64,000 nucleotides of DNA from IMG/VR virus record IMGVR_UViG_2579778660_000001; one strand, written 5' to 3'. Source of the stretch: a virus. Lineage: Duplodnaviria; Heunggongvirae; Uroviricota; Caudoviricetes. The notes below the pieces were generated by a model that was not told the DNA's origin, searched no databases, and worked only from the letters and a program-made list of their open reading frames with translations. The translations under genes were made by a program, and so were the position numbers. Shown here piece by piece: positions 1 to 64,000 of the stretch (positions within the stretch are counted from its first letter, which is position 1; each line of letters starts with the position of its first letter).

Positions 1-233
1 CGCAATGGCTGGCAGAGCGCCGGGCGGATGTGGCAACCATTGTTGAAGAATTGGGGTGCGGAGATTACGACCGCAATGGCGAGCGTAAAGCTGGAGAATT
101 CGAGGCCAACGACGAAGAGCTGGATATTGACCCTTCGGCAACGGCTGAAATTTACGGTGATTATGATGCATCTGATGCAGGGTATGACGCCGGAGATGAT
201 GATATCGCGATAGAACCGCCGGAGGATGATTAA
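1..233 (+). CDS. partial CDS (5' end outside window), acidic C-terminus; possible small terminase subunit
   Basis: Frame open to window edge; Asp/Glu-rich tail (DASDAGYDAGDDDIAIEPPEDD); stop overlaps terL start (TAATG at 231-235). Confidence 0.35.
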   Translation, partial: QWLAERRADVATIVEELGCGDYDRNGERKAGEFEANDEELDIDPSATAEIYGDYDASDAGYDAGDDDIAIEPPEDD

Positions 234-1741
234 TGGCTGGCAGGCGCAAGGTTAAATGCGTCACCAGAGATCCACGCTGGCGCGATATGGTAATCAAATA
301 CCGCTACAACTTTACCCAGGCTGTTGTCGATATTTTTGGGATGTTCCCCTCCCACCAGCAGCAGCAGATCATTCAGTCCGTACAGGAAACGGGGAGTAGG
401 ACTACCGTCACGTCCGGACACGGAACGGGGAAGTCGTCCCTTACCGCGATGTTGCTGTTGATTTTTATGATCCTGTTCCCCGATGCCCGTGTCATCATTG
501 TTGCTAACAAGATAGGCCAGGTAAAAACAGGCGTATTCAAATACGTTAAACAGTATTGGGCGAATGCAGTTAAGCGTCATGGGTGGTTGCAGACCTATTT
601 TGTCCTCTCTGACACCATGTTTTATGAGCGCTCCCGTAAGGGGATTTGGGAAGTTCTCTGCAAAGGTTATCGACTCGGCAACGAAGAAGCGCTGGCGGGG
701 GAACACGCGGCACATTTGCTTCTAATTCTGGATGAAGCATCTGGTATATCTGATAAGGCGATCGGCGTAATGACCGGTGCTCTTACTGAAGAAGATAACC
801 GGATGTTGATGCTATCCCAGCCAACAAGGCCAAGTGGTTATTTCTACGATTCGCACCATTCTCGAGCAAAAACCCCAGACAACCCGAAAGGGATCTGGAC
901 AGCAATTGTTCTTAACTCGGAAGAATCACCGTTCGTCACACCACAATTCATCAAGGAGAAGCTTCTGGAATATGGCGGGCGCGATTCTATTGAGTACATG
1001 GTCAAGGTGCTTGGTCAGTTCCCACGAGAAATTAACGGCTATTTGCTTGGTCGTGATGAATGCGATCGCGCTGCTCGCCGCAAGGTGTTGTTGGAGAAAA
1101 ACTGGGGATGGGTGGCAACGGCTGACGTTGGTAATGGGCGAGATAAGTCGGTCCTCAACATCTGCAAGGTATCAGGTCACAGGGATAAGCGGCGCGTTGT
1201 TAACTTTAAGGTAATGGAGATGCCTGGCACTATGGACCCATTGGCCTTTGCTGACTTCATATATAACGAATGTACGCCGGAAAAATACCCGAATATAACA
1301 ATCGCGGTTGATGCTGATGGTTTTGGTTCTGATACGTGTGCGCAGTTGGTGCGTCGTGGTGCGAACCCGGTACGTATTCGGTGGGGAAAACCCATGTTTG
1401 CGAACAAAGACAGGGAGCGATTTGTTAATCAGCGAGCCTACGCAAATATTATGGCGCGTGATGCCATAAAGTCAGGGCGTATGCGGATAGACAGTGACTC
1501 TAAAACGGCAGAGCAAGCGTCAAAAATCCCCTTTTTACTGAATGAAGAAGGGAAAATGGCGATGATGCGCAAAGAGCACATGCGGCAAAAGCTAAACATC
1601 AAATCGCCTGACCGATGGGATACCTACTGCTTCACTATGCTGGTGGACTATGTGCCTGCTAATGAAGATATTGGTGCCGAAATGGCAACTTTCCGAGATC
1701 AGGTTCTGGCGGATATCGAAATGCCGGATCTGGATATATAA
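233..1741 (+). CDS. terL: terminase large subunit (P1 PacB-like)
   Basis: 502 aa; Walker A GHGTGKSS, Walker B LLILDEASG, C-terminal nuclease-type region; coupled to upstream ORF. Confidence 0.85.
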   Translation: MAGRRKVKCVTRDPRWRDMVIKYRYNFTQAVVDIFGMFPSHQQQQIIQSVQETGSRTTVTSGHGTGKSSLTAMLLLIFMILFPDARVIIVANKIGQVKTGVFKYVKQYWANAVKRHGWLQTYFVLSDTMFYERSRKGIWEVLCKGYRLGNEEALAGEHAAHLLLILDEASGISDKAIGVMTGALTEEDNRMLMLSQPTRPSGYFYDSHHSRAKTPDNPKGIWTAIVLNSEESPFVTPQFIKEKLLEYGGRDSIEYMVKVLGQFPREINGYLLGRDECDRAARRKVLLEKNWGWVATADVGNGRDKSVLNICKVSGHRDKRRVVNFKVMEMPGTMDPLAFADFIYNECTPEKYPNITIAVDADGFGSDTCAQLVRRGANPVRIRWGKPMFANKDRERFVNQRAYANIMARDAIKSGRMRIDSDSKTAEQASKIPFLLNEEGKMAMMRKEHMRQKLNIKSPDRWDTYCFTMLVDYVPANEDIGAEMATFRDQVLADIEMPDLDI

Positions 1742-1743
1742 AA

Positions 1744-1760
1744 GCCCCGCAGTGCGGGGC
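1744..1760 (-). terminator. intrinsic terminator hairpin downstream of the 1770-2807 gene
   Basis: GCCCCGCAGTGCGGGGC stem-loop; on minus strand followed by TTTTATATAT. Confidence 0.45.
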
Positions 1761-1769
1761 CGGTGGTGA

Positions 1770-2807
1770 TTACCAGAGCTTTGCGGCGCGCTGCGTTTGG
1801 GGGAATGTGTATCCGTAACGTTCTTCGATTGCTTTGCCGTATTTTTTACGCGCTTCATTCAGTTTGATGCCGGTCAGGTCGTCTCCAGAGGCCATCATTA
1901 CGTCTAACAATTCCAGATCCATTTTATCCAGCCTTGCCATTGCTTCACGCGATGTACGAATCTTACGTTCAATGATATGGCGAATAGCCGGATCGGCATC
2001 CTCCAGCATCTTAGCTGATTTCTGCTTAAGGTTTTCGTTGCGGATATCGATGTTCCTTAAGATATACGACTTCGCAACGTAGCTTGGCTGATGTTTTTCC
2101 AGGTCACGAACACGATATAAGCTAAAGTCGCCGAGAAGGCTGCAAGGCACCGATTCGACGCCAGAATAAATTGTAATGCTACGGCGTTCACCAACATTAT
2201 TGACAACGGGGATCGTTGTCTTCGGTAGTTTTGCGAAAACGAATGCGCCATGTGCGCCAACTCTAAAGCGAGAAAGGGCATTGCTGCCTTCGATGTTTGT
2301 TGTCAGCACAACATCTGTATATGCCTCTTTACGCGCCCGGTAGACCTCGCCTTCAGGCTCAGCTTCAAAGAAGCGCTGTTCTTCTTCAAGAGCACCTACG
2401 ATTTGAGAAAAAACCCTATTTTTCAGGCTTTTCTTTATGATTTTGTCGTATTTTTTGAGCAATTGTTCACGTGTAAATGTACGTGTTGTTGTAGCGCTTT
2501 GCACAACAACATGCGTGCTTTGATTGGTGTCCTCAATGATGAATGGGATCGGAGAATATACAGACTCAACAATGTTAGACGCTTTGCCGTCAGCATTACG
2601 GCACAAGTCAACAAAGGCTTTCCATTCTGCGAGGCACTTTTCAGCTTCTTCTAGTACATTTTGGTCGTGTGTTAGTGCAACGTGGCGGAATTCCTCGCCA
2701 GCATAACTGGTATCATGGAAAACAGAGTTTGCGACCACCAGCTCTTTCCACCGTTCAGCGGTTTGCAGGAACCGTTTGTACTCTTTCTCGATCGACTTCT
2801 TACTCAT
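1770..2807 (-). CDS. hypothetical protein (345 aa), operator motif directly upstream; possible immunity/regulatory function
   Basis: Long ORF convergent with terL; TTTTCTAACAT operator copy 20 bp upstream of start; no recognisable catalytic motif. Confidence 0.6.
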   Translation of the reverse strand: MSKKSIEKEYKRFLQTAERWKELVVANSVFHDTSYAGEEFRHVALTHDQNVLEEAEKCLAEWKAFVDLCRNADGKASNIVESVYSPIPFIIEDTNQSTHVVVQSATTTRTFTREQLLKKYDKIIKKSLKNRVFSQIVGALEEEQRFFEAEPEGEVYRARKEAYTDVVLTTNIEGSNALSRFRVGAHGAFVFAKLPKTTIPVVNNVGERRSITIYSGVESVPCSLLGDFSLYRVRDLEKHQPSYVAKSYILRNIDIRNENLKQKSAKMLEDADPAIRHIIERKIRTSREAMARLDKMDLELLDVMMASGDDLTGIKLNEARKKYGKAIEERYGYTFPQTQRAAKLW

Positions 2808-2821
2808 TATTCCTACTCGAT

Positions 2822-2836
2822 TTAGTTTTCTAACAT
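2822..2836. promoter_or_regulatory. operator-like motif TTAGTTTTCTAACAT (copy 1)
   Basis: Same 15-mer recurs at 20805-20819; core TTTTCTAACAT recurs at 7 loci. Confidence 0.55.
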
Positions 2837-3204
2837 AAAATCCCTATGACAAATCTATGTCGAATAACAGAGTGAGTAAAGGATCGAACTATGATTTTTT
2901 TGTCATCAACTTTAGAAAACCAACCGTTGAAACCACACTTCGCAAATTAAAGACCATGAAGGCAACGTGTTACTGTCCATCATCAATCTATGATGGATTA
3001 CAAAAAAAATCGGCATTTTATAACTTTAAATAATGGGGATTATTTAAAGTTAGGCTATAATCATGTGTAGATGAACAGTATTGACATCACTGAAAATACG
3101 TGCCTCGAATCAAAGGCTTGTATTTTGAAAATTAACTTATAGCTACCCTGTCATTTTTATATTTTTCGCGTAGCGTCATATGTATATAGAGGCGAAATAG
3201 TTTC

Positions 3205-4233
3205 ATGGGAGAATTAATTATCTCTGGCAGTTCCGGTGGTTTTCTGCGCAACATTGGCAAAGAGTACCAGGAAGCCGCAGAAAACTTTATGCGGTTCATG
3301 AATGACCAGGGGGCTTATGCGCCGAATACTCTGCGCGACCTCCGGTTGGTGTTTCATTCCTGGGCGCGCTGGTGTCACGCTCGCCAGCTCGCCTGGTTCC
3401 CGATCTCACCAGAAATGGCCCGCGAGTATTTTCTTCAGCTGCATGATGCCGATCTGGCTTCGACCACCATTGATAAGCACTACGCCATGCTGAACATGCT
3501 GCTTTCGCATTGTGGCCTTCCGCCACTTTCGGATGATAAAAGTGTTTCTCTGGCTATGCGGCGCATCCGGCGCGAAGCGGCAACTGAAAAAGGCGAACGA
3601 ACAGGCCAGGCTATACCGCTGCGGTGGGACGATCTGAAACTGCTCGACGTCCTGTTGTCCAGGTCAGAACGGCTGGTGGACCTGCGCAACCGGGCTTTTC
3701 TCTTTGTTGCATACAATACGCTGATGCGTATGTCGGAAATCTCGCGTATTCGTGTAGGAGATCTGGACCAAACAGGTGACACTGTCACGCTACATATTTC
3801 ACACACGAAGACAATAACGACCGCCGCCGGGCTTGATAAGGTGCTTTCCCGTCGCACTACCGCTGTGCTGAATGACTGGCTGGATGTTTCCGGGCTTCGC
3901 GAACATCGTGACGCAGTGCTGTTCCCGCCGATACACCGTAGCAATAAGGCCAGGATCACGACAACGCCCCTTACTGCACCTGCAATGGAGAAAATATTCA
4001 GCGACGCCTGGGTGTTGCTGAATAAAAGAGATGCTACGCCAAACAAAGGGAGATACCGGACGTGGACCGGGCATAGTGCACGCGTCGGGGCCGCTATTGA
4101 TATGGCTGAAAAGCAGGTGTCTATGGTGGAGATCATGCAGGAAGGAACCTGGAAGAAACCGGAAACACTTATGCGGTATCTGCGCCGTGGCGGTGTGTCT
4201 GTGGGGGCTAATAGCCGCCTGATGGATTCGTAA
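3205..4233 (+). CDS. cre: Cre-type tyrosine site-specific recombinase
   Basis: 342 aa; similar along whole length to P1 Cre as recalled (e.g. LNMLLSHCGLPPLSDDKSVSLAMRRIRRE, NTLMRMSEISRIRVGDL, WTGHSARVGAAIDMA). Confidence 0.9.
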   Translation: MGELIISGSSGGFLRNIGKEYQEAAENFMRFMNDQGAYAPNTLRDLRLVFHSWARWCHARQLAWFPISPEMAREYFLQLHDADLASTTIDKHYAMLNMLLSHCGLPPLSDDKSVSLAMRRIRREAATEKGERTGQAIPLRWDDLKLLDVLLSRSERLVDLRNRAFLFVAYNTLMRMSEISRIRVGDLDQTGDTVTLHISHTKTITTAAGLDKVLSRRTTAVLNDWLDVSGLREHRDAVLFPPIHRSNKARITTTPLTAPAMEKIFSDAWVLLNKRDATPNKGRYRTWTGHSARVGAAIDMAEKQVSMVEIMQEGTWKKPETLMRYLRRGGVSVGANSRLMDS

Positions 4234-4237
4234 ATTA

Positions 4238-4250
4238 AATTTCTAACACA
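4238..4250. promoter_or_regulatory. operator-like motif variant AAATTTCTAACAC (copy 2)
   Basis: Between cre stop and the 4307 operon start; 9/11 match to core motif. Confidence 0.4.
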
Positions 4251-4306
4251 TCTTTTTAGATTAACGCCTTTGATGTAAAGTACCCTCGCCTATTTAGGAG
4301 GGTGCT

Positions 4307-4651
4307 TTGCAGAGTCAAATCACGGAATCAAGACGCTTCAAGGTGGATGGTTACACCGTAACCTTCGCTGCTGGTGTTAAGAACAGTCATGCTGTCGTTG
4401 TGTTCGGCATCATGACCGGGCTTGAGGCCGTCCCTGTGTTTACCCTCGAAAAAAACTGGCGAAATCTGGAGGAAGCAGAAAGCTACGTCCGGAAAGTAAC
4501 CATCATTGCCGCCGAAAAACTCCTGGCCCACTATCAGGAAAATTATCGCACTATGGTCGAGAAGATTAATCTCGCTTTCACTCGCCCCACTACCGGCTTT
4601 ATTGCACCGGATACTAATGCAGGTCGCTATCCTGCAAGGGGGCGTCGGTGA
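4307..4651 (+). CDS. hypothetical protein (114 aa)
   Basis: TTG start with AGGAGG RBS 5 nt upstream; first gene of operon. Confidence 0.55.
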   Translation: MQSQITESRRFKVDGYTVTFAAGVKNSHAVVVFGIMTGLEAVPVFTLEKNWRNLEEAESYVRKVTIIAAEKLLAHYQENYRTMVEKINLAFTRPTTGFIAPDTNAGRYPARGRR

Positions 4652-5124
4652 AAACTTATTACACATCTCTGAATTGTTACCCGTCTTCCTATCCAGAATT
4701 ATCCGGGAAGCTGTTAGCTCTATTAGCTAAAGCACCTACGGAATGGTTTAAGCCAGTCGTTATCAATCCACACTTCCTGGATTACGGATCTGTTCGCACT
4801 CGTAACGAACTCAAAAACCTACTGGCGCATGGATTCATTCGACACCGTGCCGCGAAAGGCTATCAGTTAGCGATTGCGCCAGAAGAGGCTGTGCGGCTAT
4901 TCGCATATCGTGACAGCCAGACAAAAGCTCGGGTAATAGCTCAAATACTTCATAACGGCAGCACCTATGCCCGCCAGTTTGGCGGCGACACGTCGCAGTT
5001 CTTGCGGGCGGTGCGATCGCTGGAGGAGCAAGGAGTTATTGAAAGTTCCTGTCTTCCTGTTCCTACCGTTCCACATATCAAACGTCGGGTTTACACCTTC
5101 ACGCAGAGAGCTAAAAAACAATGA
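4648..5124 (+). CDS. hypothetical protein (158 aa)
   Basis: GTG start after AGGGGG; 4-nt overlap with upstream gene. Confidence 0.55.
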   Translation: MKTYYTSLNCYPSSYPELSGKLLALLAKAPTEWFKPVVINPHFLDYGSVRTRNELKNLLAHGFIRHRAAKGYQLAIAPEEAVRLFAYRDSQTKARVIAQILHNGSTYARQFGGDTSQFLRAVRSLEEQGVIESSCLPVPTVPHIKRRVYTFTQRAKKQ

Positions 5125-5615
5125 TTTACGTAAAAGTGAAACGCCTACATCCGGCAGCAAAACTTCCAGCTTATGCCACCTCCGGATCGGCGGCGATGGA
5201 TTTTGAGGCTGTTGAAATAAAACCATGCGTCGATAGCAATGGTGCAATTTCCTCAAGCTGGTGGGTGTATACCGGACTGGCTATGGAGATCCCGCCCGGC
5301 TGGTGTCTGAAACTCTATCCGCGATCCGGATTGGGCTGCAAAAAACATACTCGCCTGGCTAACTGCGTAGGAATTATCGACTCCGATTATCGCGGCGAAA
5401 TCATGGCAAAACTGATTACTGATCCCGGCGGGGAAGGCGTTTGTCTCAAGCCTGGAATGGCTGTCATGCAAGGAATTTTTGAACGTGTTGAACAAGTCTC
5501 ACTAGTCGAGGTTGAGGAACTCAACGAAACGGAACGTGGTGCTGGTGGCTTTGGTAGCACATCGGAAGGCCACTTTGAAATTAAGCGTTCACCGCTTCAG
5601 TACGAAAAGTTATAA
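5121..5615 (+). CDS. dut: dUTP pyrophosphatase (dUTPase)
   Basis: Motifs YATSGSAAMD, PRSGLG, GIIDSDYRGE, RGAGGFGSTS; overlaps upstream stop (ATGA). Confidence 0.85.
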   Translation: MIYVKVKRLHPAAKLPAYATSGSAAMDFEAVEIKPCVDSNGAISSSWWVYTGLAMEIPPGWCLKLYPRSGLGCKKHTRLANCVGIIDSDYRGEIMAKLITDPGGEGVCLKPGMAVMQGIFERVEQVSLVEVEELNETERGAGGFGSTSEGHFEIKRSPLQYEKL

Positions 5616-5629
5616 GCAGAGAAAAGACT

Positions 5630-6331
5630 ATGAATAACATGGCAACGAAAGAGCTTTTTAAGTTCCTTCCCAAATACAAAGCTCACAAAAACGTTAGTGC
5701 ATCGAAAATCAAAAATGTTGTTATTTTCGGAGTAACTGATGCCCCACTTTGGGGCAGCATCGAACTCGTTGAACCAAAAGGGGCAACAGTTTGTGTTGAC
5801 GCAATGTTTTTACAAAAACACCGACCAAAAACTGGCGGGTATCTGATCGTTTATGAAAACGGTTATCTGTTCTATGCCCCGGAGAAACCATTTGAGGAAC
5901 GCTATGGCCTGGTTAACGACGTCTCCAAAAATGGAACCACGGTCATCATTACGGATGACAACGGCGAGATGATTAATCTTACCGGGAGCGTAACTATTTC
6001 TGCTGGTGGCATCACCACCCAGCAAGAAGAAATCGACCTTGAAGCAGCCGACTTTTCTGACGCGCTGATGTGGCTGAAGGATGGCAAGAAAGTTGCCCGG
6101 CGCGGGTGGAACGGCGAAAACCAATTCTGCTGGCTGGTTCCAGACAAACACGGCGCTTCAAGACTAACCCCTATAAAACATGCCATCAATGGAGAGCTTG
6201 AAATCAATTTCGACTCTCCTCTTGCTCCTTATGGTACGCATTTCGCTTTGAAAAATGCACAAGGTGTAGTTGTTCCGTGGGTGCCTTCTGTAGGCGACTT
6301 ACTGGCATGTGACTGGTTTGTAGTGGAGTGA
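5630..6331 (+). CDS. fusion protein: unknown N-terminal domain + C-terminal DUF2829 (Tad2-like) domain
   Basis: C-terminal FSDALMWLKDGKKVARRGWNG ... VVPWVPSVGDLLACDWFVVE matches DUF2829 hallmarks. Confidence 0.7.
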   Translation: MNNMATKELFKFLPKYKAHKNVSASKIKNVVIFGVTDAPLWGSIELVEPKGATVCVDAMFLQKHRPKTGGYLIVYENGYLFYAPEKPFEERYGLVNDVSKNGTTVIITDDNGEMINLTGSVTISAGGITTQQEEIDLEAADFSDALMWLKDGKKVARRGWNGENQFCWLVPDKHGASRLTPIKHAINGELEINFDSPLAPYGTHFALKNAQGVVVPWVPSVGDLLACDWFVVE

Positions 6332-6337
6332 TTTAAC

Positions 6338-7138
6338 GTGGAAAATACTAAAGCAATTCAATACCGCTTGCGTAATGGCCTGCTGGTGGCTGTTAACGCC
6401 GACATGTCACTGCCGTTTGACACGATTGAACGTACTATCATGACGTATCTCGGCTTTAATGAAGAGCTGAATGAAGAGCATGGCGTAGCTATATGGAGTG
6501 ATGCAGGAAGCGGCGTTCATCGTTACATCACCGCCAGGGGCAAAGACTACTCTCTGGAAGAACTGTTTACCCTTGCACAGTCTTTCGAATGTGTAGCATT
6601 AGACATGTTTAATGATCCTGCTATAGCGCAACGACTTATACGCGAGCTTGGGCTATCCGTTACACCAATTATCTTTAAGAATGGCAGCCTGACTGGCACA
6701 TGGCGCGTAGAACGCATCTCAAACTACCTTCCATATAACCGACAGTTAAATGGAGTAATCTCCGGCGTTAATCAGCCCGTAGCGTGTGAAAATGTAAACC
6801 TGGTTGCCGCTGTTTTGGCAACCGCATGTCGTGTTATCGGTTTGGCTAAACAGGCTTTTATTCATTTCCCAAATGGTGCAGAAGGTAGCGCAGAGATTAT
6901 CGCGTGTGATTTCGAATTTACCTGGATGCTACGCGAATATCTGGACCAAACAGTGTTCCGCGCCGAAGAACTGGATATGTATATCACGTCAACGATTCCT
7001 GATGATGTACGTGCTGAAGCAATCGCCACAGCAAGGGCCAAATGCCGTGCGGCGATTGCAGAGCAGGCCAAAGAAGAACCGTCCGATGAAGCCGTGGCTG
7101 ATGTTGAAGCAGAGGTAGCGGAGGATGCTGACGCCTAA
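6338..7138 (+). CDS. hypothetical protein (266 aa) with acidic C-terminal tail
   Basis: GTG start with GGAGTGA RBS; last gene of operon. Confidence 0.6.
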   Translation: MENTKAIQYRLRNGLLVAVNADMSLPFDTIERTIMTYLGFNEELNEEHGVAIWSDAGSGVHRYITARGKDYSLEELFTLAQSFECVALDMFNDPAIAQRLIRELGLSVTPIIFKNGSLTGTWRVERISNYLPYNRQLNGVISGVNQPVACENVNLVAAVLATACRVIGLAKQAFIHFPNGAEGSAEIIACDFEFTWMLREYLDQTVFRAEELDMYITSTIPDDVRAEAIATARAKCRAAIAEQAKEEPSDEAVADVEAEVAEDADA

Positions 7139-7189
7139 AAACATCACCGAATTAGCTGGCTGACAGCAGAAAAAATCATTGAGTGATAG

Positions 7190-7222
7190 TAGGAAGCCCG
7201 CCTGGTTGAGCGGGCTTCTTTT
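7190..7222. terminator. bidirectional intrinsic terminator
   Basis: AAGCCCGCctggttgaGCGGGCTT followed by CTTTTC; between convergent 6338-7138 (+) and doc (-). Confidence 0.55.
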
Positions 7223-7602
7223 CAAATATTGGGACCAAATAATTCACGTAGTTTTTCCGCTACTGAAGATACGGGGATTTCACCAGTTGCGGCCCCCACC
7301 GCTAGTTCCACCAGCACGGGAGAATCATATACCTGTATGCCGTTACGGCGTAGAAATAGCAGCGCACTGTTTAGCGCGGTACGCTTATTGGCATCATTGA
7401 ATATATGCCCTCTCGCCGTAGCTACCAGGTAGGTGGCGGAGACTTCGAAAAGGTCGGTGATCTCTTCGTAGGCAACTCTGGCCTGAACTCTACCGATAAT
7501 GGCCTCTGCCCTACCCGGATCTGACATTCCCGGCAGGCCGCCGTAGCGGCTTATATTCGCATCATGAAGCGCAATAAGTTCTTCCGGTGATATATGCCTC
7601 AT
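7222..7602 (-). CDS. doc: Doc toxin (Fic-family kinase), P1-type
   Basis: 126 aa; Fic motif HIFNDANKR; close to P1 Doc as recalled. Confidence 0.9.
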
Positions 7603-7823
7603 TATCGGTTAACCAGTTCCTTGTTGGTGGAGTCCAGGGTGTCAAACAGGGATGCAAATTCAGCATCCAGCGCCGCTTTTTTGTAGGCTTCAAAAGTAGC
7701 CTTGCTGACAATTACTGCTGGCTCTCGGCCTCTGCGGGTGATTTCAACCTCTTCCCCGGCTTCAACATTGTTGAGCACTTCAGAAAGGTTGCCGCGCGCG
7801 GTACGGAAGTTAATGGATTGCAT
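7602..7823 (-). CDS. phd: Phd antitoxin, P1-type
   Basis: [49 protein letters not shown]...; ATG at 7823 with GAGGTG RBS; ORF track start (7829) is an upstream GTG. Confidence 0.9.
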
Positions 7824-7830
7824 AAACACC

Positions 7831-7854
7831 TCATGTACTCGTTATGTGTACACA
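7831..7854. promoter_or_regulatory. putative Phd/Doc operator palindromes
   Basis: TGTGTACACA perfect palindrome (7845-7854) plus ATGTAC half-site in phd promoter region. Confidence 0.4.
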
Positions 7855-7895
7855 ACTATAAACTTCACAGGTATAAAGCACCAGCACTTTGCAGC

Positions 7896-8285
7896 TTAAA
7901 TCACCGGACAATCGTCAAATTCCCCACTTCGGACATCATTGATGACATGAGTGATCACACCAAAAACAGCATTACTCCCCGTGCATCCATCGTCATCCAC
8001 TGGTAACGCCTCTTTCCTCCCGGTGCTTAAATCCTCCAGGTGCTGGCGCGGATACTTCCTGTATCTCTTTATGCGATATTCACCCTCCATAGCGCACACA
8101 AGCAGAGAACCATCAACCGGAGTAAGCGAGGAATCAACCACCAGCAAAGCACCCTGCAATATTCCCTCACGGTGATGGCTATCAGCTGCCCGCATGAAGT
8201 AGGTTGCTGATGGATGCCTGATTAGTTGCTGATCAAGAGAAATTCGGCTTTCAACATAATCCGCCGCAGGAGAAGGGAAGCCCAT
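7896..8285 (-). CDS. humD: HumD (UmuD'-like S24 peptidase-fold protein)
   Basis: 129 aa; LexA/UmuD C-terminal-domain-like sequence; LexA box immediately upstream. Confidence 0.75.
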   Translation of the reverse strand: MGFPSPAADYVESRISLDQQLIRHPSATYFMRAADSHHREGILQGALLVVDSSLTPVDGSLLVCAMEGEYRIKRYRKYPRQHLEDLSTGRKEALPVDDDGCTGSNAVFGVITHVINDVRSGEFDDCPVI

Positions 8286-8303
8286 AGCGTTTTACCTCAA
8301 TGA

Positions 8304-8323
8304 TACTGTTTATTCATACAGTA
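8304..8323. promoter_or_regulatory. LexA (SOS) box
   Basis: TACTGTTTATTCATACAGTA = CTGT-N8-ACAG consensus, 19 bp upstream of humD ATG. Confidence 0.7.
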
Positions 8324-8383
8324 TACATTAAAGATGCTTGAAGTGTGCAATAGCGCGATGCTTTGCGCTCGCCTGGTGGTGCG

Positions 8384-8635
8384 TTATTTTTTGGCTATAT
8401 CTTCTTTCTGATACACCGGATCGCTCCCTTTTGGCAACTGGAGGCTTAACTGCCGGTAGTGCCGTAGCCGTTCCATGAAATAGGCGCGCAGGTTTTCCGG
8501 TTGCTCACGGGCCACCTGCTCTGCAATCACAGGTATATTCAGCCGTTCTTTGTAAGCAACGCCGCTGGCGGCAAGGTCTACGTTCACCTTGTCTCGCTCT
8601 TCCTGGCTTTTAGCTGCTATATTTCGATCTGACAC
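8384..8635 (-). CDS. hot: Hot protein, homologue of DNA Pol III theta subunit (HolE-like)
   Basis: 83 aa; [45 protein letters not shown] resembles E. coli HolE as recalled. Confidence 0.7.
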
Positions 8636-8667
8636 AAGAAACCTCCAGGAGTTAGTGGATCAGGCAC

Positions 8668-9018
8668 ATGCACAACAACGTTCTCAATGTTAGCCGTTCA
8701 ATTCAGACAATCAGAGACTGCACCAGTGTGGTGGCATCAATCCCATTGCGAAACAGCATAGACGAACTGCAAATTCGTGTATTGAATCTGAATCAGGCTA
8801 ATAAGCAATTGCGCTTTATTTTGACGCTGAAAAGTGAAACAGAGGGGATAAAGCACAGCGTAAAAGTATTTTCTGAGGCCATTCTGCTTAATGAGAAGCT
8901 CCGGCATCTGGTAAGGCCAGAACGTCAATATCCTGACGTCCTGGCGCGTGAAAAAGACCTTCTTTCTGAAGTTCAGGATAGGGTGATCGATTTCGTCAAA
9001 TGCTATCCCCTGCATTGA
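8668..9018 (+). CDS. hypothetical protein (116 aa), uncertain
   Basis: Only plus-strand ORF inside a minus-strand block; weak/distant RBS. Confidence 0.3.
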   Translation: MHNNVLNVSRSIQTIRDCTSVVASIPLRNSIDELQIRVLNLNQANKQLRFILTLKSETEGIKHSVKVFSEAILLNEKLRHLVRPERQYPDVLAREKDLLSEVQDRVIDFVKCYPLH

Positions 9019-9287
9019 GGGCAGGTGTTCCCTTCCGCAAAGTAGGGAAAACTGCTATCAAGTTCATCACACCATCTGCGATGGTCGTAGCACCAAAACG
9101 CCTCCCACGGTGCACGGAAATACTTCATCCACCAGGACACTCGATCAGGTATATCTGCTGGTGGCAGTTCTTCTGGCAATAATTTGCCTGATAATTCCCT
9201 TTCCGCCCGCGACAGCATTTTTTTGAGGCTCGCGTTCTCTTTTTCAAGCTCATCTACGCGCACCTGTAATTCAGCTTTCGTTGGCAT
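9003..9287 (-). CDS. hypothetical coiled-coil/Cys-rich protein
   Basis: ATG at 9287 (MPTKAELQ...) with GAGG RBS; C-terminal CYDHRRWC...CPQC. Confidence 0.45.
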   Translation of the reverse strand: MPTKAELQVRVDELEKENASLKKMLSRAERELSGKLLPEELPPADIPDRVSWWMKYFRAPWEAFWCYDHRRWCDELDSSFPYFAEGNTCPQCRG

Positions 9288-10209
9288 GGCCCGCCTCATG
9301 CTTTTCAGCCACCAGCGGCAATAAAGCCCTGGCCATCTTATGAACCAATAGTGCATCAATAATGCCAAGCGTATGCCCCGGCTTAATGTTTAATGCCGCC
9401 TCAAGGTGACACCTTTCCAGGCCACTTTTCTCGGCTTGTTTATGATGATCTGGTGTAATAACGTCGCCCAAAACACGGCTAATTCTTTCTCGTAATTGCT
9501 GGGTGCCAGCACACTTGATCGCTGTATCGTGGAGACGGTTAACCAGTTCGCGATAAACATGCGGCTTAATTCGGATACGTTCACCGGTGACGCCCTTTCC
9601 TGGCGCTGGCACCGAACTATCCGGAATATCCGGATAGTTGCCAGCCTCGTAAGCTACCCGCAGCCAGTGCATGAATGTTTCAGTGGACACACAACCACAG
9701 TCCACATCGATTTTCCCGCGTTGCTGTTCCAGCCATTGCCCAAAATCCAACCTGTAAGTCTTACTTTCAAGTTCATCACCATTGAACTCGACTTTCTGCG
9801 ACGCTATGAGAGCTGATTCGTATTGTTCGCGAGTGACAACTGACTGGTATTCATCGCTATCAAGGTCACCAATTGGAAGCTCAATCTCACAACAAAAATT
9901 GCGCCCAAAGAAAGTGTCTTTTTTGTGGTCTGAGCCAAAAGCAAAAGTCGCGCATGGTGCCATTAAATTGACACTGGGTAGGTAACAATAACTCATTCCA
10001 TCAGGCCACCCGCCGCACTTAGGCAGCTCCTTCACTAACAAGTCGATAAGCTTCATTTTTTTATCATCTTTGCAAGCCGCCAAAGCCATTTGGGCAAGTG
10101 CCAATACTTCATCTGCCGTATATCCAGCACCGTGACCATACATTTCGATACGGGAAATAATCTCTGATATACGCTCTTCAGTGATTCTGGTCATTTCTTT
10201 TTGCGCCAT
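9271..10209 (-). CDS. hypothetical protein (312 aa); C-terminal region shared with 19350-19959 product
   Basis: HVYRELVNRLHDTAIKCAGTQQLRERI here vs HIYRELVNALRDIAAVYHGTEQLRERL in the DUF4406 protein. Confidence 0.6.
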   Translation of the reverse strand: MAQKEMTRITEERISEIISRIEMYGHGAGYTADEVLALAQMALAACKDDKKMKLIDLLVKELPKCGGWPDGMSYCYLPSVNLMAPCATFAFGSDHKKDTFFGRNFCCEIELPIGDLDSDEYQSVVTREQYESALIASQKVEFNGDELESKTYRLDFGQWLEQQRGKIDVDCGCVSTETFMHWLRVAYEAGNYPDIPDSSVPAPGKGVTGERIRIKPHVYRELVNRLHDTAIKCAGTQQLRERISRVLGDVITPDHHKQAEKSGLERCHLEAALNIKPGHTLGIIDALLVHKMARALLPLVAEKHEAGHANES

Positions 10210-10565
10210 TTCTTTTCACATTCCTTAGTCCATTTTTCAATGTTCATTTTGGCAATATCAGTCATTCCATCACCTAAGAAATACTTTCTCCGGTATGTCT
10301 TGCACTTAAACCACACTACAACAGCCACCAGCCAGAAAATAAAAGGCCATACAGCAATACCAACGACAGCCGCGATAAAGCCCAATATCCATAAATGAAG
10401 CTCTCCAACTTCTGTTTCCGGCAATATTCTTAAAGAATTAAACAGCAGGCTGAACGAATGGTCGTATGCATTGGCAGTATAAGACATGCAATCCATATAA
10501 TTAAAGTCATAGCCTGCGGCTGCCGCCCATAATGGGCGGTCAAGAAAATGTTTTAGTGTCATCAT
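10191..10565 (-). CDS. hypothetical membrane protein
   Basis: Two hydrophobic helices (WILGFIAAVVGIAVWPFIFWLVAVVVWF), basic C-terminus. Confidence 0.5.
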   Translation of the reverse strand: MMTLKHFLDRPLWAAAAGYDFNYMDCMSYTANAYDHSFSLLFNSLRILPETEVGELHLWILGFIAAVVGIAVWPFIFWLVAVVVWFKCKTYRRKYFLGDGMTDIAKMNIEKWTKECEKKWRKKK

Positions 10566-10571
10566 ATTAAT

Positions 10572-10961
10572 TTAAGGTTCAGACCAGTTATCTTCAATAG
10601 CAATGCTTAATCTTTGTAGCCATTCTGCTAATTTCAGCATTGCTTCTCTTTCGCTTAAACCACGAGGAAAATCATCAAGCGATATTGTTGGCTTGAAGCC
10701 CCCGTAATTATCCATTTCAACGGTCAGATTTTGCTCCAGTACGGTATTCCTTACGCGGCTATTGTGGCGAAGCAAATATACTGAACGTGATTTATTGGTT
10801 TTGTGGTCGAGCTGATGTTCGGTAAGTATCATCTGGCTTTTGCCATGACTATTACCTCTCCACATACTTACCTCACTTAATAAAACAACTCCATACGTAG
10901 TTGATGATTTTTTCCCACGTAATATAAATCTGCACTCCGGCAGTAAAACCAAAGCCAACAA
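10572..10961 (-). CDS. hypothetical protein (start uncertain, possibly internal Met near 10865)
   Basis: ORF track; N-terminal 32 aa overlap a 41-aa hydrophobic ORF in another frame. Confidence 0.4.
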   Translation of the reverse strand: MLALVLLPECRFILRGKKSSTTYGVVLLSEVSMWRGNSHGKSQMILTEHQLDHKTNKSRSVYLLRHNSRVRNTVLEQNLTVEMDNYGGFKPTISLDDFPRGLSEREAMLKLAEWLQRLSIAIEDNWSEP

Positions 10962-10995
10962 TTGCTGAAAAAATCAAAACATTTACTTTTGACAT
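10872..10995 (-). CDS. small hydrophobic peptide (41 aa), candidate
   Basis: MSKVNVLIFSAIVGFGFTAGVQIYITWEKIINYVWSCFIK; below ORF-track size cut-off. Confidence 0.25.
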
Positions 10996-11043
10996 TATAA
11001 ATTTTCTCTCGGTGTCGTAGGTGATAGCACCATAATTGATAAT

Positions 11044-11295
11044 TTAGTGAGTTAGCAGTTCCATTTTTTGGATGATTTCCGCATGAGCATCATCGTTATC
11101 AACACTTAACTCGTTTAATGCCTCTCGCACCACATCAACTTCTTCTGGTTGGAAGAAATCATCTCGGTAGTCACCAAATAGAACCGAAACAAGCCTGCCA
11201 CCAGCAACATCAAGATTGGCGCTAACAGGTGGCTCTTTACCATCCTCAAATTCGACTACAAAAGTTATTTTTCCCATCGTTACCACCAGCGACAA
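11044..11295 (-). CDS. hypothetical protein (83 aa)
   Basis: ORF in co-directional early block. Confidence 0.45.
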   Translation of the reverse strand: MSLVVTMGKITFVVEFEDGKEPPVSANLDVAGGRLVSVLFGDYRDDFFQPEEVDVVREALNELSVDNDDAHAEIIQKMELLTH

Positions 11296-11359
11296 ATTGA
11301 ATACAAACCCAGTGCTGCCGCCATCACAATTCCTACCGTGGTGAATGCTTCAGGCCAGC

Positions 11360-12202
11360 TCATTGATTCACCTCCTGCGGCGGTTCTGGTAGCGGCATCC
11401 AGTGGGTTACCTCTTTGAGATGCAGGTCTTCGCCGTCGCCGTCATCCCACGTTGGATTGCCATCATCAAACCAGTCGCCATATACGCCAACCTGAGTGTT
11501 TGGTATGTTGGGCCAATAGTTATTTTTGAAATCAGCAGCTAATACATAGCGCTGCTTTTCACCCATTTCCGGCATCCGCTCGCTTACCGGAATCCATTTA
11601 CCCGGCACGGTAGCGGGTTCACTGCCGGGTAGTTGCGGCGCGGCTGCGAGCATGGCCTCGGTTTCCGCAATCAGGTTGTGAGGTAGTTGGCATCCTGCAT
11701 TTTGCATGCCGTGGCCAAATGCCAGCCAGCGCCGAAGCATGTCCGCTGAACCATCCGGAATTACCGGAGAGTTGCCAGCCAGCGCGTTCAACTTGTAAGC
11801 CTGGCTTACAGGTTCGGCACTATGAAGCATGGCAGCTCGGCAGGCGTTCCAGCCAGATGTTCGCCCAAGCGCGTAAACTTCAGATGGCTCAAGATAATCA
11901 ATGTCATGCCCGTCCTCATCGTCGTTCTCAGGTAATGCAGCAGGTACTACCGGTACTGGCGGGGCGGCATAAACAGGAATAACGTCCGATTGCTCTTTAT
12001 TGCTTTCATCCGTTAAAGCCCAGAATAATTTTCCAGCCGGATGTTTGAAAATATAAGCAACTGGTTCTGCTTCCAGCGATGCCAGAGCAATTCGTGCCAG
12101 TTCTTCCGCTTCTTCTGCTGGCAGTACAACGTTGCTACCAGGTCCGTATGTTTCGCGCCACTGCTTGATTGTCAGCAGTCGCTCTTTGGTAATAGTGGTC
12201 AT
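11360..12202 (-). CDS. hypothetical protein with DUF551-like C-terminus
   Basis: C-terminal WIPVSERMP...THWMPLPEPP pattern typical of lambdoid DUF551 proteins. Confidence 0.55.
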   Translation of the reverse strand: MTTITKERLLTIKQWRETYGPGSNVVLPAEEAEELARIALASLEAEPVAYIFKHPAGKLFWALTDESNKEQSDVIPVYAAPPVPVVPAALPENDDEDGHDIDYLEPSEVYALGRTSGWNACRAAMLHSAEPVSQAYKLNALAGNSPVIPDGSADMLRRWLAFGHGMQNAGCQLPHNLIAETEAMLAAAPQLPGSEPATVPGKWIPVSERMPEMGEKQRYVLAADFKNNYWPNIPNTQVGVYGDWFDDGNPTWDDGDGEDLHLKEVTHWMPLPEPPQEVNQ

Positions 12203-12540
12203 TTGTTAATCCTCAAAACTTTATGCCCGGGCGCAAAAGCACGCGTTTTGTCTTTGCTTATTCGCCAGCCATCCTTGCGCGCCTCTTTTGCACAGCCAGC
12301 CCATGACGTACCTATATACTCACCGAAGTCTGGCGACTTATATTTGCCATCTGTACACTGGAGGCAGTCACAATAGAGATGCATGGTGTAACTTGCGGCA
12401 ATAGCCATATCACTCTCCTTTAGTGCGCAAATGGTTTTTTCCAGCGGTTTTGCGCCGCGCTGGGCTTTTTGCAAAAACCACAATCCATCATCCCGTAATA
12501 TTTCATCAACCCCATCCGTCGGTTGCTGAGTCTCACCCAC
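12199..12540 (-). CDS. hypothetical Cys-rich protein (113 aa)
   Basis: CDCLQC motif; 4-nt overlap with downstream gene. Confidence 0.5.
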   Translation of the reverse strand: MGETQQPTDGVDEILRDDGLWFLQKAQRGAKPLEKTICALKESDMAIAASYTMHLYCDCLQCTDGKYKSPDFGEYIGTSWAGCAKEARKDGWRISKDKTRAFAPGHKVLRINK

Positions 12541-12771
12541 TGCCAGACGCCAGGAGCGTTTCTACGAACTAACAGAATCTTTGCTTTACGGTTTTTCATC
12601 GCTTTGCTCTCCTGCGTCTCTTTGCTGCTCGTCGTGCCGCTGCAATACCGGTATGGCGGCGCTTTGGTGCCGGGATGATGTTGTCAGCCATCAGGACATG
12701 TGGCTTTGCAATTAGCGCAGAAGCCCAAAAACGAGTCGGGTACGGTAACAAGCCGATACATGCCACACGCA

Positions 12772-13029
12772 TTACTCACCTCCTTTAATGCGAATGCCAG
12801 CGGCGCGGATGGCGTCAGCGCAATAATCGATAGCGCAGTTGTGTCCTTTGCCGAAATCATCCTCAGCCATCACTTTGTCATCGAGTTTTATCTCGATAGC
12901 TGCGCGAGATGCCTGCCATGCCCTCCATGCCATTTCCGTGGATGAATAAACATACCCGCAATCACCATATACAAGGCTTAAATTTTGCTTTTTCGCGAAC
13001 TCCAAAAACTGCTTTCTTGATTCGTCCAT
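12772..13029 (-). CDS. Ea22-like C-terminal-domain paralogue (85 aa)
   Basis: Ends ...AIRAAGIRIKGGE; ATG at 13029 one nt after upstream stop. Confidence 0.45.
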   Translation of the reverse strand: MDESRKQFLEFAKKQNLSLVYGDCGYVYSSTEMAWRAWQASRAAIEIKLDDKVMAEDDFGKGHNCAIDYCADAIRAAGIRIKGGE

Positions 13030-13030
13030 A

Positions 13031-13933
13031 TCACTCTCCTTTGATGCGAATACCAGCAAGCCAGTTTCTTATGCCGATATATTCAGCATTCCTGAAACCG
13101 CTTTTTACATATATAAATGGCAAGCGAAGATTGTGACCATTGGCTGCCAGGTAGTCTTTACAACCCTGTTCGGTGAAACAGCAGGTAACGAATTCATCAA
13201 TATCTTTCACAGCAACGCGCCGCCATTTTTCTGGTGGCTCTCGAAAGTTTTCGTGAAGTAGTTCGAGACGACGACTTTGGCGTTTATTGGCTTCATTGCC
13301 ATCTTCATCAACCCAGACAATCCGGTCATAGTCATAATCAGCATCAACAACGATTTCGCGCTTTTGATACACACAAAACATAGGGTCTGACGTTATTCGA
13401 TTATCCTGTGTTCGAATATTTTCACCGATGATGCCAAACGAATCTGGTGCAGATTTTGTCTGCAACTCTTCGATACGTTCAGCCATCGCAGCACACTCTT
13501 CAAAGTTGCTTAATGCTTTTCGCTCCGATTCAGCGCATTGTTTTTCCAGTTCTGCTATGCGCTTACCTCCATCCGCGATTACTCCCTCGTAATGCTCGCG
13601 CTGCTCGTTGAGTTTTGATTTTGCCGACTCCAGTTGTTTTGTTAGTTCCACAATACGGCAAACATCGTTGATACGCGTTTCCTCTAATGCGTTGATCTCA
13701 TCCAGTAGTGCCAGTGCAACTTTTGGTGGGATAGCCGCGATATAACGGGCATTGGCACTAGCGTTCCTCTGTCCATCAATGCCAGGCCAGTCAATAAAGT
13801 ATCCGCAATGCCTACCCTCAGACGTGCGCGCAGGATAAATGCCGTTATGTCCCGGCAAAATATATGCTACCCATTCATCTTGCGTTGCCTGCTCCGCTGC
13901 CTCGCGCAACTCCTGATAGTTAGTTTCACTCAC
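13031..13933 (-). CDS. Ead/Ea22-like protein (300 aa)
   Basis: Coiled-coil centre; C-terminus ...NWLAGIRIKGE. Confidence 0.6.
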   Translation of the reverse strand: MSETNYQELREAAEQATQDEWVAYILPGHNGIYPARTSEGRHCGYFIDWPGIDGQRNASANARYIAAIPPKVALALLDEINALEETRINDVCRIVELTKQLESAKSKLNEQREHYEGVIADGGKRIAELEKQCAESERKALSNFEECAAMAERIEELQTKSAPDSFGIIGENIRTQDNRITSDPMFCVYQKREIVVDADYDYDRIVWVDEDGNEANKRQSRRLELLHENFREPPEKWRRVAVKDIDEFVTCCFTEQGCKDYLAANGHNLRLPFIYVKSGFRNAEYIGIRNWLAGIRIKGE

Positions 13934-14120
13934 TATCTGCTCCTTCCGCTTTCTCTGCTTTATCCGCCATGATTTCCAGCTTTTGTGCTGCTGATGCCGC
14001 TAACATTTGAAATTCTTCATCTGTTTCAACTGGAATTGGTACAAACCTGACTCCAATTTGAGCAAGGCTATGCGCCATCTCTAGACTTGCTCTTAACTCT
14101 GCTGGTGAGGCTTTATTCAT
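13926..14120 (-). CDS. hypothetical protein (64 aa)
   Basis: GAAGGAGGAAG RBS upstream of ATG at 14120. Confidence 0.5.
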   Translation of the reverse strand: MNKASPAELRASLEMAHSLAQIGVRFVPIPVETDEEFQMLAASAAQKLEIMADKAEKAEGADSE

Positions 14121-14216
14121 TTGGCTTCCTCCTTCCGATACATCATGATTGCCAGACCTCCCTTTGTAGTAATGCGGATGGTGCTGCCTGGCTCCATGCT
14201 CATGCCTTTATCCCAA

Positions 14217-15212
14217 TCAGTTATTAAACGTGATTACTCCGCGCTCGATGGCGAAGTCAAAAAGCTGGTTAGCGGCTACGTAAAGGCGTATGCCATGTGC
14301 TTTTTCCCATGCCCGGACATCGTTTTCTGCGCTTCTGGCGCAGTCATCGCAAAGAGGAACAGCCCAGCGGTCGTGTTCGTTTAACGAGCGGGCGCGGTAC
14401 ATGAACGGGTGGTTAACTTTGCCACCGCATCCGATGCACGGACGAGAAACCACAAACCGGAGATAAGCCGGGCTTTTACCGAGGACCGCTTTTGGTCGGC
14501 GCATATAAAGCAGGCCGGAATCCTCATCTACAGACAGGTTGACGATCTGCTCTGCGGTTATGTCCACCAGCTCGCGGGTACTGTGCTCCCAGGTGATATC
14601 TGATTCTTTCAGCGTACCGGTAGGGATTTCAGTTTTTGGCTGACAAAATGCAATGCGACCGGCTTCATCTGGCAGCTCATCTTTCAGATTCCGGCGAATG
14701 GCCCAAAAAGTGAGTTCAACCATACTCAGATCGCGTTCTGGCGGTAGTTTTAACTCGCTCGCAGCCCAGTTCATAACCCAGTTGGCACGATTCAGGGATA
14801 ACTGGTCGTCCAGCTTGCTGTACCCCTTCATCATGTATTCCGCATCATGCTTCCAGCACAGGCGAACGGCAGAGCCGTTATAGAAATGAGTGGTTAGCTG
14901 GTGGCTGCAATCGCGCTTATCGTGCGCCTGGCAATCGTGGATATTGGAACTTACCCAATGAACAAGCGAATCTTCACCGCCCAACGCGTTAAATACGCGC
15001 TCGCTTTGAAAAAACGGTTTCAGAGACTGGTTGGCAACCAGCGAATAATTCAGATCCACTACGCCATCTGGAGTGTTTTCAGCCTGTTCACGCGGAAGTG
15101 GGGAGATAATGAAACGGCGACCTGCGCCAATGTAGTTACTGGTGGGCTTGTCTACCGGAAAGACAGCCACACCAGCTCCGTTTACGAAATGAGGTGTGAT
15201 TATTGCACTCAT
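14217..15212 (-). CDS. hypothetical protein (331 aa), DUF968-like Cys-rich C-terminus
   Basis: C-terminal CIGCGG...CDDCARS cluster. Confidence 0.55.
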   Translation of the reverse strand: MSAIITPHFVNGAGVAVFPVDKPTSNYIGAGRRFIISPLPREQAENTPDGVVDLNYSLVANQSLKPFFQSERVFNALGGEDSLVHWVSSNIHDCQAHDKRDCSHQLTTHFYNGSAVRLCWKHDAEYMMKGYSKLDDQLSLNRANWVMNWAASELKLPPERDLSMVELTFWAIRRNLKDELPDEAGRIAFCQPKTEIPTGTLKESDITWEHSTRELVDITAEQIVNLSVDEDSGLLYMRRPKAVLGKSPAYLRFVVSRPCIGCGGKVNHPFMYRARSLNEHDRWAVPLCDDCARSAENDVRAWEKAHGIRLYVAANQLFDFAIERGVITFNN

Positions 15213-15253
15213 AATGTATACCGACTCTGTTTTGTTCCGAGCGGTAAAATAAT

Positions 15254-15285
15254 ATGTTAGAAAACTAAAATCAACGTTCTAACGT
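15254..15285. promoter_or_regulatory. operator-like motifs (copy 3: ATGTTAGAAAA plus variant CGTTCTAACGT)
   Basis: Perfect reverse-complement of core motif at 15254-15264; second half-site 15275-15285. Confidence 0.5.
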
Positions 15286-15310
15286 AATTTTGAGTGCGTA
15301 AATGATTTGA

Positions 15311-16003
15311 TCAGACTTTAAGCTGCCCTCCCTTCACCTGCATTAGCGTCAGATTTCCGCAAAAAACCGCGCCCGTGTCTATGTAGTGCTGATTCCAGTA
15401 TGCTTTTGGTCTTCGTACCGGTGTGTGCCCAAAGATAAAGCGATCTGCGCCTGTGATTTCTCCACCAATGCCATCTATCGAATCACCGACGCGACTGCGC
15501 GACCAGACAACATCAAAAAGCGACACATCCTTACCGAACTGGTACTCTCCACCTGGATAGTCGGCATGGGCTATAACGATAGTTTCATGCCCGGTGTTCA
15601 GCTCAATGATATAGGGCAGACGCTTTACCAGCTCCACCAGCGCCCAGGCTAATATTTCCTGATCAGTGTCCAGCATGAAGAACCATTGTCCGCCATTCAT
15701 TAGCCAGTTATTCACGTTGCCATCAGGACTTAACGCATCAAGCATCAACCGCTCATGGTTCCCCATTACTGCCCTGAACCAGGGCATCTGCAATAGTTCC
15801 AGACATTCGACATTTTCAGTACCGCGATCGATAAGGTCGCCAACCGATATCAGTAAATCCTGCGCCGGGTCAAAATCCACACGATGGAGTTCGGACATCA
15901 GTCTGGTGTAGCAACCATGCAGATCACCAACAACCCATATGTTTCTATAGCCAGAACCATCAATACGGCTATATAAATTCACTTCATGCAGAGCCTGGGT
16001 CAT
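15311..16003 (-). CDS. Ser/Thr protein phosphatase (lambda-type calcineurin-like)
   Basis: GDLHGC, GDLIDRG, GNHE metallophosphoesterase motifs. Confidence 0.85.
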
Positions 16004-16311
16004 GCGGCAACCTTCTCACGCAGCCAGATACAAACCGGACCATCTTCAGTGTCATGAATAGAGCCAACAAACCAGCCTTCACCCTCTGGTCGCTCCGGTT
16101 CCCAGGCGGCAATATCGGGACCAGCTGCGTCCAGATCAAAATCATCTTCATCCATACTGCGAATAGTCCACTGAAGATTATTTTCCTTCATCCAGGCGTC
16201 AAATTCCTCAGTGGAAATATATTCACGGCCTGCGCAAAACTTTTCATACTCCGGATGTGTCCAGCAGCCATATTCATCACGTTCTACCGGCATTTCTTTA
16301 ATTGTGCTCAC
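16000..16311 (-). CDS. hypothetical protein (103 aa)
   Basis: 4-nt overlap coupling with neighbours. Confidence 0.5.
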
Positions 16312-16532
16312 TCTTCATCCTCCAAGTCGGCAACGGCCTCCATCACATCAGAACCGCGAATAAACTCAAAAGCACGGCAAGCCATTTCAAACACCTGTTG
16401 TTCTTGCGGATGCGGTGACTCCCAATACTTAAAACCAGGTCGATGCTCGTAACCCATCATGGAATAAAAATCGCCAGCAAGTTCAATCGCGGCATCAACA
16501 AGTTCGCGATTTGTCATCGTTTGTTCTGTCAT
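16308..16532 (-). CDS. hypothetical protein (74 aa)
   Basis: ORF in operon. Confidence 0.5.
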   Translation of the reverse strand: MTEQTMTNRELVDAAIELAGDFYSMMGYEHRPGFKYWESPHPQEQQVFEMACRAFEFIRGSDVMEAVADLEDEE

Positions 16533-16837
16533 TTTGTTTTCTCCTGTCTGAACATCACTATCATCAGGTCGCCTTTTGTCGCTATCCTCGCTGTTGTGCC
16601 TGGTTCAATGCTGCCAAGTTCAAATGCGTCATAGAACGCTTCTAATGCCTTCTGGCGTAGTTCCTGTTTGCGCCGTTTTTTCCACTGTTTCAGGAAAATG
16701 GAACCCAGCCATCGCCATGTACGGGACATGATGAAAAACCAACCGAGAAGTGCCAGACCGGTATTCAGGAGCGTATCGATCGTTATTGTCGTGTCGATAT
16801 TCACTGGCTGCTTCCGTTGCGAATCTGTTCCGCCCAT
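16529..16837 (-). CDS. hypothetical membrane protein (102 aa)
   Basis: One TM segment (LLNTGLALLGWFFIM) then basic stretch. Confidence 0.45.
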   Translation of the reverse strand: MGGTDSQRKQPVNIDTTITIDTLLNTGLALLGWFFIMSRTWRWLGSIFLKQWKKRRKQELRQKALEAFYDAFELGSIEPGTTARIATKGDLMIVMFRQEKTK

Positions 16838-17733
16838 TCTTCAAGGGATTTCTCCGCATATTCACCGGACAGGCCATCAAGCGGATGCGGTTCATTAGCC
16901 AACTCTTCTTTCGCTGACAAAATCATGCGTGTAACGTCGAAAACTTCACGCAAAGACTTATTGATAAATCCGTGATTGAACGCAGCAGCAAGACGGCTTG
17001 CGGTGTAGTTAATCCCCTCGTTGCGTGCCTCCGCACGTACTTCAGCCAGGAAAGCGTCGGTTGCTGGGGTGTCGATATTAGGCAGAAGCGCATAATCGCA
17101 AATCGTATCGATCGCAGGATCACAACAGTCATCCTCGTTGCGTGGTCGTTCGCCAACCTTCGTTGACGATTGCATGATGATTCCCCAGCAAATACTATCG
17201 ACCTCTTCGCTCCATCCATCGCAAGCATCACCGCGATAGTCGTCGATTGCAGCCTCAGCCGATTCGATAGCTTCCTCAGCAGTTTTGTGCCATTCGAAAT
17301 TATGCTCAGAGCCATATGAGAAATATGAATGTCCCGCCTTCAGCCCCGCATTCTCCGCCGCCAGCGCCGCGCAATTACCCTCCAGCTCTGCAATGCGCTG
17401 TTTTGCGGCATCAAGTTCAATCGATAATTTTTCCAACTGCTCTTTATGCTTCTTGTATTCCTGATATGCGTGCCAGGACTGACCTTTGCGCACACTATCA
17501 GTAATATCAGTAATCTGTTCTGGTGTTAGCGTGGTCAGTGGCTGTGCTGGGAAAATCAGCACTTTCCCGGAATCCCAATCAAAACCAGCGTGAATTGACT
17601 GAACCTCAACTGAAGGTGTTGAACCAATGCTGCCAGGCGAATGAACAACGATCGTTACATCCATATCGCGACGATGGCTGTGGTTGTTGGACAAAATACG
17701 ATTCACCAACTCAGAAAATTTGGAAAATTTCAT
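16801..17733 (-). CDS. hypothetical protein (310 aa); C-terminal domain paralogous to 18537-19046 product
   Basis: ATG at 17733 overlaps upstream stop (ATGA); shared [11 protein letters not shown]...[10 protein letters not shown] domain. Confidence 0.55.
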
Positions 17734-18053
17734 GCTGATTCCCTTTGATCTTCCTGGATAATGTTGTTGCAATCTTTCACGCACTCGTTGCAGATGAAAG
17801 CGTTGTCCCCAGCAATTAACTTTTTAACGGTGTGCTGGGATTTGTTGCAGAAGCTGCAATAAAGCGTTGGACTGGCTGATACGGATGGTGCGCCAGATGT
17901 CAGCCGCGCGATGTCGTTCTTGCGACGCAATATCACACGGCTGCACTCAACCAGCATCTCCGGGGATATACCCTCCTCCGTGGCGAGCGCCTCCAGACGT
18001 TCGAGCAAGCGAAATACTTTTTCCTGGGTGATTGCATAATGCGATGTGGTCAT
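17730..18053 (-). CDS. ClpX N-terminal zinc-binding-domain-like protein (no AAA+ module)
   Basis: [39 protein letters not shown] vs ClpX ZBD (LYCSFCGKSQHEVRKLIAG...ICDECV, as recalled); ATG at 18053. Confidence 0.65.
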
Positions 18054-18054
18054 C

Positions 18055-18540
18055 TCACTCTCCTTTGATGCGAATGCCTGTTGCAATGCTGTTTATGATG
18101 CTGTCAGTGCATGGGGTAGAAAGCTGGGCATCTCCAGCAATTTTCATGACATCAACATCTGCATATCGAATACCGAGGTGTATCAGACCGGCTATACCTG
18201 ACTTAAGCCGAGCATTTTCCATAAACAGATCCTTTGCCCGCTGTTTTTCTGCCTCAAGCTCAACGCGCAACTTCCCTACCGTTAGCGCAATATCCTCGTT
18301 CTCCTGGTCGCGGCGTTTGATGTACTGCTGGTTTCTTTCCCGTTCATCCAGTAGTGCCAGCACGGTTTCTGGTCCGGCCAGAAATTTGAAGGCGTTGAGC
18401 GCATCAATATCCACACCGTAATCTTTAAGTTCCTGTTCACTTAACAAATCATCATCAGCTGGCAACATTAACAGGCGTTCCATTGCTGGAATTGCACGTT
18501 CCGCCGCCTCACGCAGTGCCTGATAATCAATCTTGCTCAT
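18055..18540 (-). CDS. Ea22-like protein (161 aa)
   Basis: Ends ...[10 protein letters not shown]; conserved 24-bp junction sequence at 3' end. Confidence 0.6.
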
Positions 18541-19046
18541 TGGATGACTCCTTTACGAAGCTGTTCGGCGATATCTTCGAGAACGCCATCAGAGAATGAG
18601 CGGTCAAAATCGCCTTCCGGCGCATTAGCCATAAACTCAGTAGAGGTAAGAATCATCCGGGCAATATCCGCGGCGTTCTTCGCAGTATCATCAATAAAAC
18701 CAGCTACCCAGGCAGCCAGCATTCTGTTCGCCACAAAGTAAGCGCCCTCCTTGCGTGCTTCAGTCTTCACTTCATCCAGGAAAGTGTCGGTCGCAGGAGT
18801 AGTTTTTTGTGGTGATAGGGCGATACGAATTGTTTCAAGAGCTGGATCTATTTCCACTGTTGGCACCTTGATAAAACCAAGCTGCACGCCATTCATAATG
18901 AACGTGCGGCGATCCTCACATATCGCCTTCAGTCTCGCATTCTCCGCAGCCAGCGCCGCGCGCTCTTTCTCAAGTCGGGAAATTTCCGTTACATACTCAG
19001 CGTTACGCTCTGCCAGTTGTGCGGGCGTTAAACCTTCAGACTTCAT
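18537..19046 (-). CDS. hypothetical protein (169 aa), paralogue of 16801-17733 C-terminal domain
   Basis: Shared C-terminal domain; N-terminal coiled coil. Confidence 0.55.
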   Translation of the reverse strand: MKSEGLTPAQLAERNAEYVTEISRLEKERAALAAENARLKAICEDRRTFIMNGVQLGFIKVPTVEIDPALETIRIALSPQKTTPATDTFLDEVKTEARKEGAYFVANRMLAAWVAGFIDDTAKNAADIARMILTSTEFMANAPEGDFDRSFSDGVLEDIAEQLRKGVIQ

Positions 19047-19353
19047 ACACTCTCCTTTCGAAATAAACGTACTGATTAATCATGCCCAGGGGCATTTCGA
19101 GTTTTTCTGCGATCTCACGGCGGGGAACACCACACCGATGAAGCTGCCGTGCCAGTTCTATATCGCCCTGCCGGTATTTGGCTGACGGGTGAAAGTCTCC
19201 TTTCAGAATCATGCAGATCCGCAGTTGCCGCGCTTTGGTTCTGACAGCACTACCGGTACGCCCGATCAGCCTCCCAATACTCTCGACTGTCATAGTCCCG
19301 GCGCACTGGCGGAGTATCATGATTTCTGCCCTTCCCCATCCCCGCCAGCTCAC
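19036..19353 (-). CDS. putative HTH DNA-binding protein (105 aa)
   Basis: Helix-turn-helix-like ARQLHRCGVPRREIAEKLEMPLGMINQYV. Confidence 0.5.
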   Translation of the reverse strand: MSWRGWGRAEIMILRQCAGTMTVESIGRLIGRTGSAVRTKARQLRICMILKGDFHPSAKYRQGDIELARQLHRCGVPRREIAEKLEMPLGMINQYVYFERRVYEV

Positions 19354-19959
19354 ACAGAACTCCTTCTAACCAAAAGAACGCCATCTTCAGAAACAACGTT
19401 GCAGGACTTCAGGTAATTCATTGCCTCTTTCGGTAATGGATTCTTTGGATCGGCGTTTGCCAGGGATTTCGATAACCTCATGATAAATTTGATCATTACC
19501 TTCTGGCGGAGCTTGTGCTCATGAGATAAAGACAGGTAATAGGAAATGGTATGGGCTAAACGCTCACGAAGCTGTTCTGTGCCGTGATATACAGCAGCGA
19601 TATCACGCAGTGCATTGACCAGTTCCCGGTAAATATGCGGAGCAACCTGGCATTCAATGTTGGTTGGTGACTCATAAATTACATTCAGCCCCAGCTTTTT
19701 AGCCAGCTCGTGCTCTGCACGAGCGCCAACTGATTCCTCCCACCCCTTGAGCAAATAGACCGCATTAGCCGAACGCACCATTGCAAGGCAAATATCCATG
19801 TATTCGCTCTGGCAGAGGCCAGCAGGTAACAGCGCCGGATTCATAACAATATGCCCTACCTCCATCAGCTCTTTTGCTTTCGAAAAAAACGCTGTGCGGT
19901 TGTAGTCGGGATAACCAGTCATCGGACCCGCGATGTAAATTTTCATAATGCGTTTTGAC
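19350..19959 (-). CDS. DUF4406 (nucleoside 2-deoxyribosyltransferase-like) protein
   Basis: N-terminal IYIAGPMTGYPDYNRTAF; ATG at 19959 overlapping upstream stop (TGATG); track start 19988 is upstream. Confidence 0.6.
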
Positions 19960-19960
19960 A

Positions 19961-20116
19961 TCAAAGTTTCCCCAGGAACGTTACGCAAAAGTTGATGAGA
20001 GCAAAGAGTTCAATGCCCAGCTCAAACAACGCCAGGACAGTGAAAAACAGGACATATAGCAACCCAATTTCTGTATCGGATTGCTGGTGGATTGCACTAA
20101 TTGCGACAAGCATCAT
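19961..20116 (-). CDS. small hydrophobic membrane peptide (51 aa), first gene of leftward operon
   Basis: MMLVAISAIHQQSDTEIGLLYVLFFTVLALFELGIELFALINFCVTFLGKL; stop overlaps next ATG. Confidence 0.4.
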   Translation of the reverse strand: MMLVAISAIHQQSDTEIGLLYVLFFTVLALFELGIELFALINFCVTFLGKL

Positions 20117-20157
20117 GACCTCCTGATATAGCGTCTGAAAAAAGTATCTTCATTTTG

Positions 20158-20187
20158 TGTTAGAAAATCAATTTTGATTTTCTAACA
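20158..20187. promoter_or_regulatory. 30-bp perfect palindromic operator between divergent operons
   Basis: TGTTAGAAAATCAATTTTGATTTTCTAACA, two inverted copies of core motif. Confidence 0.65.
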
Positions 20188-20190
20188 TGT

Positions 20191-20808
20191 TTGATCAACC
20201 ATAGCGGCTATGTAGACAAACCGGGTATTTCTATGAAGCAAAGCTATTGGGAGAAACAGACACAAAAAGCCCTGCAAAAACTGGCTGATCCGAAATGGCG
20301 GGAGGAACAAAGGGCAAAGCGTCTTCAGCAAGCTCAACGCCAGCAGCAGCGTGCGCGAGAAAAAGCCGCATCGCCTGAATATCGGCAAAAGAAAATTGAA
20401 AAAGCGAAGCAATATGAACAGCGAAGAAAAGAGAAGGCCGCTTCTGCTCCTGTCAAAAAAACTCGCGCGTCACGCGGCCTGAAAGGCAGAACACTCACAG
20501 CAGATGAGCGCCGGATACAAACTGCCATCGGTGCTCTCCCCTGCATTGCCTGCCATATGCACGGACAGCATAGCCCTGTGGTATCCCTGCACCACATCTT
20601 CGGAAGAACAGCAGAGAACGCGCATAAATACGTCCTCCCTTTGTGTAAATGGCACCATCAACACGCAGCGCCAGCAGAGATCCGCGAGCAATACCCCTGG
20701 TTGGTTCCTGTTCATGCTGATGGAAAAATAGGCGGTAAAGCAGATTTCAGGCGGCACAATGCTGATGAAATGACGTTGTATCAGATGGCGATTGAATTGA
20801 CGAATTAG
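20191..20808 (+). CDS. ref: Ref-like HNH endonuclease (recombination enhancement function)
   Basis: Basic low-complexity N-terminus then Cys/His HNH core (CIACHMHGQHSP...LCKWHHQH); likely ATG at 20233. Confidence 0.65.
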   Translation: MINHSGYVDKPGISMKQSYWEKQTQKALQKLADPKWREEQRAKRLQQAQRQQQRAREKAASPEYRQKKIEKAKQYEQRRKEKAASAPVKKTRASRGLKGRTLTADERRIQTAIGALPCIACHMHGQHSPVVSLHHIFGRTAENAHKYVLPLCKWHHQHAAPAEIREQYPWLVPVHADGKIGGKADFRRHNADEMTLYQMAIELTN

Positions 20809-20819
20809 TTTTCTAACAT
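20805..20819. promoter_or_regulatory. operator-like motif TTAGTTTTCTAACAT (copy 5)
   Basis: Identical 15-mer to copy 1; overlaps ref stop codon. Confidence 0.55.
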
Positions 20820-20822
20820 TTT

Positions 20823-21139
20823 AAGTTGAATTATAAATTTCTCCGATGTACATTCACTACCGATTGGCACACCGGTCAACTTTTTGAGACAAACTGTATA
20901 GTTTTTCGTATTATTGCCGCCGCCATACCTATGGCGGTGCAATATAGGTGGCTGAAAAGCCCCCGTTGACTCACGGTGTTCCAGCCTTTATTGCGCCGCC
21001 ACCAGACCGTGGAACAGTCGATGGCGGCTCCGAAAGCAAGGAGTCACTACACTATGAACAGCTACTGTCTTTTCCCGTCACTCGTTGTCCGCCACTCACG
21101 CGATAATCTGCATTCTTTACTCGCGCTGGGGGTGTCAAA
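20823..21139 (+). ncRNA. candidate structured regulatory RNA region (antisense-type), speculative
   Basis: No ORF; paired hairpins CCGCCATacctATGGCGG and GCCGCCA-N19-TGGCGGC with shared 7-nt words; follows an operator. Confidence 0.2.
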
Positions 21140-21307
21140 ATGACCGTTCGCTACCTCAACTTTCAAATCCAGAACATCACTGGCGGTTGCTATGACTGGT
21201 TTGTCACTCTCGGAAAAGAAGTGATCACCGGGAAGCTGGATGAAGTGAAAGCTAAAGCAATGGCCTACGCCTGCAAGCAAGCCCGGAAGAAATCCGCCAA
21301 AGCATAA
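21140..21307 (+). CDS. small protein (55 aa), candidate
   Basis: ATG after GGGGG; MTVRYLNFQIQNITGGCYDWFVTLGKEVITGKLDEVKAKAMAYACKQARKKSAKA. Confidence 0.3.
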   Translation: MTVRYLNFQIQNITGGCYDWFVTLGKEVITGKLDEVKAKAMAYACKQARKKSAKA

Positions 21308-21694
21308 AATACTGACTTTTGCGCCCTGGCATTATCGTGGGGTATATTTCTACGGCACCTTAGAAAAACGGGTGCCGGGATTGGAACCTCACGCGGTAGC
21401 TCCTTAACTTAGTCAAAGGAGGCTGCCAATATCGCTACTATCCCCACCCCAACTCATTCTGAATTTATCTGGCGTTTCTATTCCTGCCAAAAACACCTGT
21501 ATATCTGCGTCATGGCTGCAACCGAAGCAGAAGCTCGTTCATACCTTCCCCTGGCGGAACGGGGCGTAATTGGTGATAAACAGATACTGGGAAACAGTGG
21601 AACTACATGAGGCGGGAGTAATTCGTGACCTGATGGAGAATTCCGTTCCCCGCCGCTATCGTGCAGGGAACGGCATCTCCGTGGTTAAAGGTGT

Positions 21695-22087
21695 TTAAAG
21701 CTCACCTGCGCGCTGTTTTTCAAGCACAGATTTAACATTTGGCGCTTTCCCTTTAAAAGAATGGAAAGTGCCACATTTTTCTGTTTTAACCTCGCGCAGA
21801 GCTTCGCCGTCGGCGTTCTGCCATTGATGGGATAATGTCATATCACCGCGAGAAGGAACATCCAGCGAGTACAGCGTGTAAGTTCCCCCCATCTCCGCAT
21901 ACTCCTGGAACACATAGCTCATTACGTCAGATTCAGTTTTTCGGTGTGCGTTATCAACCTTATTCCCATTCAGAAATATGGCATCTGGATAGATTTTTAT
22001 ATCAAACCGACCGCACTTAACTTGTAAATCTCCGGCGCTCGCGATCAAAGGGAAAGACGCCAGTAAAGCAATAGCCAATCTTTTCAA
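21695..22087 (-). CDS. exported protein with signal peptide (130 aa)
   Basis: N-terminal MKRLAIALLASFPLIASA signal sequence. Confidence 0.6.
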   Translation of the reverse strand: MKRLAIALLASFPLIASAGDLQVKCGRFDIKIYPDAIFLNGNKVDNAHRKTESDVMSYVFQEYAEMGGTYTLYSLDVPSRGDMTLSHQWQNADGEALREVKTEKCGTFHSFKGKAPNVKSVLEKQRAGEL

Positions 22088-22107
22088 TTCTGCCTCCGCT
22101 GCGTAAC

Positions 22108-22731
22108 TTATTGCCCGTATTTTTTACACCATTGCTCTGCCATTTGTTTGGCTAAAGGCCCGGCTACTGCACTGTATTCTGCTGTTTTACTTTGCACACA
22201 TGAAGCAGATGGTTTTTTATTTCGCTGCTCGGTTAGTTTGCGCTCATAAGCCATCATGCTATCGAACCCGGCAATATCACTTTGGCGAAGCATTCCCTTT
22301 TTAACCAAAAATTGCTGCCCCTCTGGCACCAACGCAAGCATAAAAAGAGGTTGCAATAACTCACCTAATCCTTGCTGGCGATACACTTCGAATTGCTGCC
22401 ATCCCTGACTTAATCTGGAAAGAGTATCTTTGGTTGAATAACCTGTTTTTGTTATAGCTTTGTCCGTCAGATATGCTGTATATGCAAAAACGCAAAAGTC
22501 AGTTTTACCAATAAACTGAGTTCCAACAGGCCGTAATGGAATGCCCTCCCTCTTGCAAAAGTCCATAATGGCCGCTTGTGAATGAACTCCACCAGCGTTA
22601 TTCATAACCTGCTGCCCTGCCCTGAATTGTGCAGGTAACGCAGTTGCATTGGCAGTATTAGCAGATACGCATCCCAACATAGCCGCGAGCGCGGCCCCTA
22701 AAGCCCTTAACTTCACTACACCATCCTTCAT
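22108..22731 (-). CDS. putative lipoprotein (207 aa)
   Basis: Signal peptide with lipobox-like AAMLGC. Confidence 0.6.
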   Translation of the reverse strand: MKDGVVKLRALGAALAAMLGCVSANTANATALPAQFRAGQQVMNNAGGVHSQAAIMDFCKREGIPLRPVGTQFIGKTDFCVFAYTAYLTDKAITKTGYSTKDTLSRLSQGWQQFEVYRQQGLGELLQPLFMLALVPEGQQFLVKKGMLRQSDIAGFDSMMAYERKLTEQRNKKPSASCVQSKTAEYSAVAGPLAKQMAEQWCKKYGQ

Positions 22732-22935
22732 GCAAACAAAATGAAGTTTTATGTTATAAAAACAATTAACTACATAAACATGATTTAGGCCAAATTTCGG
22801 TTAAAAAATAAAATCCACCAAAAGTGGTTGACACTATTTTGGAAATCACAAACTGCACATAATCCATCGCGCTAACGGCTCCCGTTGAAGGTTCTTTTGA
22901 CGATTAACTTTCAGCCGAAGCGCGGTAGGGAGTCA

Positions 22936-22962
22936 TAACGCCAAAGCAGGCCGCCATGTGCG
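22936..22962 (+). terminator. intrinsic terminator in divergent intergenic region
   Basis: AGGCCGCcatgtGCGGCCT followed by TTTTTTT. Confidence 0.5.
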
Positions 22963-22996
22963 GCCTTTTTTTGTATCCGTCATCCGTGGAGGAAGG

Positions 22997-23653
22997 ACAA
23001 TGGAAAAGATCGCAATATTCAGCCTGACCACCAGCAAGCCTCAAATGCTCACTGCAATACTGAAAGACGGTGCTCTCATTATTAACGAAGTAAAACCCCT
23101 TCCCGCGTCAGCATTGGAGCAAAAGCAAAAAATTCCTCCAGCTATAGCAGCCCTGCGGAAAAGCAAATTTAAGGTACTGGTAGACGAAATTACGCCAACG
23201 ATCTCCGCTGGCACCGGAGCAAGCCAGGTGACTCTCAAGACCCGTCATGCCGATGGCAGAGCAGCAATCATCGTCGGGATGGAAAGATACAGAGAGTTAA
23301 AACTCCAGAAGCTATTATCCCTGCCGCAAAATAACAAAGGTGCTTTCGAAATCCCTGACTCCATCGTTGACACCGAATACAACGGTAACGGAGAAGAAGT
23401 CTACCGGGTGAACTGGCAGGATATCAGGCCGGAGCATATTTTGATGATCCTGTGTTGCTACGCGACCGTATACCACAATGTAGCCAGTGCGGATTACGTA
23501 GAGCAGATGACCGGTACAGTCGAGAAAGAGCAAAAAACAGGCATACTCGCTTCGTTCCTGTCCATTATTGGGCATGAAAAAGTTAAAGCAGGCACCTCCC
23601 AGCCAAAGGCACTGACTGGGAAAGAAGTTGATGAAGATACCGTGATACTTTGA
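22997..23653 (+). CDS. hypothetical protein (218 aa)
   Basis: ATG at 22997 with GGAGGAAGG RBS; track start 22958 is a GTG inside the terminator. Confidence 0.6.
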   Translation, partial: TMEKIAIFSLTTSKPQMLTAILKDGALIINEVKPLPASALEQKQKIPPAIAALRKSKFKVLVDEITPTISAGTGASQVTLKTRHADGRAAIIVGMERYRELKLQKLLSLPQNNKGAFEIPDSIVDTEYNGNGEEVYRVNWQDIRPEHILMILCCYATVYHNVASADYVEQMTGTVEKEQKTGILASFLSIIGHEKVKAGTSQPKALTGKEVDEDTVIL

Positions 23654-23788
23654 TCACATTAGTAGCTTTGTTAACTCCCTCAATACCAGGTAGAAGAGTA
23701 ACAAAAATATTGACGCCAGTATTTGCGTGGTCAATGAAGCGTTCATAAACAGATCAATTAGCATTAATAATTCGAAGATAACATCCAT
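23654..23788 (-). CDS. small hydrophobic peptide (44 aa), candidate
   Basis: MDVIFELLMLIDLFMNASLTTQILASIFLLLFYLVLRELTKLLM; GGAGTG RBS. Confidence 0.3.
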   Translation of the reverse strand: MDVIFELLMLIDLFMNASLTTQILASIFLLLFYLVLRELTKLLM

Positions 23789-23886
23789 GTCATTCACTCC
23801 GTTTAATTTTTAATCTAATGCCAGCAAATGAAGCTGGCCCCCGCATAAAGATTAATGAAAGTCACTTGTCACCAGTGAGGGGATTT

Positions 23887-23970
23887 ATGAACCACATCCC
23901 CCTGAACTGGTGTCCTGTCTGTTTCTCGCATTTCACACCCTGCATACAGTTTCCCCCAGGTTATGACTGA
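23887..23970 (+). CDS. small Cys-containing peptide (27 aa), candidate
   Basis: MNHIPLNWCPVCFSHFTPCIQFPPGYD; GAGGGG RBS 5 nt upstream; sits inside a long imperfect hairpin. Confidence 0.25.
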   Translation: MNHIPLNWCPVCFSHFTPCIQFPPGYD

Positions 23971-23981
23971 GAGGCTTTGTT

Positions 23982-24311
23982 ATGGGCTATAGCAGACTCG
24001 ACGATAGGTACATTGAAGACGATATTTTTCGTGCGCTGTTTCACCAGGAAATGATTAAGCGGGTATCGGAGTATCACTCTGATAATTTCCAGTACACGAT
24101 AAAGATTGATGAAGTATATCGTTCAGACCTTGCAGCCTACAGGGCGTATGGCAATGCAGATTTGCGCTGGGTATTCCGGGTGCTGGTGGGCCATGAGTCA
24201 GAAATGGAAGAAATGCCCGCCGGGACCACGTTAACTCTTCCTGATGTGGCATGGCTGAGGAACAAGATCCGTGATTACGCGAGCGCGGAACCGGAGATAG
24301 AAAATGCCTGA
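23982..24311 (+). CDS. hypothetical protein (109 aa)
   Basis: GAGG RBS; 8-nt overlap with downstream gene. Confidence 0.55.
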   Translation: MGYSRLDDRYIEDDIFRALFHQEMIKRVSEYHSDNFQYTIKIDEVYRSDLAAYRAYGNADLRWVFRVLVGHESEMEEMPAGTTLTLPDVAWLRNKIRDYASAEPEIENA

Positions 24312-25497
24312 TTTCCTGAAAAAACAGGACGGGCGCTATATCACTGACGGCCTGTCCTCTAAGGACTTCACGCGTTTATTCGAGATTATCAGGAAAGAAC
24401 AAACCCGTAAGCGCCGACAAGCTCACCGGACGCTGACGCCAGGTAGACTGAGGAACAAATCCGCCGAAGATATTCTCAAGTTAGGGAAGAAAAAAGGCGG
24501 CACGTTCTTCACGCGAGACGACCTGAAAGGTTTCGAAAAGCTACGGAGTAAAACGCGCGAAAAATATGACAGCAAGACGGCTGGCATCACATACGCCCAG
24601 CTGGTGGCATCCAGCCAGGCAATCGATATTAAGCGTGCAAATAACGCCGTGGATGACGGATCTGGTATCAAAAGAGCTACCCCCGTATCTCTTCGCCACA
24701 ATGTGATTAATATCCGCGTAGAAGCATCGGATATATCCGTCCACCAGCACCATATCGTCCGGATACGCTTTGAAGAATGGGATCAGATGGTTGATGACAT
24801 CGCAGAAGACGATAAATCAGCTCTCAAAATCACTAAATCACTGTGCGCCGGGCGAGTGTCTTTCGATTGTGACTGTGGTCGTCATCAATACTGGTATCGT
24901 TACATCGCCACTGCGGGTAACTTTGCCCTGGCACCGCCAAAAGAATACGCCTATCCAAAAGTTCGCAACCCGAACCTGCAAGGCGTCGCCTGTAAACACG
25001 TGATCCACTCAATGACGCGGTTACAGTCCGCCAGTTGGCAAATGAGTATTGCTCGTGCGCTACAAAAGGCTGCAACGCAAATTGCATTTGGTGACGATCG
25101 CCGCCGTACAACCAAACACTTCTCAAAAGAAGACGAGAAGGAGTTTAATCGCAATCGTAGCAGTAAAACGAACGTTGAAGCCGCCAAACGCGAATGGAGA
25201 CTCTATCAGAAGCGCCAGGCAGCTTTAAGTTCAAAACTGGCAAAGGACAACGGCAAGATCGACAAGCTACGTGACCAATTGACCAGGGCCAGAAAGTTGT
25301 CAGACGCACAGAAAAAACGGGCGGCTGCAAAAGAAGCGGCCTTGCAACGAGAGAAGCAGAAAAACAAGGAGCTTCAGCAACGCCTTGCCGATCAGTTCGC
25401 ACTGAAGAAGCAGGCGTTCATTGATGCGCTTGTCATGGCAGGAACGTCACCTGAGCAAGCTGAAAAAATGTTTATAGAGTACGTGAAAAAAGCATAA
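24304..25497 (+). CDS. hypothetical protein with SWIM-like zinc-finger motif and basic coiled-coil C-terminus
   Basis: FDCDCGRH...VACKHVIH (CxC...CxH); Lys/Arg/Glu-rich C-terminal third. Confidence 0.55.
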   Translation: MPDFLKKQDGRYITDGLSSKDFTRLFEIIRKEQTRKRRQAHRTLTPGRLRNKSAEDILKLGKKKGGTFFTRDDLKGFEKLRSKTREKYDSKTAGITYAQLVASSQAIDIKRANNAVDDGSGIKRATPVSLRHNVINIRVEASDISVHQHHIVRIRFEEWDQMVDDIAEDDKSALKITKSLCAGRVSFDCDCGRHQYWYRYIATAGNFALAPPKEYAYPKVRNPNLQGVACKHVIHSMTRLQSASWQMSIARALQKAATQIAFGDDRRRTTKHFSKEDEKEFNRNRSSKTNVEAAKREWRLYQKRQAALSSKLAKDNGKIDKLRDQLTRARKLSDAQKKRAAAKEAALQREKQKNKELQQRLADQFALKKQAFIDALVMAGTSPEQAEKMFIEYVKKA

Positions 25498-25530
25498 ACC
25501 ACACATAGCCTAGTAGTTTATGCTGGGCTT

Positions 25531-26259
25531 TCATTTTTTTGAAAGATCAATTCCAGTATTATCAAATAAACTGGAAATATCAGACACCAATTTATTAAAA
25601 TGCTTGTCATCATTATAGAATGATGTGCTTTTTATAGCGACTATAAAATCACATAAATCTTGCGGAGATTCAATGCTAACACCCTTATTTTTATATAGTT
25701 CAATAATACTGCCAACATCAGTATGCAATAGTTTTATCGCACCACAAATTTCTCGCTGTTTCGTAGCTAGGTCATTAAGTTTATTTTCATTTTCATCTAA
25801 TATTTGTTTTGAATATTTAGCGTCATTGGTTGCTTGATTTAACTTTGTTTTCTTTCTTTGCAATTCTATTCTTTTATCATAATCAGCAACTTCATCTAAA
25901 TATCTTATTTCAGTGTATAATTTACTTGTTAGCTTAGATATCGTCAGTGTGAGAATAGGAGCTAATACAGATGCAAATACTCCATAAATAAATGGGATTA
26001 CAACGTGACAAACCCACGGGGGTACAATCCAATTATCAAAGAACGGTACATTACCACCAACAAAAACAATAGATAATGTATATAGGATGTCGTCCTTTGA
26101 CTTTAATATAATTAAAATATCCTTCCAGTTAAGGATTAGAAAAGAAATGACAACATATGCAAAAACCTTGTTAAATATTTTATCTTTTATTATTTCAGAA
26201 AATGATTTTAGTTCTGTTTCATTTATAGACGGATTATCTTTAACTTTTTCTGACATCAT
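25531..26259 (-). CDS. AT-rich hypothetical membrane protein (242 aa); candidate exclusion/abortive-infection-type cargo
   Basis: Visibly lower GC than flanks; 2-3 N-terminal TM helices, helical C-terminus; AGGAT RBS. Confidence 0.65.
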   Translation of the reverse strand: MMSEKVKDNPSINETELKSFSEIIKDKIFNKVFAYVVISFLILNWKDILIILKSKDDILYTLSIVFVGGNVPFFDNWIVPPWVCHVVIPFIYGVFASVLAPILTLTISKLTSKLYTEIRYLDEVADYDKRIELQRKKTKLNQATNDAKYSKQILDENENKLNDLATKQREICGAIKLLHTDVGSIIELYKNKGVSIESPQDLCDFIVAIKSTSFYNDDKHFNKLVSDISSLFDNTGIDLSKK

Positions 26260-26280
26260 AGCTTATCCTGATTACTTTTA

Positions 26281-26481
26281 TTATGGATAGTTAAAAGATT
26301 CAACAGGTGATGGTGGCTGAATTGGGTAATGTTTCTTCTCGTACTCCTCAATGAGAAGACTCATAACCTCAAAGAAATCACCTTCCGGAGTATTCATTTC
26401 CGGTTCGTTATCGAACATCGGTTCGACCGCACGCAGTGCGGCCTCATAATCTTGTTCTGTACGGATAGGTTTAATGTTCAT
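26281..26481 (-). CDS. antitoxin-like N-terminal domain ORF lacking HTH (possible truncated HigA-type antitoxin)
   Basis: IRTEQDYEAALRAVEPMFDNEPEMNTPEGDFFEVMSLLIEEYEKKH resembles antitoxin N-domain; ends where an HTH would start; 21 nt upstream of AT-rich gene. Confidence 0.45.
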   Translation of the reverse strand: MNIKPIRTEQDYEAALRAVEPMFDNEPEMNTPEGDFFEVMSLLIEEYEKKHYPIQPPSPVESFNYP

Positions 26482-26491
26482 TAATTACAAA

Positions 26492-26518
26492 GGAAAGCCC
26501 ACTTGCTAAGTGGGCTTT
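26492..26518. terminator. stem-loop between higA and downstream ORF
   Basis: AAAGCCCACTtgctAAGTGGGCTTT; T-run on plus side. Confidence 0.4.
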
Positions 26519-26537
26519 TTGTATGTGTTTTACTATA

Positions 26538-26876
26538 TCAGGCTGCTTTTTTATTCATGTTCCGCTGAGAAATAAATTTTTCAGCAGTATTGATACGACT
26601 TAACTCTTCCTGAACGCGCATATCATTTTCGACTTCCCACAGATCTACTGCGGTCTGAAGATTAATCCAAAAATCTACAGAAGTATCGAATGCTTTTGCC
26701 AGGCGATATGCCATATCCATCGTTAGCTTACGATTATTATTAACAAGAGCACTTACGGTGTTACGATGAACATGAAGTATTTCTGCTAACTCGTTGATCT
26801 TCAGCTCTAACGGCTCCAGGTATTCGTACAGCAGGATATCACCTACGGTCGTCGGTTTTCTGGTTGCCTGTTTCAT
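26538..26876 (-). CDS. higA: HigA-family antitoxin (XRE HTH)
   Basis: VGDILLYEYLEPLELKINELAEILHVHRNTVSALVNNNRKLTMDMAYRLAKAFDTSVDFWINLQ. Confidence 0.8.
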   Translation of the reverse strand: MKQATRKPTTVGDILLYEYLEPLELKINELAEILHVHRNTVSALVNNNRKLTMDMAYRLAKAFDTSVDFWINLQTAVDLWEVENDMRVQEELSRINTAEKFISQRNMNKKAA

Positions 26877-26947
26877 TTTTTTGCCCTTACTAGCGTGCGT
26901 ATTAAGTGGACTCTGGTCAGAACCCGGTCCGTAACCGGGTATCTGTT

Positions 26948-27250
26948 TTAGTATTTGTGAGGGTCGAGATACAAGTCCTCGGCCTTTCCGTTAACCCACT
27001 TAAAAATTAACCTATATTGCTTATTCACCCTTACTGATGAATAGCCATTTAGCTTCCCTGACAGTTCCTCATACCGATTACCTGGTGGTGATCTTAAATC
27101 CTTACAGGTAGTTGCGGCATTGATAATGTCCAACTTCCGTGACAATGTCATATGAATATCAGGAGGTATCTTTCTATGTGGTGTTGAAAATTCAAAAAAA
27201 TCATCAAGCCACGCATCCCTGAAATCCTTTATGTTAATTTTTTTGGTCAT
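26948..27250 (-). CDS. higB: HigB-family toxin (RelE/ParE superfamily)
   Basis: 100 aa; ...LRSPPGNRYEELSGKLNGYSSVRVNKQYRLIFKWVNG...; toxin-first order. Confidence 0.8.
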   Translation of the reverse strand: MTKKINIKDFRDAWLDDFFEFSTPHRKIPPDIHMTLSRKLDIINAATTCKDLRSPPGNRYEELSGKLNGYSSVRVNKQYRLIFKWVNGKAEDLYLDPHKY

Positions 27251-27296
27251 TAGTCATTTGATCCTCCGTGATGATTACCGAATGCCATAACTATAG

Positions 27297-27324
27297 CGCA
27301 CCGTTGCACTGTGCGCAAGTGCAT
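27297..27324. promoter_or_regulatory. putative higBA operator (overlapping inverted repeats)
   Basis: GCGCAC-N9-GTGCGC and TGCACT-N7-AGTGCA, 45-75 bp upstream of higB. Confidence 0.4.
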
Positions 27325-27412
27325 TTTATGAATTCCCCCTCCTTCATCCAAAATCACAATCTCCCGAAAATCTTCCTTTCGATACCTGACAGATCGACCT
27401 TTGAGGATGCTT

Positions 27413-28204
27413 ATGGGCCGTTTTGACGAATGGTTTGCTGACGATGCAAACCTGGCAAGTAAGGAGTCAGAACATGACAGCACGCAGAGAGAAACGCCAG
27501 CGCCGATTGAAGCGAATGCAGGAGGCGCGCCGGAACATGGCAATACCGGTTCGGATTCATTCAGCATTCTGGAAGAGCAACCCGCCGCCAAAGCTGATAG
27601 CCATGATAATTTTGCTGATAGCAACGGTGGCCTTACTCCGGATGCTGGCGAATCAGATATAGCCATACTTCCACCTTCCCTGGCTGGCAGAGAACCAACT
27701 CCACAGCTAAAAGCACGCTATAACGGGCATAAAGCCTTTAACGACCAAATCCGCGCAGACTGGATGCTGATTATTGAATCCAGCCCAGACGCGTTTCAGG
27801 CTCTCTTATATCGACCAGATGTTGGCACATATGGGGTAGTCAGCGACGAAACAGGAGAAGAGTCATTCACTGAACTGGATAACAACCAACGCGAACTGAC
27901 TTACCAGGAACCTGAAATCGTTTATGTGCTGGATAACCCTGACGGACGTGACTCTTTCCATGCGATTGACGCAGACGGTGAGCAGGATGGCTTAACCGAT
28001 GATGTTCTGATTCTGCGTATTGCAGCAAATAACGTCCCCGTCGGCTCAATTCTTGAATGGAATGAAGAGATGGTAAACGGCGTAGCCCGCCGCTGGTGGT
28101 ACGTGCACCGTATTTTTAGCTACGGCACACAGCATGTTGGTTCGCTTTACTACTGCATACCTGCCAGGAATTTTGATACGACTCAAAACGGAGTGATCGA
28201 ATGA
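27413..28204 (+). CDS. virion/baseplate-module protein (about 263 aa)
   Basis: First gene of a 4-gene coupled block ending in a spike-like protein; ATG at 27413 after GAGG. Confidence 0.5.
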   Translation: MGRFDEWFADDANLASKESEHDSTQRETPAPIEANAGGAPEHGNTGSDSFSILEEQPAAKADSHDNFADSNGGLTPDAGESDIAILPPSLAGREPTPQLKARYNGHKAFNDQIRADWMLIIESSPDAFQALLYRPDVGTYGVVSDETGEESFTELDNNQRELTYQEPEIVYVLDNPDGRDSFHAIDADGEQDGLTDDVLILRIAANNVPVGSILEWNEEMVNGVARRWWYVHRIFSYGTQHVGSLYYCIPARNFDTTQNGVIE

Positions 28205-28968
28205 CTTCAAATAAAACCCTCCTGGCGCGAACAGGTGAATGGCAAACCTCACGCACAGGAAAATTCCAGACCACGGGCTTTGAAAACGTGGATAACGCGT
28301 TTGCGACGCTAATCAGCAACATTTTTTCTGATATCTTACTGGTGGCCCCCGCGCCGGAAGAAAAACGCTTTGCGTCATTCCTGAATCGTCCACCAGCAGA
28401 GCGTGTCTATGTGGCCCGTTTCGACAATGCGATCGAGTTTCTTAAAGCAGTTCGTCGCGCAAATGCCGGGCAAGGGAGAAAACCTGAAAACCAGAACATT
28501 AACCGGGATGCTCTCCCCCTGGTCAATATCTCACGCACTATGGATATCAATTATATCAACGATGATCAGCAGATTGACCGCAAAAAAGTAGCCAGTTTTT
28601 GCGAACCAGATACCGGAATGCCTTTAGCAGAACTGGAATACACCCAGGCCATTCTGACGTATGACGTTACGTTAATGGCAACTGATAAAGCGACCATGAG
28701 TCTGATGTGTAATTCGCTGGGCGCACGGCTTCGCCTGATGACAGGTACACAATTTGAAGCAACCACTCACCTTGTTCGTGTCCCGGTCCCGCTGATTTGC
28801 TCGATACAGGATGCCAAAGAAGTCGGCTTTACGGATGTTTCAGCACCAATTGGAGAAGAGCGTATTTATGCCACACAAGCGCCGATAAGTGTGATTGCAG
28901 ACGTGATCACAGCATGGGAGTTGGACGCAAAACGTATTATTACCGAAACCTCGATATCTATGGGGTGA
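28201..28968 (+). CDS. virion/baseplate-module protein (255 aa)
   Basis: ATGA overlap with upstream gene. Confidence 0.5.
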   Translation: MTSNKTLLARTGEWQTSRTGKFQTTGFENVDNAFATLISNIFSDILLVAPAPEEKRFASFLNRPPAERVYVARFDNAIEFLKAVRRANAGQGRKPENQNINRDALPLVNISRTMDINYINDDQQIDRKKVASFCEPDTGMPLAELEYTQAILTYDVTLMATDKATMSLMCNSLGARLRLMTGTQFEATTHLVRVPVPLICSIQDAKEVGFTDVSAPIGEERIYATQAPISVIADVITAWELDAKRIITETSISMG

Positions 28969-28971
28969 TAA

Positions 28972-29952
28972 GTGGCCCAGGAGTTACAACAATATTTTCT
29001 ACAGTCAGTGCTCATTAACGATAACAAAGTGCCACGAGACTGGATTTTTACCGCAGTATATGTAGAAAAAACCAGCCTCAAAGCCCCTTTGCTAAAACTG
29101 GAAATTCATGACGCTACCGGCACCGTAATTGATGACTGGAAAGCCAAATACGGTGCATCGCTGGTGGCTGAAATGGGCGATCCAAACGGTAATGCAGGCA
29201 CTTTTAAAACAGATTTCTTTGTTACGTCTGCAATGCTGGCTGGTGATGTTGTTACCGTTATTGCTGTCAGTGAAGACGTGCGCAGGTTTAAGATCCCCTC
29301 CCCGCGCACAAATTTACATACCAACAAAACACCAGACGCTATATTCAAGGCATATTCCGGCAAACTTAAAATTACCAGCAGCGTGCTAAAACGCGCAGTT
29401 ACATATCATCTGAATGCTGGTGACAAACCGTCAAAAATGCTTTCGGAGATAGCGCGAGACAAAGGTGCATTGTGTTGGGTATGTCGGGGGGAATTTAACT
29501 TTTACACCCTGGCTGATCTGATGAAGCAAACGCCATCATTTACCTACGAGGGGAATAACCCTAAAGCAGAATACACTTTGTCCAAAATGCGCCTACTCCA
29601 ACAGGAACATGCGACAACAGCAAAGAATCAATATCGTTTTGTTGGGTATTCCATGACCGATGGCTACGTCGAATATGGCGATAGCTCACTCCCAGTGCGT
29701 TATATATCCGACTCTGATATGGAAACTCTTCGCAATATGCAGCTGTCTCTCGTCCCCAAAATGGATATAGAAGTCGCAGGCAATCCTGATATAAAACCGG
29801 GGATGGTAATAGAGATTATCGTATACCGCTATGACCAGGAAAACCGCATTGATGAATCAATGCCCCGTAAGCTGATAGTAAAAAATGTTGCGCACTTTGA
29901 GGACCGCGTAGGCTACACAACACGAATGATATTGGGAGTGCCTAACAAATGA
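28972..29952 (+). CDS. virion/baseplate-module protein (326 aa)
   Basis: GTG start after GGGGTGA. Confidence 0.5.
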   Translation: MAQELQQYFLQSVLINDNKVPRDWIFTAVYVEKTSLKAPLLKLEIHDATGTVIDDWKAKYGASLVAEMGDPNGNAGTFKTDFFVTSAMLAGDVVTVIAVSEDVRRFKIPSPRTNLHTNKTPDAIFKAYSGKLKITSSVLKRAVTYHLNAGDKPSKMLSEIARDKGALCWVCRGEFNFYTLADLMKQTPSFTYEGNNPKAEYTLSKMRLLQQEHATTAKNQYRFVGYSMTDGYVEYGDSSLPVRYISDSDMETLRNMQLSLVPKMDIEVAGNPDIKPGMVIEIIVYRYDQENRIDESMPRKLIVKNVAHFEDRVGYTTRMILGVPNK

Positions 29953-30602
29953 AGCGTAGAGCGCAAATTGTTGGAACTGTGCACCCGGCAGGGCTTATGC
30001 GTGCTCAAGTCCGTGTTTTACCTGACTGGAATGGCGTTCCTGATGACGATCTACCCTGGGCGGAATACCAGTTACCCATCGGGAACGCTTTTGTACCTAC
30101 AGTCAAAGGTGACCTGGTCTGGGTAGAGTTTCCTTATTTAGATGTTAACGGTCGAATAGACACCAGACGCCCAATGATAGTTGGTGCCGCTCAGGATGCG
30201 CCAGGCGGAGTTCCAAACGTCGCGCCGGAGGCGTCAGGCAATGGTAGCGGCTGGACGCCGCCTGAAGTAGACGGAGCGCCTCCCCGCCCGCAATTTTCGG
30301 CGACAAAAGATTTCGTTATTCACCGCAATAATGTGCTAGAAGTGCGAACGGCTGGCGGTGGATATGAAATAGCCAATACGGCAGCAGGTTCAAGGATTGG
30401 CATGAATGAGTCCGGGCAGATATATATCATTGGTCCGGCTGATGTAATCGTGAATGCAGGAGGGAGTGTTAACGTCAAATCAGCCAACAACATCAATGTT
30501 AATGGGGAAAATATTGCTGTCACCGCTAACGGGGACATAGCTTTCAAGGCAGGGGGAACCTTTCAGGCCACTGCTGGCAACTTCGATTTCAAGAAAGGAT
30601 AG
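29949..30602 (+). CDS. baseplate central spike protein (gpV-like)
   Basis: 217 aa; Gly/Asn-rich beta-repeat C-terminus (VIVNAGGSVNVKSANNINVNGENIAVTANGDIAFKAGG). Confidence 0.6.
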   Translation: MKRRAQIVGTVHPAGLMRAQVRVLPDWNGVPDDDLPWAEYQLPIGNAFVPTVKGDLVWVEFPYLDVNGRIDTRRPMIVGAAQDAPGGVPNVAPEASGNGSGWTPPEVDGAPPRPQFSATKDFVIHRNNVLEVRTAGGGYEIANTAAGSRIGMNESGQIYIIGPADVIVNAGGSVNVKSANNINVNGENIAVTANGDIAFKAGGTFQATAGNFDFKKG

Positions 30603-30616
30603 AAAATGCACCCATT

Positions 30617-30649
30617 TGTGTTAGATAATTAACGCGTATTTTCTAACAT
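30617..30649. promoter_or_regulatory. operator-like motif pair (copy 6)
   Basis: TGTGTTAGATAA (variant, inverted) and TATTTTCTAACAT directly upstream of rdgC. Confidence 0.5.
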
Positions 30650-30661
30650 AAATGGTGAGAA

Positions 30662-31567
30662 ATGAGATCAGTCGCTTTCAAAAATATCTTCATCTATCGT
30701 CTTTCACGCGAAGTTAACTGGGATACCGCAGAAGTAAATGCAGCCCTTAGCAAGTTTGTGTTTACCCCATGCGGTTCTCAGGATATGGCTAAAGCTGGTT
30801 GGACCCCAATTCTTGGCGACAACCTCACCCATGAATACCAGGGTTTTCTTCTGATGCAGCATAAACGAGAGGAAAAAATCCTGCCTTCTCAAGTACTCAA
30901 AGAAGAGTTACAGAAAAAAATCCTGAAACTTGAAGAAGAGCAAGACAGAAAGCTGAAGAAGACCGAAAAAGATTCGCTGAAGGATGAAGTGCTTCACTCT
31001 CTTCTTCCTCGCGCTTTCACGAGAAAATCAGTCGCTAAAATCCTGATAGACCGAAGCAATCATCTGGTTTTTGTCGAGGCCAGCAGTGCTAAAAAAGCAG
31101 AGGATCAGCTGGCTTTGTTACGGAAATCGCTTGGCAGCTTGCCCGTTGTCCCCTTCTCTCCGAAAGACCCATTAGAACTGACCATCACTGGCTGGATTAA
31201 AGATGGCTTCCCGAACGGTTTCCGTGCTGGTGAGGAAGCGACTTTAAAAGCATTGCTTGATGATGGCGGCGCGGTCCGCTGCAAAAAAGTGGACCTGCTA
31301 TCCGACGAGATCATGAGTCATATAGAAGCTGGTAAGGTTGCAACCACAGTTGCGGTTAACTGGCAAGACCGTGCATTTTTCAGACTGAATGACGATATGA
31401 GTATCAAGGCTTTGTCGTTCAGCGACGAATTGTACGACCAAAACGACGATATTGATCGAGAGGATGTAGCGCAACGATTTGACGCTGACTTTATCCTGTT
31501 TACTGCTGAATTATCAGCCATGTTCACTTCGCTAGTGGAGGCCGTTGGTGGTGAAGCAGAACGTTAA
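30662..31567 (+). CDS. rdgC: RdgC-family recombination-associated protein (divergent from host copy)
   Basis: 301 aa; [66 protein letters not shown]. Confidence 0.75.
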
Positions 31568-33839
31568 CCTTAGATATGGTTCTGTTTGCAGTGGAATTGA
31601 AGCAGCGAGCATTGCCTGGGAACCGTTGGGTATGCGTCCGGCGTGGTTTGCTGAAATCGAGCCTTTTCCATCTGCCGTTCTTGCGCACCGCTGGCCCCAT
31701 GTCGCCAACCTTGGCGATATGACAAAACTTGCCAAAAAAGTCCTGGCTGGGGAAATCGAATCCCCTGATGTGCTCGTCGGGGGAACACCTTGTCAGGCAT
31801 TCAGTATCGCGGGATTACGTGGTGGGCTTGATGATGAGCGTGGCGCGCTAACTTTAAAGTATGTGGAGCTTGCAAATGCAATTGACGACAAACGGGCTGA
31901 GTCATTTCTCAAACCAGCCGTTATCGTCTGGGAAAATGTCCCAGGAGTCTTGTCATCGGCAGATAACGCCTTCGGATGTTTCCTTGCCGGATTGGCTGGA
32001 GAAGATGCGCCATTCGAACCAGGTGCTCGACCTGAATCACGAAAAAGTAACGCGTTCTGGCGGTGGGATGTCAAAACCAGTTGCCATGCTCCAAAGTGGC
32101 CGCAGTGTGGTTGTATTTATGGACCGCAGCGAAAAGTGGCCTGGAGAATCCTTGATGCCCAATACTTCGGAGTGGCACAACGACGCCGACGCGTGTTTGT
32201 TGTCGCAAGTGCTCGAACAGACCTCGATCCCGCAACGATACTTTTTGAGTTCGAAGGCGTGCGCCGGAATATTGCGCCGAGCCGAAAAAAGAAGGAAATC
32301 GCTTCCGCCATTATTGCAAATGGCGCTGCAATCAGTGGCGAAAGTCTAAATCCATGCCTACACGCTGACATGCCCCCCGGTATGAAATCGACGAAAGCCG
32401 TAAACGCTTTCAGGATGGCGGCATTTGGGGAATATATTGACGATGAAACCGCATCGACAGTAAAGGCAAGAGACTTTAAAGATGCCACTGACCTTGCCGT
32501 TTTTAGCAGCACAGGAGCAGGTTTTTGGTCAGAGGGGCATGGTACATTGCGGGCGCGTGAGCAAGAAAGCCATGAGCATCTTGTTACATTAGCTTTTCCT
32601 GAGCATATGAGCGGTACACAACATGCTGCAACTAAGAATACTTCACCATCTCTAATGGCTCAAAATCCAACAGCCGTTTGCTATGAAGCAAGAAACGCAA
32701 AAGTAGCTGTTCGCCGTCTTACCCCTGTCGAATGTGAAAGGCTGCAAGGTTTTCCTGATGGGCATACGTTGATCCCTACGGAAAAGCGTAAAACAATTTC
32801 CTCAGATGAACTGGCATACCTTCGCAATCACTATCCAGATTTAAGCGAAGAAGAGGCCGCGATGCTCGCTGCTGACGGGCCGCGTTACAAAGCGATTGGC
32901 AACAGCATGGCAGTTCCTGTTATGCAATGGATTGGGTGTTGCATTCTTGCGACTGTGGAAGCTAAACAGCCAAAAACAATAAATACCATTACCTACACAA
33001 GAATACTCCGGACTCCGGATGAATATGAGCGTCCGATCTTCAAATGGGTAGGAGGTAAATTCTCAGAGTTACCTACAGTGCTTGAGCATCTACCACACGG
33101 CAAGCGGTTAATAGAACCATTCGTTGGTGGCGGTTCCGTATTTACGAATGCAGGATTTCGCCACAACCTGCTTAATGATATTAACGGTGACCTGATTAAC
33201 TTCTATCAGACATTGCAGCGAGAAGGACATTCGCTCGTCACGCTGTCATATAGTTTTTTCCAAAATTACAACAACGCTGACGCTTACCTCGAAGTGCGTG
33301 AGGCATTTAACAGAGGAAAGTATGACCAGCTACATCATGCTGCCGCCTTTTTGTACCTTAATCGGCACTGTTTTAATGGCGTAACGCGGTACAACCAAAA
33401 TGGCGAGTTCAACGTGGGGTATGGCAAATACAAAGCGCCCTACTTCCCACATGCAGAGATGGAGGCATTTTTGGCTGATGACGTACTCAAAAACACGTCC
33501 TTTGTATCAGGTGACTTTGCTGGCGTCATCGAGGCGGCTGGTGAAGGCGATGTGATTTTTTGCGATCCGCCGTATGAACCGCTGCCGGATACAGAAGGGT
33601 TTACCAGTTATTCAGGAAATAGCTTCCGTTTCGACGAACAGAAACGGCTGGTATCTCTATTGGTGGAAGCCCACCAGCGCGGCGCTAAGGTAGTGATTAC
33701 AAATAGTGGTGCGCCAAACATCCGTGAACTATATGAAGGAAACGGGTTTAAAGTACATCATATGGCAGCCAGACGGTCGGTTTCCTGCAAGGCGTCAACA
33801 CGTGTAGTTGCTAACGATATAATTGCAATAATGAAGTAA
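31548..33839 (+). CDS. dmt: bifunctional DNA methyltransferase (N-terminal C5-cytosine MTase + C-terminal Dam-like N6-adenine MTase), P1 Dmt-like
   Basis: [12 protein letters not shown] and ENV in N-half; Dam-like [14 protein letters not shown] and DPPY in C-half; GTG start after GGAGG. Confidence 0.85.
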
Positions 33840-33842
33840 AAA

Positions 33843-33872
33843 ACGCCGCAGTAGCGGCGTTTACTTTTTTAT
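33843..33872. terminator. bidirectional intrinsic terminator (dmt / glnS)
   Basis: ACGCCGCagtaGCGGCGT flanked by A-run and T-run. Confidence 0.6.
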
Positions 33873-33887
33873 GTGGCGAAATACCTA

Positions 33888-35549
33888 TTAACCTAACTTC
33901 GCCCAGGTATCACGCAGCCCAACGGTGCGGTTAAATACCGGTTTTTCCGCCGTAGAATGGCGGCTGTCGAGGCAGAAATAACCTTCACGCTCAAACTGGA
34001 ATGCTTTACCAGCTACCGCTTCTTTCAGCGACGGTTCAGCAAAGCCCTGTTTGATCACCAGCGATTCCGGGTTAATCACCGACAGAAAATCATCCGCAGC
34101 ACCTGGGTTCGGTACACTGAACAGACGGTCGTACAGGCGAATTTCAACCGGCAGCGCATGGGCCGCGCTTACCCAGTGGATAACGCCTTTCACTTTACGA
34201 CCATCTGCCGGATCTTTGCTTAAAGTATCGGCATCGTAGGTACAGAAGATGGTGGTGATATTGCCTTCGGCATCTTTCTCCACGCGTTCAGCCTTAATGA
34301 CGTAAGCATTACGCAGACGCACTTCTTTACCCAGCACCAGACGTTTGTACTGCTTGTTAGCTTCTTCGCGGAAATCGGCGCGGTCGATCCAAATCTCACC
34401 GCTAAACGGCACCTGACGGCTACCCATTTCCGGTTTGTTCGGATGGTTCGGCATGGTGACCATTTCGCCTTCGCCCTGGTAGTTTTCGATAACCAGTTTC
34501 ACCGGATCGATAACCGCCATTGCGCGCGGCGCATTTTCGTTGAGATCTTCACGGATGCAGGATTCCAGCGACGCCATCTCAATGGTGTTGTCCTGCTTGG
34601 TCACGCCGATGCGTTTGCAGAACTCACGAATAGAAGCCGCAGTGTAACCACGACGACGCAGACCGGAAATGGTCGGCATACGCGGGTCATCCCAGCCTTC
34701 AACGTGCTTGTCGGTCACCAGCAGGTTCAGCTTACGCTTGGACATCACAGTGTATTCCAGATTCAGGCGCGAGAATTCGTACTGGCGCGGGTGAACAGGA
34801 ATGGTGATGTTGTCCAGCACCCAGTCGTACAGGCGACGGTTGTCCTGGAACTCAAGCGTACACAGAGAGTGCGTAATACCTTCCAGCGCATCGCTGATGC
34901 AGTGGGTGAAGTCGTACATCGGGTAGATGCACCACTTGTTGCCAGTCTGGTGGTGTTCAGCAAACTTAATGCGGTACAGCACCGGATCGCGCATCACGAT
35001 AAACGGCGACGCCATGTCGATTTTCGCACGCAGGCAGGCTTTACCTTCTTCAAAACCACCGGCACGCATTTTTTCGAACAGCGCCAGGTTCTCTTCAACG
35101 CTGCGATCGCGGTACGGGCTGTTTTTACCCGGCTGCGTCAGGGTGCCGCGGTATTCGCGGATCTGTTCCGGCGTCAGTTCGTCAACATACGCCAGGCCTT
35201 TGTTGATCAGTTCAACAGCATAGGCGTGGAGCTGATCAAAATAATCGGAGGAGTAACGGACGTTACCAGACCAGTGAAAACCTAACCATTCAACGTCGTT
35301 TTTAATCGACTCGACGTACTCGATATCTTCTTTTACCGGGTTAGTGTCGTCGAAACGCAGGTTGCACTGGCCTTTATAGTCCTGGGCGATCCCGAAGTTC
35401 AGGCAGATAGATTTCGCATGACCAATATGCAGATAGCCATTCGGTTCCGGCGGGAAACGGGTATGTACTGTGGTGTGCTTACCACTTGCCAGATCTTCAT
35501 CGATGATCTGACGAATAAAGTTAGTCGGGCGGGCTTCTGCCTCACTCAT
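33888..35549 (-). CDS. glnS: glutaminyl-tRNA synthetase, host-type
   Basis: 553 aa; essentially E. coli GlnS as recalled ([20 protein letters not shown]..., HIGH, VMSKR); higher GC than flanks. Confidence 0.9.
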
Positions 35550-35708
35550 TGTGGATTCCTCAAAGCGTAAAAAACGTATAACAGCGTATGATCTTATAAG
35601 CCGAATAGGCTGACAACCACTAGTTGATTAGAAATTGCTTTCTATCGTTATTTCAATAATGAGCTTTTTCATGAAGCCCACTTTTGCGCATAAGTAAATT
35701 AATGACAA

Positions 35709-35784
35709 ATGGTACACAATTGGAACCAAAAAGGATGTAAAGGTGCACCAAATTAGTGGTGTATTGGTGCATCTTTGGTTCAAG
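35709..35784. repeat. cluster of short GGTGCACC/TGGAACCA-type repeats downstream of parG
   Basis: TGGTACAC, TTGGAACCA, GGTGCACCA, TGGTGTATTGGTGCATC, TGGTTCAAG within 76 bp. Confidence 0.4.
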
Positions 35785-35817
35785 ATTTTTTAAGTTCTAA
35801 AACCACCCTGAAAGACT

Positions 35818-36105
35818 TTATTTTGCTTCCTCAGACTCCGCTAACATGAGGATAGCATGGCGGATCATATTCAATTTGCTGCGATTATGCTTTTTACTTA
35901 ACGCATCAAGTACCTGGTACTCGTATTCATTGAAACCAACACGAATAGATTTAAAATCACGTGGAGCGTCCTTATCGAGCACTTTGTTGTCTTCTGGTTG
36001 CTCACCCGGCACCAAATCAGCCTTACTTGCAAAATCCTCAATTCGGCGTTCAAGATCGGGGTCTTTTACTTCGGGGGCTTTTACCGATTTACGAGGTTTA
36101 ATCAC
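35818..36105 (-). CDS. ParG-like partition DNA-binding protein
   Basis: 95 aa; directly downstream of and overlapping parA; C-terminal ribbon-helix-helix assumed from size and position. Confidence 0.55.
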   Translation of the reverse strand: MIKPRKSVKAPEVKDPDLERRIEDFASKADLVPGEQPEDNKVLDKDAPRDFKSIRVGFNEYEYQVLDALSKKHNRSKLNMIRHAILMLAESEEAK

Positions 36106-36739
36106 TTAATAACTCCTTAACCAACATCTGGATTTCACCTTTAGCTTTCCCGTTGTCCATCTCAACAACGCCCTTCCCTTCAGCCATGCAATCGCGGTAA
36201 ACCTTACGATCACGAATGATGGTTTTCAGCAACTTCAGTTGCGGATATTCAGCCAGGTACTCTTTGGCCTCATTGGTTTCATTCACAACCGGATTGGATG
36301 GGGCCATTGTTAAGACTGCGAACGCCTTAATGCTAGGATTAGGCATCAGGTCCAAAGCCTCTTCAAACACTTCAACAAAGTGTGCCAGCGTGTCTAAATC
36401 TGGTTGAGATGGTCTGAATGGGACCAACACAATATCTGCAGCGGTTATGCCTGTACGCATCTCTTTGCTATCGCGCCCGGCTGTATCAACAACTACAAAT
36501 TCATAACGCTTATCCAGATCGAGAAGTGTTTCTCGAATATTACCAAACTTCTGGACACAATGAATTACAGGAGAAACCTCTGCCGTGTTACGGTCAGCGG
36601 CCCAGCGGGCAGCTGTTCCTTGCTTGTCTGCATCTAGTAACACTACATCCTTATTTTCGCGGGCAAGCTCCGCACAGATGTTTACGCTTGTGGTTGATTT
36701 TCCACAGCCACCTTTTTGGCTGACTACCAATATAATCAT
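36098..36739 (-). CDS. parA: ParA/ParF-type small partition ATPase
   Basis: 213 aa; deviant Walker A KGGCGKS. Confidence 0.85.
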   Translation of the reverse strand: MIILVVSQKGGCGKSTTSVNICAELARENKDVVLLDADKQGTAARWAADRNTAEVSPVIHCVQKFGNIRETLLDLDKRYEFVVVDTAGRDSKEMRTGITAADIVLVPFRPSQPDLDTLAHFVEVFEEALDLMPNPSIKAFAVLTMAPSNPVVNETNEAKEYLAEYPQLKLLKTIIRDRKVYRDCMAEGKGVVEMDNGKAKGEIQMLVKELLSD

Positions 36740-36760
36740 ATCCGTTCCTCGGTGTTATTT

Positions 36761-36976
36761 TGGTATCAAACTGGTTCCAAACAGAAGCCTTATTGATGCA
36801 GTTTTGGCTCTATAGTGGAGTCATTATGCTTTGCAAAAGTATAACACTAATCATTCTAAATTTGCCCTCTGTTGCATCCTGTTTAACACGAAATCAGCCC
36901 TAAATTGGAACCAGATACAAAACTGCACCATAACAGCACCTAACCGGTGCCAGATTAACACCAATTAGGCACCATT
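36761..36976. repeat. repeated (G/A)CACCA / GGAACCA motifs upstream of parA (putative centromere/operator)
   Basis: TGGTTCCA, TTGGAACCAG, CTGCACCAT, CGGTGCCAG, ACACCAATT, GGCACCATT. Confidence 0.4.
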
Positions 36977-37026
36977 AAGGCATAAAAAAGGCTGCAATTT
37001 GCAGCCTTAAACCAGCACATCTTCTG

Positions 37027-37371
37027 TCAATCAGGTAGAGAGTCAGCCAGATTGCGCGCCGACGCGCTTTTGGCAACAACTTGCTCCTTCACTGGCTCAA
37101 TGGAGGCAGGGCGCTCCTCAACCGCAGCTGGTAGTTCCAGGAAGGATGCCAGCATTTTTCGGATCAGCTCCGGATTATTATCTTCGGTCAGCAGGGAAGC
37201 CAGTAATCCTGGAAGCCTGCTATCGACTTCTCCCAGCGCAAGCCCTGCCAACAATGCGGTTCTTGCCATATCGCTATGTTTTTTTATCTTCTCGCTCGCC
37301 GCCTTTTCATTGGCATAAGCCTCTGGGCGAAGATAAATCATCACTTTCTTACGTTCCTGAGACATGGACAT
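37027..37371 (-). CDS. parR: ParR-like partition adaptor
   Basis: 114 aa, immediately downstream of parM. Confidence 0.55.
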   Translation of the reverse strand: MSMSQERKKVMIYLRPEAYANEKAASEKIKKHSDMARTALLAGLALGEVDSRLPGLLASLLTEDNNPELIRKMLASFLELPAAVEERPASIEPVKEQVVAKSASARNLADSLPD

Positions 37372-37378
37372 TACCTCG

Positions 37379-38359
37379 TTAACCGATTGCTTTCAGGCCA
37401 TGAACAAGAGCAAGTTGCGGGTCATCCGCCACGAAGAAACGGTCATCACGAATATTAACTTGCTCGCGAATTGCATCTGCCACCAGCGGTGCGCCACCAC
37501 CGATCACCATGACATGCGTATATCCTTTAAAGTCGCCAATCACATCAAGAACGCGGGTACGCAGACGGTCAATGCTTGCGGCAATGGCCTTTTTCACATC
37601 ACCAATCGCTGATGGGTCATTGATATTGTCGTTCAGATAATCTTCATCGTGGCGGTTAATAATGAGCTGATCGACATTGTAATTTGACGTTTCGGTATTG
37701 GCCCTTGCAAGTGCTTGCCTTACTTCCCTGGTGACCAGTGATACACCAAGATTCGAATCGCCAAAAACACGGGAAACTGCCGTCATTTGCCCGGCGACCA
37801 TTGAAACATCAAGGGTAGTTCCACCCAAATCGACGATAAGAACAGAATGGGCAGGGTTCAGATTGTCGCACAGGCCAATTCCTGCCGGAATAGACTCCGG
37901 TCGTACCGTAACTTTCTTAATCGTGAACACATTGCCTTTATTCAGCGTGACGGGGCGCATAAGACTGGCTTTCTTGCGCTCGATGTTATCGAGATTGTAT
38001 TGCGCGTCGTCGTCGTAAAACTCCGCCAGAGGCAGCGTGACCACAATTTCTACTTCCTGCGGCTCAATGCCACTTGTCAGCAGGGCATGGTGAACAGCCA
38101 GGACGTTAAGCGGGCTGTATTGCCATTCCACGTTATTCGTCGGCAGAACATCTGGCGAGATCAAATCATACGAATACTTTTCGTCGTCAATGACATAGTT
38201 AAACGGCTTGCCCGCACCAAATGTTGCTGACCATCCGCGCTTAAAGCTGTTAGGGCTGATGTGAGTGCGAGTTTCCCCGTCGTGCTCCCACAGCATTTTG
38301 ATATTGGTTGAACCATCATCGATAAAAATGCGCATCTTCTTGCTCCACTTCTGAGACAC
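37379..38359 (-). CDS. parM: ParM/StbA actin-like partition ATPase
   Basis: MRIFIDDGSTNIKMLWEHDGETRTHISPNSFKRGW... close to R1 ParM/StbA N-terminus as recalled. Confidence 0.8.
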   Translation of the reverse strand: MSQKWSKKMRIFIDDGSTNIKMLWEHDGETRTHISPNSFKRGWSATFGAGKPFNYVIDDEKYSYDLISPDVLPTNNVEWQYSPLNVLAVHHALLTSGIEPQEVEIVVTLPLAEFYDDDAQYNLDNIERKKASLMRPVTLNKGNVFTIKKVTVRPESIPAGIGLCDNLNPAHSVLIVDLGGTTLDVSMVAGQMTAVSRVFGDSNLGVSLVTREVRQALARANTETSNYNVDQLIINRHDEDYLNDNINDPSAIGDVKKAIAASIDRLRTRVLDVIGDFKGYTHVMVIGGGAPLVADAIREQVNIRDDRFFVADDPQLALVHGLKAIG

Positions 38360-38360
38360 A

Positions 38361-38520
38361 TTTGAGAATCATAATGCAATTTTAAAAGAGAAGCCCCCAA
38401 AAATCCACACCAAAAGAGATAAAAAAAGAGTGATTATTGAGTTCATTTTGAGAATACCTTAATCACCCAATGAATTATGGTCTGACAGTGAGATTTATTT
38501 GAGAATGAAGTGAGAATACA
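38361..38520. repeat. parC-like centromere repeats (TGAGAAT units)
   Basis: TTTGAGAAT at 38371, 38447, 38498 and GTGAGAATA at 38510, upstream of parM. Confidence 0.5.
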
Positions 38521-38602
38521 GAAATATTCCGAAATTTAACTCTCAGTTTGAATGATGAAATAACAAAGTGATGACAATAGGAGGATAACCCGGAGGTGAA
38601 GA

Positions 38603-38887
38603 ATGAGCGCAATAGCCACCAGCGACACCCTTTGTTCTGGTCACGGAGGATTTCCGCCGCGACTGGTAGCTGAAACTGTTCCCTGGTTCACCGTTAACGG
38701 TAAGCCAATTGTTGTAGATGGTGCCATGTTTCCCAGTCACACTGACGGTAACAGTGCACATCCAGGGGCAGCTGTATCGACGCGAGTATGGTTTTCGATA
38801 GGTGGAAAGGGAGTTGTCTGTGTAGGCGATCCGCTTTCTTGTGGTTCTGTTATCGCCAACGGCGAGGATATTTTTCAGGTTGCATAA
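38603..38887 (+). CDS. PAAR-like spike-tip protein
   Basis: 94 aa; Gly/Cys pattern (CSGHGG, VNGKPIVVDGAM, GGKGVVCVGDPLSCG). Confidence 0.55.
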   Translation: MSAIATSDTLCSGHGGFPPRLVAETVPWFTVNGKPIVVDGAMFPSHTDGNSAHPGAAVSTRVWFSIGGKGVVCVGDPLSCGSVIANGEDIFQVA

Positions 38888-39690
38888 TGCTTGATTCAAT
38901 AGGTGAAGTTAAAGCCTTCAAAATTCTGTCAGATGCCGGTATCTCTACACCAGAATCTATAACCATAAGCCGGGCAGCGTCTGTAAAAGCCTCATCACTC
39001 GCCAGCGCCATACAGGGAATAGTTCACGCCGATAAAACCTATCCTGATTCTGTTTCGGCCTGGACTACTCAATTGCTTGGCTTTTCTGAACAGCTCAATG
39101 AGGCCAGCAAAGCGTCTTCATTACTGGCTGATTCTCTTTCCCCATACACCAAGCCATCAGAGCTGTTACAGATGAAGATTGGCTGGGAATGCTACGTAAA
39201 AGGTAACGAGCTGACCCCCATACCTGCTTTCGCCCTTGTTGAGGGGATGGGGAATGTTTCCATTCCGCAATCTCTAACGGACGCATTGACGGCGCTAAAA
39301 CTTGATGCTCTGAAAACCGCCATGAACGCCATTAACGCAAAAATAGAAGCTGCTGGAAGTGCTGGTGGTGATAGCAATGGTGGACAGGGTGGTGCTGGGG
39401 GCGCTCAGGCTCCAGTCATTACTCAGGATGAAATTGATGCTCTACGGGAAGCAGTGACAGCCGCCGAAGTTTTACTCTCCGAAATTAACTCAGCAAGTGA
39501 GAGTGTCGTAGCCCTTACAGGTCGCATTAAAACGTCAACCACTCAGGCAACCAAAGGTTTAGAGAACGCTGTCGCCATCACGTTAACTGGTTCTCTACTG
39601 GATGATGCAGTAATGAGTCCGGCAATCAGTTTAATCATGCCACAAGGCGTTATCGATGCGCTCCAAAAGAACACCAAAAAGGAACAATAG
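38887..39690 (+). CDS. hypothetical protein (268 aa), coupled to PAAR-like gene
   Basis: TAATG overlap; helical with Gly-rich linker GSAGGDSNGGQGGAGGAQ. Confidence 0.55.
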   Translation: MLDSIGEVKAFKILSDAGISTPESITISRAASVKASSLASAIQGIVHADKTYPDSVSAWTTQLLGFSEQLNEASKASSLLADSLSPYTKPSELLQMKIGWECYVKGNELTPIPAFALVEGMGNVSIPQSLTDALTALKLDALKTAMNAINAKIEAAGSAGGDSNGGQGGAGGAQAPVITQDEIDALREAVTAAEVLLSEINSASESVVALTGRIKTSTTQATKGLENAVAITLTGSLLDDAVMSPAISLIMPQGVIDALQKNTKKEQ

Positions 39691-39760
39691 CAACACCACT
39701 TAGGAACACAAAAGGATGTAAATTGGTACATGTTTAACACCAATAGTAAACCTGAAGAGG

Positions 39761-40219
39761 ATGGTTTTGAAAAAGATAATTTTGATTGTAATTGCTCTTT
39801 TAGCCATTTCTGGAATTTACCGAACAACGACGGCAGTTATCGAACACATCAGGTATGTCCGATCGCTTGAAGACTCAAAATCACAACTGGAAAGCACGAA
39901 CAACACGCTTTCTACCGCATTACAGTTAAGTGAGAACGCTCGCTCAGCCATGCTGACCGAAAACGAAAGAATTAAAGCACTGGAAAAGGAGTACCAACGC
40001 AAAACAGCAGAACTGAATGCCAACCTAATCAAACAACGGGAGGAAAGCCAGAATGAAATCACTCGTCTTGAAAATGCGTTACGCCGTGCTGGGATTAACG
40101 ATGTACGTGTGCCTGATGACGTTATCAGGATGCAGCGGGAACGGGCAAAAGCCATCAACCAGCGTGCCAGTGAAAATTACCGTAGAAGCCACCAGCAGGC
40201 CGCAGGCAAATCTGATTGA
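39761..40219 (+). CDS. i-spanin (Rz-like)
   Basis: N-terminal TM anchor then coiled coil; contains start of o-spanin in +1 frame. Confidence 0.65.
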   Translation: MVLKKIILIVIALLAISGIYRTTTAVIEHIRYVRSLEDSKSQLESTNNTLSTALQLSENARSAMLTENERIKALEKEYQRKTAELNANLIKQREESQNEITRLENALRRAGINDVRVPDDVIRMQRERAKAINQRASENYRRSHQQAAGKSD

Positions 40220-40385
40220 CTACTCCCCTTGTTTAGTGCCAGAAGACACGCCAGTGCTGTTAAACAAGTATCCGACATACGCTGAACAGTTATTCAGCAC
40301 GATCGACGAATGCAACCAACGAAACGCACTGAATAACCAAAAAAACAGGGAGATTTGGGAAGGGAAGGGGGATCAAGGCTCCTGA
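40053..40385 (+). CDS. o-spanin (Rz1-like lipoprotein)
   Basis: Lipobox LSGC after signal peptide; starts inside i-spanin and extends beyond it. Confidence 0.65.
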   Translation: MKSLVLKMRYAVLGLTMYVCLMTLSGCSGNGQKPSTSVPVKITVEATSRPQANLIDYSPCLVPEDTPVLLNKYPTYAEQLFSTIDECNQRNALNNQKNREIWEGKGDQGS

Positions 40386-40831
40386 AGCCAGATGTCCTGG
40401 CTGTCAGCTTCTTCGAAACCGTGACAGACGTTAAAGTCACTCAAACGATACTGACGCTGACGGCCCCTATTTCGCTCATGCCAATGCATATATCCACCAG
40501 CAAATGCCAGCGGACAATCGCTATAGTCTATGTAACCAATACCATTCCCCAAACGTGCTTCGCGCGCACCAGCTTTCCAGGACAGTAGAAAAGAGTCACG
40601 ATCCGCCAGCATAACAACAAAATCGTCCGGTTCTCCGATACAGTGAAGAATACCTGCCTTACATAACTGCTTGAGCGCTTTTGACTGGCTCAGGATGTCT
40701 TCTCCGTAATACTGAAAACAATCATCAACAACAGCGGGATAGCCTGTCGGGGGATTCAGGCTGGTTGGTATAGCTGACGCGATCGCCAGCATTAAGCGAT
40801 ATTGTGTTTTTGAGGGGTTAACGTGACTCAT
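40373..40831 (-). CDS. hypothetical protein (152 aa)
   Basis: Second gene of operator-controlled leftward pair. Confidence 0.5.
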   Translation of the reverse strand: MSHVNPSKTQYRLMLAIASAIPTSLNPPTGYPAVVDDCFQYYGEDILSQSKALKQLCKAGILHCIGEPDDFVVMLADRDSFLLSWKAGAREARLGNGIGYIDYSDCPLAFAGGYMHWHERNRGRQRQYRLSDFNVCHGFEEADSQDIWLQEP

Positions 40832-40847
40832 TTTGTCCCTTGTTTAC

Positions 40848-41240
40848 TCATTGTCGCCATGCATTTTTTAACTCAGGAATATCTGCCATTTCAATTAACT
40901 TGCGAAGTCCAGCACTGACTTTCCCATTGCCAACCATAGCAAGCCAATCTCTTACAGCTTTCGGCATGTAGAGCGTTGCAGTTACCGGCTCTTCAACCCT
41001 GGCAGGACATCCGCATACAGGCCATTTAATTGATTCCATAACTTCGGATGCCGGGGTGAGGGTGGGGACATTGAGTATATCTCTACCAGAAAACTGGATA
41101 ACGATCCGTTCAGCGAGCGAGAGTATCTCACTTTCGGCAAGAATTGATGCCAACTGCGCCTCAACAAGAAAGCGACTTGTTGTGTTCAGAGAGTGGCTCT
41201 TAGCGCCATTTTTATATGAAACAAAGATTCGATACGCCAT
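40848..41240 (-). CDS. hypothetical protein (about 130 aa)
   Basis: ATG at 41240 (MAYRIF...); operator copy overlaps 5' region. Confidence 0.5.
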   Translation of the reverse strand: MAYRIFVSYKNGAKSHSLNTTSRFLVEAQLASILAESEILSLAERIVIQFSGRDILNVPTLTPASEVMESIKWPVCGCPARVEEPVTATLYMPKAVRDWLAMVGNGKVSAGLRKLIEMADIPELKNAWRQ

Positions 41241-41253
41241 AACTCTAATGTTT

Positions 41254-41266
41254 TGTGTTAGAAAAT
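41254..41266. promoter_or_regulatory. operator-like motif TGTGTTAGAAAAT (copy 7)
   Basis: Shares TTTTGTGTTAGAAAAT with left arm of the 20158 palindrome. Confidence 0.5.
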
Positions 41267-41398
41267 TAAAATTAAAACACATAACAACATGACTGTTAAT
41301 AGATTTTATTTTACTAAAACTATTGACTAAATCACAAAGTAGGTATTGTTAGCCCGTCAAAAGAACCTTCACGCCGCGCCCGAATTTAGGGCTTAACC

Positions 41399-43096
41399 GT
41401 GAATAAAAACATTCAGCCAGCTCGTGATCGCGAGCGCGAGATTATGAATCGGGCGGCAAGCGTCATGGCTATGACCGTCGATCCGACCACCGATGCAGCA
41501 GGCAACATGATTGCTGACCAGGCAGTAATGATGGAAAACCTGGATAAAGCAATCCAGAAAGTGCCTATGTTTGAAGGCGTAAATCCAGAGGTCGCTCGTC
41601 AGATCACTGGTGGGTGGGCTATGTCTCTGCATGAGTATAAACGTCAACATGGTCATTACCCGGCAAGTGACATCCTGGCGAACGCACACATGGCTCTTGA
41701 ACGCCTGATGACTGAATGTGCCAGTGATACCCATGAAGGCACGGGTAAGGCAATGTTTGAGTCTGTCGCGCAATCAATGCGTAGCTCTGACGGCGTAATG
41801 AAAGTTGCTCAATATGCTGCTCTAATTCTGCCTGCTTCTCTGGGCGCTGCTACCAGTGATGCCTGTACTTTTGTTCCTTGTGATCGTGACGAGTCAAATA
41901 TTTATGAACTGGTCAACGTAGCAGGCACAAAATTCGGCACCTTCAACCAAGGTGACGAACTGAATATGCAGTCAGCTGGTGTTTATTCTCAAATGAAGCG
42001 CCTGTATACCCTTACCACTAAAGGGGATGGCAGCACCAAAACCTTCCAGTTCAACATCCAAAATTTTGAGGGGCAATCCTGCCCGCTTCGCGCTGGTTAT
42101 AACAAACTGCTGATCAACCGCAAACCGTCCAAAGTTGACGACGGCGATGGCAACCTTTATTTCAATGCTAAAGACAGCAAAGGTAATGCTTTCTCAGCGA
42201 CTGCCAAAGTTGCTTATGACACTGGTGTCATTGACATTACATTTACCCAGGCTCCGCCAGAAGGTACTGAAATTGCTGTTCAGGTCGAAATTAACATCGA
42301 GCGCAATCCAAGCCTGATTCCGGTGATCAACCAGGCTATGCGTAAGTACGAAGTTCGTCCGTCCCAGTACGTACTTGCTTCCGAACACACGGTAATGTCC
42401 GCATCCGATTTAAGCCGTGAGCACGGCCTTGAATTAGCGGCACTTCAGTTCTCCGCGATGCGTAACTGGATCTCCCATGAAACCGACATCATGCGTCTGC
42501 GCACCCTGGTATTCCATACCGTTTATGGTCGTGAATTTGATGTGGCTCTGCCGGAAGCTCAAAACTATGAGTCCTGGGTCGGCCTCCTGCGTCACGTAGT
42601 AAACGCTCTGTCTCAAGAAATGGCAAATCGTACCCTGACAACGGGTATTCGTGGCGGCTTTGCTGGTAGTGACGCCGCGAACTTCCTGCGCTCTTTGCCT
42701 CCACAGCACTTCCAGATCGCACCAGGTTACGTTCAGTCGCCGTATGTACAGTACATCGGCACCCTGTTTGGCACGATTCGTATTTACGAAGTGCCGCAAC
42801 CTGTCTGTGAGCAATTCAAGGCACAGGGATATGACTTCGGGCTGGATGACATCTTCTTCTATGGGCGTGGCGAAGGCATCGGTAAAGCCGGGCTGATTGC
42901 TGGTGATGCAGTCCCAGCAATCCCTTACGTTCACGAAACCAATCCGTCTCTCGTTAACCGTACCACTCTCTGGGGCAGTGCCATCAACGAAGTACATCCT
43001 CGCAACGGTGAAAACTACTTCACCCGCCTGCGTCTGACTCGTGCCAAAGAAGGTGCTATCGACATGCTGACAGGCAAGGTTAACGAAAAAAAGTGA
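41399..43096 (+). CDS. major virion structural protein, putatively major capsid protein
   Basis: 565 aa at head of late structural block; assignment by size/position only. Confidence 0.45.
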   Translation: MNKNIQPARDREREIMNRAASVMAMTVDPTTDAAGNMIADQAVMMENLDKAIQKVPMFEGVNPEVARQITGGWAMSLHEYKRQHGHYPASDILANAHMALERLMTECASDTHEGTGKAMFESVAQSMRSSDGVMKVAQYAALILPASLGAATSDACTFVPCDRDESNIYELVNVAGTKFGTFNQGDELNMQSAGVYSQMKRLYTLTTKGDGSTKTFQFNIQNFEGQSCPLRAGYNKLLINRKPSKVDDGDGNLYFNAKDSKGNAFSATAKVAYDTGVIDITFTQAPPEGTEIAVQVEINIERNPSLIPVINQAMRKYEVRPSQYVLASEHTVMSASDLSREHGLELAALQFSAMRNWISHETDIMRLRTLVFHTVYGREFDVALPEAQNYESWVGLLRHVVNALSQEMANRTLTTGIRGGFAGSDAANFLRSLPPQHFQIAPGYVQSPYVQYIGTLFGTIRIYEVPQPVCEQFKAQGYDFGLDDIFFYGRGEGIGKAGLIAGDAVPAIPYVHETNPSLVNRTTLWGSAINEVHPRNGENYFTRLRLTRAKEGAIDMLTGKVNEKK

Positions 43097-43243
43097 TGGT
43101 GGCGAACGTGTCGGTATCACCAACATCACTTGACGTAGATGAAGGTGAAACTATCGCCGCGAACACTTCAAAGGCACAGAAAAAAACAAAGCAGAAGTAA
43201 GGCAAAAACACGCCCCTGATTAAGGGGCGTTCAGGAGAAAAAA

Positions 43244-43522
43244 ATGGCAAACATTCAAGTAACTATCACGCCATCTGACGCAACAGACAAATCTTTCACT
43301 GTTGAGTCAGATCACCCTGATATTGTCCAGGTTGATGGCACTACATGTACCGCTCTTAAGGCCGGGCAGGCAGTGCTGACAATCAAAACAAATGACGGCA
43401 ATAAAACCGCACAGTGCACAGTCACTGTTAGGGAGGCACATAAAAGCGTAAGCGCCGTCAGTGTTGAACCAACTACGAAAGAAGTAACCGTAGGCGATAA
43501 CTTCACGGTAAGCGAATCCTGA
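43244..43522 (+). CDS. Ig-like (Big_2-type) domain protein, possible decoration protein
   Basis: 92 aa beta-rich (VTITPSDATDKSFTVESDHPDIVQVDG...ALKAGQAVLTIKT). Confidence 0.5.
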   Translation: MANIQVTITPSDATDKSFTVESDHPDIVQVDGTTCTALKAGQAVLTIKTNDGNKTAQCTVTVREAHKSVSAVSVEPTTKEVTVGDNFTVSES

Positions 43523-43589
43523 TCAGAGGCTGCCCATTAACCGTGGGTAGCCTTGCCTCGTTCTCTCGCTTTAGAGGATAAGAACCAGC

Positions 43590-45248
43590 ATGAATAAGAT
43601 TAGTTTTTCGGTAGGGCAGGCAGCTGGCGTTGCTGTAATGTCAGTAAATGCTGACGCTAACCTCACCAATACCAGCGGTGGCGCATCCGTCTTTGCTGGG
43701 CTTGTAATATCGCGTCGTGGCGCACCGGGTAAGGTACTGAAAGTTGACGATACGACTTATCAAAGCGTATTAGGTTCACCGATTCACCCTCGCCTGGGCG
43801 CGGCTTTTGAACCATATCGCCACGTGGAGCGTGCAGTAAAAGGCGGCTCTGGATATGTCGTTCGAGTTTGCGCTAAAGACATGAAGGTGCCGGGTATTTC
43901 TGTTTCCGTTGTGGGCAAAGTAAAAGCGGCAAAGGCGAGTAAAGAACTTTCCGTTGAACCAACTGAAACCACAGTAAATCCAGGTGTCACATTAAGCGTT
44001 GGTGTTGCTTCAACTGCAACGACTCAATCAGTGACCTTCACACCCAAAGAGACGCCCCAGATTAAAGGTGAAGAGAAGGCATTATTCTTCATCAAAGATG
44101 GTGATGCATCTCAAAATCGCACGTTATCACTAACTCGCGATGATGAAGAAAGCGAACTCTTTACGCTGACGCTGAAAGAAAAACAAACCGATGGGTCCAT
44201 TGAGGTGCTGGAAAGCCACCAGGTGTCTTTCAATCCAGAAGGCACTAACGACATGGGCCAACCAGCATGGATTCCGACACTGCTTGAAAGCCAGTCCACT
44301 CGCATTGGTGCCGTACTGGCAGATAATGCAGAAGCATCCGCTGCTCAACTCATTTTTGAGGATGTAGCTTTTGAAGGTGGTACTGATGGAAATCTGTCCG
44401 AAATTGGCGCTGCAGACTATCTGGAAGCATTAAAGGTTCTCGAAGCTTCAGAGGTTAATTACACCGCATTGCTGTCATTGGGTTGTTATGACGCATCCGC
44501 CTTAGCCGCAATCAAAAAGCTGGCTGAAGATGTTCGCGTAGACATGTTCTATGACCTGAAGGGCAACCAGACACCTGAAAACGCTATTTCAGAAGCGAAA
44601 AGCCATAATTTTGGCGGCTCACATCAACCAAGCCGTTACTACTTCCCGCTCTCCTGCCGAGATACTTTCACTGGAATGAATGTCGTCTATGGCATTAGCT
44701 GCGACGCATTCGTAGCGAAGGCAAAAGGAGTGGCGCTGGTACCGGATGTTGGTGGTTGGCATTACGCACCGGCAGGTATATCACGCGCGATTATTGATCG
44801 ACAGAACATTGCCCGAATTCCAAATATCGGTGCAGTTGATCGTGAAGCGTTCGTTCTTGCGCGCATTAATCCAGTTTCAGTTGCTGCTGACGGGTCCGTT
44901 TACATTGACGACTCTTTAACAACTTACAGCAAAAACAACTATCTGCGATTCCAGCATGTGTCTTCCTTGATGAACGCCATCGCCAGAGATTTCTATGAAG
45001 TAGCTCAGGCGATTAAGCACGAACCGGATGGCATTACCAAAGAAGCGCTAATGAAAGCAATGACTGAATTGCTTGACCGTTACGTTGCAGCCGGTGCGCT
45101 GGTTACTCCACGTGACAAGTCCCAGGGTGAAGATCCATATGTTGTTCAGGTTGCCCAAAAGGACATCGATCTGTGGGAAGTGGCCTGGTCTGTTTGTCCG
45201 ACCGGTACAGCTCGCCGAATCGTCGGTAAGCCAATTCTGATGCGCTGA
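43590..45248 (+). CDS. putative tail sheath protein
   Basis: 552 aa, upstream of tube-like genes; by size/position. Confidence 0.45.
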   Translation: MNKISFSVGQAAGVAVMSVNADANLTNTSGGASVFAGLVISRRGAPGKVLKVDDTTYQSVLGSPIHPRLGAAFEPYRHVERAVKGGSGYVVRVCAKDMKVPGISVSVVGKVKAAKASKELSVEPTETTVNPGVTLSVGVASTATTQSVTFTPKETPQIKGEEKALFFIKDGDASQNRTLSLTRDDEESELFTLTLKEKQTDGSIEVLESHQVSFNPEGTNDMGQPAWIPTLLESQSTRIGAVLADNAEASAAQLIFEDVAFEGGTDGNLSEIGAADYLEALKVLEASEVNYTALLSLGCYDASALAAIKKLAEDVRVDMFYDLKGNQTPENAISEAKSHNFGGSHQPSRYYFPLSCRDTFTGMNVVYGISCDAFVAKAKGVALVPDVGGWHYAPAGISRAIIDRQNIARIPNIGAVDREAFVLARINPVSVAADGSVYIDDSLTTYSKNNYLRFQHVSSLMNAIARDFYEVAQAIKHEPDGITKEALMKAMTELLDRYVAAGALVTPRDKSQGEDPYVVQVAQKDIDLWEVAWSVCPTGTARRIVGKPILMR

Positions 45249-45291
45249 TTTATAACCCCCGCTAAATGATGCGGGGGAGAGAGGTTTGAAT

Positions 45292-46026
45292 ATGAAAAAT
45301 TATACTGCTGATCCTTTTATGCGTGCGATTTTCGGTTCTGGCTGCTTTGAAAGCGGTGATAAATCCACTCAGGACAATAATGATAACGCCATGCTGGAAA
45401 GCGCAGGACAGAAAGGAAAGGACACTCAACCAAAGCCCAAAGACGACATTGAAACCGCGATGATGGAAGCGGTTGAATCCCGTGCACAAGGTGATATGCG
45501 CAGCCTGGCAGCGTCCATGCTTGCTGGTTGGGTTGAAGATGGTGATCCGGAGGCTGACTCATTTGATGCATTAGCAATCACTATGGCTGGCCTGGCTGAT
45601 ATCGATGAAGGCACCGATTTCACCGATGAACAAATCGATGCTTATAACGATGCTCTCGCAGCTCTTGCTGATGCAGCTGTTGCGCTTGGCGCTGATCAGG
45701 ACGATGTAACCGAAATGATCGACGATGAAGATGACTCAGCTGCCGAACGTGTTTTTGACGCTCTTTCCGAAAGCGACACCGACATGATGGAAACAGCTAT
45801 TGCCATTTACACCGTTGCTGGTGGTGATAGCGCAATGCTGGAAGCGGTACGTAAAAAAGTGGTTCGTGATGGCAAGGTTACCATCATCCGTAAACGCCCG
45901 CGTCCTCGCCGCATGACGTCATTGCAAAAACAGGCGCTGAAAAAAGCACGCCGCAAAGCGCATACATCCGTAGCGAATATCAACCGCAAAAAATCAATGC
46001 GCATTCGCAAAAAACGCGGTTTGTAA
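45292..46026 (+). CDS. acidic protein with strongly basic C-terminal tail
   Basis: Asp/Glu-rich body then RKRPRPRRMTSLQKQALKKARRKAH...RKKRGL; ATG at 45292 after GAGAGG. Confidence 0.5.
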   Translation: MKNYTADPFMRAIFGSGCFESGDKSTQDNNDNAMLESAGQKGKDTQPKPKDDIETAMMEAVESRAQGDMRSLAASMLAGWVEDGDPEADSFDALAITMAGLADIDEGTDFTDEQIDAYNDALAALADAAVALGADQDDVTEMIDDEDDSAAERVFDALSESDTDMMETAIAIYTVAGGDSAMLEAVRKKVVRDGKVTIIRKRPRPRRMTSLQKQALKKARRKAHTSVANINRKKSMRIRKKRGL

Positions 46027-46075
46027 GTGACATAGGCCGCCTGCAAAGGTGGCCTCTACCTGGGAGAAATAGCGT

Positions 46076-46666
46076 TTGATTTGCGGCGCGATAATGCCTG
46101 ACGGAATAAGTCCGTTAATGAAGGTTTATATCCTCTCTTCAGAGGATATGGTCGTCGGTTATATCGGTGAAGGATCTACCGCAGAGCTATCATCAATGTG
46201 GCAATCACCATTTGAAAACCAGTCAGTAGGAGGTTTGCTTGGTGGTATTAGCGCTGCGGCTGGCTCTCTTGCAGATACGCTTCAGACCGCAACCGGCGTA
46301 ACAACAAAAACCCTCTTCAACTCAATGCTTGTTTGGGAAGGTCAGCAACCGCCTGAATTTAATCTGGTAATTGATTTCATGGCGACAACGAACGCGCAAC
46401 TTGAAGTGAACGCAGCCATTACAGCATTGCTGAAGATGGAATCGCCGGAACTGAACAATGTAGCGCCATTCGGTCGTCGCCCGGAGACAGTAACGTTAAA
46501 CATAGGTAGGAACATAGCCCTTACCGACGTTGTTATCAAAAGCGTGAGTTACCAACTGGACGCCCCGCGCACACCAGAAGGCTATTTCACTCATAACACG
46601 GTAACCCTGCAATGCAGCGGTAATACATCGATCAACCGTAGCAATATCTCATCTGTTTTTGTGTAG
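46076..46666 (+). CDS. virion structural protein (196 aa), start uncertain
   Basis: TTG start in track; alternative internal ATGs. Confidence 0.45.
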   Translation: MICGAIMPDGISPLMKVYILSSEDMVVGYIGEGSTAELSSMWQSPFENQSVGGLLGGISAAAGSLADTLQTATGVTTKTLFNSMLVWEGQQPPEFNLVIDFMATTNAQLEVNAAITALLKMESPELNNVAPFGRRPETVTLNIGRNIALTDVVIKSVSYQLDAPRTPEGYFTHNTVTLQCSGNTSINRSNISSVFV

Positions 46667-46674
46667 GAGTATTT

Positions 46675-47166
46675 ATGTCCGGTTTTGCAAATACAAAAGC
46701 CGATATGGCCTTTCTAAAATCCCGGTTTAATAAAAACCTGGCTGCAGGCGAAAAACTTATTGGTTCTGAATATTGGATGACCATTAAGGGTTACGAACAT
46801 CTGTCTGTACTTGTTCGTTCCACTCAGTTACCAGAAATGACACGCGAAGATGTGGAGGATTACGCCCCTGGCGGCATGAAATTCAACCAGCACGGACCAT
46901 TACGCAACTCTGGTGAATTTCAGGTCACATGCGCGGAAACTATCGAAGGCGCAGTTCTCGCCGCTGTAAAACAGATGGTATACGGAAAAGAATATCTGGA
47001 AATTACCTTACAGGCGGCGGCGGAATCGAATAGCGGTAACCATAAAGGTCTGATCCGCACATATTCTCATTGCAAAGTGTATTCCGACGCCGTGGACTTC
47101 TCATCCGAAGACGTAACAGCGGTCGTTAAGCCTTCCCTGCGTATTGTTTACAACTGGGTAGAGTGA
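46675..47166 (+). CDS. putative tail tube protein
   Basis: 163 aa; size and C-terminus resemble myovirus tube proteins. Confidence 0.45.
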   Translation: MSGFANTKADMAFLKSRFNKNLAAGEKLIGSEYWMTIKGYEHLSVLVRSTQLPEMTREDVEDYAPGGMKFNQHGPLRNSGEFQVTCAETIEGAVLAAVKQMVYGKEYLEITLQAAAESNSGNHKGLIRTYSHCKVYSDAVDFSSEDVTAVVKPSLRIVYNWVE

Positions 47167-47218
47167 TCTTTTTCCCGCCCTTGTGGCGGGAATTCCTTGT
47201 ATTTGAGTTGTAGGTACG

Positions 47219-47770
47219 ATGACACCAACCGAATTATTAGAAAGCGTTAAAGCACGATTTAATCCACTGCTTGTGCGTGAAGAAGAAACGCTGAAAGCCT
47301 TCCTGATCAAAGCTCTGACCACGTATCAGGACAGGGCAGGGGTAGTGAAAACGTTAAAACTTGAAAAAGCTGGTGGTACTGCAATCCCGTTGCCAGAAGA
47401 TTATCTCTCTCTGGTTCATGTTACCGACAACAATGGCTTGTTGGTCTATTCGGATGAATTATCCGGATTTATTGAATTAGAGCTAACAGGTTCAGAACGC
47501 TGGCCTTTTCGAATGCTGTATCTGGTTAATCTACGCGACAGAAAGCTGGATGAATGGCAAGTGCCTCCTGCAATCATTGGAATGCTGGAGGAATATCTGG
47601 AGGCGCTTATCAATGTAAGAAATGTCGCCCGGCAGCGTAGAGCGTCCATCGACGGGAAATTTGACTACTCCGATCTGCCCGATGAAGCCACGCTATATGC
47701 CCGCGTGCAGGAGATTGAGGAAAAAATGTCCTCAAACCGGGCCATTATTCCGGGGGCTACCATTTTTTAA
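47219..47770 (+). CDS. virion structural/assembly protein (183 aa)
   Basis: ORF in late block. Confidence 0.5.
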   Translation: MTPTELLESVKARFNPLLVREEETLKAFLIKALTTYQDRAGVVKTLKLEKAGGTAIPLPEDYLSLVHVTDNNGLLVYSDELSGFIELELTGSERWPFRMLYLVNLRDRKLDEWQVPPAIIGMLEEYLEALINVRNVARQRRASIDGKFDYSDLPDEATLYARVQEIEEKMSSNRAIIPGATIF

Positions 47771-47785
47771 CGCTGGAGGCGCAGA

Positions 47786-48493
47786 GTGAGTATTTTCAGC
47801 AGCGTTGGTAGAACGTTGACCACCGCATTGTCATTTAACACGAAATCATTCACCAGCAACCTCATTAGCGACATTCTTGATAAAGCCATATCAGGCGGCG
47901 GGGTAAGCGGGAATTACAGTAGCGATATTGCCTACGGGAAAAATATTGTTGCTGCCGCTATGCGTATCCGTTACGCCCAGGGGTGGCAGTGGACCGTTGA
48001 AGTGGATGGTCTGAACGGCTTCGATATGTTCGTGAAGGATATCACCTACAGCAGTGGGAACATCGAGACAGAAAGCAAGGTGATCGGCAGCGTAGAATTC
48101 AGCAAGCCAACCTATGTTAGCGCCGGACCGGTCACTATGACCGTGAGGGATACCGAAGATGGCAAGATCATGGACTGGTTCAAAGAGCGTCGTTCTCGTG
48201 TAACAAATCCTGATGGAACAATAAACCTTCCTCCGGAATATCTGATGAAAATCCGTGTCTACCGGGTAACTCAGGACGGCGGAAAAGAACTGGAAGAAGA
48301 AATGCGCGTATTTCCTACTCAACTTGGGGAAATCACTCGCTCACGTGATCAGGTGTCAGAGTTCTTGTCATACCCAATCACTTTCCAGAAATACACATCC
48401 GCAGGCTCAGGTGTTTCTGCTTTGGTCAACGGTGCCGCTGGCATGGCTACAAGTGCGTTAAAGGGGGCTGTGAGTGGAGTGATCAAATTCTGA
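47786..48493 (+). CDS. virion structural protein (235 aa)
   Basis: GTG start after GGAGG. Confidence 0.5.
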   Translation: MSIFSSVGRTLTTALSFNTKSFTSNLISDILDKAISGGGVSGNYSSDIAYGKNIVAAAMRIRYAQGWQWTVEVDGLNGFDMFVKDITYSSGNIETESKVIGSVEFSKPTYVSAGPVTMTVRDTEDGKIMDWFKERRSRVTNPDGTINLPPEYLMKIRVYRVTQDGGKELEEEMRVFPTQLGEITRSRDQVSEFLSYPITFQKYTSAGSGVSALVNGAAGMATSALKGAVSGVIKF

Positions 48494-48583
48494 ATAGCTT
48501 TAATTATGTGTGCTGGAGGGTTGCTCATTTCCCGTCAGCACCCACGACCTCAACGATAGCGGGTAGGGAAGGTAGCGCAATGT

Positions 48584-48878
48584 TGAGGGCATTTTTTACA
48601 TCATCAATCCATCAGCAATGAAGGCATTCTTTACATATTTCAATAATATCAATCAGTTAACACAGTGAATGATAATAAAAAAGCGCAATAAGAATGCACG
48701 ATACGCACGATATTGGTTGAGGGCGATTTTTACATAATCCTTACATATCAATATGTTATATAAAAACACAACTTGCTAATAACGAGATACATGCAATTAA
48801 GATGTAAAAATTGCCCTCAATTGCCGATCGTTAAGGGCAAATTCTACACCTTGAGAGGGGTGTAAAAATTGCCCTTAA
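48584..48878. repeat. iteron cluster downstream of repA (incA-like), both orientations
   Basis: TGAGGGC-N-TTTTTACA copies at 48584, 48717, inverted 48801; near-perfect 20+20 bp inverted pair 48832-48878 overlapping repA stop. Confidence 0.6.
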
Positions 48879-49630
48879 GACTGCTGATAGGTAAATTTTA
48901 TCCTGGTAACTTTGCCGCCTTCCGTCACCTCTGAGAAGACTATTTTCATTTTTGTATTTTTTTCAATCTCTGCTACAGCCTTCGTTAAAAAACTTCTCTT
49001 AAATTCGGCATACCGCTGATAACTTTTTGGTAACCCATAACGCTCCCGCATCCATTCGACGCCAAGTATGGCAAAGCCGCTTCCATCATCCTTCCTGTAC
49101 TGGCATAAGGACTCATAAAGCCGCATAGAATAAGGATTTGTAAGGCGAGATACTTCGGTAAAATTCAGCCTTGTGAATCTCTTATCAAGCAGAGTAAAAA
49201 ACGGCATGAGATATGGATTAAGATGAATAATGTAAGTCCCGCGCCGTGGTGAATAGGCATCCTTAATCATCCAGGGATAAGACTCATAACTGTCTTCTGA
49301 TTCGGTCGATTCATCAGGGTTATATATCGTAACTTTCTTCTCGCTAAGACCTGAAATGGCCTTACGAATATCCTTGCTGGCTTCAGCAGAGGGCAAATTA
49401 TACATCTCTGCATATTCGTTGACCGTCAACTCACAGGCACCTGAACCAAGAACGCCATCCTTAGAAGCATAGCGAAGTCTTCCCACCACAATAAACAACA
49501 GTCGCTTTTGGTCGCGAGTCAGGTGATAAGCAGCCTCCGTGATCTCATTGGCTTGTGCCAGACTACGACTAATAGGTGTCGCTGACTCAATCAGGCTGAC
49601 GGCTTTTGCTGTTAATTCCGCTCTGTTCAT
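48875..49630 (-). CDS. repA: RepA iteron-binding replication initiator
   Basis: Iterons on both sides; ATG at 49630 (MNRAELTAK...); track start 49663 is a TTG inside iteron 1. Confidence 0.8.
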   Translation of the reverse strand: MNRAELTAKAVSLIESATPISRSLAQANEITEAAYHLTRDQKRLLFIVVGRLRYASKDGVLGSGACELTVNEYAEMYNLPSAEASKDIRKAISGLSEKKVTIYNPDESTESEDSYESYPWMIKDAYSPRRGTYIIHLNPYLMPFFTLLDKRFTRLNFTEVSRLTNPYSMRLYESLCQYRKDDGSGFAILGVEWMRERYGLPKSYQRYAEFKRSFLTKAVAEIEKNTKMKIVFSEVTEGGKVTRIKFTYQQS

Positions 49631-49654
49631 AACCCTGTGTGATCCTTCAAATGG

Positions 49655-49772
49655 TGAGGGCAATTTTTACACCACTTTGAGGGCAATTACTACACCTTTT
49701 GAGGGCAAATCTTACACCTTCTGAGGGCAAATCTTACACCGATCGTATTTAATTGAGGGCAAATCTTACACC
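49655..49772. repeat. origin iterons, 5 direct repeats TGAGGGCAA(A/T)TNTTACACC
   Basis: Copies at 49655, 49678, 49700, 49722, 49754 (22-23 bp phasing); inverted degenerate copy at 49895-49914. Confidence 0.75.
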
Positions 49773-49865
49773 AGCCTCCTCTACAGCCCGCGCCACTACT
49801 GGCCCCAGCGACGCCTAAAAAGGATCTAAAAAGGATTAAAAATGGAAAAAGGTTTATAAAAATAC

Positions 49866-49874
49866 TCTGTGGAT
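49866..49874. promoter_or_regulatory. DnaA-box-like site in origin region
   Basis: TGTGGATAT = reverse complement ATATCCACA, 8/9 match to TTATCCACA; adjacent A-tract repeats 49815-49860. Confidence 0.35.
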
Positions 49875-50018
49875 ATGTGAGTAGCGTCACTTAAGGTGTA
49901 AAAATCACCCTCAATAATCGCTTCTCGACCGGCAAAGATCTTCATTCAATCCCCATCGCAAATCACACACTCCCTATCCTCTGGAAAATGAACAGATACC
50001 TGCTTTTCGGAGGAATAA

Positions 50019-50840
50019 TTGAACATTCCAAAATTCCCATTGCCTTCCCGTCCTGAGACAGAAATTCAGTTCCACGCCCCTACCGTGAAGGATGCGCTGA
50101 AATATTCTGACCTGAACCCGGCAGAAGATGAGGCAACGACTACAGAGTACCTTAACTCTATGCAGGATGGTGAAATTAACGACAGTGCTAACTGGACAGT
50201 TCAGGATCGCAGAACTGCTCTTTGGTGGATATTTGTTAATTCGCGCCCCGATGCTGTAATGACCTACTCCTATGAGTGCAGTCACTGCGGTAATACGCAT
50301 CATGCCGATATTAACCTGAGCGACCTGGCCCAAACAGTAGAAATACTCACTGTACCTCCTTACGTGAAAACCAACGTACCAGTAAATGGAGTACCAACTG
50401 ACTGGATACTTAAACCATTAACCGGGAAAGGCGCGGAACTCCTTGAACGAATGCGAGCGTCACTTCCTGATATGAAAAGTCCCGAATACAGTGCTGGCGT
50501 AGCACGGATGCGAATTGCTGAACTCGCTTTATGCACGGCGCTTAAAGACGATCCGGAGGACTTCACGCAGGCCGCTAACCGACGCTTTGACATCATTGAA
50601 AGCATGGCGCTTGAAACCGAATTTACCCCGCTTGTGGCTCGCATACAGCTTATGCAAAAAGACCTACGCCACGGCCTGAAAATGTCTATTGAGAGAGGCT
50701 CAAGCCGACTGATCCTGCCTCCGCAACATTGCAAAAACGCTAAGGAGGGTGCAGATGTGACAACCACACTGTACGTCCCCTTTCTCAATAGAGAGTTTAT
50801 CCCATCAATTAGATCTGAATGGATGGCTAACCATTATTAA
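50019..50840 (+). CDS. hypothetical protein (273 aa)
   Basis: TTG start 5 nt after GGAGGA; Cys/His cluster YSYECSHCGNTHH. Confidence 0.55.
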   Translation: MNIPKFPLPSRPETEIQFHAPTVKDALKYSDLNPAEDEATTTEYLNSMQDGEINDSANWTVQDRRTALWWIFVNSRPDAVMTYSYECSHCGNTHHADINLSDLAQTVEILTVPPYVKTNVPVNGVPTDWILKPLTGKGAELLERMRASLPDMKSPEYSAGVARMRIAELALCTALKDDPEDFTQAANRRFDIIESMALETEFTPLVARIQLMQKDLRHGLKMSIERGSSRLILPPQHCKNAKEGADVTTTLYVPFLNREFIPSIRSEWMANHY

Positions 50841-50894
50841 CAACCTGACTCTGTATGGATATCAGCCCGTTAGTGACGTTGAACAATTGCCACA

Positions 50895-53800
50895 ATGGCG
50901 AGCACTCCATATGTCAAAAGCCCTGGAAGAAAAATACAAAGCTCAAGCCGGGAAACGTTGATCGCCGCTGGCAAAAGAGAGGTTATTTTGAAAGAGAATA
51001 AAGACCGTATCGCAATAATTGACGCTATTCAGGGGGCGAGCACAAACGAACTTAACGCTCTTGCTGAGATCAAAGACGCCATTCTCTCTGGTAGAGGGTC
51101 TATAACTCAACTTGGTGAAAATCAAGGTAAAGTAAGTCAAAGACTATCCCGTAGACTCATAGCAAGCGAACCCTATGTCTCTGATGATGCCAAGAATACC
51201 CAAGCTAACCCATATATAAAACGCCTTCCGATGAAAAAAGGGAGGACGCAGATCAACAACGGAGAAGAACGTCTCATTGTTGCAACCAACACATCAGAGC
51301 GCGTTCATTTTTCGTCATCACGCCAATCCGCCCAAAAGTTGAAAGGTTCTGTGCCAGTAGCCGCTAATTCTGCTCCTCTTGAACCACAATCCCCCCAAAG
51401 CCAAAAAGGACCGCTTCGGGATAGTAACGGACGCTTTGTATCCCAGAAAAACAACGAAGATATAGCCAGAAAAAAAGAATGGCAGAAAGCACGTAAGGCT
51501 GACGCCAAACTACAAGAAGGCTTCCTCCGAAAATTAGGCTCCATTATAGGGGTAGATGGCAATCAGTCTTCCAGTGAAGAGTCTTTAACAGATGCCGCAG
51601 GTGTTGGCGCTGGTGGTCCGTTGTGGATGGCTGCTCGCGGCATGTACGACATTACTAAAGAGATCACAGGTAAAGCAGTATCTCTTAAAGAATGGGTAGA
51701 AAAGGGGAAAGGTGAGGCTTCACCTTCGAAAGCGACATCTCCAGCTATCGCTTATCCGGCGGTGGTGAACACTCAAAAAGCAACCTCTGCAACAGCATTT
51801 AATAATGCTGTTGAGACAAAATCAGCACAAGCAGTAGAAGAGCAAACAAAAATTCTTCAGACCAATGACAACAAAATCATTGATGGTCTGGAAAATGTCT
51901 CCGACGAAGTAGTTAAGCTACGCAAATCAGTATCTTCTGGGAATAAGTTCGGCTTAAGTGATCTCTGGAAAAATCGAGCAAGCAGAAGAAATAAAATCAA
52001 TATTGGCGATCAGGCTGGTAAAAATAAACGGAACAAACCGAAAAGGAAAGGTCGCAATCTGGGGAAAAAAGCCCTTTCTGTTGGTGAAAAAGCCGCTGCC
52101 GGAACCGCTGCTGCTGGAGCTGGTGCCGTAGCTGCAAAGACTGTTAAAACAAAGGTTAGTAAAGCCAAAGACATCAGCACCACAAGCGACGCATCTAAGG
52201 GTATTGCTAAAGAAACAAAAAACACAACAAAGGCAGTTAAGTCAGCAGGTGTTGTTGCCGAAGAGGCCACAATTAAAACAGGTGAAACTGTTGCAAAGAA
52301 AAAAACCGAATCCTTAGCACTCAAAAGTGCTGCAAAAATAGGTGTTAAATCAGCTGCTTCTACAGCTGCAAGAGCTATCCCGATCATCGGCTCAGTGGCT
52401 ATGGCGGGATATGACGCTATAGATGGTTACACTGATACAGATGCGCAAAAGGCAGCCTTTGGATTAAGTGACGATGATGCTGTATCCGAACAGCAAAAAA
52501 CGGCTTACGCAACAGCTAATGTGCTCGATATGGGGGGCTTGGTGTCGGGCGCAACTAACTTGATAGGGAAAGGAATTTCTGCGCTAGGATTTGAAAGAGC
52601 AGGTGAAAAACTTCAGGATTTTGATACCGGAGATATTGCTCGTGGTGTTAACGGCGCGGTAGATATCACCAAATCTGTTTTTGGTAGCCTTAAGGATACA
52701 TTTTTATCCACTGACGAAAACACGAAACAAGTAAAAAAAGCTGTTGAAGACGGCACCAAAAAAACTGTCGATGCGATTCATTCTCTAGGTGAACAATTAC
52801 AAGGTGGGCGTAATGGCGAGGATGGAGTTGGTGAGCACGGGTATACTTCTCCAACTGAATTTAGTGCACCTGCCAACAACACCATTGCAGCGGATCTGAA
52901 TATTGGCGGCAGCAACGCTAAAAACCGCAATTACCGAAATAATAATCTCGGCAATCTTGTTTTTGCCAACCAGGAAGGGGCGACACTGGAATCGCCAAAT
53001 GCAAAAGGTGAACAACGTTTTGCGCGATTTAACACACCTGAAGAAGGGATCAGGGCACTGGCAAACCAGGTTTCCAGCTATTACAACGGCACCAGTGCCG
53101 CAGCGGGATATCAGAAGTTGCAGACGGTATCCAGCATCATTTCAAAATGGGCACCGCCAAATGAAAACAATACTAACCAATATATTGATAACGTCAGTAA
53201 ATATCTTGGTGTATCGCCTAATGAAAAAATAGATGTCAGCAAACCAGAGGTTATGACGCAATTAGTTCGTGCAATTGCGACGAAAGAAGGCGGAAATCCG
53301 GCAGTTAATAATGAGTTCATTAAGAACGCACTTGGAGCATTTAACACAAACACTGGTCGATGGGAGGGACAATTCTCTGACGAAACATTGGCGCGGATTA
53401 ATAAAATTCAGAAAGAAAATGGTGGTCAGCTAATTGCCCGCGATTCGCAATATAGTGTTGGTCGCAAGGTAAAATATGCTAATGGAAAATCTCCAGCTCA
53501 ACCAGTTTTGAATGCCGTTCCGACAGCAACACAACAGCCAATTGAGGTTGCACAACATGCCCAGGCAGTCAAAAAGCCACAAAAAACAGGTAACCAACCA
53601 CAACCGATTAATCCAGAGAACGCTGATGTTAATACCGGCTCTCCATCGAGTTTGCTTGAGCGGTTAATCGCAATAAATGAAAGCGGAATCAGTGGTGCAA
53701 GTAATTTATTTGGCGGCGCGGCTACCAGCCTTGCTGGAACAAGTCTGGATCTGGTAAAGGATTTTGCGTTGGCTACTTCGTTTGGTTCTATATCTTCGCT

Positions 53801-55100
53801 TTCCGAAAAAGCGAAAGGAATGGATCAGGCTCTTACTGAAAAGATATCCGGCTTAACCGGTAAATCTTTTGGATTTAAAAAAGCTTCTCAAGTGGCTGAT
53901 ATCGCAACAGCCATACAACAAAAACGCACTGTTAATCACGATACAGAAATCATTGATCTACTTCCGGGAGATCAAGTATCCCCTTTTACTCCGAAAACCC
54001 CACAGCAGGAGCAGGCTATAGCAATCAGCCAGGCTATGGCGGGCTTTTCGTCTGCAGCGCCAGCACCGAAAACCCCACAGCAGGAGCAGGCTATAGCAAT
54101 CAGCCAGGCTATGGAGGGCTTTTCGTCTGTAGCGCCAGCACCGAAAACCCCACAGCAGGAGCTGGCTCTAGCAATCAACCAGGCTATGGCGGGCTTTTCG
54201 TCTGCAGCGCCAGCACCGAAAACCCCACAGCAGGAGCAGGCTATAGCAATCAGCCAGGCTATGGAGGGCTTTTCGTCTGCAGCACCAGCACCGAAAACCC
54301 CACAGCAGGAGCAGGCTCTAGCAATCAACCAGGCTATGGCGGGCTTTTCATCTGCAGCACCAGCACCGAAAACCCCACAGCAGGAGCAGGCTCTAGCAAT
54401 CAACCAGGCTATGGCGGGAGCTGCGCCAGTAGTTACCTCTGGAAAACGAACTGTCACGGCACCAAGTGATGTGCAGATTTATGACAACGGCTACAAGGTG
54501 GTTACAGGTGAGGATAAGAGCTTCTTTGGTTCGCTATTTGATTCCACGGTGTCAGGGCTTAAACAGGCAGCAACCGCAGTAATTCCTGCCGTTGGCGATA
54601 ACCTTTCACGACTTGTTGGGGGGATTGATAGTACAGGGATATTGAACGATCTTGTAATGCAGTCTACTGGGCAGAATAGTGCGATTGCGCGAGCTATTAG
54701 CCCATTAACAAGAAATGTTGGAGACTGGCTGAATGGGGGGATTCAACAAACCGCTAATAGCATTAGGGGAATAGCAACTGGTGCCAATAACGCCATATTT
54801 GGCTCTGCTTCAGCTGTGCAAGAACCTTTTCTTGCTATGCCGCCACAACTCCCTACTGTAACCGATCTCGCACGAAGCGGAATAAGACAACCATTAACTA
54901 CTGACACTATAAATAACGATCCTGCTATGTTGAAGGCGCTGGATAACATCTGCTCTATCCTGAACGATCTGCTGAATGTGAACAAGAACAATACAAAAGG
55001 CGATCCGGATAATGTTGTCAAAACATCGCAGCCGCAGCCGCGACCACGTGCGAGCGCAACTATTAATGACCAGTCGCTGGATGCTCTGCTTGAGGATTAA
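50895..55100 (+). CDS. giant Sit/tape-measure-like protein with internal tandem repeats
   Basis: 1401 aa; Ala/Gly/Lys-rich helical N-part; central conserved region (NRNYRNNNLGNL...ATKEGGNP); six 25-aa repeats. Confidence 0.7.
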   Translation: MASTPYVKSPGRKIQSSSRETLIAAGKREVILKENKDRIAIIDAIQGASTNELNALAEIKDAILSGRGSITQLGENQGKVSQRLSRRLIASEPYVSDDAKNTQANPYIKRLPMKKGRTQINNGEERLIVATNTSERVHFSSSRQSAQKLKGSVPVAANSAPLEPQSPQSQKGPLRDSNGRFVSQKNNEDIARKKEWQKARKADAKLQEGFLRKLGSIIGVDGNQSSSEESLTDAAGVGAGGPLWMAARGMYDITKEITGKAVSLKEWVEKGKGEASPSKATSPAIAYPAVVNTQKATSATAFNNAVETKSAQAVEEQTKILQTNDNKIIDGLENVSDEVVKLRKSVSSGNKFGLSDLWKNRASRRNKINIGDQAGKNKRNKPKRKGRNLGKKALSVGEKAAAGTAAAGAGAVAAKTVKTKVSKAKDISTTSDASKGIAKETKNTTKAVKSAGVVAEEATIKTGETVAKKKTESLALKSAAKIGVKSAASTAARAIPIIGSVAMAGYDAIDGYTDTDAQKAAFGLSDDDAVSEQQKTAYATANVLDMGGLVSGATNLIGKGISALGFERAGEKLQDFDTGDIARGVNGAVDITKSVFGSLKDTFLSTDENTKQVKKAVEDGTKKTVDAIHSLGEQLQGGRNGEDGVGEHGYTSPTEFSAPANNTIAADLNIGGSNAKNRNYRNNNLGNLVFANQEGATLESPNAKGEQRFARFNTPEEGIRALANQVSSYYNGTSAAAGYQKLQTVSSIISKWAPPNENNTNQYIDNVSKYLGVSPNEKIDVSKPEVMTQLVRAIATKEGGNPAVNNEFIKNALGAFNTNTGRWEGQFSDETLARINKIQKENGGQLIARDSQYSVGRKVKYANGKSPAQPVLNAVPTATQQPIEVAQHAQAVKKPQKTGNQPQPINPENADVNTGSPSSLLERLIAINESGISGASNLFGGAATSLAGTSLDLVKDFALATSFGSISSLSEKAKGMDQALTEKISGLTGKSFGFKKASQVADIATAIQQKRTVNHDTEIIDLLPGDQVSPFTPKTPQQEQAIAISQAMAGFSSAAPAPKTPQQEQAIAISQAMEGFSSVAPAPKTPQQELALAINQAMAGFSSAAPAPKTPQQEQAIAISQAMEGFSSAAPAPKTPQQEQALAINQAMAGFSSAAPAPKTPQQEQALAINQAMAGAAPVVTSGKRTVTAPSDVQIYDNGYKVVTGEDKSFFGSLFDSTVSGLKQAATAVIPAVGDNLSRLVGGIDSTGILNDLVMQSTGQNSAIARAISPLTRNVGDWLNGGIQQTANSIRGIATGANNAIFGSASAVQEPFLAMPPQLPTVTDLARSGIRQPLTTDTINNDPAMLKALDNICSILNDLLNVNKNNTKGDPDNVVKTSQPQPRPRASATINDQSLDALLED
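53991..54425 (+). repeat. 75-bp tandem repeat, about 5.8 copies, in frame
   Basis: Unit CCGAAAACCCCACAGCAGGAGCAGGCT...; encodes PKTPQQEQAIAISQAMAGFSSAAPA. Confidence 0.85.
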
Positions 55101-55105
55101 TACTG

Positions 55106-55480
55106 ATGCTTTACGAAATAGACGCAAGACTTCAAACGAATGAGAGCGGTGTCATTATTGCAGAAGGAAGTACCGCAGCATGGATGGCCCGACTTGACGA
55201 GTGGCTACGAACCCCTGAAGGGAGTGTTTATGGTTTACCCTCCTGGGGGAGTCCAATGGAAGAATTTAAGCACGAACCATTCGGTTCTGAAACTTCGCAT
55301 ATAGTTGAAGTGGCTATCGAAGGGAGAATGATGACAAAACTACGACAAGACCTACCCGGTTTAGATGTTCAGGGGATTCGCTGTACATCCATTTCTGAAG
55401 ATTCTTTATTAATCAGTTTTTATGCGAAAGGTGGGAGCATGGATATTGTTATGCAGAAATCAAGCGAGGTGGGTGCGTGA
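55106..55480 (+). CDS. putative baseplate wedge protein (gp25/W-like)
   Basis: 124 aa directly after tape-measure-like gene. Confidence 0.45.
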   Translation: MLYEIDARLQTNESGVIIAEGSTAAWMARLDEWLRTPEGSVYGLPSWGSPMEEFKHEPFGSETSHIVEVAIEGRMMTKLRQDLPGLDVQGIRCTSISEDSLLISFYAKGGSMDIVMQKSSEVGA

Positions 55481-56907
55481 CGATTACCGAATTACTCGAC
55501 AAATTTAATACCAAGCTGAATGAAAATTCCTGGTGGTCACGGTTTGTAAACAGTCAGTTTGTACAGATGCAGGCGGTGTTCGGTGCGCAGGTGATTTATA
55601 TTGCACGTACATTTGCAAGTCGTGCTCTGACCGAGGGATTTATTTCAACTGCCACACGGAGAGCAAGCATTTTAGCGGGAGCTGAAGACCGCAGTTACGT
55701 CGGGAGATTTGTGAGTGCTTCATACGGAACAACTTCGATAACGAATAAAACAGATCGGGATGTAACGCTGCCTGCAGGAGCTGAGTTGCTTGCCAGCGAC
55801 CAAACGCCACTTGCAATTATTAACAGTGTTGTTGTTCCAGCCGGGGGGACTGTACACGGTGTCGAAACCAAACAGCATGAAGCTGTGAGCGTGGCATTTG
55901 ATATTGAAAAAGAAACCCCCTTTCTTACGCTGTTGCTTTCCAGGGAACTGACAAAAGAAGTGTCCAGCCTCGATGTTACTGTGATTATTAATGGTGCAGA
56001 AGAGAAATGGACCTACAACCCATTATTTCGAATGTCAAGGGACAAGAGCAAACACTATGTATTGGCATATAAGCCAACGGAACAACTTGGCGTTAAATTT
56101 GGCGATGGTTCTATGGGGATGATGCCGCCAGCTGGGTGCCAGGTGCGAATTGATGTAATGGCAAGCCTCGGTGACTACACTTTGGCTGAAGGTCAAAAGT
56201 TAGAACCTGCTGGAAATATTGCGCAATATGTGGAGTCACTGGAATTTAAAACCGATTCGATTATTACCGGAGGCGGTGGAATGGAAACCACAGAAGAAAC
56301 CCGAAACCGTGCACAGTATTATGTTGCCTACGATGAACAAGTCGTATGGGGAGGTGATTATCGTCAATTCATTCAGAACGCGGTACACGGTACGTCATGG
56401 CTTAACGTTTGGGGTGAAGCGTTACAAGAAAAAATAACCGGATTTGATGTGCGCAACATCAATAAGATTTTCTTTTGTGGGCATAAGCCGGGCGTAAGCC
56501 AGGAACAATTAAAGTCAGAAATACTTAAAGCCCTGGAGAATGTGCCCAATGAATTGAACAAGCGGTTCGAATATGTGGACACAAATGAACAGCCATTTAC
56601 TATAAATTTCACAGGTATTGCACGTAAAAACGTTCTGATAGATGACGCCAAAAACACCATTAGAAAGGCGTTAGAGGATAATTTTGGTCGTGATTCATCT
56701 TCATTTAGTTTGTTGTTACAGAGTGATGATGATTCCCAGCAATGCTATGCGCAGGTAAAAGTTAAAGATATTTGGCGTGTTATAGAGTCACTGGATATGT
56801 TTCTCTCTTACGATATTACAACACAGAATATGAAGGATGCTGTTTACTTCAATGACTTTATTTATCTTGACGTAAATTCATCTGTATTCAATATTTCCTA
56901 TCCGTAA
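55477..56907 (+). CDS. putative baseplate J-like protein
   Basis: 476 aa; GTGA overlap with upstream gene. Confidence 0.5.
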   Translation: MTITELLDKFNTKLNENSWWSRFVNSQFVQMQAVFGAQVIYIARTFASRALTEGFISTATRRASILAGAEDRSYVGRFVSASYGTTSITNKTDRDVTLPAGAELLASDQTPLAIINSVVVPAGGTVHGVETKQHEAVSVAFDIEKETPFLTLLLSRELTKEVSSLDVTVIINGAEEKWTYNPLFRMSRDKSKHYVLAYKPTEQLGVKFGDGSMGMMPPAGCQVRIDVMASLGDYTLAEGQKLEPAGNIAQYVESLEFKTDSIITGGGGMETTEETRNRAQYYVAYDEQVVWGGDYRQFIQNAVHGTSWLNVWGEALQEKITGFDVRNINKIFFCGHKPGVSQEQLKSEILKALENVPNELNKRFEYVDTNEQPFTINFTGIARKNVLIDDAKNTIRKALEDNFGRDSSSFSLLLQSDDDSQQCYAQVKVKDIWRVIESLDMFLSYDITTQNMKDAVYFNDFIYLDVNSSVFNISYP

Positions 56908-56917
56908 TGAGGCTGAA

Positions 56918-57763
56918 ATGAAAGAGAATTGGTTTAAGGAGCGGTTAACTAAAGCAAAACAGGATTCTAAGCTCTGGAGCGCCTTTATAGGCGCTTTACA
57001 TGACGTCTGGGATGAAGCTGTAGAACCAATATTAACAAGAATAAGTAACAGAAAATCCTTCTTCACTATGGACAGTGAGGATATGGATGCCCGCATTGCT
57101 GAATACGGGCGTTTTTTCGTTATCACTGAAAAAGATAAGGCCCGTAGGCCAATGCTTCTGGCACAACGTTTAGATGAAGTGCACTTTAAAGGCACTATCC
57201 TGCCTATTGAGCAGACATTCTGGCGTGAATTCGGTTGTATTCCTGTAAGTTGGGAACCGCTGTATGCTCCTGTAAATTTAGAAAAACACCCCTATGGTTC
57301 ATATTTTGCGACCGAAATAGAGATACCTACAGCACAGTCTCAATTCGGTGAGTTCTTCCTGACATCAAGGGGGCTGGTCGTTGTTGATCAGAACAAGCTA
57401 TATCGCTCATATGGAGAGCAGGATCGAGAAGCTGCTGTGCAGAAATTGTTATCTGACTTCGAAACAGTAATAGCCCCATTGTTGCCATTGCATATTGTTT
57501 TTGATGGCGCCTCGTTTCGGCTTAGTGCAGTATTCCCTGAAGTGGCAGAAATACTAAATTGCTTGTCTACGGATATTTCGGTAATTGAAGGTGTTTATGT
57601 TACTGAGAGTATGGCTGATATGCTATCCCATAGTGATACCTCCAGCCAGGTAGACAATATTCCTCTTAACGCCATACCGAACCGAACGGCAGAAAAGCAA
57701 TTACATCTTGATGTAACCCCACTCGATGCGTGGCCTTTGGATTACCACCTTCAACCTGTTTAA
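56918..57763 (+). CDS. putative baseplate/tail-fibre attachment protein
   Basis: 281 aa between baseplate and fibre genes. Confidence 0.4.
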   Translation: MKENWFKERLTKAKQDSKLWSAFIGALHDVWDEAVEPILTRISNRKSFFTMDSEDMDARIAEYGRFFVITEKDKARRPMLLAQRLDEVHFKGTILPIEQTFWREFGCIPVSWEPLYAPVNLEKHPYGSYFATEIEIPTAQSQFGEFFLTSRGLVVVDQNKLYRSYGEQDREAAVQKLLSDFETVIAPLLPLHIVFDGASFRLSAVFPEVAEILNCLSTDISVIEGVYVTESMADMLSHSDTSSQVDNIPLNAIPNRTAEKQLHLDVTPLDAWPLDYHLQPV

Positions 57764-57857
57764 TAATTCTTCCCCCGCATTTGGGGGAAGAACAACGGAA
57801 ATCACAAACTGAGCATACTCTCCTTTGGTTCATTGCTTATGAAGGGGCTATGTTCGT

Positions 57858-58304
57858 ATGGCTGAAAATTTAAAGGTAAGAGATGGTAACCGCCTGTATA
57901 AGGCGCAATTGCTTTCCTACTATTATTCACGCCGCGCTGAGTCGGCGATCGGCAAAGGTGCGCGTTTTGTTATCTCTAAGGCGTATTGGTGCAAATCTAG
58001 TCTGGTAACTGCTAATGGTGCAGGAGGCTGGAATATAGCGGACATTCCACTCAATTTTAAATTGAGTAACGCTCAACAGTTTGCTGTGTCCGATCTGATA
58101 TTGTCCAGTGTGGATGGGATTATCACTATCAATGCAGCCTTCCCTCAAGAAAGAATGCCGGAGAACACGCCTTACGCCTTTAACACGCTTGTGCTTGTTG
58201 ATGCTGAGGAACAGGCTTTTGCTGTGCTTTGCACCCAGCAAGACACCCTCTATAAAGGTAAACGTTACAGTATTCTCATGACAATCGAGCAAGTTGAGGG
58301 TTGA
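57858..58304 (+). CDS. hypothetical virion protein (148 aa)
   Basis: Precedes fibre gene; GGGG RBS. Confidence 0.45.
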   Translation: MAENLKVRDGNRLYKAQLLSYYYSRRAESAIGKGARFVISKAYWCKSSLVTANGAGGWNIADIPLNFKLSNAQQFAVSDLILSSVDGIITINAAFPQERMPENTPYAFNTLVLVDAEEQAFAVLCTQQDTLYKGKRYSILMTIEQVEG

Positions 58305-58306
58305 TT

Positions 58307-61300
58307 ATGGGTGCTGATAAAACGAACAACATAATGACACTATCCTCTGGTGTCTCACAGCCGTTGCTTGCTGATGTTCAATATTTCGAACTCTATAGTA
58401 GTTCTGCTCTTAACAGAAAACTTAAAAATATTGTTTTGCCGGGCTTTTACTGTGGATTTGAACCAGTTCCCGGCACAGGGTTGAGCGTCCGTATAACTTC
58501 TGAAAACTCAGAAGGTAAAGGGGCTGCTTCAGTAGATGTAAATAATGTTCAGATATCCATTCAGCAAATAGAAGATGTGACTGTCTCGGTAAAGGCTGGG
58601 GCTACCAACATTATTGTGCTGGAAGCCAATTTTGAACATGGTGTAAAAACGACACAGGTAGAGAGCGCATCTTCTGTCAGTGCTGCAAGAATTTACGCGC
58701 GTAGGGACAATACTATTGGGCAGAATCAAATTGAATTATGTCGAGTTATCGTGCCTAGCGGCGCAACGGCTGTGACTAAAGAAATGATTGTGCTTAAATA
58801 CCGAGTTAACCGTGCTGTTGGTGTCGAATTCTCTAATGAAATAAGCAGTACAGAAGAAAGAAAAGCGGCTACACCTCTGGCTGTCAAAACTCTTCATGAT
58901 TTGGTTGATACAAAAGCTCCGCTCAATAGTCCGCATCTGTCAGGTACGCCGACAGTGCCTACGGCCTCACAAGGCACAAATAGCACGCAGATCGCAAATA
59001 CAGCCTTTGTTAAGGCAGCTATAACGGCACTTATCAACGGTGCACCTGGCACACTGGATACGCTTAAAGAAATAGCGGCTGCGATCAATAACGACCCGAA
59101 TTTCAGCACAACTATCAACAATGCTCTGGCTCTTAAAGCTCCTTTGGCAAGCCCGGCGTTCACCGGTACGCCGACAGTGCCTACGGCCTCACAAGGCACA
59201 AATAGCACGCAGATTGCAAATACAGCCTTTGTTAAGGCAGCTATAACGGCACTTATCAACGGTGCACCTGGCACACTGGATACGCTTAAAGAAATAGCGG
59301 CTGCGATCAATAACGACCCGAATTTCAGCACAACTATCAACAATGCTCTGGCTCTTAAAGCTCCTTTGGCAAGCCCGGCGTTCACCGGTACGCCGACAGT
59401 GCCTACGGCCTCACAAGGCACAAATAGCACGCAGATTGCAAATACAGCCTTTGTTAAGGCAGCTATAACGGCACTTATCAACGGTGCACCTGGCACACTG
59501 GATACGCTTAAAGAAATAGCGGCTGCGATCAATAACGACCCGAATTTCAGCAAAACTATCAACAATGCTCTGGCTCTTAAAGCTCCTTTAGCAAGTCCTG
59601 CATTAACGGGAATACCTACTGCGCCTACCGCTGCACAGGGTACGAATAACACGCAGATTGCTACGACCGCTTATGTAAGAGCTGCTATCTCTGCATTGGT
59701 CGGCTCATCACCTGAAGCTCTTGATACCCTGAATGAGCTTGCAGCAGCACTGGGCAATGACCCGAACTTTGCGACAACAATGACAAATGCGCTGGCAGGC
59801 AAACAGCCACTTGATGCAACTTTAACCGCGCTTGCTGGGCTTGCGACAGGCGCAAATAAATTGCCGTACTTTACCGGTACAGACACTGTTTCCCAGACTG
59901 ATTTAACGTCAGTCGGTCGCGATATCCTGGCTAAAACAAGCACACTGGCTGTTATCCAATACCTTGGTTTAAGAGAAATCGGAACCAGCGGCGAAAAGAT
60001 CCCCCTGTTGAGCACAGCTAATACCTGGAGTTCTCAACAGACTTTCAAAGGTAAGACAGCGTTTTCAGCCGCTGCTACATTCAGTGCCGGGATAGCAGGA
60101 GCCATCGATCCGGAAGACATTGGCGGCCAGACGGTTGATCTTAACAACCTGACCATCATCTCAGATGTCGGGGCAATTAAATATTATTGTTGTCCAACCT
60201 TTGGAGGTGGTGCAAATATCACCAACAAGCCTGACGGTGTAACCGGTAACTTTTTGCTCCGTGTAGAGTCGACTCGCAAAGTTTCTGCTTCGGATTATGC
60301 GAACATGCAAACGCTGATCAGCAACGACACAAAACGTATATACGTTCGCTTTGTTGTTAATGGAAGCTGGGCAGCGTGGAGTCAGGTTGTTGTTTCCGGA
60401 TGGGGTCAGGATGTAAGTGTTAAGTCTCTTCGTGCCGTGGCTCTTAGTGGATCTTTGACAGGTAATGCATCCACCGCCACAAAACTGCAAACAGCACGCA
60501 CAATCGGCGGAGTGTCGTTCGATGGTAGTGCCAATATCGACCTGCCGGGCGTGAATAAAGCAGGTAATCAGAGCACTACCGGCAATGCTGCAACCGCTAC
60601 GAAACTGCAAACAGCACGCACAATAGGTGGAGTGTCATTCGATGGTAGTGCCAATATCGACCTGCCGGGCGTGAATAAAGCAGGTAATCAGAGCACTACC
60701 GGTAATGCTGCAACCGCTACAAAACTGCAAACAGCCCGCACAATCAACGGTGTTAAGTTTGATGGTTCTGCGAACATTTCGATACCAACAATCACGTCCA
60801 GAGGGCGTGTTACTGCGCTCACCGATACAACACAAGGTGCTGCTACTGGATTGCAGATGTATGAGGCGTACAACAATAGCTACCCGACCGCGTATGGCAA
60901 CGTATTGCACATGAAAGGTGCGAGTGCTGCTGGTGAGGGCGAGTTGCTTATTGGCTGGAGTGGTACGAGCGGTGCACATGCGCCGGTTTTCATTCGCTCC
61001 CGAAGAGATTACGCTGATGCGGCATGGTCAGCGTGGGCGCAGGTATATACATCAAGGGACTCCATTCCTGGTGTGAATGCCACTGGCAATCAGAATACAA
61101 CTGGCAATGCAGCAACTGCTACAAAACTACAGACGGCAAGAACTATCGGCGGAGTTAGCTTTGATGGTACTGCGAATATTAATTTACCTGGTGTTAACGT
61201 TGCGGGTAATCAGAATACATCCGGTAACGCGGCTACAGCGACCAAGTTACAAACCGCGAGAACTATAAATGGGGTGTCGTTTGACGGTTCTAAAAACATT

Positions 61301-64000
61301 GAGCTAACTCCAAGGTCTATAGGCACGATCAACTCAACAACAATGTCTTTTAGTGGTGGTGCTGGATGGTTCAAGCTGGCAACTGTAACCATGCCACAGG
61401 CCAGTTCTATGGTTTACATAAGCCTGATTGGTGGTGCTGGATATAATGTTAACTCCCCTATGCAGGCTGGTATATCTGAACTTGTTCTTCGTGCGGGAAA
61501 TGGGAATCCAAAAGGTCTTACCGGTGCGTTATGGCGACGGACATCGGTTGGATTTACTAATTTTGCATGGGTGAATACATCCGGTGATACCTATGATGTT
61601 TATGTTGAAATAGGTAATTACGCCACGGGTGTAAATATCCAGTGGGATTATACCAGGAACGCCAGCGTAACGATTCATACATCACCATCTTATACAGCGG
61701 ATAAACCAACAGGCCTGACAGATGGAACTGTATATGTCATTTACAGTTCGCACATTAAACCGACCGCCACGGATGTCGGCGCATTCCCAATAACCGGAGG
61801 AAATCTCAAAGGCGGTTTAACGGCTACTGGTGAGATCATTTCAAAATCGGCGAATGGTCAGCGCATTGCCTACGGAAACTACGGATTCTTTATCCGAAAC
61901 GATGGTTCACACACATTTTTCATGTTGACCGATTCGGGTAACAGCCTGGGAACCTATAATAATTTAAGGCCGCTTATTATTAACAACGCCAATGGTACTG
62001 TTACGATCGGTAATGGACTCAATGTTACTGGCGGCATCAATGGTAGTTTGAACGGTAATGCTGCAACTGCAACAAAACTGCAAACAGCACGCACAATCGG
62101 CGGAGTGTCATTCGATGGTAGTGCCAATATCGACCTGCCGGGCGTGAATAAAGCAGGTAATCAGAGCACTACCGGCAATGCTGCAACCGCTACGAAACTG
62201 CAAACAGCACGCACAATAGGTGGAGTGTCATTCGATGGTAGTGCCAATATCGACCTGCCGGGCGTGAATAAAGCAGGTAATCAGAGCACTACCGGTAATG
62301 CCGCAACCGCAACGAAACTACAGACTGCACGCACAATCGGCGGCGTGTCGTTCGATGGTAGTGCCAATATCGACCTGCCGGGCGTGAATAAAGCAGGTAA
62401 TCAGAGCACTACCGGCAATGCTGCAACCGCAACAAAACTGCAAACAGCACGCACAATAGGCGGAGTGTCATTCGATGGTAGTGCCAATATCGACCTGCCG
62501 GGCGTGAATAAAGCAGGTAATCAGAGCACTACCGGTAATGCTGCAACCGCTACAAAACTGCAAACAGCCCGCACAATCAACGGTGTTAAGTTTGATGGTT
62601 CTGCGAACATTTCGATACCAACAATCACGTCCAGAGGGCGTGTTACTGCGCTCACCGATACAACACAAGGTGCTGCTACTGGATTGCAGATGTATGAGGC
62701 GTACAACAATAGCTACCCGACCGCGTATGGCAACGTATTGCACATGAAAGGTGCGAGTGCTGCTGGTGAGGGCGAGTTGCTTATTGGCTGGAGTGGTACG
62801 AGCGGTGCACATGCGCCGGTTTTCATTCGCTCCCGAAGAGATTACGCTGATGCGGCATGGTCAGCGTGGGCGCAGGTATATACATCAAGGGACTCCATTC
62901 CTGGTGTGAATGCCACTGGCAATCAGAATACAACTGGCAATGCAGCAACTGCTACAAAACTACAGACGGCAAGAACTATCGGCGGAGTTAGCTTTGATGG
63001 TACTGCGAATATTAATTTACCTGGTGTTAACGTTGCGGGTAATCAGAATACATCCGGTAACGCGGCTACAGCGACCAAGTTACAAACCGCGAGAACTATA
63101 AATGGGGTGTCGTTTGACGGTTCTAAAAACATTGAGCTAACTCCAAGGTCTATAGGCACGATCAACTCAACAACAATGTCTTTTAGTGGTGGTGCTGGAT
63201 GGTTCAAGCTGGCAACTGTAACCATGCCACAGGCCAGTTCTATGGTTTACATAAGCCTGATTGGTGGTGCTGGATATAATGTTAACTCCCCTATGCAGGC
63301 TGGTATATCTGAACTTGTTCTTCGTGCGGGAAATGGGAATCCAAAAGGTCTTACCGGTGCGTTATGGCGACGGACATCGGTTGGATTTACTAATTTTGCA
63401 TGGGTGAATACATCCGGTGATACCTATGATGTTTATGTTGAAATAGGTAATTACGCCACGGGTGTAAATATCCAGTGGGATTATACCAGGAACGCCAGCG
63501 TAACGATTCATACATCACCATCTTATACAGCGGATAAACCAACAGGCCTGACAGATGGAACTGTATATGTCATTTACAGTTCGCACATTAAACCGACCGC
63601 CACGGATGTCGGCGCATTCCCAATAACCGGAGGAAATCTCAAAGGCGGTTTAACGGCTACTGGTGAGATCATTTCAAAATCGGCGAATGGTCAGCGCATT
63701 GCCTACGGAAACTACGGATTCTTTATCCGAAACGATGGTTCACACACATTTTTCATGTTGACCGATTCGGGTAACAGCCTGGGAACCTATAATAATTTAA
63801 GGCCGCTTATTATTAACAACGCCAATGGTACTGTTACGATCGGTAATGGACTCAATGTTACTGGCGGCATCAATGGTAGTTTGAACGGTAATGCTGCAAC
63901 TGCAACAAAACTGCAAACAGCACGCACAATCGGCGGAGTGTCATTCGATGGTAGTGCCAATATCGACCTGCCGGGCGTGAATAAAGCAGGTAATCAGAGC
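58307..64000 (+). CDS. tail fibre protein, 3'-truncated by window edge (at least 1898 codons)
   Basis: ATG at 58307 after GAGGG; first ~600 codons checked stop-free by hand, rest inferred from in-frame repeat translation; phage tail fibre repeat motifs; absent from ORF track because no stop in window. Confidence 0.8.
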   Translation, partial: MGADKTNNIMTLSSGVSQPLLADVQYFELYSSSALNRKLKNIVLPGFYCGFEPVPGTGLSVRITSENSEGKGAASVDVNNVQISIQQIEDVTVSVKAGATNIIVLEANFEHGVKTTQVESASSVSAARIYARRDNTIGQNQIELCRVIVPSGATAVTKEMIVLKYRVNRAVGVEFSNEISSTEERKAATPLAVKTLHDLVDTKAPLNSPHLSGTPTVPTASQGTNSTQIANTAFVKAAITALINGAPGTLDTLKEIAAAINNDPNFSTTINNALALKAPLASPAFTGTPTVPTASQGTNSTQIANTAFVKAAITALINGAPGTLDTLKEIAAAINNDPNFSTTINNALALKAPLASPAFTGTPTVPTASQGTNSTQIANTAFVKAAITALINGAPGTLDTLKEIAAAINNDPNFSKTINNALALKAPLASPALTGIPTAPTAAQGTNNTQIATTAYVRAAISALVGSSPEALDTLNELAAALGNDPNFATTMTNALAGKQPLDATLTALAGLATGANKLPYFTGTDTVSQTDLTSVGRDILAKTSTLAVIQYLGLREIGTSGEKIPLLSTANTWSSQQTFKGKTAFSAAATFSAGIAGAIDPEDIGGQTVDLNNLTIISDVGAIKYYCCPTFGGGANITNKPDGVTGNFLLRVESTRKVSASDYANMQTLISNDTKRIYVRFVVNGSWAAWSQVVVSGWGQDVSVKSLRAVALSGSLTGNASTATKLQTARTIGGVSFDGSANIDLPGVNKAGNQSTTGNAATATKLQTARTIGGVSFDGSANIDLPGVNKAGNQSTTGNAATATKLQTARTINGVKFDGSANISIPTITSRGRVTALTDTTQGAATGLQMYEAYNNSYPTAYGNVLHMKGASAAGEGELLIGWSGTSGAHAPVFIRSRRDYADAAWSAWAQVYTSRDSIPGVNATGNQNTTGNAATATKLQTARTIGGVSFDGTANINLPGVNVAGNQNTSGNAATATKLQTARTINGVSFDGSKNIELTPRSIGTINSTTMSFSGGAGWFKLATVTMPQASSMVYISLIGGAGYNVNSPMQAGISELVLRAGNGNPKGLTGALWRRTSVGFTNFAWVNTSGDTYDVYVEIGNYATGVNIQWDYTRNASVTIHTSPSYTADKPTGLTDGTVYVIYSSHIKPTATDVGAFPITGGNLKGGLTATGEIISKSANGQRIAYGNYGFFIRNDGSHTFFMLTDSGNSLGTYNNLRPLIINNANGTVTIGNGLNVTGGINGSLNGNAATATKLQTARTIGGVSFDGSANIDLPGVNKAGNQSTTGNAATATKLQTARTIGGVSFDGSANIDLPGVNKAGNQSTTGNAATATKLQTARTIGGVSFDGSANIDLPGVNKAGNQSTTGNAATATKLQTARTIGGVSFDGSANIDLPGVNKAGNQSTTGNAATATKLQTARTINGVKFDGSANISIPTITSRGRVTALTDTTQGAATGLQMYEAYNNSYPTAYGNVLHMKGASAAGEGELLIGWSGTSGAHAPVFIRSRRDYADAAWSAWAQVYTSRDSIPGVNATGNQNTTGNAATATKLQTARTIGGVSFDGTANINLPGVNVAGNQNTSGNAATATKLQTARTINGVSFDGSKNIELTPRSIGTINSTTMSFSGGAGWFKLATVTMPQASSMVYISLIGGAGYNVNSPMQAGISELVLRAGNGNPKGLTGALWRRTSVGFTNFAWVNTSGDTYDVYVEIGNYATGVNIQWDYTRNASVTIHTSPSYTADKPTGLTDGTVYVIYSSHIKPTATDVGAFPITGGNLKGGLTATGEIISKSANGQRIAYGNYGFFIRNDGSHTFFMLTDSGNSLGTYNNLRPLIINNANGTVTIGNGLNVTGGINGSLNGNAATATKLQTARTIGGVSFDGSANIDLPGVNKAGNQS
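58943..59608 (+). repeat. 3 near-identical tandem copies of a 222-bp (74-aa) unit inside tail fibre gene
   Basis: Unit starts GGTACGCCGACAGTGCCTACGGCC at 58943, 59165, 59387; a diverged 4th copy follows. Confidence 0.85.
60461..64000 (+). repeat. 1833-bp tandem duplication containing 120-bp sub-repeats, inside tail fibre gene
   Basis: 60635-60979 = 62468-62812 and 62054-62167 = 63887-64000 (offset 1833); 120-bp units at 60461, 60581, 62054, 62174, 62294, 62414. Confidence 0.85.

Follow-up and report, generated by a model that had tools for sequence, protein, structure and literature searches.

A probable early, repressor-controlled hrdC-dmt operon in a D6-like plasmid prophage of the P1 family

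The window, a stretch of 64,000 nucleotides from an IMG/VR virus record (IMGVR_UViG_2579778660_000001), contains two overlapping genes, hrdC and dmt, that probably constitute an early, repressor-controlled operon of a D6-like, P1-family plasmid prophage. An earlier note on this DNA had described an operator-controlled rdgC-dmt pair at positions 30617-33839; every element was found at these coordinates (Table 1), which start at the second base of the left operator half-site TTGTGTTAGATAAT. The gene identities, domains, coupling, terminator and operator motif of this region are read directly from the sequence. By its sequence, the element is a D6-like plasmid prophage from the P1 family of phage-plasmids of E. 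coli; it is 92.5% identical to phage D6 and 97-98% to E. coli plasmids of ~90 kb. At least 80% of the region 30600-33870 is present in at least 21 public plasmids at 97-99% identity, with rdgC and a Dam methylase as the annotated genes. The hrdC-dmt arrangement is a rediscovery, being already annotated in P1 (uhr-hrdC-dmt) and D6 (orf65-64-63); the operon, its repressor control, Ref, HumD and Hot all belong to the textbook picture of P1, and annotations of them exist for D6 and for many plasmids. The minor novelties are the bivalent D6-type operator and a mosaic P1-type C5 module fused to a D6-type Dam domain.

Table 1. Features of the hrdC-dmt region and related loci in the window
Feature	Positions	Strand	Details
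hrdC, RdgC-family DNA-binding protein, 301 aa	30662-31567	+	PF04381; preceded by GGTGAG at 30654-30659
dmt, two-domain DNA methyltransferase, 762 aa	31551-33839	+	PF00145 and PF02086; GTG start at 31551, GTG at 31548 also possible
P1-type C5-methylase module	31575-32935	+	95.7% nucleotide identity to P1 dmt; mosaic segment in a D6-like backbone
Dam domain (D12 class, GATC-type), D6-type	33009-33839	+	99.2% nucleotide identity to D6 orf63
Bidirectional intrinsic terminator	33841-33862		Between dmt (+) and glnS (-); 9-bp stem, 6 G-C pairs
Operator half-site a, TTGTGTTAGATAAT	30616-30629	+	Exact match to the D6-type C1 operator motif
Operator half-site b, TTATGTTAGAAAAT	30638-30651	-	Inverted relative to a; between the -10 and the hrdC ribosome-binding site
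Promoter-like site	30600-30629	+	-35 TAGAAA (30600-30605), 18-nt spacer, -10 GATAAT (30624-30629); consensus scan 9/12
Second operator pair	20155-20190		Directly upstream of ref; same geometry, perfect 14-nt arms
c1-type prophage repressor	1770-2807	-	345 aa; syntenic with D6 orf1 'prophage repressor'; presumed operator-binding protein
ref, RecA-dependent HNH nuclease	about 20230-20808	+	PF16786, 124.4 bits (cut-off 26.9)
humD, UmuD'-like protein, 129 aa	7896-8285	-	93% identical to D6 orf108; Peptidase_S24, 36.1 bits
hot, Pol III theta-subunit homologue, 83 aa, intact	8384-8635	-	phrog_1105 'DNA polymerase III theta subunit', E = 8.7e-42

The first 17-20 nt of dmt lie within the 3' end of hrdC, where a GGAGG sequence (31537-31541) stands 6-9 nt before the alternative GTG start codons of dmt. 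This arrangement shows translational coupling of dmt to hrdC, in keeping with the coupled pair of the earlier note, and the domains PF00145 and PF02086 bear out its description of Dmt as bifunctional. Motifs I, IV (PCQ), VI (ENV), VIII (QRR) and X (GNS) were sought in the C5 domain (PF00145, 127.3 bits), whose N-terminus matches M.HhaI, and SGIE, GGTPCQ, ENV, QRRRR and GNS are all present; at the position of this P1-type module, D6 contains an unrelated 226-aa gene. The Dam domain (PF02086, 188.7 bits; E = 1.5e-58 against E. coli Dam) conserves the DPPY motif and the GATC-contacting residues K9, N120, R124 and Y138 of E. coli Dam, whereas Y119, L122 and P134 of the E. coli enzyme are replaced by F, V and G, respectively, the F and G changes being found also in P1 Dmt. 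In D6, as in P1, pacA holds the densest GATC cluster; the D6 cluster, with 5 sites in 200 bp, is modest and falls outside the window. The terminator downstream of dmt has T-runs on both strands and accounts for a 27-bit Leu_leader match in the Rfam scan of 29500-36500, which gave nothing above threshold. On the upstream side, no + strand terminator was found between gene 5 and hrdC, and the 59-nt gap between these genes has no ORF and hence no uhr.

The motif TTRTGTTAGAWAAT, allowing up to two mismatches, occurs at 10 sites in the window versus 2.2 expected, a count that none of 100 shuffles reached. For the 11-mer core, eight of the 10 sites fall within the 14.5% of the window outside the greedy ORF map (binomial P ~7e-6); the motif is enriched and almost wholly intergenic. 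In the window it precedes c1, ref and hrdC; in D6, it precedes these three genes and also repL. Single sites precede c1 (2825-2838, just upstream of the repressor gene) and other genes, and pairs occur only at ref and hrdC-dmt. The P1-type operator ATTGCTCTAATAAATTT has no match within three mismatches in the whole window, and a P1 operator reading was dropped, the D6-type motif occupying its place at the promoter. By eye, 10 out of 17 positions are common to the D6-type motif and the P1 operator consensus, and we identify the motif as a D6-type relative of the P1 C1 operator. The D6-type C1 regulon is defined by the operator TTRTGTTAGAAAAT, which is enriched, intergenic and found at the promoters of c1, ref, repL and hrdC. 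Recognition of the TTRTGTTAGAAAAT motif by a C1-type repressor is suggested by the positions of the sites and by the distant homology of the window repressor to P1 C1 (20% identity over 242 aa, pairwise E = 5e-8). In a third lineage, L017, in which HrdC is 61% identical, an inverted TGTTAGATT / AATCTAAACA pair likewise precedes hrdC. The D6 GenBank record has no annotated operators, and a full-text literature search for the motif, which did not extend to the D6 genome paper, returned unrelated primers only.

The earlier note also assigned Ref, HumD and Hot, together with the hrdC-dmt pair, to a wider gene set directed at host RecA and Pol III. All three genes are present in the window (Ref by tblastn at 20236-20805, 92.6% identical to D6 Ref); however, judged by the distribution of operator sites, this gene set is not one regulon, because hot and humD, some 22 kb from hrdC-dmt, have no operator motif in their vicinity, and operator pairs are confined to ref and hrdC-dmt. 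In P1, hot and humD served as examples of genes outside C1 control, and dmt and ref rise upon C1 inactivation as measured by RT-qPCR (PMC4713147). The order of hrdC followed by an overlapping dmt is kept in P1, D6-type and L017 elements despite only 55-61% identity among their HrdC proteins, which argues against the view that the linkage has no functional meaning, the two being neighbouring early genes under one promoter and the 'gene set' a collection of independent accessory genes. This view is quite possible, even if we lean against it: it is favored by the remoteness of hot and humD and their lack of operator motifs, by the free exchange among relatives of the methylase module adjoining hrdC, and by the non-essentiality of all these genes in P1 (PMC10695390). 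It is also in line with the history of hrdC itself, which appears to be a recombinant allele because its dS against D6 is 0.82 versus 0.25 and 0.04 for the flanks. A scan of rdgC relatives in IMG/VR detected methylase linkage only at P1/D6-type loci; most other relatives (56-59%) have no methylase directly downstream, and many of them are taken as host rdgC because they are located at the ends of predicted prophage regions.

HrdC matches the Pfam RdgC family (PF04381) with 340.9 bits against a cut-off of 25, over profile positions 3-298 of 298, and aligns over the full length with the E. coli RdgC structures 2OWL (E = 3.6e-110) and 2OWY (E = 1.5e-62). It is 60.2% identical to E. coli RdgC, 55.6% to P1 HrdC and 88% to D6 orf65; the family assignment made in the earlier note stands, but its word 'divergent' is an overstatement. 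The earlier note had named the lack of an RdgC-family fold as its refutation; the 60% full-length identity to the solved E. coli ring structure settles this point in favour of an RdgC fold. A single-sequence AlphaFold2 model (pLDDT 37) was uninformative. Nine out of 10 experimentally tested RdgC residues are retained, with conservation of all four fingertip residues R97, K98, K100 and K101, which E. coli RdgC needs for loading on circular DNA (PMC2965237), and, at the dimer interface, of gate residues R118 and F120 and horseshoe residues E218, H222 and K227. Moreover, a 24-residue finger segment is identical in the window HrdC, D6, P1 and E. coli. At the position of Q212, the window HrdC (V210) and D6 have Val, whereas P1 HrdC keeps the Gln; in E. 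coli RdgC, the Q212A substitution abolishes in vivo function but not dsDNA binding (PMC2965237). The dN/dS of hrdC is 0.06-0.11.

According to the summary in PMC11077077, strand exchange and ATP hydrolysis by RecA and the cleavage of LexA are inhibited by E. coli RdgC; by analogy with this biochemistry, HrdC may modulate RecA. The 60% identity and the 100% conserved finger segment argue for unchanged DNA-clamp biochemistry, P1 HrdC retains Q212, and no RexB-like partner adjoins hrdC; we therefore consider it unlikely that HrdC, instead of inhibiting RecA, works like RexA in exclusion or in the lysis-lysogeny switch, or acts as a dominant-negative partner poisoning the RdgC rings of the host, although several observations would suit such a role. 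For instance, lambda RexA has the RdgC fold (PMC11077077), and RexA-like action has been proposed for RdgC homologues of lambdoid phages (PMC11077077; PMC12315714). The conserved interface residues F120, E218 and K227 make heterodimers with host RdgC conceivable, the residue needed in vivo in E. coli, Q212, is Val, and HrdC is predicted to be co-derepressed with Ref, which needs RecA filaments; the dominant-negative variant would raise RecA activity, in line with the recombination enhancement by Ref. It is quite unlikely, in our estimate, that HrdC and Ref, co-released by the same bivalent operator, act as a phage control pair for host RecA filaments. Such a pair would have Ref cutting DNA inside the filaments and HrdC clamping duplex DNA, thereby confining filament spread, or alternatively HrdC poisoning host RdgC via mixed dimers; the conserved hrdC-methylase coupling would then reflect a functional link, such as the shielding or marking of phage DNA.

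The half-sites in front of hrdC are part of an inverted repeat with 18-nt arms (30612-30629 / 30638-30655) that are 89% complementary, and they are offset by 22 bp, just as are the half-sites at 20155/20177 before ref. Half-site a is invariant in D6 and in 11 D6-like IMG/VR loci, where the adjoining spacer varies, and the core of half-site b is invariant among relatives. The -10 element falls within the left half-site, and the operator pair claimed in the earlier note is recovered as two inverted, predicted D6-type sites over a promoter. The same consensus scan gave three promoter-like matches in the region versus 4.4 expected, which is not above chance, and nothing at the ref operator pair; we regard the sigma-70-like promoter overlapped by the operator pair as a weak prediction. 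It is very unlikely that the inverted repeat acts mainly as an RNA hairpin in read-through transcripts of the tail operon, serving in transcription attenuation, mRNA stabilisation or masking of the hrdC ribosome-binding site, with repressor binding secondary or absent: the RNA of the 59-nt intergenic gap has a folding energy of -19.4 kcal/mol (z = -5.1 versus shuffles), the last two bases of the 3' arm of the repeat are the GG of the ribosome-binding site GGTGAG, the spacer variants ACGCGT and GCATGC are palindromes in their own right, and transcripts from gene 5 would meet no terminator, but every palindromic operator folds well as RNA, the hairpin has no following U-run, conservation tracks the 11-14-nt half-site cores rather than general base-pairing, and the unpaired motif copies before c1, repL and other genes cannot form a hairpin.

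For the preferred reading, an early hrdC-dmt operon under repressor control, we infer repressor binding, timing of expression and a RecA-directed role of HrdC as follows. In the lysogen, the C1-type repressor would occupy both inverted half-sites, cover the -10 element and the transcription-start region, with a predicted start site at about 30636-30638, and keep the operon off. By analogy with P1, C1 inactivation upon induction or infection would turn on transcription of both the operon and ref, whose bivalent operator is the same. Transcripts running on from the tail-gene operon upstream probably contribute late hrdC-dmt expression, since no terminator separates gene 5 from hrdC. Like E. coli RdgC, on whose biochemistry this reading is modelled, HrdC would dimerise into a ring that holds duplex DNA in a non-specific clamp, and this clamp would limit the growth of RecA filaments, strand exchange and the cleavage of LexA on phage or host DNA undergoing replication. 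The Dam domain of Dmt is predicted to methylate GATC, and the C5 domain may add protective cytosine methylation; in P1, GATC methylation is required for pac cleavage. Several points count against this model. The promoter match is weak, with none found at the ref pair; Val replaces Q212, a residue that E. coli RdgC needs in vivo; the window C1 is just 20% identical to P1 C1; and the inverted repeat would also give a stable RNA hairpin in read-through transcripts. In addition, P1 formed plaques without hrdC and dmt according to a CRISPRi screen (PMC10695390), and the note in the P1 record NC_005856 gives the C5 methylase activity only as 'perhaps' even for P1.

The locus is real but ordinary, and its value as a discovery is small. 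What it adds is an operator consensus that can be used for the D6 immunity type and that covers the bivalent sites at hrdC and ref, and evidence that the methylase module beside hrdC is an exchangeable cassette. Host RdgC is a known RecA antagonist, and its phage copy, hrdC, is under strong purifying selection; to our knowledge, no phage RdgC homologue has been characterised to date.

The P1 operon uhr-hrdC-dmt (C1 operator Op68/Odmt, promoter Pdmt; annotation of Lobocka et al. 2004, NC_005856) likewise consists of an RdgC-family gene followed by an overlapping C5 plus Dam methylase gene, with a C1-family operator over the promoter, as in the window. However, the P1 genes overlap by 4 nt instead of 17-20 nt, the P1 operon begins with uhr, which the window operon lacks, and it faces upfC, whereas the window operon lies downstream of baseplate gene 5 in the same orientation; furthermore, the window operator is bivalent and unlike the P1 operator in sequence, the identity between the two HrdC proteins is only 55.6%, and the window has a Dam domain of the D6 type. 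Phage D6 (orf65 for hrdC, orf64, and orf63 for dam; MF356679, Gilcrease and Casjens 2018) has the same backbone, gene 5-hrdC synteny, operator pair and Dam gene (99.2%), and also glnS downstream; however, it encodes a separate 226-aa methylase-like orf64 (phrog_757, no Pfam match) and a separate dam in place of one fused 762-aa protein, and its hrdC is a different allele (88% at the amino acid level, dS 0.82). E. coli RdgC (PDB 2OWL) is a full-length homologue of HrdC (60.2%) that has the finger, the gate and most horseshoe residues in common with it, whereas HrdC is phage-borne, under predicted prophage-repressor control, and carries Val in place of Q212. Finally, lambda RexA is likewise a phage protein with RdgC-like domains, and it binds DNA non-specifically (PMC11077077).

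The gene order in the record of phage D6 (MF356679) is that of the window in reverse, and on this basis the window is identified by sequence comparison as a D6-like plasmid prophage belonging to the P1 family. In megablast searches against phage records, D6 was the best match to 30000-34500 (92.5% identity over 68% of the query), and P1-type phages matched within the central 1.36 kb of this region only (~96%). A 24-kb stretch of the window aligns with ~90-kb Escherichia coli plasmids at 97-98% identity over 94-97% of its length, the hrdC-dmt genes of one IMG/VR contig are 100% identical to those of the window, and at least 80% of 30600-33870 is present in 21 PLSDB plasmids (97-99% identity), where the genes are annotated as 'rdgC: recombination-associated protein RdgC' and 'Dam family site-specific DNA-(adenine-N6)-methyltransferase'. 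An ARAGORN scan of the whole window (1-64000) gave no tRNA genes; D6 has three, in a genome part beyond this window.

Features of the hrdC-dmt operon, the wider gene set and the operator motif sites
Feature	Coordinates	Strand	Remarks
c1-type repressor gene	1770-2807	-	
Single operator site	2825-2838		just upstream of c1-type repressor gene
Single operator site	4238-4251		adjoins cre-type recombinase gene
humD	7896-8285	-	Peptidase_S24
hot	8384-8635	-	intact 83 aa, phrog_1105, Pol III theta homologue
Single operator site	15252-15265		upstream of pdcB-like gene
Second inverted operator pair	20155 and 20177	+ and -	directly upstream of ref; perfect 14-nt arms
ref	~20230-20808	+	PF16786
Single operator site	20808-20818		at 3' end of ref
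Promoter-like site	30600-30629		TAGAAA, 18-nt spacer, GATAAT; consensus scan, 9/12 matches
Operator half-site, left	30616-30629	+	copy of TTRTGTTAGAWAAT
Operator half-site, right	30638-30651	-	inverted copy of TTRTGTTAGAWAAT
hrdC	30662-31567	+	RdgC family
dmt	31551-33839	+	two-domain methyltransferase
Terminator	33841-33862		strong, bidirectional; closes hrdC-dmt operon against convergent glnS
glnS	33888-35549	-	glutaminyl-tRNA synthetase, full-length, 553 aa (PF00749, PF03950, PF20974)
Single operator site	41253-41266		upstream of orf52-like gene

The 59-nt gap between the end of baseplate gene 5 (30602) and the start of the 301-aa hrdC ORF (30662), AAAATGCACCCATTTGTGTTAGATAATTAACGCGTATTTTCTAACATAAATGGTGAGAA, contains two copies of TTRTGTTAGAWAAT that make an inverted repeat with 18-nt arms. 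The earlier note had placed an operator-controlled rdgC-dmt pair at 30617-33839; these limits correspond to the second base of the left half-site and the dmt stop codon, and at the sequence level the operator pair is a real feature. When up to two mismatches are allowed, the motif occurs 10 times in the window against 2.2 expected, a count attained in none of 100 shuffles. Of 10 sites that match the 11-mer core with one mismatch or none, 8 fall in the 14.5% of the window outside a greedy ORF map (P ~7e-6), and a ninth lies within the opening codons of a maximal ORF that has a shorter annotated counterpart in D6 (130 aa vs 144 aa). The pair at ref has the same 22-bp offset as that at hrdC, and the single sites together appear to mark out the set of genes under C1 control in this immunity type. 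D6 carries motif sites at equivalent positions and one more upstream of repL, with no operators annotated in its GenBank record.

The half-site cores before hrdC are invariant in D6 and eleven D6-like IMG/VR loci, while the outer flank and central spacer (AACGCGT, AATATGT, AGCATGC) vary. Two of the three variants of this spacer (30630-30637 and its equivalents in L008-L016) are palindromic (ACGCGT, GCATGC); ATATGT is not. Repressor geometry, an RNA hairpin or chance may lie behind this pattern. In a third P1-like lineage (L017), an inverted TGTTAGATT / AATCTAAACA pair is located between gene 5 and hrdC (L017 4958-5000), suggesting a related but distinct operator specificity. The P1-type C1 operator ATTGCTCTAATAAATTT has zero matches at up to three mismatches in the entire window, and by eye it has 10 of 17 positions in common with the D6-type motif. 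The repressor of the window is 20% identical to P1 C1 (pairwise E = 5e-8), which fits a related repressor of different specificity. The C1-type repressor of the element very probably binds at the operator pair, as predicted from these comparisons.

In the lysogen, C1 on both half-sites would cover the -10 and start region and keep the operon silent. The -10 GATAAT falls within the left half-site, whose sole deviation from the consensus motif (GAAAAT to GATAAT) makes for a better -10 and does not vary among relatives; the promoter prediction is weak, promoter-like matches in the region being not above chance. A less likely rival reading is that the palindrome forms an RNA hairpin in read-through transcripts. 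The predicted hairpin is stable (-19.4 kcal/mol, z = -5.1), and the terminator scan gave no plus-strand terminator between gene 5 and hrdC; therefore, transcription could continue from the tail operon into hrdC. Under repressor control, the reading preferred here, hrdC-dmt and ref would be released together upon induction, by inference from P1. Downstream, the bidirectional terminator is common to dmt and the convergent glutaminyl-tRNA synthetase gene, a known cargo of D6-like plasmid prophages (PMC6799933) that may serve host fitness or plasmid maintenance.

The operon had also been set within a wider RecA/replisome-directed gene set with Ref, HumD and Hot. This set is real, yet it is not a single regulon: among the three genes only ref has an operator pair, and the motif search of the window gave no site near hot or humD. 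In P1, inactivating C1 induces both dmt and ref, and humD and hot are used as examples of genes outside C1 control (PMC4713147). No ban or ssb homologues are annotated in D6-like elements, so Hot alone represents the replisome-directed part. The hot product in the D6 record has just 48 aa and diverges after residue 33, in comparison with the intact protein of the window; the D6 gene is probably frameshifted or truncated.

HrdC matches Pfam RdgC end to end (340.9 bits) and the solved RdgC structures of E. coli (E = 3.6e-110) and P. aeruginosa (E = 1.5e-62), with 60.2% identity to E. coli RdgC, 55.6% to P1 HrdC and 88% to D6 orf65. The identity to a protein of known crystal structure answers the doubt whether HrdC has an RdgC-family fold, and by the same measure the protein, which the earlier note had called divergent, is not notably divergent from its host counterpart. 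AlphaFold on the single sequence was uninformative (pLDDT 37). Among the ten RdgC residues tested by mutation by Briggs et al. (PMC2965237), HrdC conserves fingertip R97, K98, K100 and K101, gate R118 and F120, and horseshoe E218, H222 and K227; the Q212 position is Val in the window and D6, and Gln in P1. A 24-residue finger segment is identical in all four proteins compared (window, D6, P1, E. coli), and hrdC dN/dS of 0.06-0.11 against five D6-like alleles indicates strong purifying selection. E. coli RdgC, a ring dimer with non-specific DNA binding, lowers RecA strand exchange, ATPase and LexA cleavage (PMC11077077, PMC2965237); by inference from RdgC, HrdC would clamp duplex DNA and restrain RecA. 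Alternatively, its role could be RexA-like or dominant-negative: RexA-like action has been suggested instead for lambdoid-phage RdgC homologues (PMC12315714), and our literature search found no experimental work on any phage HrdC.

The long dmt ORF opens at TTG 31545, and GGAGG (31537-31541) precedes GTG 31548 and GTG 31551 by 6 and 9 nt, respectively; in D6, orf64 begins at the counterpart of position 31551. Because the hrdC stop codon (31565-31567) follows these GTG starts, the genes overlap by 17-20 nt, compared with 4 nt in P1, and translational coupling is probable here, as it is in P1. Dmt (762 aa) contains both PF00145 and PF02086, with C5 motifs GGTPCQ, ENV, QRRRR and GNS and the Dam motif DPPY. 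Its N-terminus matches M.HhaI, and the last 270 residues align with E. coli Dam (E = 1.5e-58), with K9, N120, R124 and Y138 aligned and conserved. Motif IV reads VLVWGTPCQ in the P1 reference and the canonical VLVGGTPC in the window, L011, L014, L016, L017 and phage RCS47; Gly-to-Trp beside the catalytic Cys could account for the 'perhaps' status of P1 Dmt C5 activity. The RCS47 Dmt (L087 1486-4773; 1095 aa) has ~340 residues inserted just past the PC-motif catalytic Cys (GGTPC|FTAGHMVLCKNGY...); the insertion resembles an intein placed within the active site of the methylase. Dmt would provide GATC methylation and protective C5 methylation. Cleavage at P1 pac requires GATC methylation, and the densest GATC cluster of D6 is in pacA.

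The operon is mosaic. Identity to D6 is 86.7% (nucleotide) in hrdC and 99.2% from 33009 on, whereas 31575-32935 is 95.7% identical to P1 dmt; in D6 the middle position holds an unrelated 226-aa gene (phrog_757 'DNA methyltransferase', without Pfam match), followed by a separate dam gene. Further C5 variants occur in the D6-like loci L011 and L014, and in relatives the place between hrdC and the Dam domain is taken by at least four alternative modules. At synonymous sites, divergence from D6 amounts to 0.82 for hrdC, 0.25 for gene 5 and 0.04 for the Dam portion. By these measures hrdC and the adjoining C5 module (30662-32935) are recombinant relative to D6, and the comparisons taken together indicate that the hrdC allele and the adjoining methylase module reassort among these elements. 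The hrdC-dmt linkage might be purely historical; L017, with HrdC 61% identical, retains the gene 5-hrdC-dmt order and a fused Dmt (895 aa).

The reported finding is accurate and its interpretation essentially right. We found no description in available records of the D6-type operator that is bivalent at hrdC and ref, nor of the fusion between a P1-type C5 module and a Dam domain of D6 type, although many public plasmids carry this fusion. The finding re-describes a feature already annotated in P1 and D6: in the P1 record, uhr-hrdC-dmt follows promoter Pdmt and the monovalent C1 operator Odmt (Op68), HrdC is listed as a hypothetical recombination protein of the RdgC family and Dmt is called bifunctional, and both hrdC and dmt were non-essential for P1 in a CRISPRi screen (PMC10695390).

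Follow-up and report, generated by a model that had tools for sequence, protein, structure and literature searches.

Why should a phage-plasmid carry a complete copy of a housekeeping gene that its host already has? The question is raised by glnS, which codes for a glutaminyl-tRNA synthetase, in the 64,000-nucleotide stretch of DNA analysed here (the window; IMG/VR record IMGVR_UViG_2579778660_000001). An earlier note on this DNA had placed the gene between dmt and the partition genes, and we observed exactly this order, with dmt on the left and a 95-aa ORF, a ParA-type ATPase and StbB/ParM on the right. The locus comprises the following features.

31545-33839, plus strand: dmt, encoding a 764-aa fused C5-cytosine and D12 N6-adenine DNA methyltransferase (PF00145 and PF02086)
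33835-33872, both strands: intrinsic terminator with its stem at 33841-33862, in the gap separating the stops of the two convergent genes, dmt and glnS (terminator scan)
33841-35637, minus strand: block of chromosomal origin, made up of terminator, 25-nt spacer, CDS, 5' UTR, promoter and ~20 nt upstream of the -35
33888-35549, minus strand: glnS CDS, ATG to stop, 553 aa, class I glutaminyl-tRNA synthetase (ORF list)
35556-35561, minus strand: Shine-Dalgarno GAGGAA, 6 nt upstream of the ATG and the same as the chromosomal one (alignments)
35588-35616, minus strand: glnS promoter, with -35 TTGTCA at 35616-35611, a 17-nt spacer and -10 GATCAT at 35593-35588 (promoter scan)
35638-35708, no strand: spacer, AT-rich and of uncertain origin, that separates the captured promoter from the backbone, whose homology to the empty-site plasmid resumes at ~35709 (empty-site alignment)
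35818-36739, minus strand: 95-aa ORF (homologue of D6 orf61) and 213-aa ParA-type ATPase (Pfam, D6 annotation)

Two partition modules lie side by side, the ParA-type ATPase first and StbB/ParM next (Pfam, D6 annotation), and dmt, annotated in phage D6 as 'similar to P1 gene dmt', is convergent with glnS. We conclude that the gene is very probably a functional second glnS: a chromosomal unit that was captured once, has been kept intact, exchanges sequence with the host copy and is equipped with its own signals.

We first consider the identity of the product. The claim that this is a full-length gene for what is essentially E. coli GlnS was borne out. The protein scored 1067.6 bits against TIGR00440, the NCBIfam glnS equivalog (cut-off 425.8), whereas in a comparison of GlnRS with GluRS/GluQRS models the GluRS models gave 78-384 bits, each below its own cut-off. 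Pfam domains PF00749 (residues 28-337), PF03950 (340-439) and PF20974 (456-528), each scoring well beyond its cut-off, make up a complete architecture of catalytic Rossmann domain and two anticodon-binding beta-barrel domains, and the class I motifs HIGH (41-44) and VMSKR (268-272, KMSKS-type; Met1 numbering) are in place. When aligned with crystallised E. coli GlnRS (PDB 1o0b), 550 of 553 residues are identical. Three substitutions, I112V, D510E and V552L, account for the rest, and the protein also lacks the terminal Glu554; the C-terminus reads ...WAKLG* here and ...WAKVGE* in E. coli. Residue 510 differs among genera, and the Citrobacter chromosomal allele also has valine at 112. At the codon level, 49 synonymous and 2 internal amino-acid changes separate the gene from that of K-12. 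The product is thus a complete GlnRS, expected from its sequence to charge host tRNA-Gln exactly like the host enzyme, and we infer from its near-identity to the characterised E. coli enzyme that it glutaminylates tRNA-Gln. The GC content of the CDS (0.528; GC3 0.61) is higher than that of the 10 kb on each side (0.46-0.475) and of the whole window (0.472), in line with what had been noticed before; the GC3 of dmt is 0.44.

The gene is accompanied by a full set of expression signals. Both promoter hexamers are the same as those of the E. coli chromosomal glnS promoter in alignments, and a Dam site, GATC, lies inside the -10 at 35590-35593. Dam represses glnS, according to a statement in PMC12369378 that cites Plumbridge & Soll 1987. 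Downstream, the terminator stem has arms AAACGCCGC / GCGGCGTTT that form 9 bp, 6 of them GC pairs, around a 4-nt loop, with an A-run on one side and a T-run on the other, and there are T-runs on both strands. Since these runs flank the stem, a single predicted hairpin can terminate both dmt and glnS. Its RNA fold reached -18.9 kcal/mol on the glnS strand (z -4.3; 0 of 200 shuffles as stable) and -17.5 kcal/mol on the dmt strand (z -2.6). The gene had been described as bracketed by a bidirectional terminator, and this needs to be amended: the hairpin is two-way, but there is only one, at the dmt side, and on the other side of glnS we found the promoter and the AT-rich spacer instead of a terminator. 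The same stem is present in K-12 ~210 nt further downstream of glnS, past a REP-like sequence, and an identical stem follows the glnS stop by ~20-30 nt in Salmonella and Citrobacter chromosomes. By these alignments the terminator is glnS's own, brought in with the gene.

To define the limits of the insert, the flanks were compared with the host locus. In megablast searches of more than 5,400 E. coli chromosomes, the match spans only window positions 33898/33892 to 35637/35617, at 95.6-97.0% nucleotide identity. Chromosomal homology ends at ~33892 and ~35637 and both flanks are element-specific; the right limit is unambiguous at 35617 in alignments, and weak similarity may reach ~35650. An empty site exists in pEC361_3, a plasmid of the same replicon cluster, in which the order is dam, its own terminator, 135 nt and the orf61 homologue, with the partition genes directly after dam and no glnS between. 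Comparison with this plasmid gave an insertion size of ~1.85 kb. The insert is therefore best described as a whole glnS transcription unit of chromosomal origin, from promoter to terminator, and the suggestion of host-gene capture is upheld by the confined homology, the element DNA on both flanks and the empty-site relative. We found no IS elements or long repeats around the insertion. A direct repeat of 12/13 nt is present, in which 35650-35662 copies the last 13 nt of dmt (33822-33834); its position at both insert edges is suggestive, no more, of a capture scar.

We next asked whether the locus is real and where it resides. The glnS of D6-like elements is in the literature already, as a hallmark of phage D6 and its lineage. 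In the D6 annotation, orf62 is a glutamine--tRNA ligase, and glnS has been described as a cargo gene ('moron') in D6-like genomes (PLoS One 2019, PMC6799933, which cites Gilcrease & Casjens 2018 as the D6 genome paper). The window belongs to this D6 group of P1-related phage-plasmids and is an extrachromosomal replicon of ~90 kb. Each third of it matched best to 88-97-kb non-mobilizable plasmids that encode terminase, capsid, tail and RepB genes. Over positions 33600-36100, identity is 97.8% with D6 and reaches 99.9% with plasmid records, and the surroundings are collinear with D6 (tail/baseplate, rdgC/hrdC, dmt, glnS, orf61, ParA-like, StbB/ParM, PAAR, capsid). The view of glnS as unusual cargo applies to P1 itself and to phages generally, among which only 13 of 50,697 records contained any GlnRS homologue, but not to the D6 lineage, in which it is the norm (PMC6799933).

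An assembly chimera, or a window that is chromosomal, had also been considered. The gene is a two-copy repeat in carriers and short-read contigs break within it (nine draft contigs end there), so chimeric joins are conceivable in drafts. However, identical junctions recur in cultured phage D6, in 98 plasmids of PLSDB, in 70 complete E. coli genomes and in 17 contigs of IMG/VR. The exact 3' and 5' junction strings were found in D6, six plasmids and the 17 IMG/VR contigs and at 0 of 86 chromosomal loci, and the 5' string occurs in a diverged E. fergusonii plasmid as well. In a search of 5,426 complete E. coli genomes, the par-side flank was on a plasmid in 94 of 94 cases and on no chromosome, and elsewhere, too, the window matches phage-plasmids of ~90 kb. 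These data refute both ideas, to which we attach practically no probability. About 100 independent complete plasmids of ~90 kb carry glnS, nearly all copies being annotated as intact; ~1.7% of complete E. coli genomes have a D6-like element, and such elements occur in Salmonella hosts too. Retention of glnS amounts to ~86-90% of the plasmids that have this par locus. Because ~13 of the 94 E. coli plasmids that share this par locus are without the glnS-side spacer, and at least one (pEC361_3) is without glnS, the gene is not indispensable to elements of this kind. A chromosomal glnS match was present in 5425 of the 5426 genomes, with 81 plasmid places in addition. The host thus keeps its own gene, the element gene is a second copy and a lysogen has two.

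To characterize the history of the captured gene, mosaicism and dN/dS were analysed on exported alignments. As judged from the sequences, glnS was evidently captured once, by the ancestor of the D6 group. Nei-Gojobori dN/dS was 0.01-0.03 in 20 of 20 comparisons, and the diverged pTB423 and E. fergusonii lineages, at dS ~0.24 from the window, have values of 0.01-0.02 with intact frames. Relative to the sampled E. coli alleles there are 13 fixed plasmid-specific sites, 12 of which lie in nt 87-369; in this 5' block, 11 of the differences are synonymous and 1 is conservative. A further 29 polymorphisms are common to plasmids and chromosomes, and the D6 gene is window-like in its 5' part and tolC-like in its 3' part (max chi-square 34; 0 of 2000 permutations). 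The pattern marks the element gene as an evident mosaic from repeated exchange with the host chromosomal glnS. The low dN/dS could in part be borrowed from the chromosomal copy by gene conversion and is for that reason no proof of selection on the plasmid copy. Copies in Salmonella hosts are intact and E. coli-like, and the one Salmonella chromosomal glnS sampled differs from E. coli-type alleles at ~250 of 1653 positions. The stop-to-terminator stretch is REP-less here, as in Salmonella and Citrobacter, whereas E. coli and E. ruysiae have a REP-like sequence. The donor comparison covered E. coli and, as the one Escherichia species among the matches listed in the contig scan, E. ruysiae; within it, E. 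ruysiae was rejected as donor (77 nucleotide differences versus 47-63 for E. coli, a KVGE* end and a REP-like sequence after the stop).

What, then, might the second copy do? We propose that the ancestor of the D6 group took up the glnS transcription unit and placed it between dmt and the partition module. Because the insert brings its own sigma-70 promoter, RBS and terminator, transcription of glnS should not depend on phage regulation, and we infer that the gene is expressed and active. A lysogen would hold two glnS copies, and more during lytic replication. Rising genome copy number might leave the glnS promoter unmethylated and derepressed, from which the phage could benefit; alternatively, the lysogen may benefit from the added GlnRS. 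An extra or insured GlnRS supply is our leading guess at the benefit, held tentatively and at somewhat less than an even chance, and it may overlap with plasmid retention. We know of no specific reason why GlnRS, over other synthetases, should be limiting.

Retention could itself be the main role, if the gene acted by takeover of an essential function as cysS(pBT1) does: the plasmid copy would be the main source of GlnRS, the chromosomal copy would be down-regulated while the plasmid is there, and disturbance of the plasmid-borne gene, or plasmid loss, would be costly. A maintenance role of this kind, like that of cysS of pBT1, was proposed for glnS by the authors of PMC6799933, and in the precedent cells need cysS(pBT1) to grow normally, and repression of the chromosomal cysS is seen only when pBT1 is present (PMC6333337). 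The frequent retention of glnS alongside this par locus, the intact plasmid gene in addition to a chromosomal copy and an independent glnS near cysS on a Citrobacter cronae plasmid of the pBT1 family all fit. Against this, essentially every carrier has a full-length chromosomal glnS, yet in D23580 the same was the case for cysS; two partition systems are already present on the element, as are two toxin-antitoxin systems (PMC6799933); and glnS-less relatives persist. In addition, a pBT1-cured strain grew like wild type (PMC6333337), which means that the precedent is not classical post-segregational killing. We regard retention by takeover as rather unlikely. The same doubt applies to the broader idea that housekeeping synthetase genes are recurrent 'host-takeover' stabilisers of plasmids and phage-plasmids and that D6-type glnS works like cysS(pBT1). 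If so, the element gene would be the working copy of the cell with the chromosomal gene turned down, its Dam-sensitive promoter might give the element dosage control, and glnS beside cysS on the pBT1-family plasmid would reflect the same selective logic.

A neutral hitch-hiker, of low cost and kept intact mainly by gene conversion from the selected chromosomal copy, would account for the clear mosaicism with chromosomal alleles, the nearly host-identical protein and the relatives without glnS. It does not sit well with the plasmid-specific 5' block, which was never overwritten and is under equal constraint, or with the low dN/dS of the pTB423 and E. fergusonii lineages despite their divergence. 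The Salmonella-hosted copies are likewise intact and E. coli-like despite the distance of the host gene, and promoter, RBS and terminator have all been kept; we consider a neutral hitch-hiker distinctly unlikely. Even less probable is counter-defence, in which extra GlnRS offsets an attack on tRNA-Gln, GlnRS or translation, or the enzyme is an inhibitor-insensitive variant. Synthetase genes are rare in phages, as counted above, glnS adjoins a methyltransferase gene of anti-restriction type, and some contact-dependent inhibition toxins cleave tRNA-Gln. A resistant variant should diverge, however, and an inhibitor- or toxin-resistant GlnRS was rejected: the protein is the host enzyme except for two conservative internal substitutions at naturally varying positions (I112V, D510E) and the C-terminal tail. 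This near-identity leaves the earlier suggestion of counter-defence without support. We detected no tRNA gene in the window, tRNA-Gln included, literature searches found no GlnRS-directed defence system, and none is known to us. Finally, glnS might be a portable homology arm for integration of the element at chromosomal glnS by homologous recombination, given that 1.7 kb of sequence is 96-97% identical to the chromosome and that exchange between copies has been demonstrated. There is no integrated copy in the 5,426 complete E. coli genomes (par flank, 0 chromosomal places), and an arm would not require low dN/dS at the protein level, which makes this highly improbable.

In conclusion, a functional captured second glnS is the reading that we favour. 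Its importance is modest and threefold. The D6-like elements of E. coli and Salmonella keep a second glnS. The gene offers a clean natural case of a whole transcription unit that moved from chromosome to phage-plasmid and then went on recombining with the host copy. In practice, short-read assemblies break at this two-copy repeat, which can also mislead typing or variant calling based on glnS. If retention were true after all, synthetase capture would be a general maintenance strategy, beyond the single case of pBT1.

Among known systems, the closest are D6 orf62 and the glnS of D6-like plasmid prophages such as pYU39_89 and pYU07-18_89; this is the same gene, its position is the same, and junctions, promoter and terminator are shared as well. 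Window and D6 glnS show allelic differences only (46 nt and 4 aa, in a mosaic distribution), and dmt is one 764-aa ORF in the window but two shorter annotated CDS in D6. E. coli chromosomal glnS (GlnRS structures 1o0b, 1gtr, 1qtq) is 99.5% identical in protein to the window copy and shares the promoter hexamers with GATC, the RBS and the terminator stem; the element gene differs in its phage-plasmid location, the missing REP-like spacer, the KLG* rather than KVGE* end and the 13 fixed nucleotides. Plasmid-borne resistant synthetases, such as mupA/ileS2 (mupirocin) and the agrocin-84 immunity LeuRS, are also second synthetase genes on mobile elements. The mupA/ileS2-type enzymes, however, are strongly diverged from the housekeeping enzyme, this divergence being the basis of resistance, whereas the element GlnRS is in essence that of the host. 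Aminoacyl-tRNA synthetases are likewise encoded by huge phages and giant viruses, and two ~640-kb uncultured phages have GlnRS homologues; these are ~50% identical and lie within large translation-gene sets, in contrast to the lone, recent, near-identical host gene of a 90-kb temperate phage-plasmid.

A further comparison is with cysS of pBT1, which resembles element glnS in being a full-length gene for a housekeeping synthetase that a plasmid carries although the cell has its chromosomal counterpart as well. In Salmonella Typhimurium ST313, cysS(pBT1) is experimentally the functional copy (Canals et al. 2019, PMC6333337), and literature searches found no experimental work on plasmid-borne glnS. 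The pBT1 gene is 79% identical in nucleotides and 89% in amino acids to the host gene, whereas D6-type glnS is 96-97% and 99.5% identical to that of E. coli. The carrier is a conjugative plasmid for cysS and a phage-plasmid for D6-type glnS. The two genes come together on the conjugative pBT1-family plasmid of C. cronae, where glnS lies two genes from a cysS that is 95-96% identical to those of the pBT1-like plasmids CP022036 and CP022136. This glnS differs from a Citrobacter chromosomal gene at 167 of 1653 nt and represents an independent capture, reported here for the first time.

We found that the sole long open reading frame in 33840-35817 encodes a glutaminyl-tRNA synthetase (GlnRS). The gene, its signals and its neighbours are as follows.

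31545-33839, convergent with glnS: dmt, a fused C5 and N6 methyltransferase of 764 aa (left flank; Pfam)
33841-33862: terminator hairpin between the convergent dmt and glnS stops, -18.9 kcal/mol, z -4.3
33888-35549, minus strand: glnS, 553 aa, with the RBS GAGGAA
35616-35588, minus strand: glnS promoter, TTGTCA-17-GATCAT, with the same hexamers as the chromosomal promoter
35818-36105: 95-aa ORF, homologue of phage D6 orf61 and partner of the ParA-type ATPase (right flank; Pfam)
36098-36739: ParA-type partition ATPase (right flank; Pfam)
37027-37371: StbB, of an actin-type partition system with ParM (Pfam)
37379-38359: ParM, of the same actin-type system (Pfam)

With the NCBIfam glnS equivalog TIGR00440 (cut-off 425.8), the protein scored 1067.6 bits. 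It contains all three GlnRS Pfam domains and shares 550 of 553 aligned residues with the crystallised E. coli enzyme (PDB 1o0b); every GluRS and GluQRS model scored it under its own cut-off. The gene differs from the K-12-type chromosomal gene at 55 nt, with 49 synonymous codon changes. I112V and D510E are the only internal amino acid changes, and the C-terminus reads KLG* instead of the chromosomal KVGE*. GC content is 0.528 for glnS compared to 0.472 for the window, and GC3 is 0.61 compared to 0.44 for the adjoining dmt. These data bear out the earlier note, which described a full-length, E. coli-like and GC-richer glnS between dmt and the partition genes.

Similarity to the E. coli chromosome (95.6-97.0%) is confined to about 33892-35637 and starts, at the 5′ end, slightly upstream of the glnS promoter. 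The D6-group plasmid pEC361_3, from the same replicon cluster, has an empty site: dam, a terminator of its own, 135 nt and the orf61 homologue come in that order, with no glnS (NZ_AP027414.1; 5950-7290 of fetched locus L085). Relative to this plasmid, the window holds about 1.85 kb of extra DNA, from 33840 to about 35708. The restricted homology, the empty-site relative and the chromosome-type promoter and terminator strongly support host-gene capture, one of the origins previously proposed. The gene had also been described as bracketed by a bidirectional terminator; there is one hairpin rather than one on both sides, and it does lie between the dmt and glnS stops. Its stem, AAACGCCGC/GCGGCGTTT, with a T-run, is common to the K-12 glnS terminator, which in K-12 lies about 210 nt further downstream, past REP-like sequence; on the chromosomes of Salmonella and Citrobacter it follows the stop after about 20-30 nt. 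Since the stem is shared with chromosomal glnS terminators, we infer that the hairpin is glnS's own and that a whole, REP-less transcription unit was captured. The remaining about 70 nt (35638-35708) are of uncertain origin. The 3′-terminal 13 nt of dmt (33822-33834) recur with 12/13 matches at 35650-35662, a direct repeat at both edges of the insert that is suggestive only and may be a capture scar (target duplication or microhomology) or chance. A 14-codon mini-ORF directly upstream of the promoter (MKKLIIEITIESNF, 35628-35672, minus strand), present in the main D6 group and absent from an E. fergusonii plasmid, is probably not meaningful.

Several features of the surroundings were also observed. 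Two unlike partition modules, of ParA and StbB/ParM actin type, adjoin in 35818-38359. Just downstream of the orf61/ParA operon, an inverted repeat at 35739-35776 (AAAGGTGCACCAA / TTGGTGCATCTTT; 13-nt arms, 12-nt spacer) might serve as a terminator or as a centromere-like site bound by protein, and the stretch around it is partly kept in the empty-site plasmid. The window dmt is one ORF with C5-cytosine and D12 N6-adenine methyltransferase domains, like P1 Dmt, whereas in D6 the region is annotated as two shorter CDS, orf64 and orf63, of ~1.58 kb (4662-6240 of the D6 locus L001); the dmt regions thus differ by ~0.7 kb. A small ORF at 38603-38887, the counterpart of D6 orf57 (annotated as similar to P1 upfC), scored 26.4 bits for a PAAR motif, slightly below the Pfam cut-off of 27. 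Window 1-25000 matches 1,814 plasmid records, far beyond the D6 group, and must hold some widely distributed mobile DNA; inside the matched span of the top record lies a group II intron (ltrA).

To determine recurrence, we searched with a 2.5-kb query spanning both junctions (33600-36100). It is 97.8% identical in Escherichia phage D6, is covered to at least 80% by 98 PLSDB plasmids from E. coli, Salmonella and Shigella (best 99.9%), and is present in 70 complete E. coli genomes. Exact strings of 20-27 nt across each junction, 3′ and 5′, are present in D6, six sampled plasmids and 17 IMG/VR viral contigs and absent from all 86 fetched chromosomal loci. This recurrence rules out an assembly chimera, which the earlier note had considered. 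Nor is the window chromosomal: the partition-side flank, which has no chromosomal homologue, was found in 94 of 5,426 complete E. coli genomes, every time on a plasmid. For the other two thirds of the window, the matches are plasmids of ~90 kb that are non-mobilizable and carry terminase, capsid, tail and RepB genes. The idea that glnS is an integration arm at the chromosomal locus was rejected; the partition-flank search revealed no integrated copy of the element in the 5,426 genomes. A chromosomal glnS match is present in 5425/5426 of these genomes, with 81 plasmid places besides; hosts keep their own gene, so the element adds a second copy. Nine IMG/VR draft contigs (L106, L113-L120) begin or stop at varied positions within glnS while keeping the element-specific junction. 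These breaks look repeat-induced, implying a chromosomal copy in the same genomes, and make the two-copy glnS a practical warning for short-read assemblies.

The shared junctions point to one capture event. Synonymous divergence (dS) is 0.13-0.17 from E. coli alleles, 0.23 from E. ruysiae and 1.06 from Salmonella, and the donor was Escherichia-like; neither the KLG* ending nor the REP-less arrangement was found among the sampled Escherichia chromosomes. In the diverged, D6-like plasmid of E. fergusonii (71-81 differences relative to the main group) and in pTB423 (70-83), glnS occupies the same site and shares the upstream junction or the terminator, which marks the capture as old. In the former (NZ_CP099330.1; 4220-6090 of locus L083), the 554-aa product ends in KVEG*, and 12 fewer nt separate the stop from the terminator; the 3′ end of the gene has thus undergone remodelling at least twice within the lineage. 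dN/dS was 0.01-0.03 in all 20 comparisons, including those between plasmid lineages. Fixed plasmid-versus-chromosome differences cluster within glnS nt 87-369 (12 of 13), and 29 polymorphisms are common to plasmid and chromosomal alleles. The D6 gene has a window-like 5′ part and a 3′ haplotype identical to tolC/10671-type chromosomes (maximum chi-square 34; 0/2000 permutations). Such mosaic alleles show that plasmid and host copies exchange sequence. Plasmids in Salmonella hosts retain the E. coli-type allele, and glnS travels with the element instead of being re-acquired from each host.

As far as sequence analysis allows, these observations establish the captured glnS as a functional second GlnRS gene carried as cargo. 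Promoter, RBS, full-length ORF and terminator captured together would meet all needs of autonomous expression. With a protein that is in essence the host's own, charging of host tRNA-Gln is expected. No tRNA genes lie in the window. The most likely benefit would be an extra or insured GlnRS supply. Chromosomal glnS is repressed by methylation of a GATC that the captured -10 hexamer retains; the chromosomal gene is expressed about two-fold more strongly in a dam mutant (PMC12369378, reproducing Plumbridge & Soll 1987). Speculatively, glnS expression would rise on under-methylated element DNA in rapid replication.

Alternatively, the gene might serve plasmid retention, like cysS of the Salmonella plasmid pBT1, a role already put forward for plasmid glnS in PMC6799933. 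Some circumstantial support comes from a pBT1-family Citrobacter plasmid that has independently captured glnS beside its own cysS. On this conjugative C. cronae plasmid (NZ_CP060445.1; 5985-9809 of locus L084), glnS lies two genes from cysS, differs from a Citrobacter chromosome at 167/1653 nt and has its own -35 and terminator; cysS is 95-96% identical to that of pBT1-family plasmids, and a HigB toxin gene is near. A counter-measure to defence, as the earlier note had suggested, or a resistant GlnRS variant is disfavoured by the 99.5% identity to the host protein and by two conservative internal substitutions at naturally variable positions. It is possible that glnS is a hitch-hiker kept intact through gene conversion, but the constrained plasmid-specific block, the intact genes of diverged plasmid lineages and the retained expression signals agree poorly with this reading.

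The window gene is the D6-lineage glnS. In D6 it is annotated as orf62, 'glutaminyl-tRNA synthetase, similar to E. coli GlnS', and PMC6799933 discusses it as a moron of D6-like genomes. Its presence in such elements is therefore already known. The description as unusual cargo nevertheless holds among phages at large: 13 of 50,697 phage records have any GlnRS homologue, and only D6 has the E. coli type. Unrelated, putatively phage-encoded homologues (48-57% identity) were seen in two ~640-kb uncultured phages and an Acinetobacter phage record (LR745206.1, LR756502.1, CAKLQF020000030.1), and mid-contig in four IMG/VR contigs (L109-L112; one of 159 kb). With pEC361_3 lacking glnS and the glnS-side spacer missing from about 13 of the 94 E. 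coli plasmids with the same partition locus, it is not strictly true that all D6-like genomes carry the gene. To what is known of the D6 lineage, our analysis adds the insert as a whole, REP-less transcription unit, an empty-site relative, exchange with host alleles and a plasmid carrying both glnS and cysS.

Follow-up and report, generated by a model that had tools for sequence, protein, structure and literature searches.

In phage P1, a cryo-EM study published in 2026 placed UpfC as a monomeric tip on the trimeric gp5 spike and assigned an extra density at this tip to UpfB, described as a 'three trimeric tripod' (PLoS Pathog; PMC12810830). The assignment of UpfB was based on a medium-resolution map combined with an AlphaFold3 fit; UpfB itself could not be resolved (PMC12810830). 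That paper contains neither a mutant nor a mass-spectrometry confirmation of the UpfB tripod, and the PDB contains no UpfB chain. A later paper (Viruses 2026) counts three UpfB copies in the tripod, not three trimers, and regards the role of the tripod as unclear. UpfB goes unmentioned in the main text of the 2022 proteome paper on P1 virions, also among the proteins detected by LC-MS/MS, and UpfC, gp5 and gp26 were also missed by LC-MS/MS in the same study. Deletions as well as CRISPRi knock-downs of P1 upfB and upfC left plaquing unaffected, marking both genes as non-essential. The late genes of the P1 family are scattered over many transcription units, and P1 late promoters are described to contain an inverted repeat of 9 bp to which Lpa binds.

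Beyond the P1 family, a separate tip protein is expected for spikes devoid of an HxH apex, and the T4 tip protein gp5.4 makes a difference only on hosts whose LPS is truncated (PMC12407873). A possible complex of T4 gp5.1 and gp5.4 is an AlphaFold3 suggestion only (Viruses 2026).

We analyzed a 64,000-nt stretch of viral DNA, termed the window, which is 96.9% identical at the nucleotide level to D6, an Escherichia phage and P1-family plasmid prophage, and colinear with it over its whole length in reversed orientation. Based on this match, the window is a D6-like P1-family phage-plasmid. It contains a gene for a PAAR protein followed by the gene of a partner protein (Table 1), and the two are labeled 'similar to P1 gene upfC' and 'similar to P1 gene upfB' in the D6 record. 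The pair is thus already known, through this annotation in D6 and through the role described for P1 in 2026. With a probability of roughly 0.75, we read the pair as D6-lineage orthologs of upfC and upfB that make up the far end of the device with which the tail pierces membranes. From the present analysis, this reading draws on orthology, gene linkage, fold class, the absence of catalytic domains and purifying selection, while the P1 literature contributes the density attributed to the tripod and the spike-bound position of UpfC.

Table 1 Features of the window around the PAAR–partner gene pair, with the tail and accessory genes referred to in the text.
Feature	Position	Strand	Remarks
Gene 6 ortholog, baseplate hub	28972-29952	+	D6 orf67 'similar to P1 gene 6'
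Gene 5 ortholog, trimeric central spike	29949-30602	+	PDB 9vzk 'Gp5', E 2.4e-54; D6 orf66 'similar to P1 gene 5'
Methyltransferase ORF	31545-33839	+	764 aa
Stretch without D6 counterpart	31567-33009		
Glutaminyl-tRNA synthetase gene	~33889-35551	-	full-length; mapped from D6 orf62, annotated GlnS-like in D6
Small ParA	36098-36739	-	upstream of PAAR gene
StbB-type partner of ParM	37027-37371	-	upstream of PAAR gene
ParM/StbA	37379-38359	-	upstream of PAAR gene, divergent
Four direct repeats (TGAGnnnnnTTTGAGAAT)	38352-38517		~18 nt each
Late-promoter-like box AAATAACAAAGTGA, then -10-like hexamer GACAAT	38558-38578	+	~45 nt upstream of PAAR start
Shine-Dalgarno GGAGGTG of PAAR gene	38592-38598	+	4 nt before ATG at 38603, read from sequence
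PAAR protein gene, upfC ortholog	38603-38887	+	94 aa
Chi octamer within PAAR gene	38616-38623	-	
TAATG stop/start overlap	38885-38889	+	TAA 38885-38887, ATG 38887-38889, one A common
Partner gene, upfB ortholog	38887-39690	+	267 aa
Chi octamer within partner gene	39361-39368	+	
Rz-like inner-membrane spanin	39761-40219	+	PHROG_214, PHROG_89 'Rz-like spanin'; N-terminal TM segment
Rz1-like outer-membrane lipoprotein spanin	40053-40385	+	PHROG_456 'Rz-like spanin'; weak Pfam O_Spanin_T7 match; LSGC lipobox-like motif
Wedge genes pmgA, bplA, gene 16	55106-57763		

The PAAR protein shares 56% sequence identity with the equally long P1 UpfC. It matches the PDB chain 9vyi_A 'UpfC' with an E value of 1.8e-35 and T4 gp5.4 (5iv5) with 1.8e-5, and it falls into PHROG_281 (E 1.3e-28), in agreement with the initial annotation of a PAAR-like spike tip. 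Its score of 26.4 bits against Pfam PAAR_motif (PF05488) lies 0.6 bit below the 27-bit gathering cut-off, and the 33.7 bits obtained with NCBIfam T6SS_PAAR lie far below the cut-off of 124, indicating a phage-type tip protein and not one of the T6SS type. The residues C11, H14, H46, H53, C73 and C80, every one of them conserved in P1 UpfC, are candidate apex metal ligands by sequence. The HxH apex motif is absent from the gp5 sequence encoded in the window, so that a separate tip protein would be expected here following the rule given for such spikes (PMC12407873). Judged from these comparisons, the orthology of the first gene, as the D6-lineage counterpart of P1 upfC, is essentially certain.

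The partner protein itself was recognized correctly at the outset, whereas its length of 268 aa had included the stop codon and amounts to 267 aa. Alignment with P1 UpfB yielded 27% identity over 262 aa, full length and colinear (pairwise E 2e-24), and the partner belongs to PHROG_1559, a family of unknown function, with an E value of 4.9e-111 and the entire profile covered. A tblastn search with UpfB against 2.3 Gb of phage DNA returned P1/D6-type phages only (E 5e-7). For this second gene as well, the similarity makes orthology to P1 upfB, within the D6 lineage, essentially certain. In a profile search of 1.84 billion representative proteins the partner family comprised 73 clusters, the complete members of which measure 240–265 aa and are all single-domain proteins, with none fused. 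Conservation within the partner peaks at the amino terminus and at residues 91–100 (LLQMKIGW), 141–150 and 221–260, and is lowest in a flexible linker at residues ~157–175 that is rich in Gly in the window, in Gly and Ser in P1, and in Pro in the Vibrionaceae branch. Two of the family alignments (A2, A4) were too divergent for pattern scans. An in-frame ATG further upstream, at 38788, would extend the partner to 300 aa. We discarded this reading since all sequences of the D6-lineage alignment begin with MLD at the stop overlap, M1 and L2 hardly vary in the wider family, and D6 is annotated with the same overlap start.

Structure prediction of the partner, as suggested in the initial annotation, resulted in a confident all-helical fold. 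The AlphaFold2 monomer model, calculated from a 15-sequence alignment, reached a pLDDT of 82.7 and a pTM of 0.75 and comprises ten helices, with residues 160–172 of the Gly-rich linker predicted to be disordered and residues 180–238 predicted to form one continuous helix of 59 residues. A Foldseek search of BFVD with this model gave as top matches DUF7217 proteins of Arnovirus Wc4, Serratia phage 3M and Kuttervirus FEC14, all of them unrelated myoviruses, at a probability of 1.0, TM values of 0.41–0.54 and E values of 5e-3 to 2e-2. None of 52 partner-family members matched the Pfam profile of DUF7217 at E values up to 1, we found no mention of DUF7217 in the literature, and a search of the first 50 kb of Kuttervirus CBA120 with the UpfB HMM gave no hit. 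A CBA120 gene pair coding for 95 and 248 aa seemed promising but was rejected for having no PAAR or other Pfam match. The resemblance of the modeled fold to DUF7217 is probably a generic helical likeness.

The initial annotation had further proposed that the partner could be a co-injected protein, to be searched for toxin or enzymatic domains. An injected effector delivered by the PAAR tip, whether toxic, enzymatic or pore-forming in membranes, could be expected from the effectors that T6SS PAAR proteins carry (PMC12407873), and a location at the tip would put UpfB into the periplasm after contraction. Against this stands that the partner gave no sequence match in Pfam, NCBIfam or the PDB, and hence no catalytic or toxin domain in these searches, and that it is an acidic (pI 4.6), soluble protein in whose sequence no transmembrane or hydrophobic segment, signal peptide or lipobox was found. 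Furthermore, no immunity-like gene adjoins the partner gene, the following two genes being the Rz/Rz1-like spanins, and the uniform size and unfused single-domain layout hold for 73/73 family representatives. Taken together, an injected effector appears highly improbable, and the term 'co-injected protein' is acceptable only in the sense of a tip-borne structural protein that enters with the spike. The initial annotation would have abandoned its proposal for an ordinary structural partner whose PAAR protein is missing from virions; the partner indeed looks structural, whereas P1 virions do contain the PAAR protein (PDB 9vyi).

The surroundings of the pair were described correctly from the start, with ParM, the StbB-type protein and ParA of the partition module on one side and the Rz/Rz1 lysis genes on the other. 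The lysis genes adjoining the pair are spanins only, the start of Rz1 lying within Rz in a different frame, and the holin genes of D6 are located elsewhere in the D6 genome. Both spanin genes carry the label 'hypothetical protein' in D6, and the equivalent positions of P1 are given as Rz and Rz1 in one P1 record.

To describe the gene order across relatives we used a set of 38 P1/D6-type loci, comprising 36 D6-lineage loci from IMG/VR, P1 and Cronobacter phage JK004. The PAAR gene lies directly upstream of the UpfB gene in 38/38 of these loci, and the spanin pair directly downstream of it likewise in all 38. For the most distant family members, those with the Pro-rich linker, tblastn against phages and a related-locus search of viral, genome and metagenome contigs found no context, and a PLSDB search placed them on non-mobilizable Vibrio and Photobacterium plasmids of 80–140 kb. 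Both Vibrio alginolyticus plasmids (2/2) show the order gp24-hub-spike-PAAR-UpfB on one strand and unbroken, followed by endolysin and major capsid genes, where the endolysin gene (amidase or GH108 type) is found ~0.5–0.6 kb downstream of UpfB, past one small ORF. The same run is present in two Photobacterium plasmids, with two genes inserted between PAAR and UpfB, so that the PAAR gene directly precedes UpfB in 40 of the 42 related loci (38 P1/D6-type, two Vibrio, two Photobacterium), the exceptions being those from Photobacterium. The gene 6 product of the window is 27–28% identical to the product of the gene preceding the spike gene in the Vibrio and Photobacterium plasmids. The ancestral backbone is therefore hub-spike-tip-tripod-lysis-capsid.

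For one of the two exceptions, the plasmid NZ_CP100427 of Photobacterium sp. CCB-ST2H9 (locus L042), the PAAR gene was identified at locus positions 2667–2948, directly following the spike gene. It is omitted from the PLSDB gene table, and its product is 43% identical to that of the window. In this locus, the products of the two genes between PAAR and UpfB are a protein of 167 aa, which contains a lysozyme-like GLMQ motif, and a hydrophobic protein of 113 aa; Pfam gave no match for either.

This gene order also bears on whether UpfB could be a member of the lysis cassette, for instance a spanin or endolysin accessory, that is linked to the PAAR gene by historical accident. Such a role would fit the direct succession of Rz/Rz1 in every P1/D6-type locus, the endolysin genes shortly behind UpfB in both Vibrio plasmids, and the L042 arrangement, in which the lysozyme-like and the small hydrophobic protein genes split PAAR from UpfB and thereby leave UpfB on the lysis/capsid side. 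What remains constant, however, is the other neighbor: all loci examined have the PAAR gene ahead of UpfB, and the type of the downstream lysis gene varies. A lysis accessory would moreover have to be reconciled with a protein free of signal peptide, transmembrane segment and lipobox, with the tip density assigned to UpfB in P1, and with the knock-down and deletion of P1 upfB, which show neither a plaque nor a lysis defect. We thus regard a lysis function of UpfB as very unlikely.

The initial annotation had also stressed the distance of the pair from the baseplate genes. The distances as such were accurate: the gene for the gpV-like spike, gene 5, lies 8.0 kb upstream of the pair, and the wedge genes are 16.5 kb away from the PAAR start and 15.4 kb from the end of the partner gene, the originally noted more than 16 kb being right within ~1 kb. 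As a sign of a special function, the distance does not hold up. The unbroken hub-spike-PAAR-UpfB run of the Vibrio plasmids points to an ancestral spike operon, and the distance of the pair in the window reflects inserted cargo, as the 'remote' position is explained by ~8 kb of accessory genes (hrdC, a methyltransferase gene, glnS and the partition genes) that separate the tip gene from gene 5.

Within this interval, the methyltransferase ORF combines a PCQ motif of the C5 type with a DPPY motif of the N6 type; D6 has two separate methyltransferase genes at the place where the window carries a stretch without D6 counterpart. The glutaminyl-tRNA synthetase gene sits between the methyltransferase and the partition genes.

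At the junction of the two genes the TAATG overlap could be read directly. The partner ATG is preceded by AGG at −10 to −8 only, with no strong Shine-Dalgarno sequence. A TAATG or TGATG junction is found in 35/36 of the D6-lineage loci, and the P1 lineage has instead of the overlap a spacer of 8–9 nt with AGGAG. The tight genetic linkage noted initially was thus borne out, and from the overlap and the poor ribosome-binding site we infer that translation of UpfB is tied to that of upfC.

Upstream of the PAAR gene, the late-promoter-like box is one of several in the window: near-identical boxes sharing AAATMACAAASTG, each followed by a −10-like hexamer after a gap of 2–3 nt, precede mat (box at 22843), upfC (38558), gene 23 (41329) and gene R (57799), all on the plus strand. 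The box is also kept ~45 nt before the PAAR start in diverged loci. The AAATMACAAASTG boxes are probably Lpa-dependent late promoters of the D6-like element, in line with the Lpa-bound inverted repeat described for P1, and the one preceding the pair is a probable P1-type Lpa-dependent promoter of an upfC-upfB(-Rz-Rz1) operon, from which the pair would be expressed late. A scan of positions 38300–40500 for sigma-70 promoters and terminators revealed nothing above chance, and no terminator-like site was found between the end of UpfB (39690) and the start of Rz (39761); Rz is probably co-transcribed with the pair. The divergent parM/PAAR intergenic region that holds the late-promoter-like box also contains the four direct TGAGnnnnnTTTGAGAAT repeats, a candidate parC-type centromere and binding array for ParR(StbB).

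Close genetic coupling to the PAAR gene would equally be expected of a dedicated chaperone. UpfB might accordingly act as a cytoplasmic chaperone or adaptor outside the virion, folding the PAAR protein or mounting it on the gp5 spike while the baseplate assembles, and then being discarded, by analogy to the PAAR/VgrG cargo adaptors of T6SS. Such a chaperone would accommodate that the proteome paper on P1 virions is silent on UpfB in its main text, that UpfB lacks an atomic model within the virion, and that it is, like UpfC, non-essential. The absence from the proteome is weak evidence, however, since UpfC, gp5 and gp26 escaped detection too, and the P1 cryo-EM tip does show extra density that is fitted by a UpfB trimer model. 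UpfB is also, at 27 kDa and with its long helix and flexible linker, larger than typical small chaperones, and Pfam gave no similarity to the DUF4123 or DUF1795 adaptors. We therefore consider a discarded chaperone quite unlikely. Chaperone, injected effector and lysis accessory are all less likely than a spike tip with an attached tripod.

For the tip with its tripod, the following picture would emerge. UpfC would be a single-copy PAAR cone capping the blunt β-helix of the gp5 spike trimer. UpfB, predicted to be a soluble helical protein with an amino-terminal bundle, a flexible Gly-rich linker and a long carboxy-terminal helix, would oligomerize and, by homology with P1, attach to the faces of the PAAR cone as the 'tripod'. 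Both genes would be read from the P1-type late promoter on one mRNA probably continuing into Rz/Rz1, with the TAATG overlap and the poor upfB Shine-Dalgarno sequence tying UpfB synthesis to upfC translation. Upon infection, sheath contraction would drive spike, tip and tripod into the outer membrane and the periplasm, where the tripod, dispensable for laboratory plaques, most likely helps the phage to penetrate the envelopes of particular hosts or modulates this step.

Several points weigh against this picture. The UpfB tripod of P1 stands on medium-resolution density and an AlphaFold3 fit with no PDB chain, and the D6-type UpfB is just 27% identical to the P1 protein. Since neither upfB nor upfC is needed for plaque formation, entry is not linked to them by any phenotype. 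The two genes separating PAAR and UpfB in the two Photobacterium plasmids show that the coupling is not universal, and a PAAR:UpfB ratio of 1:3 or 1:9 is a poor fit to reinitiation-type coupling from a weak ribosome-binding site. From one tentative cryo-EM assignment and the synteny found here, we infer that UpfB is likely the tripod in the D6 lineage as well, along with the role that the tripod would play there.

Both ORFs are real genes and not chance ORFs, as evidenced by their dN/dS values and by the partner family of 73 representative clusters. Compared with diverged relatives, dN/dS is ~0.05 for the PAAR gene and 0.15–0.19, about threefold higher, for the partner gene, indicating purifying selection on both. 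The divergences of PAAR and UpfB track each other across loci (Spearman 0.90). Between the window and loci L021–L024, UpfB has dropped to 59% amino acid identity, with ParM at 94%, PAAR at 88% and Rz at 86%, making UpfB a local divergence hot spot between otherwise close D6-like plasmids. This divergence suggests either allele exchange or relaxed or diversifying selection on a tip-attached protein. Because UpfB is such a hot spot, has a dN/dS ~3 times that of the PAAR gene and finds an analogy in T4 gp5.4, it might even be an exchangeable, fast-evolving tip cap that tunes which envelopes P1-family phage-plasmids can penetrate; we put this forward only tentatively and deem it doubtful. If true, UpfB would be a second host-range determinant beside the tail fibers.

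Chi octamers (GCTGGTGG) are abundant in the window, with 36 copies compared to 1.8 expected from shuffles. Two copies lie inside the pair, one of them within the region coding for the Gly-rich linker of the partner.

To the published description, our analysis adds that PAAR and UpfB are paired in every sampled P1/D6-type locus, extending to Vibrionaceae phage-plasmids, that the ancestral hub-spike-tip-tripod layout independently supports the tentative cryo-EM placing of UpfB on the tip, and that UpfB evolves faster than its neighbors.

Compared with the known systems, the pair resembles T6SS PAAR proteins in that a PAAR fold sharpens a trimeric spike and an adjacent gene encodes a partner carried on the tip. 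In contrast to these systems, the setting is a phage tail with no T6SS genes nearby, the partner comes without toxin domain or immunity gene, and the PAAR protein stays far below the NCBIfam T6SS_PAAR cut-off. T4 gp5.4 is closer, being likewise a single-domain PAAR cone of ~95 aa that is related in sequence (5iv5, 4ku0), caps a gp5-type β-helical spike without HxH apex and is dispensable for plaques. Differences to T4 are the lysozyme domain of its gp5, which the P1/D6 gp5 does not have, and the absence of a UpfB homolog, the tblastn search with UpfB having returned P1/D6-type phages only. Closest is P1 itself. Here, the UpfB sequences have diverged to 27% identity, the window shows TAATG without a strong Shine-Dalgarno sequence where P1 has an 8-nt spacer with AGGAG, and the flanking module is ParM/StbB and ParA upstream in the window as opposed to repA/parAB downstream in P1. 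Common to both are the order upfC, upfB and spanin pair, the UpfC length of 94 aa and UpfB lengths of 262–267 aa, the UpfB layout of an amino-terminal domain, a low-complexity linker and carboxy-terminal helices with shared motifs such as LLQ..IGW, and the position of the pair next to plasmid-maintenance genes of a P1-family phage-plasmid.

What the first reader, a model, noticed from the sequence alone, without database searches (positions are those of the whole stretch)
48584..49914. Iteron replicon with repeats on both sides of repA plus a DnaA-box-like site
Five phased direct iterons lie upstream of repA, and inverted or palindromic copies lie downstream overlapping the repA stop, giving an incC-repA-incA-like layout. 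A DnaA-box-like site and A-tract repeats sit beside the upstream array. This supports episomal maintenance of the element.
Basis: partly seen in the sequence, partly recalled or inferred. Interest (0 to 1): 0.4.

Follow-up and report, generated by a model that had tools for sequence, protein, structure and literature searches.

The report
Phage D6 plasmid-prophage iteron replicon
This stretch is the plasmid replication module (origin, initiator gene, copy-control repeats) of a phage-D6-like prophage that lives as a plasmid in E. coli; it is real and intact, but it is an already sequenced relative of the F-plasmid replicon.

Summary
A 19-bp repeat (TGAGGGCAAWTYTTACAYC) occurs 12 times within 3 mismatches, all inside 48584-49913, against 0.12 expected by chance. 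Five phased direct copies lie upstream of a 251-aa Rep_3 (WH1+WH2) initiator gene (49630..48875, minus strand). Six copies of mixed orientation lie downstream, the first overlapping the stop codon. One inverted copy lies beyond a DnaA box and an 80%-AT stretch.

The region is 98.6% identical to Escherichia phage D6, with RepA 100% identical. It is 99.9% identical to about 100 plasmids of roughly 90 kb from E. coli, Salmonella and Shigella.

The nearest characterised homologue is F-plasmid RepE/ori2 (50% aa identity), not P1 RepA, which shows no significant similarity. The origin aligns with F ori2, but F's dimer operator is missing. The iterons share F's right half only.

Relatives at 86% identity keep the iterons (99% upstream, 89-90% downstream) while the downstream spacers fall to about 50%. 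repA shows 56 synonymous against 4 non-synonymous codon changes.

Extras: two conserved IHF-like sites, an intragenic iteron conserved at the DNA level, and insertion inside a late operon that is contiguous in P1.

Verdict: a functional, already known iteron theta replicon. Low interest.

The parts
49895..49913 (-). Outlying iteron (TGAGGGTGATTTTTACACC read on the minus strand). It is inverted relative to the origin array and lies on the far side of the DnaA box and the AT-rich element.
   Evidence: invariant in the 86%-identity relatives
49868..49876 (-). DnaA box ATATCCACA (8/9 match to TTATCCACA).
   Evidence: aligns with the DnaA boxes of F ori2; invariant in relatives; a TTATCCAC box sits at the same place in the Pantoea relative
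49817..49866 (.). AT-rich putative DNA-unwinding element (80% AT). It has three AAAAAGGAT-type units and a GATC-containing 13-mer-like GATCCTTTTTAGG (minus strand).
   Evidence: (D7); aligns with the F ori2 AT-rich/13-mer segment TTTTTAGATC; DUE plus DnaA box 97% conserved in relatives
49773..49816 (.). GC-rich spacer (70% G+C) between the AT-rich element and the iteron array.
   Evidence: same position as the GC-rich segment in F ori2 and Pantoea pPAT9B03
49754..49772 (+). Origin iteron 5 (TGAGGGCAAATCTTACACC on the plus strand).
49722..49740 (+). Origin iteron 4.
49700..49718 (+). Origin iteron 3.
49678..49696 (+). Origin iteron 2 (variant centre, TTACT).
49655..49673 (+). Origin iteron 1, 24 bp from the repA ATG. 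It contains the only promoter-like element found upstream of repA, an extended -10 TGTAAAAAT on the minus strand.
48875..49630 (-). repA, a 251-aa Rep_3 (WH1+WH2) initiator. 100% identical to phage D6 orf42; 50% identical to F RepE.
   Evidence: 56 synonymous vs 4 non-synonymous codon changes against pMIN14
49388..49406 (+). Intragenic iteron-like site (AGAGGGCAAATTATACATC) in the same orientation as the origin array.
   Evidence: Its core ATGTATAATTTGCCCTC is the longest run of four-way nucleotide identity in repA among relatives of about 60% identity (17 nt; next 11). A run of 17 or more occurred in 0.01% of codon-position shuffles.
48859..48877 (-). Downstream iteron d1, inverted; it contains the repA stop codon.
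   Evidence: the stop/iteron overlap is conserved in the Erwinia and Pantoea relatives
48832..48850 (+). Downstream iteron d2, direct; forms a head-to-head palindrome with d1.
   Evidence: (I12)
48801..48819 (-). Downstream iteron d3, inverted.
48746..48758 (+). IHF-like site TATCAATATGTTA (WATCARNNNNTTR), 9 bp beyond iteron d4.
   Evidence: consensus positions kept and N positions changed in the 86% relatives
48718..48736 (+). Downstream iteron d4, direct.
48647..48659 (+). IHF-like site TATCAATCAGTTA, 9 bp beyond iteron d5. It is part of a 41-nt repeat unit shared with d4 and its IHF-like site.
   Evidence: (D6 family)
48619..48637 (+). Downstream iteron d5, degenerate (5 mismatches to the consensus).
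   Evidence: conserved as a block in relatives whose flanking spacers are about 50% identical
48584..48602 (+). Downstream iteron d6, direct; outermost copy.

Best explanation
This is the plasmid-maintenance (theta) replicon of a phage-D6-type plasmid prophage. It is a self-contained cassette of about 1.5 kb (48494-50018), related to the F-plasmid ori2-repE-incC module.

Inferred mechanism, by homology with F RepE. RepA monomers bind the five phased 19-bp iterons (49655-49772). Host DnaA binds the box at 49868-49876. Together, probably with HU or IHF, they melt the 80%-AT element at 49817-49866, and DnaB is then loaded.

The six iterons downstream of repA (48584-48877) act as the copy-number and incompatibility locus, equivalent to F incC and P1 incA. 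They would titrate RepA and pair ('handcuff') with the origin iterons. Two IHF-like bends may help the looping.

F's dimer operator is absent and the first iteron lies 24 bp from the ATG. repA is therefore most likely autoregulated P1-style, by RepA occupying iterons that overlap its promoter. The intragenic iteron may add to this.

What is shown: the repeats and their layout, RepA family membership, homology of the origin to F ori2, purifying selection on repA and on the iterons, and the identity of the element. What is inferred: binding, melting, handcuffing and autoregulation.
For: Repeats far above chance: 12 observed against 0.12 expected, all in this 1.3-kb region, with 22-23-bp phasing.

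RepA passes both Rep_3 Pfam domains. It matches the RepE crystal-structure sequences at E 1e-73 over 228 residues and is 50% identical to F RepE.

The origin DNA aligns with F ori2 in the same order: DnaA box, then ATATTTTTATAA...TTTTTAGATC, then a GC-rich segment, then iterons. The same order is seen in Pantoea pPAT9B03 and in Erwinia and Pantoea relatives.

The right half of the iteron (AAATTGCCCTCA) equals F's, and the WH1 helix SAEASKDIR is identical. The left half and the WH2 helix both differ. A review reports that RepE WH2 contacts the GTG/GtCA end of the iteron (PMC4980987).

Phylogenetic footprint against 86%-identity relatives: upstream iterons 99%, downstream iterons 89-90%, DUE plus DnaA box 97%, downstream spacers 49-51%. 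repA shows 56 synonymous against 4 non-synonymous codon changes.

The element is phage D6-like: 98.6% nt identity, RepA 100% aa identity, and the same tub-rep-pmgB synteny. About 100 near-identical records exist as circular, non-mobilizable plasmids of roughly 90 kb.

The D6 annotation lists no other plasmid initiator, only the lytic repL. The roles of incC and of ori2 in F are documented in PMC13028717.
Against: There is no experiment on this replicon in any paper I could read. The D6 genome paper (PMC5800970) is not held.

No convincing sigma-70 promoter for repA was found. The only candidate is an extended -10 inside iteron 1 with no -35.

There is a single, imperfect DnaA box, whereas F has two.

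The downstream iterons are of mixed orientation, unlike F incC, where all are inverted. Their exact role is therefore extrapolated.

RepA falls below the NCBIfam RepE equivalog cut-off (280.6 against 342). Functional equivalence in detail (chaperone dependence, dimer repression) is therefore not guaranteed.
Confidence: 0.88

Rival explanations
1. The downstream cluster (48584-48877) is not mainly a copy-control locus. It would instead be a second origin, or a transcriptional barrier or terminator between the convergent repA gene and the tub late operon.
For: The cluster is 66% AT, with 69-75% AT spacers, and carries two IHF-like sites. The d1/d2 palindrome folds as a strong RNA hairpin from either strand (-31.5 and -27.5 kcal/mol; z -7.8 and -5.6). 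It sits exactly where the repA and tub transcripts converge.
Against: The cluster has no DnaA box within one mismatch. It has no phased direct array and no U-tract after the hairpin. The homologous position in F is incC, a documented negative copy-control locus. What is conserved in relatives is the 19-mers, not the AT-rich spacers. The upstream side is the one that aligns with F ori2.
Confidence: 0.07
2. The replicon is a vestigial or redundant remnant, and the prophage is maintained by another replication system such as repL or an unrecognised origin.
For: No experiment in the accessible literature ties this gene to maintenance. The D6 GenBank note reads 'similar to P1 gene repA?; putative'.
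Against: The ORF is intact and under strong purifying selection (56 synonymous against 4 non-synonymous). The iterons are conserved where the spacers are not. RepA is 98-100% identical in 17 viral contigs and more than 100 plasmids. It is the only plasmid-type initiator annotated in D6. In P1, repL is the lytic replicon under C1 control.
Confidence: 0.03
3. The repeats are a chance or low-complexity artefact.
For: None beyond the AT-rich context.
Against: 12 hits against 0.12 expected, with 0 of 100 shuffles reaching 12. The repeats are conserved across relatives and share half their sequence with the F iterons.
Confidence: 0.01

Closest known systems
Escherichia phage D6 orf42 ('repA?') region, and the D6-like plasmid prophages such as Salmonella pYU39_89 (MOB-suite rep_cluster_1704)
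   Same: 98.6% nucleotide identity over 1.7 kb; RepA 100% identical; same position between the tub and pmgB homologues. pYU39_89 matches at 98.6% (H64), and its paper already states that its repB is 'associated with iteron sequences' (PMC6799933).
   Different: Only single-base differences, for example in iterons 1 and d4. The GenBank records annotate the gene but carry no origin, iteron, DnaA-box or IHF features.
F plasmid RepFIA replicon: ori2 (incB iterons) - repE - incC
   Same: The initiator is 50% identical over 228 aa, with crystal-structure matches at 1e-73. The order is the same: DnaA box, AT-rich 13-mer region, GC-rich segment, direct iterons, rep, then an iteron cluster starting at the stop codon. 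The iteron right half AAATTGCCCTCA is shared.
   Different: There are five origin iterons rather than four, and one DnaA box rather than two. F's roughly 95-bp promoter/operator with inverted TGTGACAA half-sites is missing; here only 24 bp separate the iterons from the ATG. The iteron left half is GGTGTAA rather than TGTGACA. The downstream iterons are of mixed orientation and come with IHF-like sites. An extra inverted iteron lies beyond the DnaA box, and there is an intragenic iteron. No sopABC partition genes are adjacent. RepA is below the RepE equivalog cut-off.
P1 plasmid replicon oriR: incC - repA - incA (IncY)
   Same: The layout and the probable logic are analogous. There are five direct iterons next to the initiator gene, with PrepA lying inside them in P1, and a multi-iteron control locus starting at the stop codon. 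There is a DnaA box and an AT-rich region with GATC. Both maintain a P1-supercluster prophage as a low-copy plasmid.
   Different: There is no significant protein similarity and the iteron sequence is unrelated. P1 has five GATC sites in the origin; this element has one in the AT-rich stretch. P1's replicon lies next to parAB beyond gene 23. This one is inserted between tub and pmgB, which are 14 bp apart in P1.
RepE-like replicons of Erwiniaceae plasmids (Pantoea sp. At-9b pPAT9B03, Pantoea sp. App145 pAPP145_3, an Erwinia aeris contig)
   Same: They use the same iteron family (TGAGGGCAnnTnnTACAyC), with five 22-bp-phased origin iterons and a downstream cluster whose first copy overlaps the stop codon. 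They carry the same intragenic 17-mer and the same DnaA-box/AT-rich arrangement.
   Different: RepA identity is 60-63% aa. The downstream clusters are larger (about 7-12 copies, mostly one orientation). At least the Erwinia locus is not flanked by phage tail genes.

Membership tests
Rep_3 (PF01051/PF21205) iteron-type theta replicons | Initiator with WH1 and WH2 winged-helix domains | tested here: met
   Rep3_N 102.7 bits (cut-off 22.4) and Rep3_C 58.3 bits (cut-off 21.1); full-length match to RepE structures
Rep_3 (PF01051/PF21205) iteron-type theta replicons | Array of directly repeated initiator-binding sites (17-22 bp, phased at about two helical turns) next to the rep gene | tested here: met
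   Five 19-mers at 23/22/22/32-bp spacing; the repeats are shown, binding is not
Rep_3 (PF01051/PF21205) iteron-type theta replicons | DnaA box and AT-rich unwinding element flanking the iterons | tested here: met
   ATATCCACA at 49868-49876 and 80% AT at 49817-49866; homologous to F ori2
Rep_3 (PF01051/PF21205) iteron-type theta replicons | Rep-dependent autonomous replication of the cloned module | not testable with these tools
   Needs cloning into a conditional-origin vector
RepFIA (F ori2/RepE, IncFIA) | Initiator is a RepE equivalog | tested here: not met
   NCBIfam NF010305 scores 280.6 bits against a cut-off of 342; 50% identity
RepFIA (F ori2/RepE, IncFIA) | F-type 19-bp iteron TGTGACAAATTGCCCTCAG | tested here: not met
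   The right half is identical; the left half is GGTGTAA(A/G)A, not TGTGACAA
RepFIA (F ori2/RepE, IncFIA) | Inverted half-iteron operator between the origin iterons and repE, for dimer autorepression | tested here: not met
   Only 24 bp lie between iteron 1 and the ATG; no inverted half-sites
RepFIA (F ori2/RepE, IncFIA) | Iteron cluster (incC) immediately downstream of the initiator gene | tested here: met
   Six copies at 48584-48877, the first overlapping the stop codon
P1 oriR/RepA (IncY) | Initiator homologous to P1 RepA | tested here: not met
   BLASTP best E 0.057 over 44 aa
P1 oriR/RepA (IncY) | Cluster of five GATC (Dam) sites in the AT-rich origin; replicon adjacent to parAB-parS | tested here: not met
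   One GATC in the AT-rich element; the D6 partition genes lie about 10 kb away; P1 features
Phage D6-type plasmid-prophage replicon (MOB-suite rep_cluster_1704) | Near-identity to D6 orf42 and its flanks, located between the tub and pmgB homologues of a P1-supercluster prophage | tested here: met
   98.6% nt identity and 100% aa identity to D6; synteny; rep_cluster_1704 typing of 99.9%-identical plasmids

The most novel reading that the evidence does not exclude
The D6-type replicon would be a regulatory hybrid that nobody has dissected. It would be an F-RepE-type initiator that has lost the dimer operator and instead represses itself through origin iterons that abut the start codon. An intragenic iteron kept by DNA-level selection, and IHF-bent looping to a mixed-orientation control cluster, would add to this.

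The cassette sits antisense inside a late operon that is contiguous in P1 (pmgC-tub | pmgB-sit). Late lytic transcription would then run through the control locus, repA (antisense) and the origin. That would switch plasmid-mode replication off, or alter it, during lytic growth.
Probability: 0.2. Interest if true: 0.35.

Novelty: already known. Interest (0 to 1): 0.18.

Why it matters
D6-like phage-plasmids are widespread in E. coli, Shigella and Salmonella, including invasive multidrug-resistant S. Typhimurium ST213 (PMC6799933). According to a 2025 preprint, their replication gene is absent from common plasmid-typing databases (10.1101/2025.09.12.675607).

An explicit map of the origin, iterons, DnaA box and control locus helps to annotate and type these elements. 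It also helps to predict incompatibility: the iterons are distinct from those of F and P1, so co-residence should be possible. It defines a minimal 1.5-kb cassette for vectors or for curing experiments.

Biologically it adds nothing fundamental. It is a standard iteron replicon, and it illustrates replicon swapping among P1-supercluster prophages.

Tried and rejected
1. I first recalled that this was the PlasmidFinder 'p0111' replicon. That was wrong. p0111 is an alternative repA found at the P1 repA position in P1-like elements, and D6's rep is reported as absent from those databases.

2. The D6 genome paper (PMC5800970 / 10.1016/j.virol.2017.12.019) is not held. I could not check what it says about the origin.

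3. The sigma-70 scan found no repA promoter. A relaxed scan gave only an extended -10 inside iteron 1. The promoter remains unresolved.

4. I searched for P1-type late promoters (the -22 box plus -10) between the origin and pmgB. No convincing site was found, but my patterns also missed the likely capsid late promoter. This test is therefore uninformative.

5. I looked for an F-style operator (inverted WH2 half-sites about 9 bp apart). The only inverted pairs are whole iterons in the downstream cluster, with the wrong geometry.

6. The 36-kb plasmid NZ_CP027382 looked like a possible natural mini-replicon. It was rejected because the record is linear, probably an incomplete assembly, and still carries phage genes.

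7. Rfam found no RNA family anywhere in the window.

8. The hairpin after the tub stop codon (48494-48585) is no better than shuffled sequence (z 0.70).

9. pSa1423-90k (90% identity) was dropped from the conservation counts because it is full of small indels.

10. The IHF consensus is not enriched across the window as a whole (8 observed against 6 expected). Only the local pairing of the sites with iterons and their conservation are meaningful.
Full report
**What is in the sequence**

Between the stop of a P1-tub-like tail-tube gene (47786-48493, + strand) and the start of a pmgB-like gene (50019-50840, + strand) lies a 1.5-kb segment. It carries one minus-strand ORF. The mechanically listed ORF starts at a TTG (49663). 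The ATG at 49630 gives a 251-aa product, the same length as in the D6 and RefSeq annotations.

A 19-bp motif, TGAGGGCAAWTYTTACAYC, occurs 12 times at up to 3 mismatches in the whole 64-kb window. Every copy lies between 48584 and 49913. Dinucleotide-preserving shuffles give a mean of 0.12 and never more than 2.

Read in the direction of repA, the order of features is as follows:

| Position | Feature |
|---|---|
| 49913-49895 | inverted iteron |
| 49876-49868 | DnaA box ATATCCACA |
| 49866-49817 | 50-bp stretch of 80% A+T, with three AAAAAGGAT-type units and one GATC |
| 49816-49773 | 44-bp stretch of 70% G+C |
| 49772-49655 | five direct iterons, spacings 32, 22, 22 and 23 bp |
| 49654-49631 | 24 bp of leader |
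| 49630-48875 | repA |
| 48877-48584 | six further iterons: inverted, direct, inverted, direct, direct (degenerate), direct |

The first downstream iteron contains the TAA stop codon.

**What the element is**

The 1.7 kb around the finding is 98.6% identical to Escherichia phage D6. The RepA protein is 100% identical to D6 orf42. The GenBank note for orf42 reads 'similar to P1 gene repA?; pfam01051; putative plasmid replication initiation'.

The region is 99.9% identical to many circular, non-mobilizable plasmids of about 90 kb from E. coli, Shigella and Salmonella. MOB-suite types them as rep_cluster_1704. The rest of the window is collinear with D6 where I could check it. A paper on the D6-like Salmonella plasmid pYU39_89, itself 98.6% identical here, already states that its repB is 'associated with iteron sequences' (PMC6799933).

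I had first recalled that this was the PlasmidFinder p0111 replicon. Two papers show that p0111 is a different repA, found at the P1 repA position. They also report that D6's rep is not in the common typing databases.

**Which family it belongs to**

RepA has both Rep_3 domains, well above Pfam's thresholds. Its best matches among solved structures are the F-plasmid RepE entries, at E about 1e-73 over residues 21-249. Pairwise identity to F RepE is 50%, E 2e-86. It scores 280.6 bits on NCBI's RepE equivalog model, below the cut-off of 342. P1 RepA shows no significant similarity.

Among PLSDB plasmids there is a gap. 108 records are at 95% or above, one record is at 60-80%, and then thousands of RepFIA RepE genes follow at about 51%.

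The origin DNA itself aligns with F ori2. It shares the DnaA box (TATCCAC), the ATATTTTTATAA...TTTTTAGATC AT-rich/13-mer segment, a GC-rich segment and then the iterons. The iterons share F's right half (AAATTGCCCTCA) but have GGTGTAA(A/G)A where F has TGTGACAA.

The WH1 helix SAEASKDIR is identical in the two proteins, whereas the WH2 helix region differs (QRYAEFKRSFL against QRMPDFRRRFL). A review reports that RepE WH2 contacts the GTG/GtCA end of the iteron (PMC4980987). The diverged protein helix thus matches the diverged half of the site. This fits a distinct specificity, and hence a distinct incompatibility group, but that is inference.

So 'incC-repA-incA-like' is right as an analogy. 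The homologous system is F ori2(incB)-repE-incC.

**Differences from F**

F has about 95 bp between its last origin iteron and repE. That segment carries the promoter and an inverted repeat of TGTGACAA half-sites, which is bound by RepE dimers (PMC13028717). Here that segment is absent: iteron 1 ends 24 bp from the ATG.

No F-type operator geometry exists anywhere in the region. The only inverted pairs are whole iterons in the downstream cluster. The standard promoter scan finds no repA promoter. A relaxed scan finds only an extended -10 (TGTAAAAAT) inside iteron 1.

The arrangement therefore resembles P1, where PrepA lies inside the incC iterons. Autoregulation by iteron occupancy is my inference.

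Other differences from F:
- one DnaA box rather than two;
- five origin iterons rather than four;
- an extra inverted iteron on the far side of the DnaA box;
- mixed orientation downstream;
- no adjacent partition operon. D6's ParM/StbA-like and ParA-like genes are about 10 kb away.

**Evidence that the parts are functional**

Two relatives at about 86% identity give a clear phylogenetic footprint: E. coli pMUB-MIN14-1 and an E. marmotae plasmid, both with the same tub-rep-pmgB synteny.

| Region | Identity to the window |
|---|---|
| Upstream iterons | 99% |
| AT-rich element plus DnaA box | 97% |
| repA | 91.5% |
| Downstream iterons | 89-90% |
| Spacers between the downstream iterons | 49-51% |

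Even the degenerate copy at 48619-48637 is kept as a block.

repA differs from these relatives by 56-57 synonymous but only 3-4 non-synonymous codons. This rules out a decaying remnant.

More distant relatives on ordinary Erwiniaceae plasmids have 60-63% aa identity: Pantoea sp. At-9b pPAT9B03, Pantoea sp. App145 pAPP145_3 and an Erwinia aeris contig. They use the same iteron family. They show the same plan: DnaA box, AT-rich element, GC-rich segment, five 22-bp-phased iterons, rep, and a downstream cluster whose first copy overlaps the stop codon. The D6 lineage therefore appears to have captured a plasmid replicon of this subfamily.

**Additional features not in the finding**

1. There are two IHF-consensus sites, at 48647-48659 and 48746-48758. 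Each lies 9 bp beyond an iteron, within a 41-nt repeated unit. The consensus is not enriched in the window overall (8 observed against 6 expected). However, two sites in 294 bp, in the same register, is locally unexpected. In the 86% relatives the consensus positions are kept while the N positions change. I read them as probable bends that aid looping between the control cluster and the origin; this is inferred.

2. An iteron-like site lies inside repA at 49388-49406. Its core, ATGTATAATTTGCCCTC, is the longest stretch of four-way nucleotide identity in an alignment of repA with the three Erwiniaceae genes. It is 17 nt long, the next longest is 11, and overall four-way identity is 50%. Such a run arose in 0.01% of codon-position-preserving shuffles. 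The corresponding F sequence is not iteron-like. This points to DNA-level constraint, most simply another RepA site. Its role is unknown.

3. In P1, tub and pmgB are 14 bp apart, inside one late operon driven by LPsit. Here the replicon cassette sits between them on the opposite strand. I could not identify a promoter for pmgB downstream of the cassette, but my late-promoter patterns were not reliable. Whether late transcription crosses the replicon is open.

4. The d1/d2 head-to-head iteron pair would form a strong hairpin in transcripts of either strand (-31.5 and -27.5 kcal/mol). No U-tract follows it.

**Rivals**

- The downstream cluster could be a second origin or mainly a transcription barrier. 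It lacks a DnaA box and a phased array. Its AT-rich spacers are the least conserved part. It also occupies the position of F incC, a documented negative control locus. I give this rival 0.07.
- The replicon could be vestigial. That is contradicted by the selection data and by the absence of any other plasmid initiator in the D6 annotation. I give it 0.03.
- Chance is excluded.

**Verdict**

This is a genuine, intact iteron-type theta replicon. It is the plasmid-prophage origin of a phage-D6-like element, homologous to F ori2-repE-incC and analogous to P1 incC-repA-incA.

The gene is annotated in public records, and the presence of iterons has been noted in print. I therefore rate it as already known.

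What this analysis adds is the detailed map, the F-ori2 homology, the missing operator, the IHF-like sites and the intragenic iteron. These are modest points for a specialist. None has been tested experimentally in the literature available to me, and the D6 genome paper could not be read.

Noticed in passing
window 49388-49406: There is an iteron-like site inside the repA coding sequence. Its 17-nt core is the longest run of four-way nucleotide identity among repA genes that are only about 60% identical (a run of 17 or more in 0.01% of codon-position shuffles). It is absent from F repE.
   Followed up: yes
window 48647-48659 and 48746-48758: Two IHF-consensus sites lie in the downstream iteron cluster, each 9 bp from an iteron. 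In 86%-identity relatives the consensus positions are conserved while the N positions vary.
   Followed up: partly
window 48494-50018 (compare P1 NC_005856 45373-45388): The replicon cassette interrupts, on the opposite strand, what in P1 is a contiguous late operon; tub and pmgB are 14 bp apart there. No clear promoter for pmgB was found between the origin and 50019. A block at about 49955-49980 is conserved in relatives.
   Followed up: partly
window 49263-49265 (RepA residue 123, context MIKDAYSP): RepA has Asp at the position aligned with F RepE R118, the residue changed in the monomeric copy-up mutant RepE54 (R118P). This could bear on the absence of a dimer operator, but it is only a lead.
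   Followed up: no
window 50895-55100, especially 53903-54477: The sit-like tail transglycosylase ORF is 1401 aa, against 1260 aa in D6. It contains about six tandem repeats of roughly 25 aa (PKTPQQEQAIAISQAM.GFSS.APA). The repeat region has no BLAST match in D6.
   Followed up: no
L013 (CALWLV010000256.1, 'uncultured Roseburia sp.' MAG): An 11-kb contig binned as Roseburia encodes a RepA 100% identical to the window's. It is most likely a mis-binned enterobacterial phage-plasmid contig.
   Followed up: no
L005 (NZ_MK356557.1 pSa1423-90k) 2400-4050: This D6-like plasmid record has many 1-4-nt indels through repA and the iterons. It looks like uncorrected long-read error rather than biology, so I excluded it from the conservation counts.
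   Followed up: partly
window 48832-48877: The head-to-head iteron pair that spans the repA stop codon would fold as a strong hairpin in RNA from either strand (-31.5 and -27.5 kcal/mol; z -7.8 and -5.6), but no U-tract follows.
   Followed up: partly
window 41280-41310: A likely P1-type late promoter lies upstream of the capsid gene (AACATGACTGTTAATAGATT, a -22-box-like element plus TAGATT). It shows that D6-type late promoters deviate from the P1 pattern I searched with.
   Followed up: no
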